Shown piece after piece: positions 1 through 64,000 of a DNA stretch of 64,000 nucleotides; position 1 is the first letter of the stretch, and every line of letters starts with the position of its first letter. The DNA comes from Paecilomyces variotii. Taxonomy: Eukaryota. The DNA is taken from the NCBI GenBank assembly GCA_004022145.1, contig RCNU01000005.1; one strand, given 5' to 3'. The notes beneath the pieces are model-generated. The model was given only the letters and a program-made list of their open reading frames with translations, was not told where the DNA came from and made no database searches. The position numbers and the translations under genes were made by a program.

Positions 1-822
1 TCAACCTTCACGGGAACCGTGATCTTCCTTTCGACTGCCTTGACCACGGGAGAGGAAGGCATTGCGTCGCTCATTGGGACGTCGCTAACGGGGATGTTCT
101 CGTCGTCTTCTCCGCCGGCCGGAAGAGGTCCATCGTCATCGTCAAAATCCAAGCTGGGCTGTTCTTTGACCGCTGGATAAGGAGTACCGTTTCCATTTCT
201 TTTGGTTGGCTTGTTCGAATGTGGCGTCGCTGATAAGGGCGGAGAAAGGATTCTCACTTTCCGTCGCGCCTCAGACTTGAGCACACTTTTACTCGGCACA
301 TGCTTGGGGACGACGTTGGTGTCGACTTCGCCAAGGAGATCAGCCATGAAAGCTTCATCTTCAGCTGTGACAACAGGCTGTGTAGAGTAGCTAGTTAGTT
401 GATGGGTTCAGGTATTCGGGCCCGAACGCGCAGAAACTCACTTTCGGCTTGGGAGCAGACGCTGCAGCGCCGCTATTGAAATATTTGGATATGCCATTAT
501 TCTGTCTCTCCTTCCTCTGCTTCTCCTCTTCTCGTTTCCTTTTGGCGGCCTTGCTTGTCGGCGGTAGGTCGTCTTCGCTGCCGCTGTCTACCATGCGATC
601 ATCGTTCCATTCTTCGCGGCCATCATCCGCGTATCCAGCACCATTGTCGTCGACGACAAAATCATCCTGGTCTAGGCGCTGCCTGACAACCTTCTTGTAA
701 CCCTCATCGTCGACTTCTTCGTAGATATCTCCTTGATCTTCGACTTCATATGTCGACAAACGTTTCTTTCCCGCAGCACGAAGAGCTCTTAGCTCTGCCA
801 ATTTCGCACGTGCAGAAGCCAT
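1..822 (-). CDS. POL1: DNA polymerase alpha catalytic subunit, N-terminal part (runs off the window start; intron ~380-441)
   Basis: [28 protein letters not shown]...[40 protein letters not shown] matches the DNA pol alpha N-terminal motif; GTGAGT donor and CTAAC branch point visible on the minus strand. Confidence 0.93.
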
Positions 823-967
823 TGCGAGAACAGATGAAGTGGGAATTCACTCCATGTATTCGAAATAGGTATATCAAAAAGTGGTTTGAATGACCTCAAT
901 TTGATGAGGTCTGGCCTGTGGACTTGAGATGGAAGGGAGAACTTGACGGGGGCGCTTGTCCTGGGAT

Positions 968-1074
968 ACGCGAAGGAATGTGGACGCGCTGCGGGCCGTA
1001 ATCCGTATCGAGACGCGACCACAACGCGTTTCTCCGCCGAGCTTCTTAAGTGGTTTTTTACCCGCAATACGCGA
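968..1074. promoter_or_regulatory. Cluster of five MCB-like ACGCG elements upstream of POL1
   Basis: ACGCGA 968, ACGCGC 984, ACGCGA 1013, ACGCGT 1024, ACGCGA 1069, within ~150-250 bp of the POL1 ATG. Confidence 0.7.
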
Positions 1075-1242
1075 TATTACCCGTTTAGTCCAATCTACTC
1101 GACACCGAGTTTGTATTCTGACAGATTACACGACTCAAGATAACACAGAATTTCTAGGTATGCTGATGGACACAGACTAGACTAAGATTGTACCTAGCTG
1201 TCTAGGTGGTAGGTGAAACCCCAAGTTCTGTAGACAAAAGCA

Positions 1243-3277
1243 TTAATCTTCTTCCGACTCGGAGTCCGTGTACTCCTCTAGAAACCGTATTAGCTCCACA
1301 TCAGATTTGCACTGGATAGGAATTCTTACCTTGGGCAAGGCCAAAATCAAAAGTCCCACCCAAATTCTGTGCTAATGTCTCGCCTATTACTGTTTGTGCT
1401 TCCTCTGTGATATTGGCATCTGACAGTGCGTTTAGTATCGACAAGTGCAGACCTCTATTGCCGGGTCCCAACTGCGATATAAAGTCCAGGATGCCTTCAG
1501 CCGTAAAGTCACTTAGAGCATGAATAATTAAGACGCGTAGCTTAGGCAGGGCTAAGAATGCATTCCACACTTCGTCATCGAAGTCGTGTCCACTTATCCA
1601 GAGACGTTCCAGTTGGGGAAGGTATGGTGTGAGCGTTATTACGTGATCTGGGGTGAAATTCTCCGAGATATCTTTTAATTCGAGCTCGCGGAGGTTGCTG
1701 AGTTGTCCCAGAGCTTGGACAAGGATCGCCTGATCATCAGGAAACTCGGAAGAATCACCTTGAAGGTACAGGCTCTGCAAGGAAGTCTGAGAAGCCAAAG
1801 CCTCGTGGAACGCACGGCTTGTTTGCATCGTGTATCCTTCCACTGAGAGTTTTGTCAACCGCAACCTATCATCGCTGAGCGCCTGCGATAAGAGGGCCGG
1901 GTCATCAAGAAATCTTCGAAGTGCTAGCAGCCTTAGATTTTTGCAGGAGCACATCCATTCCGCGACATCTCTCACAATTGAATAAAACTTTTCGTCCCTT
2001 AATGCCGGGGCAGAGTCTGTTAGAGCTAAAACTCTCAGCGCCGGAGGCGATGTGAGGGAAGGAAGTTCCGCAATCGCGTCAATTTGTAGGCTTGTCAACT
2101 TGAGCTCCGTGAGTGAATCCAAATGGCTACCGAATGCCTTGATCGAGCGCGGGCCCAGTTGAGACAGACTGATTACTTCGAAATATTCTAGGCTATGTGG
2201 TCGGAGCCCATTCAGAAAGCGTTCGCATGTCAACTCTGCCTTATCCGTCGGAGAATCCATCCTGTGGCAAACCGTGAGAAATGAGAACGCGCATAGTGAA
2301 TATCTGACATACCATCTGAACAAGGTTAATTTCCTGAACTCTGGACAATGAGCCTTGATCTCGACTTCAGCCTGCTGACTTAAAGCGTTCCCTGACCATA
2401 GTGACAGCGCTTGCAATTGGGCCAATCCCCGAACCCATTCAGAAAGCGACGAAGGTGAAACTGTAGCTACATTCAGCAAGTGACTCGACTTGCTATAAGT
2501 TCCCAAACTGGAGCTCACCGTTTCCTGACAATTCCCTGACTGCTGTTGCTTTTTTGACAATAGCTGAGAATGAGTTAGCTTAGACATACCGACCAATTGA
2601 GCTAGGACCGCCCTCAAAGTAGAAAGCACTAACCTGCACCCAGTCTTTCCCCAATAGCTGCTGTGTCGATAGATGACTTGGAAGAACGCAGACGCTTATT
2701 TCCCTTTAACTCGTACTCTGCCTGGTCTCGGAAGGCGTAGTCTCCGAGCTCCCCAGAGAAAAACTCACTACACATGATTAGCGATCCAACAGGGACACGA
2801 GGAGCTATTGAAATGTCGTACTCTCTGATCTTCCCAGTGAATCTGGAATCGCTGATTAAGTTCGTTAGGTCCGTGAGATCCAGCTCACGGATGTAACTGT
2901 AGTAGGGCAAGTATGTTTTGTCGAAAGTCGACAAGATAATCGAGCGCCACATAAGGGCCCATTTTCTGACAACAGCATCCTGTTCGCTTCTGGCGCTTGC
3001 TAAAGAGACTGCCGTCCTTCTCGATTTAAATTGTTCGTCTTCTGGTCCGCCGCCTGTGACCGGCGAGGTGTCATACAATCTGGGAGACCGTTCAGCAATG
3101 CGAAGAATTCCTTTTGCAACACACAGGTACATATGCTTACTGATATAGAACAGTAATCGCTGGCTCTGTCAAGATGTGAGATGATACGGCGCATTGGAAT
3201 ATGGTATTATAGTCTCTCTCGGCCTTTAAGAAGCCCAAGATGATATACCAAACATCACTGGGTAACACCACCGCCAT
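1243..3277 (-). CDS. Leucine-rich-repeat (RNI-like) protein with possible N-terminal F-box-like segment; multi-exon
   Basis: ATG at 3277 gives MAVVLPSDVWYIILGFL (F-box-like LP-D-W-I-FL); ORFs 2629-3132 and 1301-2629 contain repeated LxxLxL motifs; short final acidic exon ends at TAA 1243. Confidence 0.7.
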
Positions 3278-3397
3278 TCTCGCCACGTTCTCAAGAAATG
3301 AAACACAAATTTGCAGGCAGCAGTCCCGATAATCAGCAGATTATCCAAAACATGATTCCACAAGGAGGTTGCTGCTCGCTCCTGGGATGAGGTCTGG

Positions 3398-3412
3398 ACG
3401 CGCCCGACGCGT
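3398..3412. promoter_or_regulatory. Paired MCB-like elements in the divergent LRR gene/rad9 promoter
   Basis: ACGCGC 3398 and ACGCGT 3407, ~210 bp upstream of the rad9 ATG. Confidence 0.5.
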
Positions 3413-3621
3413 GCAGCGGAGATTAGATAAGCAAGCCACGAGTTGGCATCTGGAACCTCCGCTGTGCTTGAAAGGTCGAGAAGTACTCCAGGTTAGTCTG
3501 TGCTTATTCGATGATACTTTAGCCTGTTTCCGTGGGCATTTTGGAACAGCAGCGTGGGTAAATGTAGCACGGAGATTCCAGAATATCTATCTCATATTAA
3601 TGACAAGGAATCGCCTTCAAC

Positions 3622-5310
3622 ATGGCCACTTTATCCTTCTCACTGGCCCCAAGTGCTCTGGTCAGGCTCCACGATGCGCTTACTTGCCTTGCCAAGTTCA
3701 GTGAGACGGTCTCCATTGAAGCTGAATATGACTTGGTGAGCTTGATGAGGCAGACTATCTTCATGCCCCGGAACTAACATAAACCACGAAAGCTTCGATT
3801 AAGTGCTCTTAACTTGTCAAAAACAGCATATGCTTCCTTCGTCTTGGACGCGGACAAGTTCTTCGAGAAGTTCTCATTCAGTATAAGGACAAATGATCCG
3901 GCAGCAAGGAAAACCCGATCAGGCCGGTTCTCTTGCCAGATATATTTGAAAGTATGGATGACTACTAACCTCTGAATCGCCCATTTACAATAGATTTCTA
4001 ACATTTGCCAAATTAGGCGTTACTCTCCGTTTTTAAGGGCCGAACAAATGACGTTCGAGGCAAGGACACGGCAATTGAGCGCTGTGATGTCGAGCTTCAG
4101 GATAATGAGGATGAAGCTGAGTGCAGGCTCGTCATCAAGATGATATGTGGACACGGTAAGAGAAGAAAATTTCCACAAAGCTGCCCTTTCCTCACCAGAC
4201 TAAAATGGCAGTACTAACACTGCATAGGCGTTGTCAAATCATACAAACTTACGTATGAGAGTGCTGCTGTTCAGCATGCCGTGTTTGACAGGTCAAAAAC
4301 CAGAAATCGATGGGCGATTGAATCAAGATTCCTACGGGAAATTATCGATCACTTTAGCCCATCTGCAGAGCAATTGGATATCTACTGTGAGAATGGAAAG
4401 GCCATTTTTACGAGTTTCACAACGAAGATCACAGATGGAAAAGGTCACATCTATGGCCATCTATCTATACCTGAGACCTCGCTGACACCACTGCAGAAAT
4501 CCTCAAGCAACCAGTGCACACATCGGTTGCTATTGACACCAAAGATTTTGAAGAATTTATGGTCGAAGAGAATCTTCATGTTGCCATCATTGTCAAGGAT
4601 TTCAAGGCTGTTGTCACTCATGCTGATACGGCAAAAGCAACGATAACTGCTCGATACATTCGCCCTTGCCGTCCTTTGCATTTAGCCTATGAGTTCGAAG
4701 GCATAGCTTGCGAGTTTACGCTGATGACCAGAGGAGAGGTGGATGACGAGGAACCAGACTCTTCACGACCCCCAGCATCAGCACTATCTGCCAGAAATAC
4801 ACCTCGACCGGTGCAAGCCAATACTTCCCGAAGTGCTCCTGCGAGGGAATCGATGCCCCCTCCGGCGAGTCGGCCAACACAACGTCCCACACAGGCTTCT
4901 ACGCCTGCATCCAGGAGTATCTCAATACCGCGACACGCGCCATTGATCGACCATGATAGCTTGTTTGTTCCAATGGATGATGACAAACAATGGGACGAAC
5001 CCAATTATGACGATGATGCAGAGGATAGGCTCGGATGGGACGCAACAGCTGATCAAGTACGTGCCTCGACATTATTCCCCTGGTATCTTGACTGACATAT
5101 ACCGCAGGAGACATTCAACTCAACTTTCGATCAGCGAATCCAAGAAACTTTGCCGGCGCAGAGACCAGATGAGAACCAGCAGATAGCAGCAGCTGATGAA
5201 ATGGGGATCCCGCCCACGCAACGGATATCACAGGTAGGTTATCCGCCGGGACCTGCAGTATCTAACAGCAGTGTTGACACGGACAACAGATCCGCGGTCT
5301 TTTCGATTGA
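3622..5310 (+). CDS. rad9: 9-1-1 checkpoint clamp subunit Rad9 (Ddc1 family); about 7 exons
   Basis: Spliced reading MATLSFSLAPSALVRLHDALTCLAKFSETVSIEA...LSALNLSKTAYASF...HTSVAIDTKDFEEF...KDFKAVVTHA...IPPTQRISQIRGLFD; GT-AG introns with CTAAC/CTGAC branch points. Confidence 0.88.
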
Positions 5311-5442
5311 AAGAGCACCGAGCCTAGTACATCATGTCTGGTATATTCTCGAGACAACCCGTTCGGCTGGTGTTGACATCCCAGACGCACGTACAGCCAT
5401 AAAAGGCCTCACTCATTGCGATATAAGTCATCTCGGCTGCTC

Positions 5443-6585
5443 TCAGGACACGATTATCCAGCTTGTAGCGCAACCAGCGCCGAGACCAACGACCTTAGCT
5501 CCACCTTTGGCAGGAACCGGAATCTCATTCCATCGACCATTCACATTTCCCTGTGCATCCGTGTCTGGACCACAGTTCCCATGCTCTCCCCAGCCAAAAG
5601 CCACGACTTTCTGGTCATCAAGCAGCGCAAGCGCGTGCTCGCTCCCAACGGCAATCTTACTCGACCTAGGAAGACCCGGCGGCGGAAGCTGACCCTTGTC
5701 ATTGCGGCCCCAAGCCTTGACAGACCCATTACCCCCATGTATATAGATACCGTTCCAACTGGCAGCCACAAGTGAAAACCCAGCTACGTCTGCCGGCTGG
5801 GGAGCATCAGATAAGATCCGCCAACGATCCAGCCCAGCAGGACCGAGAATAACGAACTCTCCAGACTCTTTATTCCCCGTAATGACAGTAAATTCCCTCC
5901 CGCACGCCACATCAGTAGCATGGAAATGGATCCCCTCGATCTTCACCGGCGACCAGACAATCTTCTGGTCCTTGACGGATTCTCCTAACTGCCCTTTCCT
6001 CGCCGCTCCCCATCCATATACATCTCCATTCGACAACACCACCACCGCATGTCCAACACTGCTCGAGATGGAAACAATCCTCGTTCCTCGAGGTGGGAAA
6101 TCAGGGATGCGGACCGGTTTCACTACCCGCGTTGTCTGAGGTCCAAGACCTAATTCTCCTTTGGCACCAGAACCCATGACGAAGACCTTTTCTTCTTCTT
6201 GTTCTTCCAACGAGACAAGGATCGTCATCTCCCACATCGCAGCAACATGCTTGAACATATCAATCCTCTTCTTTCCACCGGCATCTTCATCCACAACCAC
6301 CCTCACAAACTTCAACAACGAACCCCCATCCCCACCACCCGTCTTATACCCACCACACCTCCCATCCTCATCGCATCCAGCCGCATAAACAGCTCCAGAC
6401 CGGAACAGAACAAGAGTATGATTCCCACCAGCAGCTATGCGAAGGACTTCATCATCATCATCACCATCACCATCATGACTATCATCATCATCATCAAAAA
6501 GACATTGCGTAGGCACCGAAACGTCCTCGACGTGCCCGATCCCCAATTGGCCGGAGCCATTAGATCCGAACGCATAGAGGCGCAT
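5443..6585 (-). CDS. ATS1: RCC1-repeat protein, Ats1/Kti13-like (alpha-tubulin suppressor)
   Basis: Single-exon 380 aa ORF: LYAFGSNGSGQLGIG, IAAGGNHT, VYGWGAARKGQLG, GWGEHGNCG, GAGCATSWI RCC1 repeats. Confidence 0.8.
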   Translation of the reverse strand: MRLYAFGSNGSGQLGIGHVEDVSVPTQCLFDDDDDSHDGDGDDDDEVLRIAAGGNHTLVLFRSGAVYAAGCDEDGRCGGYKTGGGDGGSLLKFVRVVVDEDAGGKKRIDMFKHVAAMWEMTILVSLEEQEEEKVFVMGSGAKGELGLGPQTTRVVKPVRIPDFPPRGTRIVSISSSVGHAVVVLSNGDVYGWGAARKGQLGESVKDQKIVWSPVKIEGIHFHATDVACGREFTVITGNKESGEFVILGPAGLDRWRILSDAPQPADVAGFSLVAASWNGIYIHGGNGSVKAWGRNDKGQLPPPGLPRSSKIAVGSEHALALLDDQKVVAFGWGEHGNCGPDTDAQGNVNGRWNEIPVPAKGGAKVVGLGAGCATSWIIVS

Positions 6586-6677
6586 TTGTTCGTCACTGTT
6601 TTATTTCTTTTCTTCTTCGCTGTAGTTAGGGGGTTTGTTTTGTGTACACCCCCAAGCTCACCCAAATATCAAACAAG

Positions 6678-6709
<32 letters not shown>
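6678..6709 (+). repeat. Poly(A) tract upstream of the RCC1 gene
   Basis: About 30 consecutive A. Confidence 0.9.
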
Positions 6710-6711
<2 letters not shown>

Positions 6712-7410
6712 CACTATCAAATACAAAACCTATAGAAATAGCGGGATCCGACCTATATCTCTTTATCTTTACCCCCGTCCTGCCTTCTCTTTCTTTCTAT
6801 GCGAATAAATAAAACACTCTTTTTCTTCCCGCGCAAAACACATCCAAAACCAGCATCCAAGTCCGCAGCGGGGGAAAGTAAACGTAGAGAAAGTAGTAGA
6901 GGACAATGATCTAAATGAACCCGGAAAAGGAATTGGAAAACAAGAACATGTACGTTCTTCTTTTTAAGTCGAGTGGTGACGTGGGATGTTTTCTGCGGGG
7001 AAAGGCGGAAAAGAACAAACCCTTGGGAACTCGAGAGGCACCGAAATTCCTCCGTTTCTGGTAAAGTGTCGTTCGACGGGTTTGGGGGAGCTGCCGCAGA
7101 TGAAGATTTCGAAAAAGATAAAAAGGTCTACCAAATTGAATTCTACGAGAGTTGTATTATTGTGTTGATTACGGAGGATTTACTGTTACGCTGAAAGTTG
7201 CGAGAGAAATTTATCGATTATCTCAACGTCTCTATTCTATTTAAGAGAGAACAGGGTATCCTGACCATGTACACTTCGCTTCATCAACGGACATCCACTC
7301 CGTAAGAACCAAAAAATGAAACAGGAGAAGAGAAGGAAAAGTCAAATGCAATCAATTAAGTACGGGTGTAGAAATGAAAGGATTTTTTGGGGGGTTGAAC
7401 AGCCAAATCA

Positions 7411-9595
7411 TTATTTGCTGTTCTCTGACGCGGAGGAATCAGCCTCTGCGGCAGGAGGCAGAACGAGACTGGCAGCCTTGCCATGGATAGGCTTGTCCGT
7501 ACCACGGAACATGGGGCTGGTACGCTCGAAGTAAGAGTGGACGTGACCTTCAAGGAGGCTCTCATCGGTATCGGTGGGCAGGTCCAGGTCGTGAACCTTC
7601 TCGGAATGCTTGGCGGCCATGGCAGCCTCCCACTCAGCGCGGAACTCCTCAACCTTCTGCTTGTAGTCGAGCTCGGCATTGTAGTTCTTGCCAACACCGC
7701 GCAGGCGCTCCCACAGCGACAGGTGCTTGGGGTGCACAGCAGGACCGTGGTATTCGCTCTCACGACCAGCGCGGATGTACTGCCAGCGGCGCTCCTGCTC
7801 CTTGAGATCGAGACCGGTGGTGTCGGGGAGGAAAAGGAAGGTGAGGACCACACCACCCAGACCGAACCAGGGCACAATGTGGAACTTCTCCTGGGTGGTG
7901 ATGTAGTTGTACAACACAGCCGCGAGAAGCGCACCGAGCTTACCACAGGCGGCCGACAGACCGTGAGCAGTGGCACGGATGGGAGTGGGGAAGACCTCAG
8001 CGGCAACCAGGAAGGTCACGGAGTTCGGACCGAACTGGTTGAAGAAGGAACTCAGGAAGTACATGGCCTGGAAAGCCTTGATGTGAGCCGCAGAGGTGTA
8101 GTACTTGTAGTGGAATCCGGGGACGATGAAGAGAATGAAGTCCATCAGGAAACCGATGATCTGCATCCACTTGCGACCATAGAGCTTGTTGTCGATCAGG
8201 AAAGAGGCCAGGTAGTATCCAACCAGGGAGACACCGACGTTGACCAAGTTCCACAGCCAGTTGGGCATGATCGACTTCGTCTCGGGGCTGATGACAGAGA
8301 TGAACTCGCTCTGGAACAGCTTGTTACCGTAGAAGAAGACATCGTTGCAGAACCAGCCGCCAGCGGTCGCGAGGAGACGGAAGCCGAAGTACTTGAAGGT
8401 CAGTCGCAGAGACTCGGTGTCGTAGCCAGTAACAGAGGACTTCTTCTTGGAGGCAGCCAACTGCTTGCTGGCAGCCTTCATGTGGTAGGCACGGTAGTAG
8501 ATAAGCCAGAAGGTACCAGCAGCAGGAATGGCAAAGGAGATACGGTACGTCCACTGCGCCGCAACCTCGGAGTAAGGAGGGTTGCCGCTACCGTGGTGGA
8601 AGATGAGCAGTAGGAGGATCAAGATGACCTGGTTGAAGAACTGACCCCAACCCTGCATCAAGAAGGCACTGGTCACCTTACGACCACGGTGCAGACGGTC
8701 CTCCTTAGTCGAAACTCTGCCAGAGCCGACAGCGTTCTCCATACCACTGGTGGCAGTCATGGGATATTCACCGCCTATCGATCCATTAGCACACCTTCGT
8801 TTCCCCATTGCCGACTATCAAATTGTGGGGATACGCACCGACTCCGATACCGTAGAAGAAGAGAGACCAGACATAGCAAATGACCCAGCCGTTCTGGGTG
8901 ACACCCCAGGCGGCGGTAAGCATAACCAGACCGATGAACATGATCGTGGCATCCTGAATCAGACCCCATCGTCGGCCAATCCTACGTCGCTGTTAAAATC
9001 CGTCTTCTGCGATTCCCAAACAATAGCCAGGCTTGCTTACCAGTCACCGAGAATTCCGACCAGAATCTGACCGACAATGATACCACAGATCTCCAGATAA
9101 TCGATGGCGGCAATCCAGGTGGGGTTACAGATATCATTCTTCTTCCAGCAGGCGGGGAAGGCAGCCTGGAACATAGGCTTGACGTTTCCGATCGAGAACA
9201 GTACGTATCTAGCGGTGCCTGTCAGCCACCTGCAGAACCTCCACCCATAATGATAAGCTCTCTCTCTCTCTCTCTTACCCTTCGAGACCCAGACCGGCAC
9301 CGGGGAGAACCATGTTCCTGAAGTAGTAGGAAATCGGCGACAGAGGATCCTGCTTGAACATGCTCCAGATGCCACCTAATTCGCGCTTGGCTTCCGACGC
9401 ATCGTAGCTTCCGACGAACTTGATCTTCTGCAACAGGGGCAGATCGGCCCAGTAGGTACCCTCGGGCGTGTAACTGTCGTCGGGACGGATCAGTTTGTCG
9501 AAAGCGCCCTTCTCGTGCAAGTCCATCTCTTCGAGAGGCTCATGAGTACCGGTCATGTCGGGCCCATGCGGGGCTCGTGGTCCAAAGTCGGCCAT
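7411..9595 (-). CDS. MFS inorganic phosphate transporter (Pho84/PHT1-like); 4 exons
   Basis: Spliced reading includes GDWIGRRWG (MFS motif A), GIGVGGEYPMTAT, FFNQFGPNSVTFLVAAEVFPTPIRATAHGLSAACGKLGA, typical of phosphate:H+ symporters. Confidence 0.85.
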
Positions 9596-12500
9596 GGCGA
9601 TAACTCTCCGGACTGGTGATCGCAAGAGAAGGATTGGCAGGAGTTGCAAGAGGCGTGCTCTAAACTGCCTCTATCCGGAGTGGCAGATGAAGAGAAGTCG
9701 CCAAGGAGGTGAGATGACCACAGGATTGTCCACGCTCAACGCCAGCCAAGGTCTTGGAGATCTGGGCAGCAGATCGAGTCTTATATGCCAGGACGGAGGA
9801 AGCGTTCGTGGTAGCTTCGTTCTAGAGCAGACAGTTTTTTGCCGTAGCTCGAGATCTCACTGGCACACGGCCCGCCCAGCGGACCCCGTCCAAATGGGAA
9901 GCACGAGGCCGCATCCAGAGTGCTGATAAGTCGAGCGGCGACAGCGACAGTGGCGGGTTCCACTGCAAACCCGGAGGATGTCTGTGGCCGTCTGTGTCCG
10001 CGAAGGACTAGCTTAGCCGACTCGGGACTTTCTGTCAGACATGGCGGCCATCATCGTCCAGGGACAGGGTGCTGGCTTAACTAGATCAGATAGTTAGCGC
10101 TGGTCCCTGCTGCCCATACCATACCATAGTTTCTCCGTATTCTGCTCGTTCTTTTCTCGATGCTTCACGGAAGTCGCGTGGCGGAGAGAAGTCTGGCAAA
10201 GCGGAAAGCGGGAGTGCGGGAGGACAAGACCGCGGGCCAATCAGATCACTCAGAAGCACAACGTGCGCTCGCTGCCGGTTCTCATTCCTCACCGCCCGCC
10301 GCGCTTGGGTTCAACGCCAACGCAGCCAAGTCGGACACTTCCATCATTATTATATTATTGAATTATCGTCTTATTATTATCTACGGTAAATCACCATCAA
10401 GACATGGTCCGATCAGAACCACGACCGACAAATTACACGCGGGCAGTATGTCATGCTCCCACGCTGTTGATCACTCTGGGGCTCATCGTTCAGTTCAACG
10501 ATGGAGATGGATCTGATCTCATCTCATCGATCTTGATATCCAGGGTCCTTCCATGTCATCAGTCCATGCGTCAGCTCGTTTTTGCTGCGGCTACCTGAGA
10601 GGATGCTGTCAGTATGCGGGGAAGACGAGAACTTGAAAGCCTCGTTCTTTGACTTTTTGTTCTCGTGTGCTGCTCAGGTTATTGAACGCCTCTCAAGGCC
10701 ACCTCGAAGGTCTGGCTTGGCTGTATAGGTAGTATTACCACACGCCTCGTCGAGACTTCTGATACCACAATTTCCCCGCTGGAGCCACTAAGCGCACGGC
10801 TCTGGCGCACGCTCTATCCAAGCCTCCATAACGGTGTTCTTTTTTTTTGTTTCTTTTCGTCTCTCTTCGCTCTTTCAGGAACGACGGCGGCCCCATCCTC
10901 GACAGAATCTATAGATGGCCTCGCCCATGGTTTCCTGTCTTTGGCAACCAAGAGCTCGAGCTCAAACTGGAGCAGACCCCCATCAGTGACATTCCAGACA
11001 GAGACACGTGCTACAAGTGCTAATAAGCTCTATATCAGAAAGTGGATTCCGCGCATTAGCCGGGGGCCATGCAGCGTGCTGGGTCCATCGTCGGTCAGCC
11101 CCGACTGGAGCCTTGTCGTGCATGCAACGGCGTGCCGTTTTGGCGGCCTCTCCTTGGTTGATCAACTCCTCCAGCACCATCCTCGCTTCCTGCTGTTCTG
11201 CTGGTTTGCAAGAATGGGAAGGATGTCGTCCTTTACGAACGCGAGCTGCATCGAGAGAAGTAGTTCTCCCACGTGCGGAGCGGGTTCGCAGTGTCTCCAT
11301 CGTCCCACTGGATATGGAATCAGTGCAATTGGCCTGCCTCGCTGGCTCGCGTGGCAGAGACTCAAAGGGGACCGGTGACATTGCGTCCTCCGGTGATTGG
11401 GATGGCCGTGCGGCTCCATCACACTGACGCTCATCTTCTTCCAGGCAGATCGGCCTCTGGGCAACAATCCCTAATCAAAGTCAGACAGTGATCAACAATC
11501 CATGACTAAGTCGTCGGTCCTGAAACGAAGACTCGATGTGTTTCATCTTGAGATGACTTGGGCCGATCACTGCTACTCCGTACTGTCACGGCAAGGGGTT
11601 GCTGCGAACTCCCTCTGGTGGAGCCATGGCACCCGTCAGCTCAGCTGCATGGTCGGGATACGCCGCCTTCTAGAACTCAATAATCAATGTCGACTGGTCT
11701 CCATGCAGCTTGTCCTTCTATCGCCCTTCTAGCCAGTCGTTTTACCTTTCCGCGTGGGCGATGGCTTCCTGCGGCTTTCTCATGGTTCCGGCGAATGACT
11801 CTCTTCTTGGGACGCTAGTCGGATGCATGTCCTTTCCCCCCTGGTCGAGCCTGGCGGCTATGAAAAGAATAGCATAACTAGTAAGCGACAGAGTTTTTTT
11901 TCTTTTGCCCGGTTTCATCCCAGCTAGAGCACTCCCAGTTCGGTCTGACCGAAACCAATATCAATCCCGGAGACTTCGTCAAAATCAGTAGAGAGTTGTG
12001 GCGTTACACGGCAATAATATGACCTTCAAGAATAATAATTATAATATCAGGAAGAGAGAAAAAAAGACTAACTAGCTGTTGGACCGTTCTCGACCGTTCT
12101 CGATAGTTGCTCGTCATTCGTACAATTTGATTGGTTTTTTCCCTTGCAATAATAAGCAGCCCAGGTTTACTTTGTTCAACCAGGATGGAAAACCGTGTCC
12201 CCGAAGATTCTGCGCAGAATGACCATCAGTATGTCGTCTGTTGAAGCTTAACATATGGGTTAGCCGTGGCGATGCTCAGCCCACGTGTGCACCTGGCAAT
12301 AATTACCAGTCGCTGCCTCGTTTCCTTGATCCGGGCCAAACACACTCGTTATCCTGTTGGTGTGTCTCTGGACACTGCCGCTCGGATGAACTGAGAATTA
12401 ACGGTGCAAAATGAAAAGATCTTATCTCTGCCCTTCCAGCTTCCTGCTTCCGCCTGAATTCTCATGTCATTTTATTTCCGACTATACGGCTGGGTTCGCA

Positions 12501-13564
12501 CACAATTGATTCAACCTGAAGGACAAGCATTGTCGCTCTCGAAGCTTGTTTCCCCGTTTTTGAGGCCGGGGATGTTCTGATCAAGAAGGTTGATGCTTAA
12601 GGATCGATATGCCTTTTGGCGGTACCCGAGTCAGTTGTGACCGGACTTCAAGGAGAGCGTGGGATATGTAGGACTCCGACTCATGCGGTAGTCAGATCTT
12701 CTCATTTTGTGGCCTACATGCGCCAAGTTCAGAGACCACGAGCATTTTTCCTACACAAAGTTGTTTGCGTGGGAGATATCATCGATAAGGCTTGTGATGC
12801 ATGTGAGTCTAGTTACTGCACCTTTGATACCTCTGGTTCTTGACTCTGACTTTTCAGGCTGAGATTGACTGATTCAGGCGTTAAGAGGCCGCACTCTGGC
12901 GGGAGCTATCAGTTTCGATGGGTCTTACACGGAGGCTGGCTTCGATCTGAAGCTGAGATAGCTGGTCTGTATTCACTTCCCATGGAATCGCGTTGGCACG
13001 GCTGTCTTCCGATCTTATCGAGGCATGTCAGATCTAGGACCAGACCTCTAAGGAGTTCTGCTTTTTGGTCTAGTCGTCTAGTCGACTTCCGTCAAGGCAT
13101 GGTTGAGCTTGTTCGCGAGATAAGAAACAGCGATGTCCCGGCTGACGCCTTCCGCAGACTCGCCGTTATTGAATCCTTTGAGCTGAATTCATGTCAATTT
13201 CAATTACCTATACAAGCAATCGCAGCTCTCGTTAGGTGAACAACCTGTTCGGGATATTTTATTGACCTTGTGCCGAGCGTCGGATTTAAGATCGATTTAA
13301 CGTCTAAAGACCGGGATCGGATTGCCGATCTGGTACGGATATACGGTTTAACTATACAGTTTACGGAAAAAATCCCCCCCGCACCCAACGGCCGAAACAC
13401 TGACGTATCGGACTTGTGGGCACGATGGGACGAGTTGAAAAAACGCTCCTGCAGCTTTTTAAATAGACTTAATTCTCCGCGGTGGAATATCAATTGGAGC
13501 TACGTCTTGTCTGCCAAATTGAATTTTTTTTTTACAAGCAGATCTTGTCTCCAAACCATCAACC

Positions 13565-14862
13565 ATGGCTTTCCCGTACAAGAAAATCCTCGTTCTCGGC
13601 GCTACTTCCGGTTAGTTAGCTCTCAATTGGTCCCTTCATACGTCGTCTAGACAGACACAATTATTGATATACGCACAGGAATCGGCCTGGCCCTCTCCGA
13701 GCGCTTCATCGAACGGGGCATCTTCGTGATCGCAGTGGGCCGCCGCAAGCAGAATCTCGACGAGTTTGTCCAGAAGCACGGCTCCGATAAGACAGTTGCT
13801 ATTCAGTTCGACATCAGCAAGCTCGATGCCATCCCGGCCTTTGCTGAGAAGTAAACCCCCGCCTTCTCCCCCGCGCAGAATAAGCGTGAGAATGCATTGG
13901 TTATCGTTGTCTAACTGCTCTGAATGTGCTCAGTGTCATCAAGTCTCACCCAGACCTGGACTGCATCTTCCTGAACTCGGGAATGCAGCGCGGTGCGGAC
14001 TTTAGCAAACCTGAGTCGTTGGATATCTCGTTGTTGGTCGAGGAGATGACGGTAAGTGTGCATTGATTGTCCTTGCTATCTATGCTTCAAGAGAAATCAA
14101 AGATCTAATAATTTTGCCGAATAGGTCAACTACCTCTCGTACCTTGCTTTGTCCAAGGCCTTCCTGCCCTTCCTCCTAGCGAAGAAGGAACCTACTTCTC
14201 TGATTGCGTGAGTGTACCTCATGATCTGGAACTGGCTATCATGACCAAGTACGACACAACGAGAATCGAACTGACCATTTATCAAGCACGAGCTCCGGCC
14301 TCTCCATGATCCCGCTATACAGATGCCCTAACTACTCCGCCTCCAAGGCGGCACTGCACCACTGGCTGCTGGTCCTGAGATGGCAGCTTAGGGACACAAA
14401 CGTGAAGGTTATTGAGATCTTCCCGCCTGCTGTGCAGAGTAAGTCAAGTCATTTCATCCAAATCAAATCAAGTCCTCCATTTTCAAATCGGCCCACTAAT
14501 CAACCAACCTTACTACTCACAGCTGAACTCCACGACGCCAAATACCAGCCTGATATCATCGATGGTCGGAACTTGGGTATGCCTCTGAAGGATTTCACAG
14601 ATGAGGTAAAACGCCCCTGTTCTCTCAACATCCTTTATTATTGCTATTATTTTTCATATTCTATCTTACTAACCGAATAACGTAGACGATGGAAGGTCTC
14701 CTCGGAGGAAAAGACCAGATCCCCGTCGGAATGTCCAAGATCGCCTTCGACAGCTGGGAACAGGAGCGACAGAAGGGCTTTGCGAAGATGACGGAGATAA
14801 CCAAGGCAGATGCTGATAAGAAGGCCGCCGCCGCTGCTGCTGCTGCTGCTAGTGGGAATTAG
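13565..14862 (+). CDS. Short-chain dehydrogenase/reductase; multi-exon
   Basis: MAFPYKKILVLGATSGIGLAL (Rossmann GxxxGxG), LNSGMQ, catalytic YSASK, VKVIEIFPPAVQ; ends ...KKAAAAAAAAASGN* at 14862. Confidence 0.88.
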
Positions 14863-16424
14863 AAGGCTCGACTGATCAAGGAAAGTTATCTTCTGAGTTG
14901 AGTGAGGTTAGTTATGTGATGTGGGGTGAGCTGATAAAGGTATGAATGAATGAATGATCGAGTGAGTAAAGGATGGGTTGGTTATAAGTATTAGATGGGA
15001 TAGGATAGGTTCTGGATATGTATATATGCATGGCTCTCGCTCTCTCTATAGACACACATACATACATACATAAGTTACATGTGAATACAAAGATATTGTT
15101 ATCCATAAATCTATAAATCCAAAAAAAAAATAAAATAAAATAAAATAAAATCCGCGAATCGCAACCTCTCTTTAAATTTGTCTATTCCTTTCCTCTGTCT
15201 ACTCTACAACATATAGACCCTTGACCCTAAACCGGTATATATATCTATATCTCCCTTAGCTAGATCCAATATAACTACTGCATGTAATATATAATAATAT
15301 ATCACACAACAATTACCCACGGAGTAGAAGTAGAAGGAGAACTGCTGTAGGACCGATTAACCGGGTAATAATGCGGGTCGTTCCCAGTTTAGTTCCCAGA
15401 GTCGAGTCATAGGGGGGTAGTAAGGTAGGTAGGGATGAGATACCATAAATTTTGTGCATTCACCGCGTTATAGAAATAAGGATGATGCATTACTGTATAT
15501 TTATATATATGTTTCCGGTTAAGATCATGTCTTTAATAACTGTGACTTTGTTATTGTATAGTAGCTGTAAGGAAGTACAATAATATGTTATTGTGTTCCA
15601 AGACTACATGTCGAAATAAGATACTCTAGTTAACTATTGATTGATTAACTACCGGGTTGGCGATGTATGTACCTGACTAAAGCTTAGCCTAACTATCTTT
15701 TCCCCAGAATAATTAATCAAGAAATTCGTTGATACTGTCCAATTAGTCGTCAGCTAGTTACTAGACTGGCATCCGCTCATCGCCGCGAGGGGGCGCGGGC
15801 CGTGGCCAGGGGAGGCTGGAGCATGCCAGAAGGCCCGCGACGGACCAATCGCGACACGACCGCCCCTGCGCCATCGCCTACCATTCGGACGGCGCTATCC
15901 AGGGCAGTCTTCGAGCTGTTTAGCTGGAGATAACTTTCTCTACGGGCGAAGAGATGAGATGCCGGCCACCAGGATCCATTTTGGACACATGATTGTTGCT
16001 GGCGGGTGGGAACGCAAACGCGCAAGGGCCGGTCAGAAATGATGATACTTACTCAGTATGAGCATCGATTGCTTAAAATGAGCGACATGCCATCTGTCCA
16101 TAGCTATGACCGGATTCTTCTCTTACCTTTGATCTTCTGTTGCTGCTGTGCTGTTCCATCCTCTTGAGTGAATCTACACGACCACGAACCCCCAGGCAGT
16201 TTTATTCGAGTGCTCCCAGAAGCCGTGGCCCGCTGTTTGCTTGAAATTTAGCATCTATAAGCACCTACCGTAGTCTCCTCTCGCAAACAAGCCGTCTAGC
16301 TCTTATTGCATACTGCGAAATCTCACCAGTACCCCGTCATCGATTCACGATCATCACAACCGCCATAGACCATTGAGAGTGTTGGATCTGAAGAGAAGCA
16401 GAGACTAGGTCTCGAACGGTCAAC

Positions 16425-17392
16425 ATGCAGCTCGGACCGAGCGCCATCCCCGCGGTCTGTACATTCATTGCTTTCATTCTGGGCATGCTGTGCCTGTTTG
16501 CCGGTTCTCAGAAGGGCATTCTGGACGGATCAGCGGACATTTTGACTGTACGTGACAGCCTCCCCGTGAATCGATGTATGCGGTGATATCTGACGGATCT
16601 CGTGTTGTAGCTCAATACGTCCCAGATCGGACAGGCCAGCTCCTATGGTGCTGTCAGTAGCTACGGCGCCAGTGATCCTGCCCCGGAGCTGGGAATCTAT
16701 GACTTTTATGCGATTCACGTCATGTCGTATTGCGAAGGATATTTCAAGATCAGTGACACGGGTGCCGCAATACGCAACGTGACCGGCTGTTCGAATCGCA
16801 CTGTACTCTTCAACTTCGACCCGACAGACGTGCTCTCCGGGGAGCTGAACGACGGCGTGAACCTGTCTGACATCAATTGGTCCGACGCCATCGATGATGA
16901 CTTCGAAGTGCTGTCCACGACCACCAAGGCGATGGCGATTCTGTACTGCATTGGAACCGGGGCGACAGGATTGGCCGTCGTGGCAGGGGCATGGCTAGTC
17001 TTCACCGGAGGACGGACTCAGGCGATCGCAGAGCTTCTCTTGTCGATGGTAAGTCGTGACATTCCCAGCACATCATCCATAATCCTGTTCAGAGCCTTTT
17101 ACCGGGCTAACATGATCTCCTCTTGTTGTTGTAGCTTGGGTTCATCGCTCTCGGGACCTCGTCGGCCATCGCGACGGTCATGGCCATGAAGTTCGTCGAC
17201 CTCATCAACCGACACGGGAAAGCTATTGACGTCTCGGCCACGCGGGGGGACAAGTTCCTCGGTATGACGTGGGCAGCTGTTGGACTCCTGTTAGTAGCCA
17301 TCCTTAGCAGCCTCCTGATGGTGCTGGGAGGCAGACCGGCTGCTGCTCCACCGCCAGCAGATGAACCAGCCAAGGAGCCGGCGGAGGAGTGA
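16425..17392 (+). CDS. SUR7/PalI-family membrane protein; 3 exons
   Basis: N-terminal TM segment (FIAFILGMLCLFAG), LGIYDFYAIHVMSYCEG...C motif, three further TM segments, GDKFLGMTWAA. Confidence 0.82.
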
Positions 17393-19921
17393 TGGGATAA
17401 CCAGCTATCATAATAATATGGAGAATTCGCAAGACCACGACACCGGCATGACGCGCAGCCGTGGAGAGCAAAAACTTTTTCCAACTAAACGCAAAGACAG
17501 AGCCAACACGGGAAGAAAATCGCCAAGTAGGGAAAAAGAGCCTGCGTGCGTCACGGCGATGCGAAACCTGCAGAAAGTCGAGGAAACAAACGATTATCGG
17601 CCCTATCCTAACTTACGTCACTGGTCCCGGTGTTGCTGTTGACTAAGTAAGCTATTCCAGGTTTAGGGTTGCTTATGTCATCCACAGGCAAGAGGAACTT
17701 AACGAGTTCCTTCATAATTCATCGACAAATGAATGATTATTGATTAATGACTTTGCTAATCACTGTTTTTGCATGCCAGCGCTCAATGATGTCCTTGACT
17801 ACTTCTGCAGCGGGTTTGTTCTCGGGTTCGCAGTCATCGTGTGTGTCTATGCGGTGGGCTATGTATTATTTGATGATCAGCATCGCAGGCAGGCAGGTCC
17901 GCTGCATTTCGCTAGTTCTGAAGAGTAATTAATTTAATTAATTGCTTTTTTCTTTTGTTTCTTGTTGCTTCATATCCGTCCCACTCTAGTTTAGCCTGCT
18001 AATCTAAGCAAGCCACATTTGCGACCGACGTCACCGAACGGTGGATCGCCGGTGGATCGTCCGTAGTCTGTTCGTACTTCACTTGCTCCTTGTGGTCTCG
18101 AGCATCCATAGCACGCTCTGTTCCTGAATAATAATAATAAATATACAGCTGGTCCTCAACGGCCATTTGACTCGAGGCTGGAGCGGGGCGATGGGCCCGT
18201 TTTGCATGGCCAGATCTCTGCCGAAGCTCCGAGTGCCATATCAACCCGCGGTTGGTCCATCGGAGAGTGTCCTGGAGACATGGTGTAGCGAAAGTCTGGT
18301 GTTCATCTGGACTGTTTTGTTTGCTGTCCGCTCGGGATGCTTCGAGTCTGTCCAGAGCCTCAGAGGCATGCATCATGGGAGAACATGGTAAAAAAAGTGG
18401 ACGAATGTAGACGAAGGCAGCGTCACCATTATTCGCGGGTTTTCGGCCGTCGTCCCCGTGTTCTTCAACGTAGGCGTCGAAGGTTGCAACGTTGTGCTTC
18501 ATCGCTAGTGTAATTGTATCCCGTACAGTGAGTAGTAGCAGATGATAGATGGAGCTCAGGAATGTCTGTGCAGCGAGCCTGGTGACGAAATCACGCATCC
18601 CGTTGCTACCCAAAAGACCTGACATCCATCTATAACCGGGGGTCATCAAGGAGGGCGGACGTCCAGTTAAGTTAGGGCTGACTGGCGATACTCTAGTAGA
18701 CCTGCGAGAGTTCCAGTGTGACCACTCGCAGTCGCTGCATTACCTAGGTACTACTGTATTCCTGAGGGACCCGGCGGGAAGACAATGATAGGATATACAC
18801 GTGAAGTTGGTACACACAGTACGATAGACCGCGAATAGACGAACCTGACGAATTCTCCTGTGGTACAGACATCCTGGTGCTCCGGTACGACACAGAAGGA
18901 CTTGAGGATAATGCTCATGACCCTATAAGCGGTCCTAGAGGAACATCAGCAACGGAAGGAGCGTACATACCATACATCCTGATTGCTAGCTAGCAGCAGG
19001 CGGTCGTACAGAAGACGGAGTACAGTGATGCGGTCGGACCGAGCAAGGTGAAAAGCGGACCGGAAGAAAACGATCATGAAGAAACCGTTTAAACAGTTTT
19101 AGTCTAGTCTGGATAGTCTGAGCGTCCACTTCCGTCCAGGGCTCTTCCGGAAGTTGCCATTGGGAGGGGCAACCCCCGCCATGGCCCGAGCGGTGCCTAC
19201 CATACCATATTATTCTAGAGTAACTAGTAGGTAGTTATTAGTTAGTCCCATCGAACTCGGAAGAGAAGTAAAGTACCTTAGGTATGCTCTAACTAGGCGC
19301 AGGCTAGATGAGGCTGTCCAGTAGTCGACGCGATGCACGCCATAGTAAGCAACCCTGCGGAGTCCGGGGGTTGCCAAGGAGGCAGTATGGGAACAGGAAG
19401 GAGTAAAGAAACCAACGGGAATAGTATCACCGCGTGAAGTCAGAGACGGGTGGAACAGCAATGAAACCGATGGAGAGTGACCGGTGAGAGAAAAAAGCAG
19501 AGTAGTTAGATAGAATAATACCATAATACTAATAATACTAGAATAATCCTACGCGGACTTCTTTTCCCGGTCAACGATCGAGCTTGTTTGAAGGACCCGC
19601 GATGATGTCGTCGTGCCTGCCTTCATTGAATCATCGCCCCCGCTGCCCCCTCCTTCTCCTCCTGCTTTCTCTCCTGCTCTCATTCTCTCATTCTCTCTCT
19701 CAAGGTTTCCCTCGAGCATAAAAGAACTCTCCTCTCCCTTCTTTTCCTCTGATTTCTCCACATCTCTCCCTCCACTCTACTCTACTCTGCTCTACTGTCC
19801 TCTGCGGAATCAGGTGTAGTACACGATAACATCTGATCCAAACTGCCATCTACATTAGCTTTTCTGACCACACACGTTTCCCTTCCCATCGAACAGATCG
19901 AACGATTACCATACTGCCACA

Positions 19922-21088
19922 ATGGGTAAGAAGGCTATTCACTTTGGAGGCGGCAACATCGGCCGTGGCTTCGTGGCAGAGTTCCTGCACGAGTCCGGCT
20001 TCGAGGTCGTCTTTGTCGATGTGATGGATGCCATCATCGAATCACTCCAGAACACCAAGTCATACCAGGTCACCGAAGTCAGTGAGAAGGGTGAGACCAC
20101 CAAGACCATTGACAACTACCGCGCCATCAACTCCAAGAAGGAAGAAGCGGCCGTGGTCAAGGAGATCGCGACGGCGGACGTCGTCACCTGCGCTGTCGGC
20201 CCCAACGTGCTCAAGTTCATCGCTCCGGTCATTGCCAAGGGCATTGACGCTCGCACTGAGAAGAGACCGTTGGCCGTCATTGCTTGCGAGAACGCCATCG
20301 GAGCCACCGACACTCTGCACGGCTTCATCAAGGACAACACTGACCCGGAGCGCGTCAAGTCCCTCTACTCGCGAGCCGCGTTCGCCAACTCTGCCATTGA
20401 CCGTATCGTCCCTACCCAGCCTCCCGATGCCGGACTCAATGTCCGCATTGAGCAGTTCTACGAGTGGGTGGTCGAGCAGAAGCCCTTCGGTGAGTACGGT
20501 CACCCGGACATCAAAGCCATCCACTGGGTGGACAACTTGGAACCATACATCGAACGCAAGCTGTTCACCGTCAACACGGGACACGCCACGGCGGCCTACT
20601 ACGGTTACAACGCGGGAAAGAAGACCATCCACGACGCCCTGAGTGACTCGAAGATCCGTAGTATCGTTCACAACGTCCTGGACGAGACTGCGTGTCTCAT
20701 CGTCGACAAGCACAATATCTCCGCGCAGGAGCAGAAGGACTACGTCAACACCATCATCAGCCGCATCTCCAACCCGTATCTGGAGGACGTCGTCGACCGC
20801 GTTGGCCGTGCTCCCCTGCGGAAGCTGTCCCGCAAGGAGCGTTTCATTGGCCCTGCCTCTCAGCTTGCGGAGCGTGGCAAGAAGTTTGACGCTCTCCTGG
20901 GCTCAGTCGAGATGGCCCTACGTTTCCAGAACGTCCCCGGCGACGACGAGAGTGTCGAACTGGCCAAGATTCTCAAAAGCAAGTCGGCAGCCGAAGCAAC
21001 CGCCCAGCTCACTGGTCTGGAGGAGTCTCACCCTCTGTACCCGCATGTGTTGAAAGTGGTGGAAAAGGTTCAGAAGGAATCGAAGTAG
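19922..21088 (+). CDS. mpdA: Mannitol-1-phosphate 5-dehydrogenase
   Basis: [58 protein letters not shown]; 388 aa with strong codon bias. Confidence 0.96.
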
Positions 21089-22005
21089 GATGATCGCCTC
21101 TCTCTTCAACACTCTTACACTCCCCCAACATGTTGGGTTGATCCTGGCACTCATTCATGATAAAAAAGGAACGATAATCGATCCAGAATTTGAACGCATA
21201 CATTAGGTGCGATATGTTCAGCCCGCGGGACCGAGCTTGAACGGGAAAGGCATCGGCGAAGGACGGCGCGACGGTTTTTCCTCACATCGGATGGGATTGC
21301 GGGCATGACTATAATGATGTGACTTCATTAGGTGCAGAGCATGATACCTCTAGAAATGAAGTAAAGTTAGTTAGACAGACCATTCCCGTGCAGAGTTGTA
21401 CTGTAGTAACCGTACCATGCATTTTATGACAACATAGAATCGACTGCGCCATATACAGCCGCGGACTCTGCTTTCCGCAACTGGTGATTGGTGGCATTCC
21501 CCGGATCTATCGGATCCCCAGTGTGGTTGGATTTGGAAGTCGGGTCCACGGAATTGACCGCAGCCAGATGCTCAACGACCTGCCCTGCTTTCCTGCCCAA
21601 GACATTATTAGCCATCCTGTCTGCCAGGGTTGGAGAATAATGGGAATGAGGGGCTCGCAGCTATCTGTTGGTGACAAGTTACTATGAAATGGCTCGTAAT
21701 GCCTTTTAGTCAATACTAAAACATTCTCATTAGTTACGAAACTTATTCGTTGGATATTTTTCAATTGAAAGAGAAAACGAAACAAAGTATGATGAGCATT
21801 ACCTCTAGATCAGTATATAGTTATGCGTGTTTAGAGTCATGATAGCTGTAGAATCTGGTGATAATATGATATGGTATAGTATATATTTTATTTCTTCTTG
21901 CTTTTCCTCTTTCGAAACAACCTAAGATTCCATCCGGCTCATTTTATACCCGCTGGGTGTCTCCATGTAGGTTTCTGCTGCAATAAACCATATCAACAAA
22001 CAAAT

Positions 22006-22978
22006 TTACAACTTACTATCCACCCACTTCGGCTCTCTCTTCTCCACAAACGCCTTCACGCCCTCCTTCATATTCTCTCCCTCATTCAACCTCTTCTCCC
22101 AATTATCAATCAACAACCTCGACCCATCCTCCGCACCCACCCCTTCCCAACCCATCTTAATCCCCTCCCTCGTCACAATCACCGAATCAGGACTATTCGC
22201 CGCAATCCCCTCCGCAACATCCACCGCTCTCTTCACCACCTTCTCCGAAACCACCTCCTCCTCATCCCCCTCCCCCACAACCACAACCTCATTCACAAGT
22301 CCCCATTTCTCCGCTTCCTCTGCAGAGACCGTTCGACCCGTCAAAGCCATCTCCATCGCGCGCTGCCGACCAATCGTCCGCACAAGACGAGGTAGTCCGC
22401 CTGCGAGAGCGAAGACGCCGCGCTTGACTTCCGGAAGGGCGAAAACTGCTCGTGATGAGGCGATGTTGAGGTCCGAGTTGATGATGATTTCGCATCCGCC
22501 GCCGAAGCAGAGGCCGTTGATGGCGCAGATGATGGGTTTCTTGCCGCTGCGCCGGGATAGGCCGCCGAAACCGGATGGGGGGGTTGTTAGTTTGTTGTTG
22601 GTGGTGGTGGTGGTGGTTTGGAGGTTCCATTCTGATAATAATAATGATAGTTAGATACTTTTTTTTCTGAATCATTAATATAGTTATAGAGATATATATA
22701 TATCTCTCCCTATATATCTATATGTATGTGTGTGTGTGTGTGTGTGTATACATACCCTTCAAATCAGCCCCAGCACAAAAAGCCCTCCCTTTCCCTGTGA
22801 AGATGGCCACTTTCAACGATGGTTCTGCATCAAACCATTCCCAGATATCATGCAGTTCGACGTGACCGGCGACATTGATGCAGTTGAGGGATTTGGGTCG
22901 ATTCAGTGTGACGAGGAGTATATCAGGGCGCGGGAAGGAGATGATGCAGTATGTTGTTGTGGGTGGGGGGGATAGCAT
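22006..22978 (-). CDS. Enoyl-CoA hydratase/isomerase (crotonase) family protein with PTS1 (-SKL); 2 exons
   Basis: VTLNRPKSLN, GRAFCAGADLK, KPIICAINGLCFGGGCE, FALPEVKRG, ends WVDSKL*. Confidence 0.9.
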
Positions 22979-23091
22979 TGTGATGAGATTTCTTCGGGGG
23001 TTTTTCTTTGGGAAGAATAATGAGGGTGTTTGATGTTTATATCGGAATGAGGATATATATATCAGTAATTCGGTCTCGCGAATCGAAACTG

Positions 23092-23122
<31 letters not shown>

Positions 23123-23135
23123 CGATCGATCGATC
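23092..23135 (+). repeat. (GATT)n/(GATC)n microsatellite
   Basis: gattgattgatt...gatcgatcgatc. Confidence 0.85.
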
Positions 23136-23935
23136 GTCAAGGTTGACTCGCGTAGGTACACTTCTCTCTTAGCGCAAATACTTCCCTTGAAATAAGAACA
23201 AGGATGAAAAAGTAGCGGAAATAACAACAATTTAAGAATAAGGTAGTAACTCCTGCGATCCTCAGAGTTAGGTACGAGTTACGAGTTACGAGGTACGAGT
23301 TACGAATAATGAATGGCGAACCCCCTCAACAGGTTAACTACCTATCTGATGTTCTCCTGGCGGTGGCGGTCTAAGATTTTGCGGGGAAGAATATGTAACC
23401 CCAACCAATGGAATTGGAATTCCAGTTCGGAGTGCGAGCCGAGGGCCGAACTTGGAGGGGAGGGGAGGGGAGGGGGTTTTCCGTGATTTGTCTTTGATAT
23501 GAGTATCCGTATTATAGTATTATGATCGTCGATTAGGGTATAGTATAATTGTCGGTTGGGGTGGGTAGGTTGATATGTGTTTTATTCCGGGGAAGGGATG
23601 GATTGATTGCTTGACGAGGTTCTTTGTTGTTGGGGTTGACTACGAAGTACGATGGTTGAATGATGAAAAGTCAAAGTGTAGTAGATTAACTAGCACTATA
23701 CATGGTACCATACCAAACAAGGGATATCAATGCAGAGCTTTAACAGCATGGTTCCTCCTATCCACGCAATTCTTGGTTCGTTTCATGTCATGTCCTCTTT
23801 CCTGCCTCGAACGCCGCGGGTGATATACTATAAAAGAAAAGAACAAATGTTGGAGGGTCGCAACAGAAGAAGAATACTTAAAAGATCAGACATGGACAGA
23901 CAAGTCGTGATATGTAATGTCCCGGATGTAATCAT

Positions 23936-25610
23936 CTATCCTTTCGTGATCCATCCACTGTGCACCATAAAGTCGTAGATCCGACTTGTCTTGGTAACGT
24001 CGATCTAGAAGAAAGTCAGCAATACTCGTTAGCGACAGAGCCCATTCGACTCACCTTGCAGAGTGTCCGAGCGTCTTTCTTTTTCAAACTACCGTTCTGT
24101 TTCATGGCTTCCTTCAAGAGCGCCTCCTTGACCACGAGATACGGCTTCGGCTGCATGTGAAGTACATTGCAGAGTTCGACTTCTTCTTTGGTCAACAAGT
24201 GCAAGTCGGGCGCCCCGTCATTCTCAAGCTTCCAAGGCGTCACCCCACTCAGCGGTTGGACGACGTATTTCGACTTTGCCGGTTGTGCCGTGTCGATGCC
24301 GTCCCCATTGCTGGCGAACATCCGATCGAAATCATTCATCGGAGGCTTGGTCTCTGGAGCTGGCTTAGTCGTTGCCTTCTGCTGTTGCAGTCGCAAAGGC
24401 AGCTCTGGAGCCGTGAGCTGACTGGCGGCAGATGGCTGGTCGGGTTGCTGGGACTGCTTCGGACGCGCACTGGCTAATCGGTCAAATGAGCCTTGCGGGA
24501 TGGCTCTCTGCGCCCTCTGCAGCTTCTCCTGCTCGTACTTCTCGCCGCTCTTGAGGTCCCCAATGCCCATCTGGCGCCATTCCTGCAACTGGGCGATGGC
24601 GAGCCGCAGGTTGTGTTCATATTCAAGACCCTTGCAGAATTCCTCAAAGTCGTCGTGGTTCATCATCCGGGAAAACGGCTTCGCCTTGTTCAGCAGATCC
24701 CTCTCTTCTTTGGTACGCTTCTTCTCCTGAGCAGTATTTTTCCGGTATTCGAGCAGGTTGTGCTCGAAGAGAATCTTCTTGCGCTCCGTCCGTGCCGTCA
24801 GTCGGGAATTGTAGATCTCCATGACCGTCATCTTCAACTCCATCTCCGGCTCCATCTCGCCCTTCTCGTTGAGGCCATTGCCAGGTTCGAAGGTCATGTG
24901 CTGCACGGCCTCTTCCGCCTCATTCAGGAACTCCGTCTCAAACTCCAATCGACCGGGCATGTATCCTTGAACCTCATGGCAGGCCGGTACACTAGCAGTA
25001 GGCTTCTGCTTCGGTGTTGCGGGTGGCGCGGATTTGGCTGCCTCTTTGCGCTCTTCGATCCGTCGCTTCTTCCGCGCCTGGAACTCCTCCTTGGGGATAC
25101 TGTCCTGAAGGCTCGTGTCATGGGGGTCCGCACGCGCCGGAAGGGGGAAGTTAGGACTGTTGATGTATGTGTCGATATAGTGATCCCGGACTTCATCTTT
25201 GGTCCGATAGCCACCAATATGATCGGCGATATCCGCCCATGAACCCAAACCGTAGATTTCCGCACCTTCCAGGAGCAGCAGCTCCTCATCCGCACCCCAG
25301 TCCTCCGTGTAGATGGGCACTGAGTTCTGCTCGATTACTTGGTACGGATGCGTCCTGGGATCATGGTTCTTGGAGCTCTTCCCTTCCGAGAAACAGGGGA
25401 CGCAGAGGTCGTACTCAGGGCATGCACTGTGCGCGCACGATATCCGGACCTGCAAACACGGTCAGTCTCCTCCCTTGGCCGACTCCCTTCACCATCATAT
25501 AGGTTGCCCAGACTTACCGTCGAGGTCACGTCGACGGAGCAGACATCGCAGTGGTATTTGGTGCCTCCCTCGGTGCCGCGCTGGGCGGTCTTCTTTCTTA
25601 TTACACCCAT
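23936..25610 (-). CDS. ADA2: SAGA/ADA complex subunit Ada2 (ZZ, SANT, SWIRM); 3 exons; conserved start at 25610, possible upstream start at 26021
   Basis: MGVIRKK...[33 protein letters not shown] (ZZ), [29 protein letters not shown] (SANT), [14 protein letters not shown]-terminal [25 protein letters not shown]. Confidence 0.95.
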
Positions 25611-26594
25611 CGCACTTTCGATCCGGTCATCCTCCGCCGCATCCGAATCCGTCTCGGAAAATGAATCGCGCCCTCCAGAAGCGGAAGAGGGCGACGCACA
25701 GCTGGACAGGCTCTCGAGGTCGTGGTCGTCGAAGAAGCGGTCGTAGCGCTGCGCAGGCCTTCTCCGCAGTCGAGTGGAGACGCGTGGTTGCGACGAGACG
25801 GGCTGTTTTCGAGGAGCGGCAGGGGTTGTTGAGCTGGAGCGCTTCGGGGGCGAATAATTGGGCGGGGGAAGGGGATGATTATTGTTGGTGGTGGTCTTGC
25901 GCGCGGTTGTTGCAGCTAGACTGGAGGTGTTAGTGTTGCAGCTGGCGGTGACTCTGGTCGTCTTCCGGGGAACCAGAGCGTCTTTGCGGGCGGTTGTTGG
26001 GCGCGGCTGCTTGCGGGCCATCCTGATTGGCTGGCTGTGGCTCTCAGCCACCGGCACGCGTGCACCGCCTCGTTGCGATCACGTGGGGGGACGGCCCCCG
26101 GGCGGTGAGGCTCAAGGCGGCGTTCTCACTGGCTGATCGGCCAGTCGGTGTGGACAGTACTACAGTACTATGGTACTTGGTCAGTCAGCCGCACGCCTCA
26201 GGCAGCCCTTCCCCTCCCCCCAAACGGAATCGATCGATCCCTCCGAGTCTCCTGTTCCCACCCCAACTTGTTGTCTCAGACTCCCTCGTCCCCAGGGGTC
26301 TTTCGCTCTCTTCTTCCTCGTGCTGTGCTTCTAGATTCTGTCGTTCGTCACGGAGCACTTATCTGCCCTTCCCGTCCCAGTATCTTTACCTCTGTGGCTC
26401 CTGTCCGCGTCCGAAACACTCGGCTGTTGTGTGCGTTGCTTACAACCGGCTGTGGCTGTAACAGTTCGGTGTACGGCCAACGGCATCGAAATTATTAACC
26501 TCTCCCCTCGATCACTGCAGTTGCCCTGGGTTGTCCCTCAAACAGGACTGTCTGCTGGTGTTCTTTGTCGTGTACAATCGCACTGTCGACAAAG

Positions 26595-28845
26595 ATGTCG
26601 TGGAAACTCACCAAGAGTACGTTTCCCTAGTTTCGCGTCTGATATTCCCCTTTGGCGCCAGGTCGGGTCGAGGGAAGAAGAAGACGATGAAGGATCAACT
26701 GACAATTCATAACCAGAGCTGAAGGAGACTCATCTGGCACCTCTGGCGCAGTCCTTTGGTCGCTCGTCGTCGACGTCCACGATTAAGGGTGAAGCGGCGG
26801 AGGAGACACCCGTGTCATCTCATCCCCCCAGTATAAATACGGCCAGTGCCAATGGGATCTGTAAGTGAATTTACGGGTCGGGTCACCAACAAGTGAATGC
26901 AGATCTGACACCATGTGAACACAGCGGCCTCAGAGGCTTTGGTTTCACCACCAGCACCCCCGACGAAACCTGGTATCCTTATCGTGACACTTCATGAGGG
27001 AAAGAGCTTCTCGCTTTCGCCTCACTATCAACAGATCTTCAACTCTCACTTTCAGAACAGTGGTGCCTACAGTTCCTCTGTTCGTCCCAGTTCATCCTCT
27101 TCGCACACCAATGGTCCCGCTAGCTCCTATGTCGCGAGTAACCGACCGCAGTCGACAAGCGGCGGTATCAACGCTGCCCCCACTATCCACGGTCGATACT
27201 CGAGCAAATATCTTCCATATGCCCTGCTCGATTTCGATAAGAATCAGGTCTTTGTAGATGCTGTGTCAGGCTCCCCTGAGAACCCCCTGTGGGCTGGTGA
27301 CAACACCTCCTTCAAGTTCGATGTTTCCCGTCAGACAGAATTGAGCGTCCAGCTGTACCTGCGGAATCCTGCTGCCCGGCCTGGTGCTGGTCGCAGCGAG
27401 GATATCTTCTTGGGAGCCGTCAAGGTGCACCCCCGCTTTGAAGAGACCAAGCCGTACGTGGACGATCCCAAGTTGAGCAAGAAGGATAACCAGAAGGCCG
27501 CTGCTGCTCATGCTGAGCAGGAGCGGACAATGGGTCAGCTGGGAGCAGAATGGCTGGATCTGCAATTCGGTACGGGTTCGATTAAGATTGGCGTGTCATT
27601 CGTCGAGAACAAGCAGCGCAGCATGAAGTTGGAGGACTTTGAACTTCTAAAAGTTGTTGGAAAGGGCAGTTTTGGCAAGGTCATGCAGGTCATGTGAGTA
27701 TCTCCGGTGAAAAGAGACACTCTATTTTCTCGCGCTCGATGCTAATCTCCCCAACAGGAAGAAAGATACCGGCCGGATCTACGCCCTGAAGACCATTCGC
27801 AAGGCTCATATCATTTCTCGTTCCGAAGTCGCCCATACTCTCGCTGAAAGATCTGTGCTTGCACAGATCAACAACCCGTTCATCGTTCCTCTCAAGTTCT
27901 CTTTCCAGTCGCCAGAAAAGCTCTACCTGGTGTTGGCATTCGTCAACGGTGGTGAACTTTTCCACCACTTGCAGAAGGAACAGCGATTCGACATCAACCG
28001 GGCGCGATTCTACACAGCAGAGCTTCTCTGTGCCTTGGAATGTTTGCACGGTTTCAAGGTCATCTACCGTGATCTCAAGCCGGAAAACATTCTGCTTGAT
28101 TATACAGGACACATTGCCCTCTGCGACTTCGGTCTCTGCAAGCTCGACATGAAAGATGAGGACCGCACGAACAGTAAGCTCATACCTCGTGTCCAGATTT
28201 CCCTGGAAACTGCTGACCATATTAGCTTTCTGCGGAACACCGGAATACCTTGCTCCTGAGCTCTTGATGGGTAATGGTTACACCAAGTCCGTCGATTGGT
28301 GGACTCTTGGTGTCTTGCTTTATGAGATGTTGACGGGTCTTCCACCATTCTATGATGAAAACACCAACGAAATGTATCGCAAGATCTTGCAGGAGCCATT
28401 GACGTTCCCCAGTCATGATATCGTGCCTGCTGCCGCGCGAGACCTGCTCACGCGTCTGCTCGACCGTGACCCTCAGCGTCGTCTGGGCGCCAATGGTGCG
28501 GCTGACATCAAGGCTCACCACTTCTTCTCCAACATTGATTGGCGTAAGCTCCTCCAGAGGAAGTATGAGCCAAGCTTCCGTCCCAATGTGGTAAGTATAA
28601 ACTCCTCGCTATATCTTTAATCTGAGTTGATGTCTGACACCGTGCAGGTTGATGCCCGCGACACCGCCAACTTTGATCGCGAGTTCACTTCCGAAGCCCC
28701 TACGGACTCATACGTCGATGGACCGGTCCTGTCGCAGACCATGCAGCAACAGTTCGAAGGATGGTCTTACAACCGTCCCGTTGCTGGGTTAGGTGACGCC
28801 GGAGGTAGTGTGAAGGATCCATCTTTCGGCAGCATCCCGGAGTAA
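26595..28845 (+). CDS. ypkA: AGC Ser/Thr kinase Ypk1/Gad8/YpkA; multi-exon
   Basis: Micro-exon MSWKLTK then KLKETHLAPL; C2-like region; GKGSFGKV, YRDLKPEN, DFG, FCGTPEYLAPE; hydrophobic motif QQFEGWSY. Confidence 0.93.
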
Positions 28846-30445
28846 GCAGCTGCAGGCTCAGTGTCCCGTTTTCCTTTCGAATAGGTATTGTCGTCAATGC
28901 GCAGCCTGTCGCTTTCGACGGTTCAATCGAAACGAGTCCCGTTTGTACCTCTTCATTTTTTTTTTCGTTCTTTTCTTTTTTTCACATGCCGCTAGACTTC
29001 CGCTGTTTCTCAGATCTGACCGTGGTGTCGAATTCGCGGTATCTTGCATGCAGTCTTTTCTTCTCTGGATCTAGATTTTCTTTCAACGGCGATGTGGCTC
29101 TTCACAGTCGGGTGCAGTTCTCTTTCTCTTCGATCGCTCGCGCTTCACACAGGCAGGTCCCTTGCATAGCCCACGCCACCCTCCTTCCTCCATCAAGTCC
29201 TTGCTGTGTCAGCTTTCCGTTCTTTGTTGCTTATGTTGCCCGTCTCTTCGGAAACATACAGGCCGAGGAGGAAAAGGAAAGCAGCCAAAGACTGAATTTT
29301 CTCACCGTTCACCCAACATACCCCCGATCGTATTTACCTGGTTTCCTCGCGAGATTCCTGGGCTTTGTTCACACAAGTGTTGTCTGTTTCGATCCGCCGG
29401 TCCGATCCCAGTTCGTCTCAAACGTTCGCGAAATGCATGCAATTGGCGTGGAACTCAAATTAAGTCATAAACTGTTTTTTTCTTTCTCCCTCAAAGACTC
29501 CCTTGTTCAATCGGTTTATTCGGTCCTGTTTTCTCTCTCTCGTCAATTGTTTCCATGGTATGGATCTCTTAGTCTCGCCGTTCGTTTTCTCACGTTGTCT
29601 GGGCCCTTCGCTGGGACCGACTCAATGTAGAGCAACAACAAATATAAGAGATCTCTGAAAACTGTCGCCTACCATGATTAGGTCTATAATTCGTAGTCTC
29701 CTGGACCAACCTAATACCCGCAAATCAGGCAACCATCTCTTGAACTGTATGACCTGTACCATCTTTTGCCTTACAGCTGAGCAAGGGAATACTCAATTCA
29801 ACCTCGTACTTCGACGACTTGCACTGAGATAATTATCAGATCGTTCACTTCTACACGGCTTGTACCCTCTTGGTCTACCTCATTATATCAGAACAATCTT
29901 CCTATAAAACCTAACCCGCTAATATCGTTCTGGTGATGCTTTTGGCCAGAAGAAGACGGGAGGAGGAAATGAGTGAAATATATATATATATATATATAAA
30001 TATCCATCTTTGCCCCGAAAGAAGAGGATTCTACATGGGCAGAAGGTAGTGAAACGGGGTTTCGAGAAGAAGAAGAAGAAACTAAGAAGAAAAAAAAAGG
30101 ATCCAAAGTCTTTTCATATTCATATTCATCTCGATTCAGTACAATAAAAAACAACTCAGTTTCAGTTTCGATGCGATTTTCTACCGAAATCGATCCGACA
30201 CGATTCCATTCCGATTGAACAAAACAGACCGCCAAGTGCTGGGAAAAGGATTAAGAGAGGAAGAAGAGAAAGAGAAAGAGAAAGAAAAAAACAGCTGAAG
30301 TGAAGCAGCCAAGGGAAGGGGCGGGGTGAGAATGCCCCCCTCCAACATGAGAAGCAGATTGTTGGCCCCAGCTTGGTCGTGGTCTGGTCATGCGACTTAG
30401 ACTCGGCGTTGAGAGGGCTGGCGTTGTGGATTTGAAGCTCTAGAT

Positions 30446-33388
30446 TCATGCTTCTGCCTCCTCTTCCTCTTCCTCTTCCTCTTCAGCTTCGGCAGTAGTC
30501 TGGACTTCGGGCTCTCCATTAGCCGCAGTCTGGGCACCATCGCCCTCCACGTCGATAAGCGACTCTGACGATGGGGGCTCAGGAGCGGGACCTTCCTTCT
30601 CTAGTCGCAGGTATTCATCCCACTCGGGGAACAGGTCATCGTCAGTTTGAACATCCTCCGGGGCGCCCGGAGGAACACCAATGAGGCGGGAGATCTTTGT
30701 CTTGCCCGAAGCCTCGAGTGATTTCTTCCACTGGACGACCAGAGCCGGAGCACGCGAGGGCTTGTATGTCTGGGCGAAAAGAGCAGCCTCTGTGAGGCGG
30801 TTCGTCTTGACCAGAATATCAATACAACCATCAATATCTCTAGCCTCCCAAAGGGCGGAGAACGCAACGTTGTGTAGACTAGCAGCGGATGCCTTCTCTG
30901 CTACGGATCGAAGGCCCTCTGCGTTGGCGCTAGCAGTGTAGAGGAGTAATAGGGAGCCGAAGTCCTTGGCCTTCTCGAAACACTCCTCTGCAAGGGCAAA
31001 GTTCCAGGCGGACAGAGCGGCATCGCCGACTATTTTCCATTTATGCTCCACATCTGCCTCGCGGGCAATCTCAAGAGCAACGTCCAGCTTGTTGAGGGAC
31101 AGAGCAAGCTCGAATCTGTGCTCAGGATCGGTTGCCACATCCAAGGCCATCTCCTTGTAGCCTTGACCCTCCAGGAAGCGGGCAATCTTGTTCATCTGGT
31201 CTGCTGGAATATCTGGCAGGAGCTCAGCAGCAGCATCCATGTCTCCACGGAGTACCAGAGTCTGGTACTCGACCACTGACAACGACAGGGCAAAAGAGAC
31301 AACGTTGACATCCTTGTCAGAAAGATAGATGCGGCCATCACGAGGGAGGTAGCCCAGAAGGTACATGGGCTGGTCAAAGTGGGAGATGGTGTAGGTCTGA
31401 TCACCGACCAGGTAGTTGAGGCGGTTGGTCGAGTTGGTGTAAATGAAGCAGTCACCGACCCACTCTCCAGTTCGAACGGTTTCATTGATATCAGTAACCA
31501 CTTCAAACGCTGACTCCACTCCATCCTCGTCGGCTTCGCCTGCGTTCAAGCCATTGATGTAGTTCTCTCGCGAGAAGCGGAGCACATAGAAGGTATCTTC
31601 ACAAGCCAGCGTGACCAGCTCGCCAGATTCAGACCAGTAGACCTAGGGAAGTCAGTTAATCTTTCATCAAACCTTTTTGTCACACGATATGCACTTACAT
31701 CCTTTGGGTCAACTTCAATACGTCGCACCAAGTTGCCTGTCTCCCAGTCGAACATTCCGATACCGCTCTGGCCCTTGACACCGAGTAGTACACCTCCAGT
31801 GAGACCTTCAGCCTGGAAACCAACATCCAGACCTCCGCTCTTTTCCTTGAAGTTCTTGAAGATCTTGACACTGGTCGTCGACTCTCGGATGGCATAGTCA
31901 TTACTGTTATCCTTGGCGCCCCAGGCGAAATCCAAGGCCTGTCCGAAAGCCTTGTTGCGCCATGCAAGGGCCGTATAGATGATGTATTCACCGTCCCCGC
32001 AAACAGAGACGAATCGACCGTTGGGAGAGTGCGATAGCGTCTGCGGATAGACTTCGCATGATCCCAGCTCCTTGGTCGGGAGAGAAAGAGGAGACCCGTC
32101 TTTGACCGACGCATCGGCACCCTTGATCACTGTCGAGACAACCTCGTTGTGTCTGGCCCAGACAATCTTGCCAGAACCATCCATAGAAACAGCCGGTTCT
32201 TCTCTACCCATCTTGACCACAACGGCTCCATCATCGAAACCCATGGCAATAGCCTGCTTGCCACGCTGGTAACTGACACACCAAGCTCTTTCGAGACCGT
32301 AACTCAGCGACTGCTCCAGTCTGTATGTGTTGGCGTGCCAGATCTTGATCGTTCCATCTTCGGAACCGGAAATGATGACCGGCAACTCGGGGTGGTAACA
32401 GGCGAATGAGACATTGCTGGTGTGCCCCTCCAGTGTCGCAATGAGTGCTTTGGTGGTATAATCCCATACCTTGACCGTCTTGTCATCGGATGTGGTCAGG
32501 AGATAAGGCTTGTCAGCCTGGGGATAATAGTCGACATGGTTCACACCCTTCGTCTCGTGCGCCTCGAGAGTGAAATTCGGATGGCTAGAACCCAGACTCC
32601 AGATCTTGACTGTGCGGTCAAGACACGCAGAAGCAAAGGTGTTAGTGTCCTTGGGGTTGATAGCCAGTCCCATGACATAGTGGTTATGGCCCTCAAAGAC
32701 CTGAACGCATTTCCAGCCCTTATCCCAGTCCCAGAGCTTGATTGTCATGTCATCGGAGGCAGTAAGGACGAAGGGTTGAGTCGGGTGGACAGCAATGGAA
32801 CGAATATAATCCGGGTGAGCTTCGAACGACGTGATCTTCTCCGAGGTGTTATAGTTGTAGACGCGAAGTTGGAAGTCATCGGAACCGCAAACAATCCAAT
32901 TCTTGCGGGCAATAAAGCGACCGGCTCGAACAGGGACATCGGTGAGCTCGAATGTCTTGATAATTGACTATAAACAGAGGAGACTGTCAGTAATCGTCGT
33001 CCCGCGCGTGCTATAGTGGCCAGGCGCACCTGAGTCTCATAGGACCAAATGTAGACGTGGCCTGCGACTGCGCATCAGCATAACTCTAAACCATCTCACA
33101 CCGCCCGATCGCAACACACCGCTGTATAATGTAGTCAGGATCTAGGATACTGTTAGCAGTGTCAAAGAAAAGGTCAGATCAGTTTCCCCTTACCCATGGC
33201 TCTGTTGGATGGAAGTCAATGCCCTTGACCCGCTCCGAGCGGGCGAAGAGCTGACGCTGTACGTCGCAATGGCAGTCAGCATTTCCATAATTCACTCCAA
33301 TCGCAGGACTTCAAATAGTATTCGTCTCCCGAGAATACTATACACCAAAAGTTCAGACGAAGCGGCGTACCTTGATGTCCAACCGCAT
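30446..33388 (-). CDS. SEC27: Coatomer (COPI) beta' subunit; several 5' micro-exons
   Basis: Spliced [40 protein letters not shown]; WD40 repeats; coatomer WDAD region; acidic C-terminal tail. Confidence 0.95.
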
Positions 33389-34278
33389 GTTCTCGCCTTT
33401 AGGTGGGAGAAACGCGCGACTGTGTGCGGCCACGGAAAGGCCTTCCTGGTTTCAAGGTTATCCCACTCCTGTGGCAGCGGGAGACTTCGCCTCTGGTGAT
33501 TCAGTTGTAAATCCCTCTATTCCCCAAAGCGCTGGGTTGAAATAAAGGGGGAATCCAAGATATGGTCTTTCTTAAACTGGTGTCCTCCTTGTCCCTGATG
33601 TGTCCAGTTGGGGACTCCGGCCGCAGTCCCACCAGCTGTCTAAAACCGGTTAGCGTGTGCTCTACATCACCGCCTTGGGTGGCAGAAAAAGGCTACTTAG
33701 TACTTAGTTATGGCAATCGATGCTGGCTGCGTAATTAACTAGTCCTCGAAAGATCTCCCTTATGAATATAGGGTCGTATGTGGAATTGGAATGGGATATG
33801 TTTAAAGACCGAAGCTAATAAAGGCTCTATGCTCCGCTTTAGTACAGCATCTTTTCGTTTTCGTGTGCTTAGTTACATTCTGAGCTACCAACATACATGA
33901 GGCTCTTACGACTAGTAACTAAGCCCAAAATAAATCATAGAGTTCGTGCAAAGAAAAGAGAAAAAGTGGTCAGCCAATTGGCAGGCATGGTATAAAGAGA
34001 TCAAACACAATGGTAATTTTCTGTAAAAGTATACTTTTCCTGTTGACTATCATTTCGCAGATCAATACATCCTATGTCGATATAGCTTGCTGACAGGGCG
34101 TTTCTAGATCTATGCCCTAATACAAGTTCTAGTATGAGACAGGAAGCCATTCCCGTGCAGTGAAATACAAGAAATACACGAAAAAAAGGATTGATTGACA
34201 CATGAATGTGTTATATCCGTCCACATCAACGGCAGGCCATTAATAAATACAAGTAGTCTTTAACCGCGCACATATCGT

Positions 34279-35136
34279 TTACACCTTGCTGGAGGCATCC
34301 GATGTGCGGGCAAAGTACTCCCACTGTCCTGGTTTGGGCTTCTCCTCGAGTTCCTCCCAACTGCGAACCATGTCAGTATCAGACACGCAATCAGGGGGTT
34401 AATGTCCGATTCACTTACACCTTGGCCTTGGCCAATTCATCGACAAGCTTCAGCTCGCCTTCAGCGACCTGGATAACTTCCTCGATCAGACCAGCACCGA
34501 TCTTCTTCTCGATCTCGGAAACCCTAAGGGCCGGTTAGTTTAGACGGCAAGGCGTACGCTGGGCTATGACTGGGCTACATACTGCTCTGCCTCCAGAGCG
34601 GGCTCGTTCTCCCACTGCATGCTCTCGGTCTCAAAATCCGAGTCCTTCATTTTGGCCGCAGTAGACTCTTCAATGGCCTCGTGCCACCGGGCTTCTTCTT
34701 CCGGGGTACGGGCGGGGCCTTCGGTGGTGGGCTCAAGAACTTCACCATCCCACTCGTTACCGCGGGGGTTGTGGTCGACAAAGTCATCCTGCTGCTTAGC
34801 AGCAAAAGTGTAAGAGCCATCCGCACGACGAAGTTTCTGGAAACGATCCGGCTCAGCCTCGACGGTTTTCTTCACGCGCTCCAGCCATGTCTCAAATCCT
34901 GGTGGCTTGGTAGACTCGACGATTTGCAGACGGTGTCGCGTAAGAGCCTCGGTAGCCTGACGGTAAGCTGACGACTCGGGGAAAGCCTTAAGCTTCTCGA
35001 GAGTGGTGGTGTATAGGTAGATCAGAGTCGGGCGCGGACTAGGGTGAGTGACGAGACCGGTCAAACCGGTGGGAGTGAAGGGCTCGAGGTAGCGGCCCGG
35101 CTTGACGTTGGCCAGCAACCGAAGAGCGGACCTCAT
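34279..35136 (-). CDS. NADH:ubiquinone oxidoreductase 29.9 kDa subunit (NDUFA5 family); 3 exons
   Basis: MRSALRLLANVKPGRYLE..PTGLTGLVTHPSPRPTLIYLY..FPESSAYRQATEALT..IEKKIGAGLIEEVIQVAEGELKL..WEELEEKPKPGQWEYF. Confidence 0.9.
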
Positions 35137-35660
35137 CTTGAGGGTGTACGGGACAGAAAGAATACAATTGACCCGGATACGGGTTGGTAGAAACCGAATT
35201 GCAAGTGGCTGTGGCAGGTATCCGGATATCTCGCCGTTGTTCGATGCGCAGGTCGATGGTGGTGAGCCGCCTGGCCGGAGCGGATAAACATCGATTCCCG
35301 GCCAAGCCGAATCGAGCAACGGCCAGAATCCCCCGGCTGCGAAACATCAAAGGAGGCTCGAGAGTCTCAAGGGGTCGTCTCTGTTCCGCTCTGATAATCA
35401 TCCACTTGTTCAGATGCTGCACAGCACTGCATAGCACCAGCGTGTTTCTTCTGAGGTGCAGGCACTGCTGCGAACCGTGAGGTGTTGACAAGCGTCCAAG
35501 TCGGCGCTCCAAACGGTAGACCATCGCCTGGTCGTCCGATGTGCCACCTGTGACTGCCGCAGTTCGATTTCTCTTCCTAAACGCACCACTACTCTCGTTT
35601 CTCCCTCCATTTGGAAAGCTTTCATCTCGTTCAGGTCGCTGACCTAGACCGTCCGCCAGC

Positions 35661-38063
35661 ATGAAGCCTTCTTTGCTGGTGTGGTCGCTCCTTTCGCTCC
35701 TCACCGTTCCAACCCTCGCCGTTCCCTCTGAAGATTCCATCCATGCCGTCTCGAACCCATCGCCCCGCCTCGTCAAGAGAGAAGAGGCCGCGGCCCCAGC
35801 ACACAAGGATGGACAGGCAGACTCTGATGCGCCAGGCACTGTCTTCAACGGGGTCAAGGTTCCTCCTATGAAGGAGTTAACACCGGAGGATTTCGATGAG
35901 ACTATCAAGGACGGATACTGGTATGCCTACCCTGGATACTGGGACTAACTGCCTATGGATGGACATCAGCTCACGACAGAGCAGGCTTGTTAAACACTAT
36001 TCTCCGAGTTGCCCTCACTGTCAGCAAATCGCCCCCACGTGGCAAACGCTCTATGAATTTTACTATGTAGGTGTTCTTGTTATGACTGCTAAAAATAGAC
36101 TATACTGATCTTCCATCAGACATCGGATCCGCTCTCGACATCTACTGCCAAATCTGCTGACACGCACTCATCCCTGAATTCCTTCCACGGTTTCTATAAT
36201 TTCCATTTTGCCTCTATCAATTGTCTCTCCTACGGCGATTTCTGCACCAAAAGACTTAACATCAGAGAGTGGCCGACGTTTAACCTCTACCACAATGGTG
36301 AATTTGTGGAACAATACGCTGGAAAGAAGACTATTGATGGTCTGAGCCAGTACATCGAAGAGAAGTTGGAACTTATCCGCCCTGGCTCCCGGCCTAGAAA
36401 AGGCGTTAAACTGCCACCTCCAGGGGCTAAAAGCGTTGATACCAAGGCAGAGCCTGACAAGCCAGCCGCTAAGGACAAGGATCGAGAAGCTGGAGTCAAG
36501 GCTGGTGAAAAGCACAACGAGCAGGCTGCTCACCTGGCTAGCAAAACTGCCGCCGACAAGTCTACCACTGCCAAAAAAGACCCCAAGCCCACTGTTATCC
36601 CCAATCCGCAAGGCGTCTCGGTTCCTTTAACCGCAGAGTCTTTCCAGAAGCTTGTGACGACTACACGCGACCCGTGGTTCGTGAAATTCTACGCACCATG
36701 GTGTTCACACTGCCAAGCGCTCGCCCCGAACTGGCTTGCGATGGCCAAGGAGATGAAGGGCGTTTTGAACGTTGGCGAGGTGAACTGTGACGCTGAGCCC
36801 AGGCTGTGCAAAGATGCGCGTATCAAGGGATTCCCGACTATGTACTTTTTCCGGGGCGGAGAGAGGGTCGAGTATGACGGTCTCCGTGGCCTAGGCGATC
36901 TGGTCAACTATGCTAAGAAAGCAGTCGATGTGGGATCGGGTGTCCAGTACGTGGACGCTGCCACATTCAAGGAATTGGAAGAGAAGGAGGAAGTCATCTT
37001 CCTTTACCTATATGATCATGCTACGACATCGGAGGATTTCGCTGCCTTGGAGCGCTTGACGCTGAGTCTAGTCGGCCATGCTCGGCTGGTCAAGTCCAAC
37101 GATACAGCGCTATCCGAGCGATTCAAGGTCTCGACGTGGCCTCGACTCCTTGTGTCTAGAGACGGACGTCCCAGCTATTACAGTGCGTTGGCCCCCAAGG
37201 ACACAAGGGACTTCCGCCAGGTTCTCTCATGGATGCAGACCGTGTGGCTGCCCATTGTCCCCGAGCTTACTGCCTCTAATGCCCGTGAGATCATGGACGG
37301 CAAGTACGTTGTGCTTGGTATCCTGAGTAGGAAGCGTGCGGACGAGTTCATCCTGGACAAGAGGGAGCTAAAGAATGCTGCCCTTGAATGGATGGACAAG
37401 CAAACCCACCTCTTCCAGCTCGAGAGACAGGAGCTTCGTGATGCCAAGCAGCTTCGCATCGAGGAAGCTGACGACCGAAACGACCAGCGCGCGTTGCGTG
37501 CAGCAAAGAGTATGCGAATCACCATCCGTGAAAACGACAAAAAGCAGGTTGGTTTCGCATGGGTGGACGGTGATTTCTGGGAAAGATGGCTCCGAACCAC
37601 CTACGGTGTTGATGTGAAAAATGGAGAGCGTGTCATTATCAACGATCAAGACGTAAGTATTCTCTGCTCTTTCCACTTGTAACATTCAACTAACGTTGTC
37701 TAGAACCGACGCTATTGGGATACCGCTGCTAGTGGTTCACCCATCCTGCCCTCTCGTACCTCTATTCTCGAAACCATTCCACTTGTCATTGCCTCTCCCC
37801 CCAAGATTAAGTCGAAGTCGACCATTGGTCTATTTGAGGCTGTGTTCTTCCATACTCGCTCTTTTCTCTTCGTTCACCCGTGGATCACTCTCTCCATTCT
37901 GGCCGCCTCCTTGCTCGTCTCCGTCTACCTGGCTCGGGGTAAGCTCATCAAACGAGGGCTCGCTGGACCTGGAGGTATTCTCGGTGGAGGCAGCGGTGGC
38001 TTTTTCCATCTAGATGGAAAGGAGGGCTTGCTGAACGGTGGTTCGACCGGAAAGGTTGACTAA
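35661..38063 (+). CDS. ER membrane thioredoxin/PDI-family protein (Eps1-like); 4 exons
   Basis: Signal peptide; YSPSCPHC and FYAPWCSHC thioredoxin motifs; C-terminal TM (HPWITLSILAASLLVSVYL) and short cytosolic tail ending GKVD. Confidence 0.88.
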
Positions 38064-38851
38064 TAATCCAGTTGCACTACTTTCTGGCTTTGTCTTTTCC
38101 TTCTATTCACATGTTCATATGTTCCGATTTTTTGATCCCTAGACGATGAGCGGAAGTGTATTACCCAACTTATTCGTCTTTTTTGTTTGCATTGGGAAAG
38201 GGGATCAACTGTCCAAGATGTGAGGTCTGAAATTGAGACATCTTGAGAGTAGCAGCGCCGCGGCGCGGGACGTGGCTTGGTCCCAGGGGACCTATACACG
38301 GGGACATGTGGGATTCTTATTCTTTTTCTCAGGGGACTACGGAGTGTGTTGGTTGAATTTCAGCGTCTACAGTACCTTGGATTGAGACCGTCCTTGCAGT
38401 GCGCGTCTGTAATAATGATCGTCTTTTCGAGGCTTTTGCTGCCCGGTACCCGTATGCATATTTTTTGACTGCACCGCGTGTTCCAGCCAACAACGTACGG
38501 TACATAATACCCAAAATGAAATTGTTTCCAGTCAAGGTACACGAGAGTATGACTATCCTCGCATTTTATTGAGATGATACCCAATCCTCATCCATATCTA
38601 TAGTATGGCTGGATGAGCGTCAAATGCGGTGCGCCTTATTGGTGCATATACGTTGTCACGTGACATGTAAAACGACACTTGACCTGATTGGCCCACCACG
38701 CCAAGCCCGGCGACTGCCAGCCGTCCGGGGCCGCAGACACGAGAAGAAGCTCCCGGTTTTCGTCGACGACATCTCTCACCTCGACTTCGAGCCTGCACAC
38801 GCCGATTGAGCGACCGTCTCATTCTCCTCTCTCTTTCAGACGCAAGTCAAA

Positions 38852-39852
38852 ATGGTACGTTATCTGTGTCTTTGCAATTGAAGTTCTAGGACGTGAATTC
38901 GGCCGGTCGGCGTTTCGGATGTGATGAGGATGGTTCCAGGGACGTCATCTGCAAACATGTCCTCGGCGACCGGCGCGGGCTGGAAAATGGGATACTTAGA
39001 GGCTATGGCTTCATTCTGTGATGTATTATGGCTGACAAGTGGAACTTCGACATTATAGGTCTTCACACCTTCTCCCCGCCGCCTTGCGGTCTCTACCTAC
39101 CACTCCCCATATGCGCCAAAGTGAGATTTCCCCCGATAGCGTCCCAGTCTATCCCCTCAATCGTGCCCATTGCATACGAAGAATCAGGAACAAGGCCTGC
39201 AACGATTGGTTCATGCCTCTTGTGGAAGAAAATTTGGGACGTTGGTCGGAATATGGCTGTGTGGGACATTATTTGCAAAGCAGGAAGAAGAGACACGAAC
39301 GTGGTGGAATACAGATGGAATATGCCTTCAGGCATGATGTCTTTTGAACATTGACTGACTTCGGACTTTGGTGCGTATAGGTACGCTCCTCAGCCTCACT
39401 TCCACGGCATCACCCCTGGCCATCTCTTCAAGGCGTAAGTATTCCTACTGTCCATTCTGCGTGATTGCTATCAATCGGCTCTTACTGATTGATCTTCGAT
39501 TACAGTGGTACCGTTGCCGCCACCTTCGGTATCTCTGCTGGTATCTTCGCCCTCTTTTTCTTCAGCGAGGTTCCCCGTGTCCGACAGGATATCCTCCAGA
39601 AGGTTCCCGTGCTGGGCGAATACTATGACCGGAGAATCCCCCCGGAGGACAACGTAAGTTCGCCTGTTTCATTCCCTATTGCTTATTATCCCACTGGTCT
39701 GGTTGTACATTGGTTCCAGCGCTCCTTTGTGAGCAGCTTACGACAGTGTCCCGTCGGGAGTCTGCCATGTGCGCATTGGATTACAGTGGGATTCTATCGG
39801 AATTATTCGTATGATTCGAGGGCTTAGCTAACTTTTCTTTCAGCCCTTCTAA
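38852..39852 (+). CDS. QCR10: Cytochrome bc1 complex subunit 10; 5 exons (38852-38854, 39059-39120, 39381-39434, 39506-39653, 39844-39852), 91 aa
   Basis: Spliced reading MVFTPSPRRLAVSTYHSPYAPKYAPQPHFHGITPGHLFKAGTVAATFGISAGIFALFFFSEVPRVRQDILQKVPVLGEYYDRRIPPEDNPF*; all GT-AG junctions keep frame. Confidence 0.88.
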
Positions 39853-40981
39853 ACGCACTGTGCTGTGACTATGTTCAATTGTGGCCGCCTGTGGTATGAG
39901 GGGTTGTATCGCGGGAGAAGCAATTGGATGGGAAGTTCCGTTTGACGTTTCCAGGAAGGAACTGCGCTGTAGCATAGCATGTTTTGAATCGCATATAGAA
40001 ACCTTGTCATATGGCCGCTGTATCTTGCTCGTAGACAGTAATTGCATTCGGAAACATCGCCCAGGTCTCACTACCCCACACGACAAAGACCATTCGAATT
40101 CATCGTCGCCTGTCCCTGGAGCCTCAAAGAACAGTTAGGAAATATACTTCTACTCGCATGGCCTCGGGCTGCTAGCAGAGATAATAAGAGGTACGGGGAA
40201 GCGTATCCCAGTCTTCGAGAAGACGGGCTCTACCCCGTCATGGCAAGTCCAACCGTGGACGAGCAAACGCTTACTTAGACTAAGAATTCGACTAGACACC
40301 CAATAACACGAGCGAGCCCGGGCTTATCTCTGGCCCTGCATCAAGCCGGAAAGTGTGCGTTTATCATTTATCATTATCATCAATATTCCCCGGACGTGAC
40401 ATAACGCCAATGACATTTTCGGTCCTGAATCCTGATAGACAAAACTACCTGGACGATGGAGAACGATAACGGATGTCACAACGCTTGCAGTTGCCCTGAT
40501 GGGCAACACAGCAGGACCAACAAGAACTATCTAAGACCAGGCTTGCCTCTAAGCGCGGGGTGTCATCGTGGTTCATAGCAGAGCTTAACCGGGTCTTTGT
40601 CACTTGTGTATCTTGTGCGGAGAAGCCGGCGGGCAGATCTTGTGCTAGGATGACCCCGTCCGTCACTCCAGATACCACCTCGACATTATCATTCGCTTAA
40701 AAACATTCAGAGGCGCTGTTATCTGGCTGGACATGCCCCTTTTGGTACTCTTCCTGGTATAGCCGCCCGACGTCTGATATCCTACCGGCATGACTCCACA
40801 GGATATCTGGAGTGGCCCCTCGCTGCTAATCTTACACAGACCGGGGGTCATGGCGGACTGGCCTGTGTCATATATACCCAGACGCACTGGATCGAGCTCC
40901 TTTGGAGGAGTTGGTGTAATACTCGTCTTCGACATTGCTGGCCAACGTTAGGACCCTCCAGAGCGGTCGAGGACATCAGAG

Positions 40982-42802
40982 ATGAGCGACATCATCACCT
41001 CGAAGACACACGGTGTATACCGCGACATCAACCATGATCCCGTCACGTCTGTTCTCCCGGACGGGGACGTCCCCATCTCGGACCATCCGATGGACGCAGA
41101 TGAGGAAGTGATTATGGCCCTGGGTTATAGACAAGAATTCAAGCGGGAGTTCTCCCTGTGGTCGACTTTCTGCGTCAGCTTTGCGGTTTTGGGCCTGCTC
41201 CCTTCATTTGCCAGTACTATGTACTATGGTATGTCTCGACATGACGCGTTCTTGGATTCATGGTGGGCGAGATGCTGACTGCTACAGGAATGGGATACGC
41301 GGGCACGGCAGGTATGGTCTGGGGTTGGATAATTGCCATGGTCTTCATCCAATGCGTTGCAATGGCTATGGCTGAGCTGTGCTCTGCTATGCCAACAAGG
41401 TCGGTTTTTCCATTGCAGACGATATAGTGTAGGAATACAACGACTGATATCGTTTAGTGGAGGGCTCTATTATGCTGCCGCCGTCTTAGCTCCCCCTGGC
41501 TGGGGCCCTTTTGCTGCATGGCTCACCGGATGGTCGAACTGGCTGGGACAGATCACGGCTGCGCCCTCTGTCGACTACGCTCTGGCCGCGATGATTCTCG
41601 CTGCAGGGTCAATTACCAACCCGGATTATGTCCCCACGAACTACCAGACCTTCCTTCTGACCACGCTCATCTTGATCATCCACAGCGGCATTAGCAGTAT
41701 GCCCACCGGGTGGATTGCCAAGTTCAATTCGTACGGATCGACCTTCAATATGCTCGCTCTCATCGTTGTCATCATACTCATCCCGGCTGGCACAAAAAAC
41801 AGTCCCAAGTTCTCATCTTCCAAGGAGGTCTGGGGCACTATTACCAATCTGACCGATTTCCCGGACGGTGTGGCTGTATTGATGTCATTTTTGAGCGTTA
41901 TATGGTGTCTGTCGGGATACGACAGCCCTTTCCACCTGAGCGAGGAGTGCTCCAACGCTAATGTCGCTGCTCCCCGTGCCATCGTGTTGACTTCTATCGT
42001 AGGGGGTACCTTCGGGTGGTTTCTTCAACTGGTCGTAGCTTACACCGTCCTGGACATTAACGCGATACTTGATTCAGACCTTGGCCAACCGTGGGCTTCA
42101 TATCTGCTCCAAGTCATGCCTCGGAAGACTGCCCTTGCCATCCTGGCATTGACCATTATCTGCGGCTTCTTCATGGGTCAGGGCTGCATGGTGTCTGCAT
42201 CACGAGTCACCTACGCGTATGCTCGTGACGATTGTTTCCCCTTCTCGACGGTGTGGAAGAAGGTGAACAAGACCACCAAGACGCCGGTGAACGCGGTCGT
42301 GGTAAATTGCATACTGGGAATTCTGATGTGTCTGCTTATCTTTGGTGGTGATGTCGCTATCGGTGCTCTCTTCTCTATCGGCGCCATTGCACAGTTCTTT
42401 GCGTTCGCCATCCCCATCTTCGTCCGGGTCTGTTTCGTTGGAAACCGCTTCCGTCGCGGCCCCTGGCATCTCGGCCCCTTTGGAAAGCCCATTGGCGCTG
42501 CAGGAGTGGCTTTTGTTCTGCTCATGCTCCCGATTCTTTGTCTACCCTCAGCCACCGGCAAGGATCTCACCCTCGATTTGATGAACTGGACATGCGTCGT
42601 CTATGGCGGCCCGATGTTCATCATCACTGTCTGGTGGTTCGTTGATGCAAAGAAATGGTTCAAGGGGCCCAAGGTCAATGTCACTCATAACATCTATGCA
42701 ACAGAGCCAACTACCACAGTAGTCGAGGGCATCGAAGGAGACCAGCCCGGTACGTTGGAATCGACAGGGTCCGATATAGCTCAGGGGCTGGATAAGAAGT
42801 GA
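40982..42802 (+). CDS. APC-superfamily amino-acid/GABA/polyamine permease; 3 exons
   Basis: LGYRQEFKREFSLWSTFCVSF, AELCSAMPTSGGLYY, GYDSPFHLSEEC, SRVTYAYARD, WFKGPKVN. Confidence 0.9.
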
Positions 42803-43533
42803 TTTTTTCTTTCTTAGTTTAACTTTCTTACGGAGTTCCAGTTCTGTATAAGTCAAGTGGGATCGAATATATCATGATTGAAACAAACACATCATAGCAT
42901 AGTAAAAGTTAACGATACAGACCTATGATGAGACCGTATTTTTTTTTTCAAAGCCTCGAATCATATAAGCAAGACTACAGTTTACTCCCCAGTGTTGCTC
43001 CCTCTTCACGCATGCCCCAGCCTCGTTCCTGACGAAGTCTTATCATGCCTTTCTACATGTCTCGGCACATCACATGGTGGTATCGATGCGAACAGCTCAC
43101 CATATGCACTGTACCAAGCCCATCTATTTTAGTACGCTTGTATGTATATTGTCAATAACTCGATAAGACACTTTATACCTAGCTAAATACGCAAAACAAT
43201 CAAGGGGTTCAAACGCTGTGTAATATTAACGTAGGAGGTGTGACGACATTATAAGCATAATGTACGGATTCTAGCATATTTAACCATATATATACATACA
43301 CTACAGTGACTATATAGTGTTGGTTAGTTAGTTAGCTGCTATTAGGAGGTGATGTAGTAGCAGTCCCTTTGCTTTTGAAACTTATTTATTTATTTGGCTT
43401 GGTATTTCGATATATACATACATTAGTCTAGGTCCGTATTATGTTAATTCTTGGATCGTAGGATGGATGGAATATAGAGGCTAGTCTTATTTCTAGCTGG
43501 GATGAGGAATAAGTAAGAGGAGATAAAGAGGGA

Positions 43534-43600
43534 TTGGTATTTGGTATTTGGTATTTGGTATTTGGTATTTGGTATTTGGTATTTGGTATTTGGTATTTGG
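43534..43600 (+). repeat. (TTGGTAT)n heptamer tandem repeat, about 9.5 copies
   Basis: Directly visible perfect tandem array. Confidence 0.95.
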
Positions 43601-46600
43601 GTATTGATGATATGGAGTCGGTGGGGTGTGTAGATGTTGTGTTTCTTCTTCTTCTTCTTCTTTTTTAGATTTGTGGTTTCTTATGTTAAATGGCGTAATG
43701 GGTGGGAAATTGAGGGGTCAATTCAATTTTCTTCTATTTACTATGAGCAGCGGGGGAATAGAGAGACAATTTATTATCTACCTGGAATAGAACTTTCGTT
43801 GATTTCTCTAGAAGGGTGAGAAAAGTATCTAGATGACACTTTGTGCAATTCCTGAGGTTATCGATGCTCTTGAGAGTTTCGATGAATAGATGCAGTTATT
43901 GAGTTAGGTGAAAATCATAGGGATAGGAGTAAGGTTATGTTTTGGCCTATCTTTTTATTCGTATCTTCCAACATAATATAAGGACGGAAGCGAATATCTA
44001 GATGCTACTGAAGATACTATTAGTGACAGTGTGGAATACAGTTTACTTATACTTGGAATTGAGATATATTCCTTCCTCTTCTCCCTTTTTGATCTGATCT
44101 ACCGTCGTCTAAGTAAAGGCATACATATACTTGGCGTTTCACCTCTTTCTTCCATGGTCTCTGCATGATCACACTCGTGATATTAGAATAGGAACAGTAG
44201 ATTCAAATCTCTTACACTAATGCATGGCTAACATATAACTAATTATCCCCGTACACGATAAAGCTTATCATGATCAGAAACAGAATACATCATGGGGATA
44301 TCCACAGTGGATATGAAATCAGTACATCTCTAGCTTGGATGGACAACATGTTGATGAGGATGCTGTTGGTCTCATGAAACAGTACAGTTTTGTCGACACC
44401 TTGTTATGCCTTCAAGTTTGGTCGGGTCGAGCGAGATATTATACCCTCAGATGATACTTGGTAAGGCTTTGTTGTACGTGAGCAGTCGAGAACAAATAGC
44501 AGGACGATAAGCTATAGGCCGGGTCGATTCCTATATCTAAGAGATAGATTGCAAGTTATACCACCGAAAAAAAAAATCCCATAGATATTTAAAAGTAAGA
44601 AAGTAAATCCACAAGTCCAGCTAATGATAAGATATGGCCTGTCCTCATCACCCACCTGTAGTCTATGCAAATACTTACCTACAACTTGATATCAGACATA
44701 ATCTCTCCATAAATACAATATCTAGATATACTACATCCCCTACAACAAAAACCCTTGCTCTACTATTGCCAGTCCACAGTCCAGGTTGTTCTAGATGTAG
44801 ATCCCCAGTCTCCAACTCCAGCTCGACTGGACCTAGAGATCGGGGATTTTCTTTCTTGTAATCTCGATCTGGAATAGATGGATCTCGTTTCCTGATCATG
44901 TGGGGCAAGATATATATTTATCAACTGGCTCATCTGGGAGCGGTGGGGAAGTTAGCAAAGTTCGGTAAACTGGGGAATAATTGCGTGGAGTACGGAGTAA
45001 GTATGTATACTTATGCACGCATGCGGATTTGGTTTTAGGGCTGTGGACGCAGCTTGTTGTTATAGCGTGGGGGTGGAGATGTGTGACTTGAGTCCGGGGA
45101 AGGTTTCTTTGTAGGGCTTGGGTGATCTATGGATGCGTGGTGTTTTGATGGTTGATGGGGTCTATGGTATAGGTGATTTTTGGGAGGGAAGAAGCGATAG
45201 TGTGCTTCTAGAGTGTGTCCTGTGTGGTTATTATTGACTATGTAGTTCTGAAAAGTTAGATGGTACTTTTTTTTCTCTGTACCTTAGTAGTAGTGTGGTT
45301 CTAAGTAAGTATTTACATGGCATTTCTGTATGTAGCTTTTCGTATTGTGTTAGGTTGAGAGACAGAGATGCTCTGGACAGTTATACATATTCTGCATAGA
45401 TACTCGATATCCAAAGCCCGAGAAAACACCCAGACGACAAAACCGTAGCGTAATCGCCTGTATCATACCAAAAGCACGCCTCCAAAGACAAGCTGCATAT
45501 AGTGTTCTCGAAAACATCTAGCACTACTAACGCTCGCAGTGTCAAAAGTACGGTGTCCACCCGATCGTGGAGCTGGATGGAGCATCTGCTCCATACTTAG
45601 ACCAGGGGATAAAGTGGCACCAAAGCAGATGCGGATCTGGCCCCCAAGAACCACCCTCACCCACAGTCTTGGGACTGCACTCTAAAAGGTGGTCTCCATA
45701 TTCCTAAAGCACGATGACTCCATAATCTGCCTGAAAATGGGGAACATGGTCAGCCACATCAGATCTTATCTAGACTACTGGGTCCGCGGGCTAGCTATTT
45801 ATCATACGAGGGGTCTCTCTGCTTGTCTGGTTGGAGATGGATGTTTTCAGACCCCGGATTTCGTGTCGATAACGACCAATATTGATTAGAAGGGACCTGA
45901 ACACACGGTCGCGATCTGATTAGGGGGGACGGAGCGGCTCTAGCAAGGGGATATATAGCTGTGATTTGACTCGTGCATTTTGCAGTATGTAGAACGTGAA
46001 CTCAGCACACAAAAGCCGGTTTTAAGCGTAGCGAAAATGTTCAAGTTCTAGAACTGTGCTACTTGGCAGCTCATAAGTGAGCCTTCAGCTATTGGGATGA
46101 TTGTTTACTCGAAAACCAGGGCATGATAGGTCAAAAGACAAATGACTCGGCGATAATTACCGGTGATCCTTTATACAAGTACGTCTCGACCGAGAAGACC
46201 GCAGCCGAGACTTGATTTAGAATGCAGCCACGGCGCAAGGTCGGGGCAAGTTTTGCCATGTGTTGACTGGTCTGTACGCTCGCTCATCGTCCGGCATATT
46301 ACTTATCACGAGAGGATGACCGATACGATCGCATTCTCTCGGAGTAGATAGCACTGGGAAATCCAGCAAGAGATACCGATTCACACGTGGTCATGGCGCC
46401 CGTCGAGAGTGGGAGGGACAGCGGCCGTCGCAGCAGCCCGCAGCGTGCCCGTATCGCGATGGGGACCGGCCAGGCGGATGTAGTTGCAAGATATGGGACC
46501 ACAACGGGCGATCGTAACCGCTTGACTATCTAAGGGATGGTAAGCTTCGAGCAGAGGGGCTGAAACTTGCATGTTTCAAAAGAAGGTTCAATAATAACAA

Positions 46601-49600
46601 CCATGGTGATAAATTGATCGCGCGGCATGATTGTCAAAAGGGAAGGTCAAAGAAATTGGCCTCACAGGATCATTCCTCGAGACACAAGGGTGATGAAAGA
46701 GACATGGGAGCGAGTACTATGACGCGGCCGGTTCGCAATAATCCCAGGGGTGCTGTTTCAATTACCGGTTGCAGGAGGGCCAGTCAGCCACAACAAGTAT
46801 TGGAGTGGTAGTGTAGTAGTATATCGGAATATCCGCATCCATGGCACGAGTGTCTAGGGGTGAGAAGCGGCATGTCTCTGCCAGTGAAGTTATCCGGGTG
46901 ACGACGATCACGAAGCCAAGGCGAGGCTGGACTTCTCTCTCTGTGTAAGACCAAACTCAAATGGGCGGCAGACGTGGTGGGATGCCGGTGCTTCTCCTTT
47001 GGAATGCCATGTATTCTGTATACCTGCCAATAATAGAAATCAGAAGGAGAGAGCATTTATGGTCCGTACTTGTGTTCAAGGCTAAAGAAGCTGGACGGAC
47101 TGCCGATTGCGGTCATGTCCAACAGATGTGAGGTCTGTGGCGCATGAGAGCTGCAGCAATAACATTAACGACTCTGAAGTGAGCTGTTGACTGATCCGAG
47201 AGCTTGTTCGGAAAGATCACCCAATTTTGGTTCCGGACAAAATGGTCCTTTTGAGATATTATTTGATCTGATTACATGACATTATCATTATCATTTGTCC
47301 TTCTCCGCGGGAAACAACAGGATAGATAACCGATACTACTATCGGGCGGAGAGAGACTCACCATCACCATGCAACCCTAGCCCTAGCCCTAACACGCGAT
47401 TCCTTCCTGAATAGGCCAAAGGTCTGTCCTCGAGTGCCGAGTCAATCATCATAACCATAACTACTTACCAGCCTCTCGAGAAAGTAGTAAGAATAATCAA
47501 TGATCTACGAGTCTGAAGTGCATCTGCGACCTCACTTATCCGCACGCACGCTACTTCTGTGTCCTCCCCCTGCGCCAAACACGCTAGCAAAAAGAAGCTG
47601 TCGCACCCAATGATAATGACAGGTTGTCTTCCTTGTCCCTCCGTGTCACTTTACATCCCCGCGGACGGGCACATTCGGGCAACGCAATGTGATAGAACTG
47701 ATGCTGGTTTCAGTGGTCCATTGACGGTGCATACTCGAGGCCATCAAATGGGCGTCAACTGAATGTTCTTCTTTAAAAAAAAAGACAGGTCAACAACAAC
47801 TACAACAACAACAACAATAATGATTCAAGCTGGCTTCGAGAACAACGATCGATGCGTTGAAGAGGTCCCACTCCCCGCTCTGAGCCATCAAAGCCAGCGC
47901 GTATCTATCTCAGATTGCCGTTATGGGTCTATCCGCATCGGGGGATTTATTTATTCTCAACCTTCTGGGTCTCTGCATACTATACAGTCCCTGATGCAAA
48001 GAGGACAGTAGCAGATGGATGCCAGAAGCCCCGACACTGTACCTTCTACGCTATAGAAGCAGTCAATATTCGGAGGGACGAATTCGTAACAACACGCAAG
48101 AGTCGGTGACTTTGTTTGGTTAAGCTCACGTGGTTCTCGGACCGAAGGAGCTCTCTGTTTTTGGAAAAGCGGACAAGATTTTGGACTGTTCGAAGACCCT
48201 CTTGCCGGAGGCTTTGACGCCACGAAGCCGCTTAGGTGACACGCTATAAGAGCCAAGTCGCAAGATTTCGGCTTAGTGGCCTCTCAGAACCGTGCCGTTG
48301 GCTCGGGGTGGCAAGGTTGGAGTTGGCGAGGCTGAAGAAAGGGCCAGTAAGGAATGTGTACCCGCGATTATTGCTGATGACTTGCAGGGAAAGCCACGCA
48401 AAAGGGCTAGTGTCTGGACTCGTAAGAAAGAAACTCGCTCATGTCGGTATGTAACACTGGTCGGCGATCAAAAACACTCTCGAGGATGAGTTTCGTCATG
48501 GTGCCGAAAGATACTATCGATACTACTACCGAAACCGCGCTGAAATGGCTATGAGAGCTGACGCTCTTATTATCATTACTGTTCGTCGTGTTTACCTGAA
48601 ACGGTGAGCCTCTGAGAGTAGCGATAAACCATGCCGGATCAGATAACTGACGGATCTTCGACAAGGGTCTGCATTTCAAGTCCTGACAGCGTCGATGGTG
48701 GTCCACTTTCGAAGCGGGAGAAGCCTTGAGGAAATCTCCATCCGGCGGAGACGATGGACCTGCGGTGGGCACGCGCCAAAACCGAATTCCCAGCAATGGC
48801 GAAAAATACTGGTTTCTAGAGGTTGAAGCTATCCATGATGGGCCGCTTGTCCCTGACCGTCCCTGACCTGAAGAAGAGCGAAGCCATGATCGCCATCATC
48901 TGCGGAGCAAGCCACCAAGATCGACCCGATGGCTGCGGCAGTGTTCGATGTTGTTGTTTACCAAGCTCATATGGGGTTAACTACGGTTTCTTCCTTGCTT
49001 TCCTTTTTCTCTCAAAAGGACACGTTTCTGCGACGAGATTAATATGACCAGTTGATAATAATAATATGTCGATATGCCTCTTCCGTCACGGTGGCAAATT
49101 GCGACTACGAAATCGGAGGCTGTTGAGGGAAAAACTGACCACTTGTTCACAGTAATAATAGTAATCCTGTGTGTCAAGGAATTCCTTACTGGACAGACGC
49201 AAGTTAGTGTGCGTGGAAATCGCGGCGCTGGGCCGAGGCTTACCGGCTTGGCGGATGTCGCGTGGGCAGGTCGGCCGTGGATATAGGGACTCCGAGCGTG
49301 CCCATATGTCTCGAGAGGACCTTTGGGGACGGGCTGGCGCGGATGGTTACCAACCCGCGGCATATTTGATATTATTATTATTATTATCCATTTAGCGTTT
49401 GTCTTATTGTACCATCGAAGGCGACGAGACTGCAGAAAAGAGATCACTAGCTGATGATCTGCTCAGTTGAGATAATGCCTGTCACATCGCACATGGGGAT
49501 ATCTCCTATATCTAGTATGATCTATCTCTCCAGTTCGGAGACCTCTACTGGGATATGGATGGGGATTCCTCGCGAGCTATGCGGTTTGCACTGCAGCTCG

Positions 49601-51701
49601 ATTCAAAAGCATATGGCAAAAGGCGGTTTCACTAATGCTCGCGCCTATGACGAAAGAGCGCGCCAGCCGTTGAGACCGGACCCTGGACGGCGAGCGACGC
49701 CGGCAAATGTGGCCTTGTCTGCTGCAGTTAGAAATGTTGGGAACTGCCGCCGGGATCGGGGCTATATGAGACACAGCGCGCTTTTCTCGGCTTGTACGTT
49801 TGTTTAATACGCCACAGAGATTTTCACTTTTTTTTTCCCGGAGGGGGGCGTTATCCGTAATATATTATTTTCTATTATTATTATTTGTTATCCTTTCTTT
49901 TGGTTAAGCTGGGAACGCTGCCATAATAATTGCTGCCAGCATATACTGATAATAATAATTATCCAGTGGCTAGGCGATAAAGGTGTACAAACACATCGGA
50001 ATATTTCCACTAGCCGGTGTGATACACATGGCCTGACCCGATCGAGACCCTCGACAGTGCAGCTTGATCACCGCTCTTGACCGCTGTGGTTGGATGTGTA
50101 GGCGTTTTACCTTTGCCAATGCAGCATGCATCCAGCACTCTGATTCTATTCCAATTTCCAACCACGTACGCTACTGAGCATTGGACGCAGCTAGATGTCT
50201 CGAAGATGATGATAGTGCTACCCTTCGATGGCGACGGTCCTTCTTTTTTCAGACTCGCGCGTTCAAGTATGAATTGGTTCCTTTCATGGGGTTGTTCGAG
50301 TGACCTGGCGGTGTGGTATTATTGATGCCTCCTCCGACCTCAAGAGGATATAACCGTCCGTGCTAGTGGCATTCTGGAACGCTACAAAATTGTGGCCGCC
50401 TGATGACGAACAACGCAAGCATACCGGACTAATATAAGCTTCGAGGGCCTTTTTCCAGCTAGGAATCTGAGTCTGTGATCCTCGCCGACCTACTACTACT
50501 ACTACTACCCGCCGTTCCCCGGTGGTATCAACCCGTTTCGGGAGCAGATCTCCTCCCATCTGCCTCCTGTACGGAGTAGCATTCAGCCAGAGGTCAAATC
50601 GATCGGGACGGAGGTCGAATGATAACCCCAGGATGATCCTGGAAGGGACAGATATCCGGCAGATCCTCCAAAGAGGCCCAGCAAGCACAGGGGGGGCCGC
50701 GATTAGTTTAGAGTACTAGAGTACGTAGAGAACGGTGAACCTGGCTGGCGTCTTCGGCCCGGATGCAGACAGGATCCAATGGGCAGCAGTGATGGTGAGA
50801 GTCTGGACGCAGCAGCTCATCAGAAAGGAATTGGAATCCGACCAGCAGCGTGATGCCAGCAGTAACTGGACAAGTTAGAGTTGATATGGAACAATCCGAC
50901 GGGCAGGGATGGGGGGACTAGACTAATAATAACAATCATCCATCTCGAGAAATACGTACCTCGAGTGAGTTGCTTTCTCCTCATCTCCTCACGAACCACT
51001 GACGACAAGCCCGCTGTTCTCGTCTCTTTTCCCACTCTTCCGCCCCTCCACCAGATCTCCCCTCCCCTCCCCCTCGGTCGCGTTCTGGTTTTCCCCTCGT
51101 CGCGTCTCCTCCTCCGCAATCCTTCCTAGACTAGATACTGTATCAGTGTATCTAGCCTCGTAAGACCAAAAACAGAGTGTGTCCGGCACGGGACGGGATA
51201 GCCCAGCGATCCCAGCGTCCGGAGAGAAGAAAGAACCGCAGCAGATTTGTTATTTATTATTATTGTTCATTAACTATTACTTACCATAATTACTTGTACT
51301 GATACCAAGCCAGTGGGTGTTCGACAATTACTTCCGTTGTCATCGATCAACAGCAATGCCAATGCAGCATGATCTTAGATAGAATTCCGCATCCGTCTTT
51401 TTTTGTTTGGTAATCAATCCATATCCATATCGATATCCATAACCATAACTATCCATAATAATAATCCATAATCCATGATCCATTATTCATATCTCTTGTG
51501 GCATCTAAGTATGTTGTAGTAGTAACTAAGTACCGTTGAAGTACACTTGCGTCACCAAAGTGCGGCCAGGGTACGAGCCGGGTACCTCCCGTGCTTGTTC
51601 CTGTTGTGAAGTACCATAACTTGTTGGGCACACGGCCTGTGCAGCTTACAGCCACATCCCCTCCCCCCCAGCAAAGCACAACAATCTCCAATAATCTCCA
51701 T

Positions 51702-51705
<4 letters not shown>

Positions 51706-51750
<45 letters not shown>
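51706..51750 (+). repeat. (TC)n microsatellite in the C2H2 TF upstream region
   Basis: About 20 TC units. Confidence 0.9.
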
Positions 51751-51751
<1 letters not shown>

Positions 51752-53152
51752 TACTCTTTGACTTTTTTCTCCCCCTTCATGTTCTAAACCGTCTTCTGCT
51801 GTTCGCTTTTCTTTCCTCCCCGGCCCAGATTCGGAACGGATCCTGATTGATTGATTGCTTGCGCCGGCCCAGCCGTCTAGTCTAAATCTTCTAGTCTACC
51901 TAATCCTCTAGTCTAGGGCCAACCCGAAAAAAAGCCATCCCTCTCTGTGATGATAACGCACCGGCTGTGAACGGTTACTACTTGGCCATCCTTTCCAGTC
52001 GCTCCCAGCTCTCGGCTTTTCTCTTCATCTTGCTCGGTTCACGGACCAGGCGCAACTCACGGCTACGGAAAATACGGTCGTTTTCAAGCGTTGGGTAAGT
52101 TACAAACCAATTTTTTTTTTCTTTCTTTCTTCTCGTTAAACCTCTTTCGCCTCTTGCCTCCCGGAGTTACGATCGTCGAACTCTCTCCGTCTCTCTCGCT
52201 CTCACTCTCAACTCTCACTCTCAGTCTAACCAAAAGTCCCCCCGAGTCCGTCTTCCCTCCTGTCACGTCTTCGACGACTCTTTTCTCTCCTCCCCTCGAA
52301 ATCTTAACGCCACCCTCTCTCCCCTGTCGTCCCGAGACGGTGGTCCCCCGTTTGCCTTTTCCTTTTTTTTCCTCTTCTTCTTTCTCTTAACTCTTTTTCG
52401 CTTTCCCCCCCCCTTCTTCTTCTTCTCCTTCACACATCAGACCCGCCTCGTCCTCGCATTCAGGTTTAACCACGTCGTTGTTCAAGCCTCCCGCCGTCGT
52501 TTAGATCCTGGCCACACTCGGGCCAGTCTCGCGCGTCCATTGACGCGAAGCAAAGCCGGCTAACTAACAATTCATCTCCAGCACCGCTGGTTGTCAGACC
52601 CACTCAACGCCGCTTCTGTGGTGGATACAAGAACCATTGACTCTTTTTGACAACGTGCGGATAAAAAAGACTGTTCCCACACAACTCGCTTCTCAGGTGG
52701 ATGACCGTGGGGAATTCCGATTAAGCATCTTTACCTCAGCTTACCCTCTGCACCGGTGGAGTCAGATCTGATCCTCCCTCTCCATCGTTCTTTTCGACTA
52801 CTAGCCATCGACCGTCTCCAGTCTCCTCCCACTTTCGGTTGTTGTTGCCCCTACCCCGTGTCAGACGCGCCTTGTTACCCATCGCGCATCAGCCTTCAGG
52901 TACGTTTTTCCTTTGGATGTTCGGACACCGGTGGAGCCAAGGCCTTTTTGAGTTGACTCGTGTATCTTGCAGACATTGAGGAGTAACCCTTGAGAGATTC
53001 AAGGACGAAAGAAAAAAAAAAAGAAGAGAAAGGGAAAAAAAAAAGAAGAAGAAAAAAGATCGAAGAGAAAAGGATCCTACGATCAATGAGCGCGGTAGTG
53101 TGAACATCACTTGGTTCGAAACTATCTCTGCACTCTCCTCCCTATCTCCACG

Positions 53153-54899
53153 ATGGATCCCAGATCTCACCCTTCGCGGCCTCCGTCGACTTCCCTCCCG
53201 CAGGGTTCGACTCCTCTGTCGAGTATGCCAATGCCTCAGTACCAGATGCAGCCTCAGTATCCTGTGTCGCAGGCACACACTCTGCCTCCTCTGCAGCCGC
53301 ATCACAGTCAGTCGCCGGCGCCTCACTACATGGGCCAGCCGTATCGCCCTGACATGTCGCGCTATCCCACAACGACCGCTCATGAAATGTACGCGTCTTC
53401 TACGGCGCCCATGCCACCGCATACCACGGTGGGCAGCCTGCCTCCATCGTCGTTCCTCACGCATTCGGCCCAGCACGCGCCTTCGCAGCAGCCGCAGCAG
53501 TACCACTCCCCCCATCTGCTGCCCCCAGCGTCCAGCGCCCAGAGCTACCCTCAGCCCATTGCACCCGCACCTCCGCGTGACCGCCGACCGGACTTTGCCT
53601 CTGTGCCGTCCGGTGCGTTCAGCTATCCCGATGGCAAGGCCCCCGTTTGGGCGAGCCCGGACATGACGGGAGCAAATGGTGCCGCTTCCTATGGAAAGGA
53701 GCCGCCACGCACTCAGGTTGTCGGATCTCAGGGAAGGAGAGGCATCCTCCCGAGCGTCCCGGGTCGGGCGGCGGTTGGCAATGGTGTCAACGGTACTACC
53801 AAGAACACCACCATTCCTGCAAAGGATGCGGATGGAAAGTTCCCCTGTCCTCACTGTAACAAGACCTATCTGCACGCGAAGCACCTTAAGCGTCATCTCC
53901 TCAGACGTGAGTTGATCCCCCGTTCCTGTCTCTTTTTCCCCTTGTTGCTTTCTTCGAGTGAACATGTATACTGACGTGCATCACTTACCTTGGTAGACAC
54001 CGGTGACCGGCCTTACATGTGCGTTCTCTGCAAGGACACGTTCTCTAGATCCGACATCTTGAAGCGCCACTTCCAGAAGTGCTCTCTCCGACGAGGTAAC
54101 CCGACGGGTGCGAGCCATTTGTCGCACCCCCAGGCACACCTGAAGAGGTCACAAGCAGCGGCGAATGCTGCCAAACCTGTTCAGGACGAAGTCAGTAACT
54201 CCATCCCGCCTTCCAATGGCTTAGTGGGTACGACTTTCGGCGAGGGGGCCGTGAACGGTAATGGGCTGGCCTCCAGCCGGCCCGGGTTCACGGAGCAGCA
54301 GCCTCTGGGATTTTCGATGTCCTCTGTCAATGGGATGAACCGTGGTCATACGGACAACGCGTACTCCCCTGGGCAGGCGCATCAAAGAGCCTCTTGGATG
54401 GCTGCACCCAAGCAGAACCCGTACCTCGTCCAGCCTGGTAATGATGCACATGGCCACCAACTGAATGTTGACCTTCCTCCCATTGAACAGGCTAAACCTC
54501 CGGTTGTTCACCAAGACCCCAAGCGTCCAGTCATGCCAGGACAGCACCCGAACCACCCCGGCGAGATTGACTGGACCACGATGTTTCAACCCGGAGCTCA
54601 CGATGGTTACATCAACACGGTGTTCCCTCAGTCTATGGCGCCAACCCACGAACCGATAAATGCGCAGGTCAATGCACATGTCGATGCCGAAAGGAAGTAC
54701 TACCCCGCTACGACTGCAGGACATCAGGAGGGCGGATTGAATGGTCTTTACCTGGCGTCGACCACGTTGGGCGGTGATGGTACGTTCTGTCCTACTACTC
54801 CGGGTGTAAGAGAAGTTGTTAGCAGGTAGCGGTGGACTGACGGATTTGGTTTTTTTCTCTCTTGTTTTCACAGGCACTGTCCAGCCTGCAAGACAATAA
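53153..54899 (+). CDS. nsdC: C2H2 zinc-finger transcription factor, NsdC/RfeC type; 3 coding exons
   Basis: Pro/Gln-rich N-terminus; KFPCPHCNKTYLHAKHLKRHLLRHTGDRPYMCVLCKDTFSRSDILKRHFQKC across intron ~53908-53996; final intron ~54781-54873 then GTVQPARQ*. The symbol rests on recall of the finger sequence, not a search. Confidence 0.78.
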
Positions 54900-57139
54900 A
54901 GCTACAGCTGAAAGAAAGGAATTGTCCGATGGCCGATTTGTGAGATGTTATCGCCCTTGATTTCAATTTTAGAAAAGTCATGGTCACTTTGGCTATGCGT
55001 TGTTATGGGGTCGTTATTTCCGTTGGTCTGTTATGAGCTCGAGCCCAGTTTGGCCCAGAATCTTTGGGGGGGCCACCCATCGGCATACCATATGCTAGAC
55101 AAAAATGCTCGACTGGCCGGGATGACAAAACAAATTGCAATTGTCTCTTTTTGGCCGCATACATGATAAGTCTGTGGCTGTCAATGTGATGCCTCTTGCA
55201 GAATCAACGGACGGATCGGCTTCTTCAAAATCCTTTCTGGCCGGCATTTCCTCTACAGCAAGTGTGGCGCGACGGCGATTTCAAATGTGTTTCTTTTTCG
55301 ATCTCTTCTTGAGGGGCAGATGGTGGGCAGGTGGTTTATCCGGCGTCAATACAATAGACTTGGGCATGTGTTTCGTGTGTTTCTCGTTTTCATGCACTCT
55401 CATTTCTCTTCATCTGGAAAAAGAATTCGAGGGCGGTCGATGTCATCATATCGGTTTGTTTTACGGTCCGTGTCAGAAAGGGAAGTCTCCGGATTGTGTT
55501 CGCATCACGTTTACGGCCGTCAAATCAGCATTTTCCAATCAGTCAGTCAGTCAGTCATGTAACTAGCCTACCTCCTCTACGCGGACATATTCCTGTGTTC
55601 TGGTTGGAGAGTGGGTTGGTCGATCCGCTGCCTTGTTTACTTGCTCCACTTTGTTTCTGTTCCGCCAACTGCTGCTCTATGCGACCGAGTCGAATAGCTG
55701 GTGTCTGGTTTTGTGGTCCAGTCCTTCGCATCGCCTCTCGTGTATACTGCATGTTTTCTTCGACATCATTTCGGTTGGTGCCTTGGGAGTCTGGCTTTTG
55801 ATAAGCGGGACGAGTCATGTCGCCGCTTGGAATGTGTTCGGGAAAGGAAAGAAACAAAAGCAACTTGCCAATCGATTTTTCAAAATAAAGCGCAACGATT
55901 ACGCTTTGACGGAAAGAGAAAAAAAAAACAACATACAAAATGGCAAAAGCAAGTCTAGAATCGCAATGGACCCGCCGACCAAATACTCCCAGACACGGAA
56001 GGAAAGAGGGAAACGAAAAGGAAAAACGACAAAAAGAAAGCTAAAAAAAAAAGATAAAAGAGAGAATTCATCGGGCAAGACTCTTGTGTACTGTTCACTC
56101 CTGTCATCAATACATGGTTTGATCTGCATTGCGGAGCTACCCACTGCTTTTGTCAGTGGTAAAATGTTTTAGAGTTAACACCGAGTACTTGTTTCGCGTC
56201 ATCAATGGCTGTTGCATGCATTTGTTAGAGATCTCTCTTATCTGTGTCTTGAGTTTTATGTTCTTATCATATGTTGGGAAAGAAGAGTACCGGTTAAACA
56301 AATGGAGAAATTCTTCAATAAGTCGTCTTGCTTCGCAGGAAGCGTATATTCCAGTTGTAGAAGCGACCCGTCCGAGATCTGTAGCCTAAACAATATTTGT
56401 CCTATGGAGTACTCCTGTATGCGATCTTGCACCGCAAGCTCAGATACATCACCCCGCGCATCTTATCTCCAAGACTAACTAATAATATGTAATACATCAT
56501 TGGGCCCCATCTTAGGTAGTTAGTTATCCAAACACTCTAATAATATCTCCCTACAAGTCCCATAAAAAAAATAAGCAAAAAGGGTCTCGGCATCCCCACA
56601 ACATGGGGCCTGCCAAAAAAATAAAAAAGAGACTATTAACCCCTGAACCTTAGACGTGGTAAGGTTGCGGGATCAACTCCACCAGCGAGACCCATTTTGG
56701 CACCAGACTGTCGGATTCGGATCTCGCGTTGCGGAGAACTATGTACCTTTCCCCCCTGAATCAGTGACAGTGTGAGTTTGGTTCGGTGGATGAAAAGGTA
56801 AGGTTATTTATGCTCAAGCTCAAACTTACCCAGAGAGAGAGAGAGAAAAAGTTAGGTTTGGATTTCCGGACCATGATCCAGAGGTAGTTGGGAATGGTAT
56901 GCGGGGGTTTAGTCCGGGGGGGGGGGGGGGGGGGAGGAAGGACAGGGAAGTTTAACTTGTATTTGAGAAAGGTTTTCGATTAGGTTTACTGAAGTATCGG
57001 GATAGATGGGATAGGATGGGTCTTGAGGTAAGTAGTTTAATTTAAGGTGATTCTGTTTTTTTGCTTCGTGTGATACTTACTCTTACTACTTGCATGTATG
57101 TATGTATGTATGTAGATACTGCGTTGGAATAGAATAGAA

Positions 57140-57174
<35 letters not shown>

Positions 57175-57180
57175 GGGGGG
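57140..57180 (+). repeat. Poly(G) tract (a second G run lies at 56916-56934)
   Basis: About 34 consecutive G, then A and 6 more G. Confidence 0.9.
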
Positions 57181-57573
57181 AGGGCCCGATAACTAGGGAT
57201 TATCTGAAGAGAAGCGAAGAGTAATCTTTGACTATCTAGGTAGTCTTCTGTATCTACAGAGTGCAGACTAACTAACTTACTGAACTGTACTGCTATAATA
57301 ATAACTATGGTAGTTACGTATGTTACTTGCATCGGTTGATCTTGTCTCTCTGTTTACTTCCTTTCTATCTATCTATATATCTATCTATCTATGTATCTAC
57401 TATAAGTGAACTAGCGAAAAGCCATAGTTAGGTTTAGGTTCTTGCTATAGATAGAGTACGATGGAATGGAAGCTTGAGAAACGTAACTCTGATAGCTAGG
57501 TTACAAGAAATGAAGCGTTTCTAGGGGCTTTAAGAGGACGGTCAATTGATGGATTATGTCAAGATATGGAGTC

Positions 57574-57598
57574 GTGTGTGTGTGTGTGTGTGTGTGTG
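57574..57598 (+). repeat. (GT)n microsatellite
   Basis: gtgtgtgt... run. Confidence 0.9.
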
Positions 57599-58257
57599 GT
57601 CGGATCTTGAGTAATTAGGTACATAGTTGATAACTGCTTATTTTAATATCTCGCTATCTCTCTCTCTCCCGAACAGTTCCCTTCCTTCCTTCCTTCCTGT
57701 CGGATCTTGTCTCAAAGATGGCGGTTATTAGATGATGATACGCATCTATTTACCATCCATCTACTCATCCAGCCGTATGCGGGGGGAAAGTAAGAATAAA
57801 GCCTACTAACTATGTATATACGTTACATACACATGTTGTAGTTATAACCCGGCGACGATCCGGATCTTGTATACGTCAATCAATCAATCATATAAGGAAC
57901 GTACTGTATGTTATGTATATGTTTAATCCATCGAGCATCGTCATCGAGCCGGGGGTGGGTGGGGGGGATTTGATCCGATTTTTAATTTCTTGGGGTCCAG
58001 TCTTTCTATCGATTTTTAGATTTAGCTCTTGTGGAGATCATGTAGTTGACTAATCTTGCGTTTTTTTTTTTTTTTTCTTTTCCCTCCATATTCGAGAAGT
58101 TTAAGATTAAGAAATAAGAATAAGAAAAGAAGATTGTTATTCTTCAGGGTGAAAGAGAGAGGCAGATATGCGTGATTTTTTTCCCTGCTCTGAGATATAT
58201 CTCGATATACGAACTATCCATCTATCTCTTAATATCCCAGAGGACGAGGAGAGGAAA

Positions 58258-58314
58258 GAAGAAGAAGAAGAAGAAGAAGAAGAAGAAGAAGAAGAAGAAG
58301 AAGAAGAAGAAGAA
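58258..58314 (+). repeat. (GAA)n trinucleotide repeat, about 19 copies
   Basis: Perfect tandem array. Confidence 0.95.
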
Positions 58315-59307
58315 CATACAAGCGACTATATCCATCATCTTAAAAGGGGGTATTTACTACACAACACAAAGTTTAATATATCCCCGTTAAAACAAAAAGA
58401 GGAATTATCTAAATAAACAAGCACCTCGAAAGGTCCACTCGAGTTCATTGAATGAGAACGAGAGCTGCAGTATATATATACTGATAGTTTAAGTAGAAGT
58501 ACTATAAGTTACCTATGCTCGGGGGCGGTGGCTTATGTATAGAATAAGGAATTCACGCGATGTAGTAGTAGCAGCGGCTAATGTTGCGGATTGATTTAGT
58601 CGGGAGGTTGATATATGGGCTGAATGCTAACTAATGGGGGGCATACAAAATGGATGGTTATCGCTGGGTGAAATGTAGTTTTTAGATATGCGTTGAAAGT
58701 TTCTCGTCTTCTGGCGCGGTAACTTGATTTTTAGGGGGCGGTTTTTGTATTTGAGATATGGTTTTGTATATTCAAGACTAACTTATGTGGACCGGGTTAC
58801 TTCTTTGAATAGTTATGCTGCAGGTCAGTGGATAGTCCAATAGGAATGCAATATAGTATTCAGATGAACTGCAAAGCATGTTGATGCTACTGATCGATGC
58901 TACAGACTAGAACGGCATGTGTGTAAATGCTTGTCACAAGCTTTTTTCTATTCGTTGTAGTCATTAATCGTACTGATCTAGGGACACCTGCTTGGAGGAC
59001 GGAAGATAGTTCCCATATTGTCCCTTGGCTACCCGTGCCCTGCTGGTCGTGCCACTTCTAATTCCCGGCTCTCTCGGAGAGTCCTGTGTCCTTGTATGTT
59101 CTCGCTCTCCTCGCCACCCAGTCTAGAGGCACCTGTCTAAAAGAGAGGGAAGACATGGTCCTCCGTAAAATGAAAACCCAGATCAGAAAGTACAGTCACA
59201 TATCCCGATAAGAGTCTTATCCGGTCTTTTCTCTGAAATCACGCCGTAAAACGCCTTAGTGCATAATTATCACAGTGTGCAAATGAGTCAAAGTCCACTC
59301 GTCGCCG

Positions 59308-59979
59308 TTATAGACTCAGCTGGTCGACGCTCCCTACCCTGCCGCGCCCGCCTAGTCGACCACCCCCTTTCGTTACCATCCCGAGTCGATAGAAGCGTTC
59401 TTCGCCAGCAGCTGTCCGCCCGCCAATATACCACTTTTCTGTCCCGAGAGCATCCCGGAACCCGCCTGAGCCGCTGGAACTGTCACTTCCCCGGCGATTA
59501 CGTTCGCCAGGGTAAGTAATAGGGATAGGTGTCGATGTTGATGGAGATGAAGATGCAGGCGAGAGTGGAGTAGACGCTGAAGCTGGGGAAGCCTCTTGGG
59601 GGCTGAGCGGTGTGCGCGTATGCGAATGAGGCCGCGACGGATTAGCGGAGTGATGATGATAGTGGTGACTGGAGGCTGCTTGAACGGCTGCTGTGGTGGA
59701 GGTAGACGATGGTTGGGTCGAAGCGGTCTGCGTAGTTGCAGCGGCGGATGACGACCCTGTGTTGGTCTTGGTCGCTATCGTGCGTGCACTCGACGATATC
59801 TGAGAGGAAGGTAGGGAGGACGCTCCGCTGGCGGCTTGCGATCCGGCTGTCGACGTCTTGTAGGCTGACTGTGCTCGAAAGGCGGCCAGGAAGTTCGATA
59901 GGAAGGGTCGATTGGTGGACATGATGATGTTTGTGAGAGAAGGAGGGCTTCCAGACTGCGAACTCGATGGAGCAGACAT
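59308..59979 (-). CDS. Ser/Thr-rich hypothetical protein
   Basis: Single-exon ORF; ordered-looking ends (RPFLSNFLAAFRAQS; RRGSDSSSGSGGFRDALGTEKWYIGGRTAAGEERFYRLGMV...SVDQLSL) flank a low-complexity linker. Confidence 0.72.
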   Translation of the reverse strand: MSAPSSSQSGSPPSLTNIIMSTNRPFLSNFLAAFRAQSAYKTSTAGSQAASGASSLPSSQISSSARTIATKTNTGSSSAAATTQTASTQPSSTSTTAAVQAASSHHYHHHSANPSRPHSHTRTPLSPQEASPASASTPLSPASSSPSTSTPIPITYPGERNRRGSDSSSGSGGFRDALGTEKWYIGGRTAAGEERFYRLGMVTKGGGRLGGRGRVGSVDQLSL

Positions 59980-62900
59980 GGGAAATGCTTCTAGAAGGCT
60001 GAACAACTGTCCGAAGTGATACCTTCCCTGTGATATAGGTTTTGAATCGTCTCCGGGACGATCGGAGGATGATACCTCAGTAGGACCTTGCGGGTGGAGA
60101 AGGCCAGTAAATGAGTTGAGTCTTCAGGAGTGATGGTGACGCTCGAGTCATGCAAGTGATTCGAAACAAATGCTCCCTGCCGGAGACTTCCGCGTAAAGA
60201 AGGTCGATTGATCAGGCAGCTTTTGAGGTCAAGAAAAGGTCATCAGTCAAGAGTGAAGTCTGGGGGAGGCGATAACGGTCGCCAATCAAGCGCTTGGCGT
60301 AACCAATCCGGGGAAGCAGTGATGGAAGCAAGACCGTGAGGTCTGCGGGCTTTTAAGGCACTTCAGTGCATCTGGGCCTGGACGACCGGGGACGTTTCAA
60401 ATGGGCAGACGGAAGATCGCCTGGAGAGAAGTACGGATTTGGTTGGACAAACGCTGGCCTGCGATGCGGGAGAGCCGCGGTTTCAGCCAGGCAGCGGATG
60501 GTGGCAATTGCGGAGAGCAGAGGAGAGGAGAGGAGAGGAGAGCAGTGGATGAGTTGTTTCTTGTCTGCGAGTTTCTGTCTGAGATGATCGATGGACGCAG
60601 ATGGCGCAGACGATGGACGATGATGGGGATGATGACGGTAAGGCTGGCTAGTTATTTCGTCCAACTCAGGGAATTCTCGGGTTCGCCTGGAGGGGTTCGA
60701 CTTGCTCCTCCACGCTTAACCGCCGGCCTCCACCACGCGATGCTCCAAATCCAATCATGCCGTCTGCTTTTATCATCCGGCCATGTCTATCTCGCTTCTC
60801 GCAGAGTCCATCGCCAACCCCGCGGTCCAGCCCAAGTGAGCCTCATGCCGTGGTGCAAGTACGTCTGTTCGCCATGAGGGGAAACCGGCTGGATGTTGTC
60901 CAGCAACAATGCGCTTCATGCCGCTGCTCTGTCCGTCTTCGAACGCCTACTTGCCGGATCCGAGTTCCTCTAGAGAAAATCCCGGATTCGCATCCATTAT
61001 TCTCCTCCTCACGGCACCCTGGAGAACAAGACATTGTCCGATTTTCTAGGCATGGTGATCGTCTCCCCGCATTGTACTTAGGACCATGACTCAATAATAA
61101 GGACTCGGGACAAGCCACCAGCGATTCAGCTTACCGGAAGGCCATAACCGCCGTTGCGTGACAGCAGCGGTGACGGCGATATATGTCCAATGGTATACCA
61201 GCTGAGATGTTATATTCGGTGTTCCCGACTACTTTTACCGTACTGTGGCCCCAGGGCCATAGCATGAGATGGAACAACGTACTAATCCGACACAAGAGTC
61301 ACCCGAATGCTGGATCCCATGCCAAACCCTGGATAGCTAGGCATTAATGTACATCTTGCGGTCATCCAAACGGTGAACAGATGGAGATGATCAGAGGAGG
61401 ATCGTCGGACATCATCCACTGCCATATCAGCCATTTTTCTGCATCGACCTTTTGTCTACTGTACGTAGTGTTTTTGACTCGCAAGTTTGCTCTAGATTTG
61501 GATATCACGCAACCACGAGACATTCAACGAGGGGTAAATACTTCGTACAGAGCTCCGGAGCCGCATAATTATATCAGAGTCTCTTCTAGCCGCCAAAGGA
61601 GACGCTGTGGGCTTAATCTGTACGGGTAATCAAAGGAGATACTCTGGTGACCTGCTCTTCATATACCAACACTCGTTCTTGGTGTCTGGAGTTCCTGATA
61701 TTGCACTGTATATACCGAAAGAGGCAATGGATATAAAAGGATGGTAGACACACGACAACCTGATACGAGCAGTAGCCCGGACACACAACATGTCTAGATA
61801 ATCATGTACAGATGCCATTTTCTAATAAACGACCGCAACCCAAGCATAAGTATAGATTCTTCCATATTCCTCCAATCCCATAATAGACGGGATGTCCCGG
61901 AGTCTTCTTTACATCCTCAAGCCCAACGGTCCAATAAGCTGAACTCGACAGGAAGTCCGTCGGCTACTCGCGGCTATATCATAGTCACAACCTGCCTCAC
62001 GAAAGACCGACGTCCATATTTGCTCAGCAACGGCTTGCAGGTCACGCAGTGCACCGCACATCCGCGGCCACGCGTCGGAATCATCTGGCAGCCAATCCAG
62101 GAAGCGAAACAAGACTATTTCCTCTCCACCTAATCATGCATAGATAATAAAGGGATAGAAAAAGACTATATCAGATTGCAACGAATGGACCGTATGCGGT
62201 AAAATACTCCGATTGAGGGATACTACCTTTCCGGCTCTAGTGGGCGCAGAAGAAGGTGGTAGTAAGATATATACATACTCTGGCTGTCAGCAGGTACAAA
62301 GCAGCTAGGAGAAAGTCCCTCAGTCGGCAGATCCTTGGTGCAGGGTGCCGTAGTAGTACTAAACTATATTACCAGATAGATGCCCGAGCACCGGCCACGC
62401 ACCGTTTCCGGTTTATCTTCGAAGAATCGGGTGCATCCTAGTCGACCTTGCAGGTTCGCCGGTGGGATTTGCTGGTCGTTTCGGATGAATGTCCGTTTGT
62501 ATATTCCGTAACCTGGGGTCGGATCTCGGCGAGGTGCAGTGCGGAGGGTGAAGCGGCTGGTGTTGTGTTTGGCTAATTCTATTATTCCTGATTTCTTCTT
62601 GAACTGTAATGGTTCGTATCTAGACGCTATATTTTAAAGGGAGTTTCTGGATTTGATAGCGATAATGTAAGCGCGTTGACCTGAAGTTGGGTTGTAGTTA
62701 TAGTACCTCCTCTGGTCGGTGTTGGTGATGGTCTTACTGTAGAGTCTTGGGTCTTGCGTGAGATCTGTTATTGATGTGATGATTATGATCGAAGGGAACG
62801 CTGTTGCTCCGTATTTATCTTATGGATTAATCGATGGAATCTACTGATTCGGATTTGAAGTAACTCCAAGAAGGCGAGTAGGATGCATATCAGAGGAGAT

Positions 62901-63121
62901 ATGTATAGAAAGCCCCCAGTGGCGCTACGACATATTATGATTTGGGAAATTTTGTGTTGTAAATCCAAGTCTAAGAAAAGGAATACGGTTCAACAGCCTC
63001 GAATCAAAAGTCATCCCAAGCTCGCAATTAAATTAGATACGGCTCGATAGGTAACCACAATCGAAGAGATAGAATTTGCATGCACATATGAAAGCTGGAA
63101 TGATCATCCCCACTCATAAAT

Positions 63122-64000
63122 TTACTCAGACACGACCTCCAATCCTAGGTACGGCAAGAGCTTGTCTCTGCCGAAATCCTCAAAGCCATGAAACTTCACT
63201 CCGAGAAGCTTGAACACGTTCTCATCGGGGATTCTCGCTCCTCTGTACATGTACCCGTGGTTGTACAGGCGGAACATGATGTCGCGATCCTGTACTCCAG
63301 TCGTTTGGAGGACTGTATATTTCACGTGCTTTCCGGAGACTGGAGTGTGTTAAATACGTCAGTACACTTTTGTTATAGTAGCAAGTGATATATGTATGAT
63401 GATGACAAAAGGATCGTGGGATAAGGGAAGAAACTAACGTTTCTCGATCGCCTCGGAGATTTCACTCTGTGCTATCCTTGTGTTCATGGCATATAGGTAT
63501 TTGTGATTTAGTTCTCCGTGTTTAGTATCCCATTGATCGAAGATGGCTTTGACGATTGCAGATAAATCTTTCTCGACGTAAAGCATAGCCACTATTTCGC
63601 TTGGGTTAGCATCTGAATCATGCATTGAGAAGATACAGTCTGTAAATACGTAAATCATACATCTTGTCTCTGGTAGCAATATGGGTTGCGTAAACTCAAT
63701 AATGTCTTGCTCCTTGTCATACTTCACGTGGTTTCTGTAGATGAGGTTCTCGTAGAACGTCCCCGTGTAGACGAATACTCCTGGGAGATTGATTTCGCGG
63801 ATATACTCGTCTACATGGTATTTTCCTAAGGAAAGAGTCAGCACGGAGTGATTCTATGAACATGTTAAGGATGTGATATGTGGTACTGTACCTTCATAGA
63901 TGCGCGAAACGAGTTTACCCTCGGACAGCTTTTCCGAACTAGGAAGTGTACTCCATACAAAACACTGCACGCCTGCGTCCAATGCGGCCTTTGCAAGATG
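63122..64000 (-). CDS. NmrA-like (atypical SDR) protein, C-terminal part; start lies beyond the window; multi-exon
   Basis: Spliced reading AKAALDAGVQCFVWSTLPSSEKLSEGKLVSRIYEGKYHVDEYIREINLPGVFVYTGTFYEN...; stop at 63122. Confidence 0.82.

Follow-up and report, generated by a model that had tools for sequence, protein, structure and literature searches.

The ada2 gene of Paecilomyces variotii can be read with a disordered, lysine/arginine-rich N-terminal extension ahead of its conventional start. The 411 bases at 25611–26021 are the 5′ part of exon 1 of an ada2 (adaB-type) gene, and the 137 residues they specify are probably a real, translated protein segment, to judge from related sequences. 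By the same comparison, the extension is homologous to those on Ada2 of many Eurotiomycetes. Its anatomy, homology and coding-type conservation are read from aligned sequences; its function we infer from motif patterns. The whole explanation that we favour, with moderate confidence, is a fast-evolving disordered extension with a targeting role, accompanied by a short form gated by an upstream ATG at −20. Long models for many P. variotii strains already stand in GenBank as automatic predictions, named ‘hypothetical protein’ or ‘Transcriptional adapter ada2’. In the portions of the literature retrieved, AdaB/GcnE work included, no paper describing an Ada2 extension was found.

Structure of the ada2 locus

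The window is the whole 64,000-nucleotide stretch of P. variotii DNA analysed. On its minus strand an open reading frame runs from ATG 26021–26019 through the inner ATG 25610–25608 (MGVIRKK) to the exon-1 donor at 25518. An initial annotation had described this frame from the sequence alone, and reading it again bears the description out: exactly 137 codons precede the inner ATG, there is no in-frame ATG between the two starts, and the translation of 25611–26021 agrees with the peptides quoted there. The closest in-frame stop 5′ of ATG 26021 is TGA 26081–26079, 19 codons above. The principal elements are as follows.

26080–26085, minus strand: CACGTG E-box, 59 bases above ATG 26021, overlapping the in-frame stop TGA 26081–26079
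26026–26030, minus strand: CCAAT box, 4 bases above ATG 26021
26019–26021, minus strand: ATG proposed to start the long isoform, within caggATGg (A at −3, G at +4)
25611–26021, minus strand: Ada2 N-terminal extension, 137 codons, 5′ part of exon 1, as read in the frame from ATG 26021
25640–25642, minus strand: second upstream ATG
25628–25630, minus strand: out-of-frame upstream ATG at −20 of the inner ATG, with A at −3, found by locus comparison
25608–25610, minus strand: inner ATG (MGVIRKK), start of the conventional 518-aa Ada2 and of 45 of 93 related proteins
23935–25610, minus strand: rest of ada2, exons 1–3 below the inner ATG
25518–25610, minus strand: exon 1 core
25450–25517, minus strand: intron
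24055–25449, minus strand: exon 2
24005–24054, minus strand: intron
23935–24004, minus strand: exon 3

The protein below the inner ATG is a typical Ada2/TADA2 member. ZZ, SANT/Myb, TADA2A-like and SWIRM domains follow one another in that order, according to the precomputed Pfam assignments (PF00569/PF25299, PF00249, PF22941, PF04433) of P0001, a protein 99% identical to the window's exon 1. Residues 138–654 match the Ada2 chain 9ynv_M in the PDB at E = 1.6e-230. These four domains, in residues 138–655, are shared with canonical Ada2/AdaB (517 aa in A. nidulans; yeast PDB 6cw2 and 6cw3; the 519-aa protein of PDB 9ynv, 9ynw and 9yzy). The canonical forms differ in starting at MGVIRKK or near the ZZ domain, and the solved chains lack the extension. 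The same or a homologous extension is present in public long models of P. variotii DTO strains (655–660 aa), P. lecythidis (649 and 657 aa), and Chaetothyriales and Phaeomoniella (607–642 aa). Ten GenBank sequences of 655–660 aa under P. variotii accessions carry it, as do the two P. lecythidis models and a 903-aa model of strain No. 5. The window's version is 99% identical to the 655-aa P. variotii models, and identical to P0114 and P0118.

General searches with the extension came back empty. A phmmer search with all 137 residues against 1.84 billion representatives gave no match, and ESM Atlas gave no usable one. Across 25400–26400, the sole Rfam match was a sub-threshold Guanidine-II element at 26056–26099 (18.5 bits against a gathering score of 32; E = 0.4), taken as chance.

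Conservation among relatives

The extension is widespread in its class. An exon-1 profile search returned 93 Ada2 relatives, of which 42 have at least 60 residues before MGVI[RK]K, in a homologous extension with an arginine and an acidic block; the window has the same three features. The bearing groups include Chaetothyriales, Phaeomoniella and Paecilomyces, and the named carriers are Phialophora, Fonsecaea, Exophiala, Rhinocladiella, Phaeomoniella, Paecilomyces and Talaromyces atroroseus. The blocks were defined by the patterns P.R.T..R[RK]...Y (arginine) and S.[ED].E[ED][DN].R[IV]E.S (acidic). Together with the head that precedes them they are placed as follows.

25803–26018, minus strand: variable basic Ser/Thr/Pro-rich head with five [AP]RK motifs, from motif scan and haplotype comparison
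26018–26007, minus strand: ARKQ
25994–25983, minus strand: TARK
25970–25959, minus strand: PRKT
25907–25893, minus strand: TARKT
25817–25803, minus strand: APRKQ
25743–25787, minus strand: conserved arginine block (block B), P79–Y93, from 41 aligned long Ada2 rows
25611–25664, minus strand: conserved acidic block (block C), S120–A137, directly before MGVIRKK, from the same 41 rows

Both blocks are conserved as amino acids. Among the 41 long rows, the successive positions of the block B pattern are kept as P in 38, R in 37, T in 34, R in 34, R/K in 36 and Y in 36, and the core R-[STNV]-T-R-[RK] recurs throughout; its arginine codons alternate between CGN and AGR from locus to locus. Block C keeps S126 in 40 rows, E130 in 40, R133 in 39 and I134 in 38. 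Its pairwise differences in other lineages are 0.074, 0.215 and 0.607 at codon positions 1, 2 and 3, beside 0.062, 0.022 and 0.544 for the Ada2 core.

Closer relatives show a frame that is kept while its content changes. Nine distinct haplotypes of the P. variotii complex carry 11 gap blocks at nine places in the extension, all of them in frame and without a stop. Compared with P. lecythidis, identity is 82.6% in the extension and 97.7% in the core; the five RK motifs are unchanged and blocks B and C nearly so. The exceptions are a Pro-to-Ser change at the first residue of block B in P0127 and the conservative changes D132E and A137S in block C. Within P. variotii there are five amino-acid polymorphisms in the 137 extension residues against none in the 518 core residues, a pattern that fits a weakly constrained disordered region but fits non-coding DNA too. 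In the contig X1, from a related strain, a single base of the 411 in the extension departs from the window. The sequence immediately upstream has 7 changes in 271 bases and one indel (Fisher p = 0.008), and the 3′ flank 8 in 235 (p = 0.002). Because these differences are clustered and mosaic, the extension may have diverged so little as part of a wider stretch that is itself quiet.

At wider range the frame is sometimes lost. Above the inner ATG it is open for at least 89 codons in 8 of the 17 distinct KYHC-type loci, against 1 of 32 distinct loci elsewhere. In L001 and L002, whose Ada2 core is identical at 517 of 517 residues to the named T. aurantiacus protein, the homologous stretch is spread over three frames by two frameshifts, and the RK-bearing part is out of frame with Ada2. 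In the sister genus the extension is thus either dispensable or in decay. A stop interrupts block C in L010.

Is the extension translated?

The 655-aa isoform from ATG 26021 is probably made, a judgement supported by comparison and not by RNA. The case rests on a frame preserved through in-frame indels and on coding-type conservation across Eurotiomycetes; to this extent the long isoform first proposed for the locus gains support, and RNA adds none. Contigs from four runs of four studies were compared with the window. Spliced ada2 contigs, both introns removed, have their 5′ ends at 25903 (X5), 25837 (X8) and 25665 (X11); they carry sequence within 25611–25903 joined to the remainder of ada2. 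No contig of these three runs reaches 26021, and 25904–26292 is uncovered there; contigs of the divergent neighbour gene begin at 26293, 26295 and 26317. X1, from the fourth run, is a contig of 6,939 bases that is unspliced and DNA-like. The three ends differ, and the end of a contig does not show where a transcript begins; a start above 26021 is therefore neither supported nor refuted.

The main alternative is that 25611–26021 is solely a long 5′ leader with promoter, and that the 518-aa Ada2 is the only product. The frame would then be a relic of an ancestral extension, held open by C-rich composition, and its conservation would come from functions at the RNA or DNA level. We consider this unlikely, though it accounts for several observations. 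CCAAT and CACGTG-type elements usually lie upstream of the transcription start. A CCAAT box 4 bases and a CACGTG 59 bases above ATG 26021 would accordingly place transcription starts below that ATG. A caution voiced at the outset about the CCAAT box immediately 5′ of the ATG stands. CACGTG is found at the 5′ edge of the open frame also in L007, L013 and L015, three loci with 103–124 open codons and no ATG among them. In the T. aurantiacus-type locus L001 the frame is broken, yet the DNA can still be aligned to the window, and one block of 29 bases is identical. For the reference strain, RefSeq gives the short form (P0121, 508 aa). Openness itself says little: among 5,000 dinucleotide shuffles of the 156 open codons, 298 (about 6%) are also stop-free, the region being C-rich and T-poor, so the open frame alone is weak evidence. 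The other two frames of the region contain one and three stops.

Two RNA-level signatures were tried and rejected. ATG depletion of the kind expected in a leader is not significant (two ATGs in the extension against 2.3 expected). A hairpin at 25693–25669, inside the 29-base block identical to L001, folds at −16.8 kcal/mol (z = −1.44), and 19 of 200 shuffles fold equally well.

Against a leader as the sole function of the region stand the 11 in-frame gap blocks, free of stops, in nine haplotypes; the amino-acid conservation of blocks B and C in other lineages, with third-position variation and CGN/AGR arginine switches; and the conservation of the ATG and its head. MAR[KR] opens the extension in P. 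lecythidis and P0026, and ATG-GCC-CGC (M-A-R) is present also in L001. Two out-of-frame ATGs just above the inner ATG would, moreover, hamper translation of the short form if they lay on a leader.

The upstream ATG at −20

One of these two ATGs is itself conserved. The ATG at −20 opens a reading frame of nine codons (from ATG 25630) that overlaps the inner ATG. It is found in 15 of 19 KYHC-type loci (13 of 17 distinct), against 0 of 50 other loci (0 of 32 distinct). It persists in loci with a closed upstream frame (L017 and L019, for instance; L020 has it at −19), and it is kept even where the frame-0 residue has gone from Asp to His. The position of this ATG is thus conserved beyond the need of the overlapping coding frame, as for a regulatory uORF. 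A leader would explain this, as its retention above closed frames marks the inner ATG as a regulated start in the KYHC-type class. Under the two-product explanation that we prefer, the conserved −20 ATG argues, at sequence level, that a short isoform is made as well. This second product, of 518 aa from ATG 25610, would come from transcripts that start inside the extension, and its translation would be gated by the −20 ATG.

Organization and proposed function of the extension

The proposed long isoform would have three parts ahead of the ZZ domain. (i) The variable basic Ser/Thr/Pro-rich head, which in the Paecilomyces lineage may have been elaborated into five [AP]RK motifs. (ii) The arginine block, P79–Y93. 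(iii) The acidic helix, S120–A137, which has putative CK2-type Ser/Thr sites and abuts the Gcn5-binding ZZ domain. The basic parts would serve the SAGA/ADA acetyltransferase module as an arm for targeting or anchoring, through nuclear import and/or contact with nucleosomes or DNA. The acidic block may be a regulator or partner surface beside this arm. An AlphaFold2 model of the 655-aa protein (76 sequences) gives residues 1–125 a pLDDT below 50 and places a helix at 125–136 with a pLDDT of about 50. The head makes no confident contact with the ZZ domain in this model, and its pLDDT is low there.

Nuclear import was examined through known signal patterns. A bipartite NLS in the PROSITE sense consists of two basic residues, a 10-residue spacer and at least three basic residues among the next five. 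The extension has one match, R71-K72...R84-R87, joining the RK at 71–72 to block B. The scans for this and for the RKxP motif below covered 42 distinct extensions that pass a block-C filter, from outside the Paecilomyces group, P0025 and P0026. Five of the 42 carry the strict bipartite pattern, where shuffles lead one to expect 1.5; K[KR]x[KR] is present in 10 of them. With the pattern in only 5 of 42, a bipartite NLS is not the defining feature of the family, and a classical NLS was rejected as the general meaning of the basic parts.

Block B might instead be an arginine anchor on the H2A–H2B acidic patch, docking the acetyltransferase module in the manner of HMGN proteins, whose layout of basic motif followed by acidic stretch it recalls. 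On the sequence evidence this is a doubtful reading, less probable than the leader. Excerpts of PMC12487698 and PMC13347269 give the nucleosome-binding motifs as RRSARLSA (HMGN), RRSSRLTS (Dsup) and RRSARIAT (yeast Dot5), and state that Dot5 requires arginines 1, 2 and 5 and that Dsup likewise has three essential arginines. The likeness lies in an R-x-S-[AT]-R-[LK] core within a disordered, basic-then-acidic segment, and it is matched across the 41 long rows by the core R-[STNV]-T-R-[RK]. Two loci come closer, L015 with RRSARLTA and L007 with RRSTRLTA, but the open frames of these best matches contain no ATG. An ‘untapped realm’ of such motifs is anticipated in the excerpted text of PMC12487698, which also reports that AlphaFold 3 models HMGN–nucleosome complexes poorly.

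An HMGN motif has arginine at positions 1, 2 and 5 (RRS[AS]R[LI]); the window reads R-V-S-T-R-L, so that the leading arginine pair is incomplete through Val at position 2, and most Chaetothyriales lack the arginine at position 1. The invariant Thr, and a Tyr four to five residues further on, have no counterpart in HMGN. A Pfam search finds no family in the extension, and short Arg/Ser motifs arise easily in such compositions. A basic arm for nuclear or nucleosome targeting, as favoured here, is a more conservative reading than the histone mimicry considered next.

The [AP]RK motifs of the basic head

The head carries the motifs first reported for it. Five [AP]RK motifs lie within the first 73 residues, at 2–4, 11–13, 18–20, 40–42 and 70–72; TARK occurs twice, once as TARKT, APRKQ once, and ARKQ directly after Met1. 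An acidic/Ser stretch follows the RK-bearing part. Composition-preserving shuffles never reach five [AP]RK motifs (0 of 200,000 for residues 1–73, and likewise for 1–88 and 1–137), two TARK appear in 24 of 200,000 and APRKQ in 87 of 200,000, all for motifs picked after the sequence was seen.

The motifs are kept to different depths. Every one of the nine haplotypes of the P. variotii complex has all five, while the linkers vary, and one strain (P0120) has TARKS. Among family-level relatives PRKT is found in 5 of 5 sequences and the [AGP][AP]RKQP type in 4 of 5. In P0025 and P0026, which are the two nearest outgroups, the first TARK has Arg in place of its Lys. RK motifs are missing from the named Chaetothyriales, although blocks B and C are kept there. 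RKxP stands just before block B in 14 of the 42 scanned extensions. The P. variotii head seems to derive from a basic head of a kind found elsewhere, for example MAPPAKRPRTTTRK in P0034.

It had been suggested that this cluster mimics the histone H3 tail. Known histone mimics include the ARKT automethylation site of G9a, the H3K9-like TARK of DNA ligase 1 and the ARSK tail of influenza NS1. The Ada2 head resembles them in having short ARK[ST]/TARK motifs in a disordered segment of a chromatin protein, and the H3 modification-site motifs ARKS/T and APRKQ, taken for comparison from the initial annotation, are represented by the two TARK, TARKT, APRKQ and ARKQ. It differs in number and in proof: G9a, DNA ligase 1 and NS1 have single motifs with modification and reader binding demonstrated, and Ada2 has five motifs known from sequence. 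The Ada2 motifs do not keep their Lys at every position in relatives.

As a mimic, the long isoform would hold a tethered H3-like pseudo-substrate or decoy that autoregulates the acetyltransferase module, which we regard as improbable. The route, acetylation by the partner Gcn5, or methylation, followed by bromo- or chromodomain reading, has an equally low probability in our judgement. The same small likelihood attaches to the idea that the conserved lysines, chiefly those of PRKT, TARKT and APRKQP, are acetylated by the Gcn5 bound some dozens of residues away, or methylated, and so, as pseudo-substrate or reader bait, tune SAGA/ADA output. The excess of motifs over shuffles and their retention in the P. 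variotii complex and the wider family speak for mimicry. So does position, the extension being tethered beside the ZZ/SANT region that, in the retrieved text of PMC10226619, binds Gcn5. The RKxP motif overlaps the K-X-P of G-K-X-P, reported as the Gcn5 recognition motif in the part of PMC3344931 consulted, but Arg, not Gly, precedes each Lys. There is no alignment-level likeness to H3, as residues 1–80 have no match at E ≤ 10 among PDB sequences, which include histone H3. The Lys-to-Arg change in P0025 and P0026 would abolish acetylation or methylation at that site; the Chaetothyriales dispense with the motifs; and in the T. aurantiacus-type locus they lie outside the Ada2 frame. Going by title and abstract, the papers retrieved on histone mimics with Gcn5 and Ada2 describe no such tail.

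The adjoining ZZ domain might read an H3-like N-terminus. The H3-reading ZZ domains of ZZZ3 and p300/CBP offer a comparison: the extension starts with Ala-Arg after Met1, and a ZZ domain lies in the same chain. The argument is weakened by the human Ada2-type ZZ domains of TADA2A and TADA2B, which are called ‘non-H3-binding’ in the retrieved part of PMC6138639. The function of the yeast Ada2 ZZ domain is described as unknown in the text of PMC10226619 available.

Implications

Gcn5 depends on the adaptor Ada2 for its activity on nucleosomes. In a whole fungal class, black yeasts and food-spoilage moulds among its members, Ada2 appears to bear a conserved disordered arm, with two short and sharply conserved motifs, just before the Gcn5-binding ZZ domain. 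If mimicry were nevertheless true, a complex that modifies histones would contain its own self-contained histone mimic. Should the arm be real, the −20 ATG points to translational control of the ratio of two isoforms, and about half of the database models for the class start at the wrong start codon, or at one of two. Structural and genetic work with the short form would then miss a module that possibly governs nuclear import, nucleosome docking or self-modification.

Architecture of the ada2 gene and its probable extension

On the minus strand, the reading frame of Paecilomyces variotii ada2 is open for 137 codons above the conserved start MGVIRKK, reaching an ATG at 26021 with no in-frame ATG in between, as the initial annotation had described. 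The peptide and motifs quoted there are exact. [AP]RK stands at residues 2, 11, 18, 40 and 70; TARK occurs twice, once as TARKT, APRKQ once, and ARKQ directly follows Met1; an acidic tail is present. The features of the locus, read from the sequence except where another basis is given, are as follows.

Features of the ada2 locus
26021 to 25518 (−): exon-1 part of the long ada2 ORF, from its ATG to the splice donor
25610 (−): conventional Ada2 start ATG (MGVIRKK)
26081-26079 (−): in-frame TGA closing the frame, 19 codons above 26021
25517-25450 and 24054-24005 (−): the two ada2 introns, both removed in RNA contigs of three runs
26030-26026 (−): CCAAT box, 4 bases above ATG 26021
26085-26080 (−): CACGTG E-box
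25630-25628 (−): out-of-frame upstream ATG, exactly 20 bases above the inner ATG, with A at −3 (locus comparison)
25640-25642 (−): second upstream ATG

The CCAAT box, about which a caution had been raised, is present, and its position merely 4 bases from the ATG counts against a coding extension. CACGTG also lies at the upstream edge of an open frame in three ada2 metagenome loci (L007, L013 and L015), roughly 315 bases upstream of the Ada2 start, and may be a promoter element shared by ada2 genes of several lineages. A divergent neighbour occupies 26293-28620 (+), with RNA contigs beginning at 26293, 26295 and 26317 and introns at 26617-26716 and 26861-26924; from its GKGSFGKV, YRDLKPEN and GTPEYLAPE motifs, judged by eye, we take its product to be an AGC-type protein kinase. 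At most approximately 270-390 bases separate the two genes.

Openness of the frame is not convincing when taken alone: in this C-rich region, dinucleotide shuffling of the 156 open codons yields a stop-free sequence in 298 of 5,000 trials. Depletion of ATG within the extension is not significant (2 seen, 2.3 expected). The motif cluster exceeds chance: for this motif set, chosen post hoc, none of 200,000 shuffles yields five [AP]RK, whether residues 1-73, residues 1-88 or all 137 are shuffled.

Existing gene models

The extension is already predicted in databases and undescribed in the literature searched. Its sequence is public and annotated inconsistently, long models of 655-660 aa conflicting with a short RefSeq model. 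Taken together with the extension, exon 1 matches a P. variotii GenBank protein of 655 aa at 99% identity and, over the full length, the P. lecythidis 'Transcriptional adapter ada2' (649 aa) at 73%; a second P. lecythidis model has 657 aa. A cluster look-up, showing up to four accessions per sequence, gave ten P. variotii sequences of 655-660 aa. The RefSeq model (XP_028485200.1, P0121) has 508 aa, starts with MGVIRKK and runs on through intron 2 (24005-24054); its C-terminus seems wrong as well, since this intron is removed in the RNA contigs from three runs. The model of strain 'No. 5' (P0127) is a fused protein of 903 aa. In this model and in a 735-aa Aspergillus granulosus protein (P0019), Ada2 is joined to a crotonase/enoyl-CoA-hydratase-like protein, probably through annotation run-on into a conserved neighbour gene. 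The closest solved structure, PDB 9ynv_M, is a 519-aa Ada2 that lacks the extension. No published description was found in the literature searched, part of which was judged by title, abstract or listing.

Conservation of the extension

The P. variotii complex has nine distinct haplotypes of the extension; the 11 gap blocks that separate them, located at nine places, all preserve the frame, and no haplotype contains a stop. In P. variotii itself, the 137 residues of the extension hold five amino-acid polymorphisms and the 518 of the core none. Identity to P. lecythidis is 97.7% in the core and 82.6% in the extension, where 109 of 132 aligned residues match. The basic head evolves at 7-10 times the rate of the core, and despite this the five RK motifs, the arginine block (block B) and the acidic block (block C) are essentially constant in the nine haplotypes and P. 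lecythidis. Over 3,601 bases, X1, a contig from a related strain, shows 40 substitutions and 2 indels relative to the window. A single one of the substitutions (D98H) lies within the 411 extension bases. The 271 bases directly upstream have seven and an indel (p = 0.008), and the 3' flank has 8 within 235 bases (p = 0.002); the 1,555 core coding bases hold 14, of which 13 are synonymous. This comparison lends a coding extension modest support, and only that because the differences are clustered.

A profile of exon-1 ORFs recovered 93 Ada2 proteins, with at least 60 residues before MGVI[RK]K in 42, 10-59 in four, 1-9 in two and none in 45. Named long forms come from Phialophora, Fonsecaea, Exophiala, Rhinocladiella, Phaeomoniella, Paecilomyces and one Talaromyces species. 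Short forms are found in Aspergillus, Penicillium, most Talaromyces, Onygenales, Rasamsonia, Thermomyces and Thermoascus, and too in non-Eurotiomycete Sordariomycetes such as Pyricularia and Verticillium. Two blocks recur across 41 long rows. Block B (P79-Y93 in the window) has the consensus P.R.T-R[RK]-P-[VA].Y-T, with retention of P in 38, R in 37, T in 34, R in 34, R/K in 36 and Y in 36. Block C, S-[ED]-A-E-E-D-A-R-I-E-R-S, directly abuts the inner Met and retains S126 in 40, E130 in 40, R133 in 39 and I134 in 38. Among six distinct metagenome sequences, differences at codon positions 1, 2 and 3 are 0.074, 0.215 and 0.607 in block C and 0.062, 0.022 and 0.544 in the exon-1 core; block B arginines alternate between CGN and AGR codons among the loci. 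A natural control is provided by the 69 of 75 loci in which the inner ATG can be placed: the upstream frame is open for at least 89 codons in 8 of 17 distinct Eurotiomycete-like (KYHC-type) loci versus just one among the 32 distinct loci from other lineages; in the remaining 31 it is open for only 2-42 codons.

Several loci speak against coding. L001 and L002, whose Ada2 core is identical (517/517) to a named Thermoascus aurantiacus protein, carry an extension homologue spread over three frames: MARRPP...PRKT...GARKQPPP in the first, PRASTRLRRAPARYQVDY...DDDHDHD in the second and SPSSASGGR...EDDRDEQS-MGVIRKK in the third. Given two frameshifts and no space for introns, the extension appears to be broken in this sister genus, barring errors common to both assemblies. 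The first frame (L001:2629-3066) has a perfect gccgccATGg start and would give an upstream ORF of 122 codons that stops 14 bases short of the Ada2 ATG. A 29-base block (window 25667-25695, −) is identical in L001 between diverged flanks; the fold of the 7-bp GC-rich inverted repeat inside it (25693-25669; −16.8 kcal/mol, z = −1.44) is not significant. L010, a near-twin of L006 and L008, has an in-frame stop inside block C, two codons before its end (L010:753-800, ATA TAG for ATA GAG), attributable either to a sequencing error or to a broken allele. In L007, L013 and L015 the frame above the Ada2 ATG is open for 103-124 codons and includes block-B-like sequence and no ATG; these frames could represent a relic, a non-AUG start or an upstream exon. 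The open frames at L015:2719-3030, L007:2656-3027 and in L013 contain RRSARLTA, RRSTRLTA or RRSTRLAA, near the HMGN consensus RRSARLSA.

Functional readings of the blocks

That block B is an HMGN-like nucleosome anchor seems unlikely. It resembles HMGN-type nucleosome-binding motifs, reported as RRSARLSA, RRSSRLTS in Dsup and RRSARIAT in Dot5, with arginines 1, 2 and 5 required in Dot5 and three arginines functionally essential in Dsup (PMC12487698, PMC13347269), and some loci read RRSARLTA (L015). However, the window has Val at motif position 2, and the block B consensus carries an invariant Thr and Tyr foreign to HMGN.

The initial annotation suggested that the extension may be a histone H3 tail mimic, a tethered pseudo-substrate or decoy acting on the acetyltransferase module of Ada2 and its partner Gcn5. 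In its favour are the [AP]RK enrichment with perfect retention in nine haplotypes, TARKS in one strain, PRKT in 5/5 and [AGP][AP]RKQP in 4/5 family-level sequences, and RKxP recurring ahead of block B; K-X-P belongs to G-K-X-P, the Gcn5 recognition sequence reported in PMC3344931. Yet a PDB sequence search gave no alignment-level similarity to H3; the first TARK is TARR in P0025 and TTRR in P0026, the nearest outgroup sequences, Arg replacing Lys; and the head resembles the generic basic head of other lineages, e.g. MAPPAKRPRTTTRK. In relatives, the open frame and RK motifs are kept by the nine haplotypes; the T. aurantiacus type is frameshifted, and named Chaetothyriales retain both conserved blocks and lack the RK motifs. 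The human TADA2A and TADA2B ZZ domains are termed non-H3-binding (PMC6138639), and the function of the yeast Ada2 ZZ is described as unknown (PMC10226619). Mimicry would be a bold and improbable reading of these motifs.

Likely translational control and two proposed isoforms

The out-of-frame ATG at −20, always with A at −3, is found in 15 of 19 KYHC-type loci (13/17 distinct) and in 0 of 50 others (0/32 distinct); in L020 an upstream ATG lies at −19. It is retained despite a frame-0 Asp to His change (L015, L017) and a closed upstream frame (L017, L019). It opens a uORF of 3 codons, or one of 9-10 codons overlapping the inner ATG; the uORF of the window encodes MTGSKVRWV and terminates within codons 3-4 of MGVIRKK. 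Comparison of the loci indicates that selection acts on the ATG itself, which is likely to be a translational control element of ada2. The inner ATG would then be a regulated start on transcripts beginning inside or below the extension.

AlphaFold2 (655 aa, 76 sequences) gives residues 1-125 a pLDDT below 50 and a helix at 125-136 about 50, and no Pfam family is found in the extension. Of patterns in general use, the window extension has one of bipartite-NLS type (RK71-72 ... RLRR 84-87) and its acidic block three S/T-x-x-D/E sites. A wider scan covered 42 extensions, its block-C filter having removed P0025, P0026 and the Paecilomyces group; RKxP is present in 14 of them, K[KR]x[KR] in 10 and the strict bipartite pattern, a rare one, in 5. 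Most likely, the extension is a genuine, lineage-variable disordered arm of Ada2. The coding signature of the extension and the conserved −20 ATG suggest, as the simplest model, that ada2 may produce two isoforms, a long one from ATG 26021 and a short one from the inner ATG at 25610.
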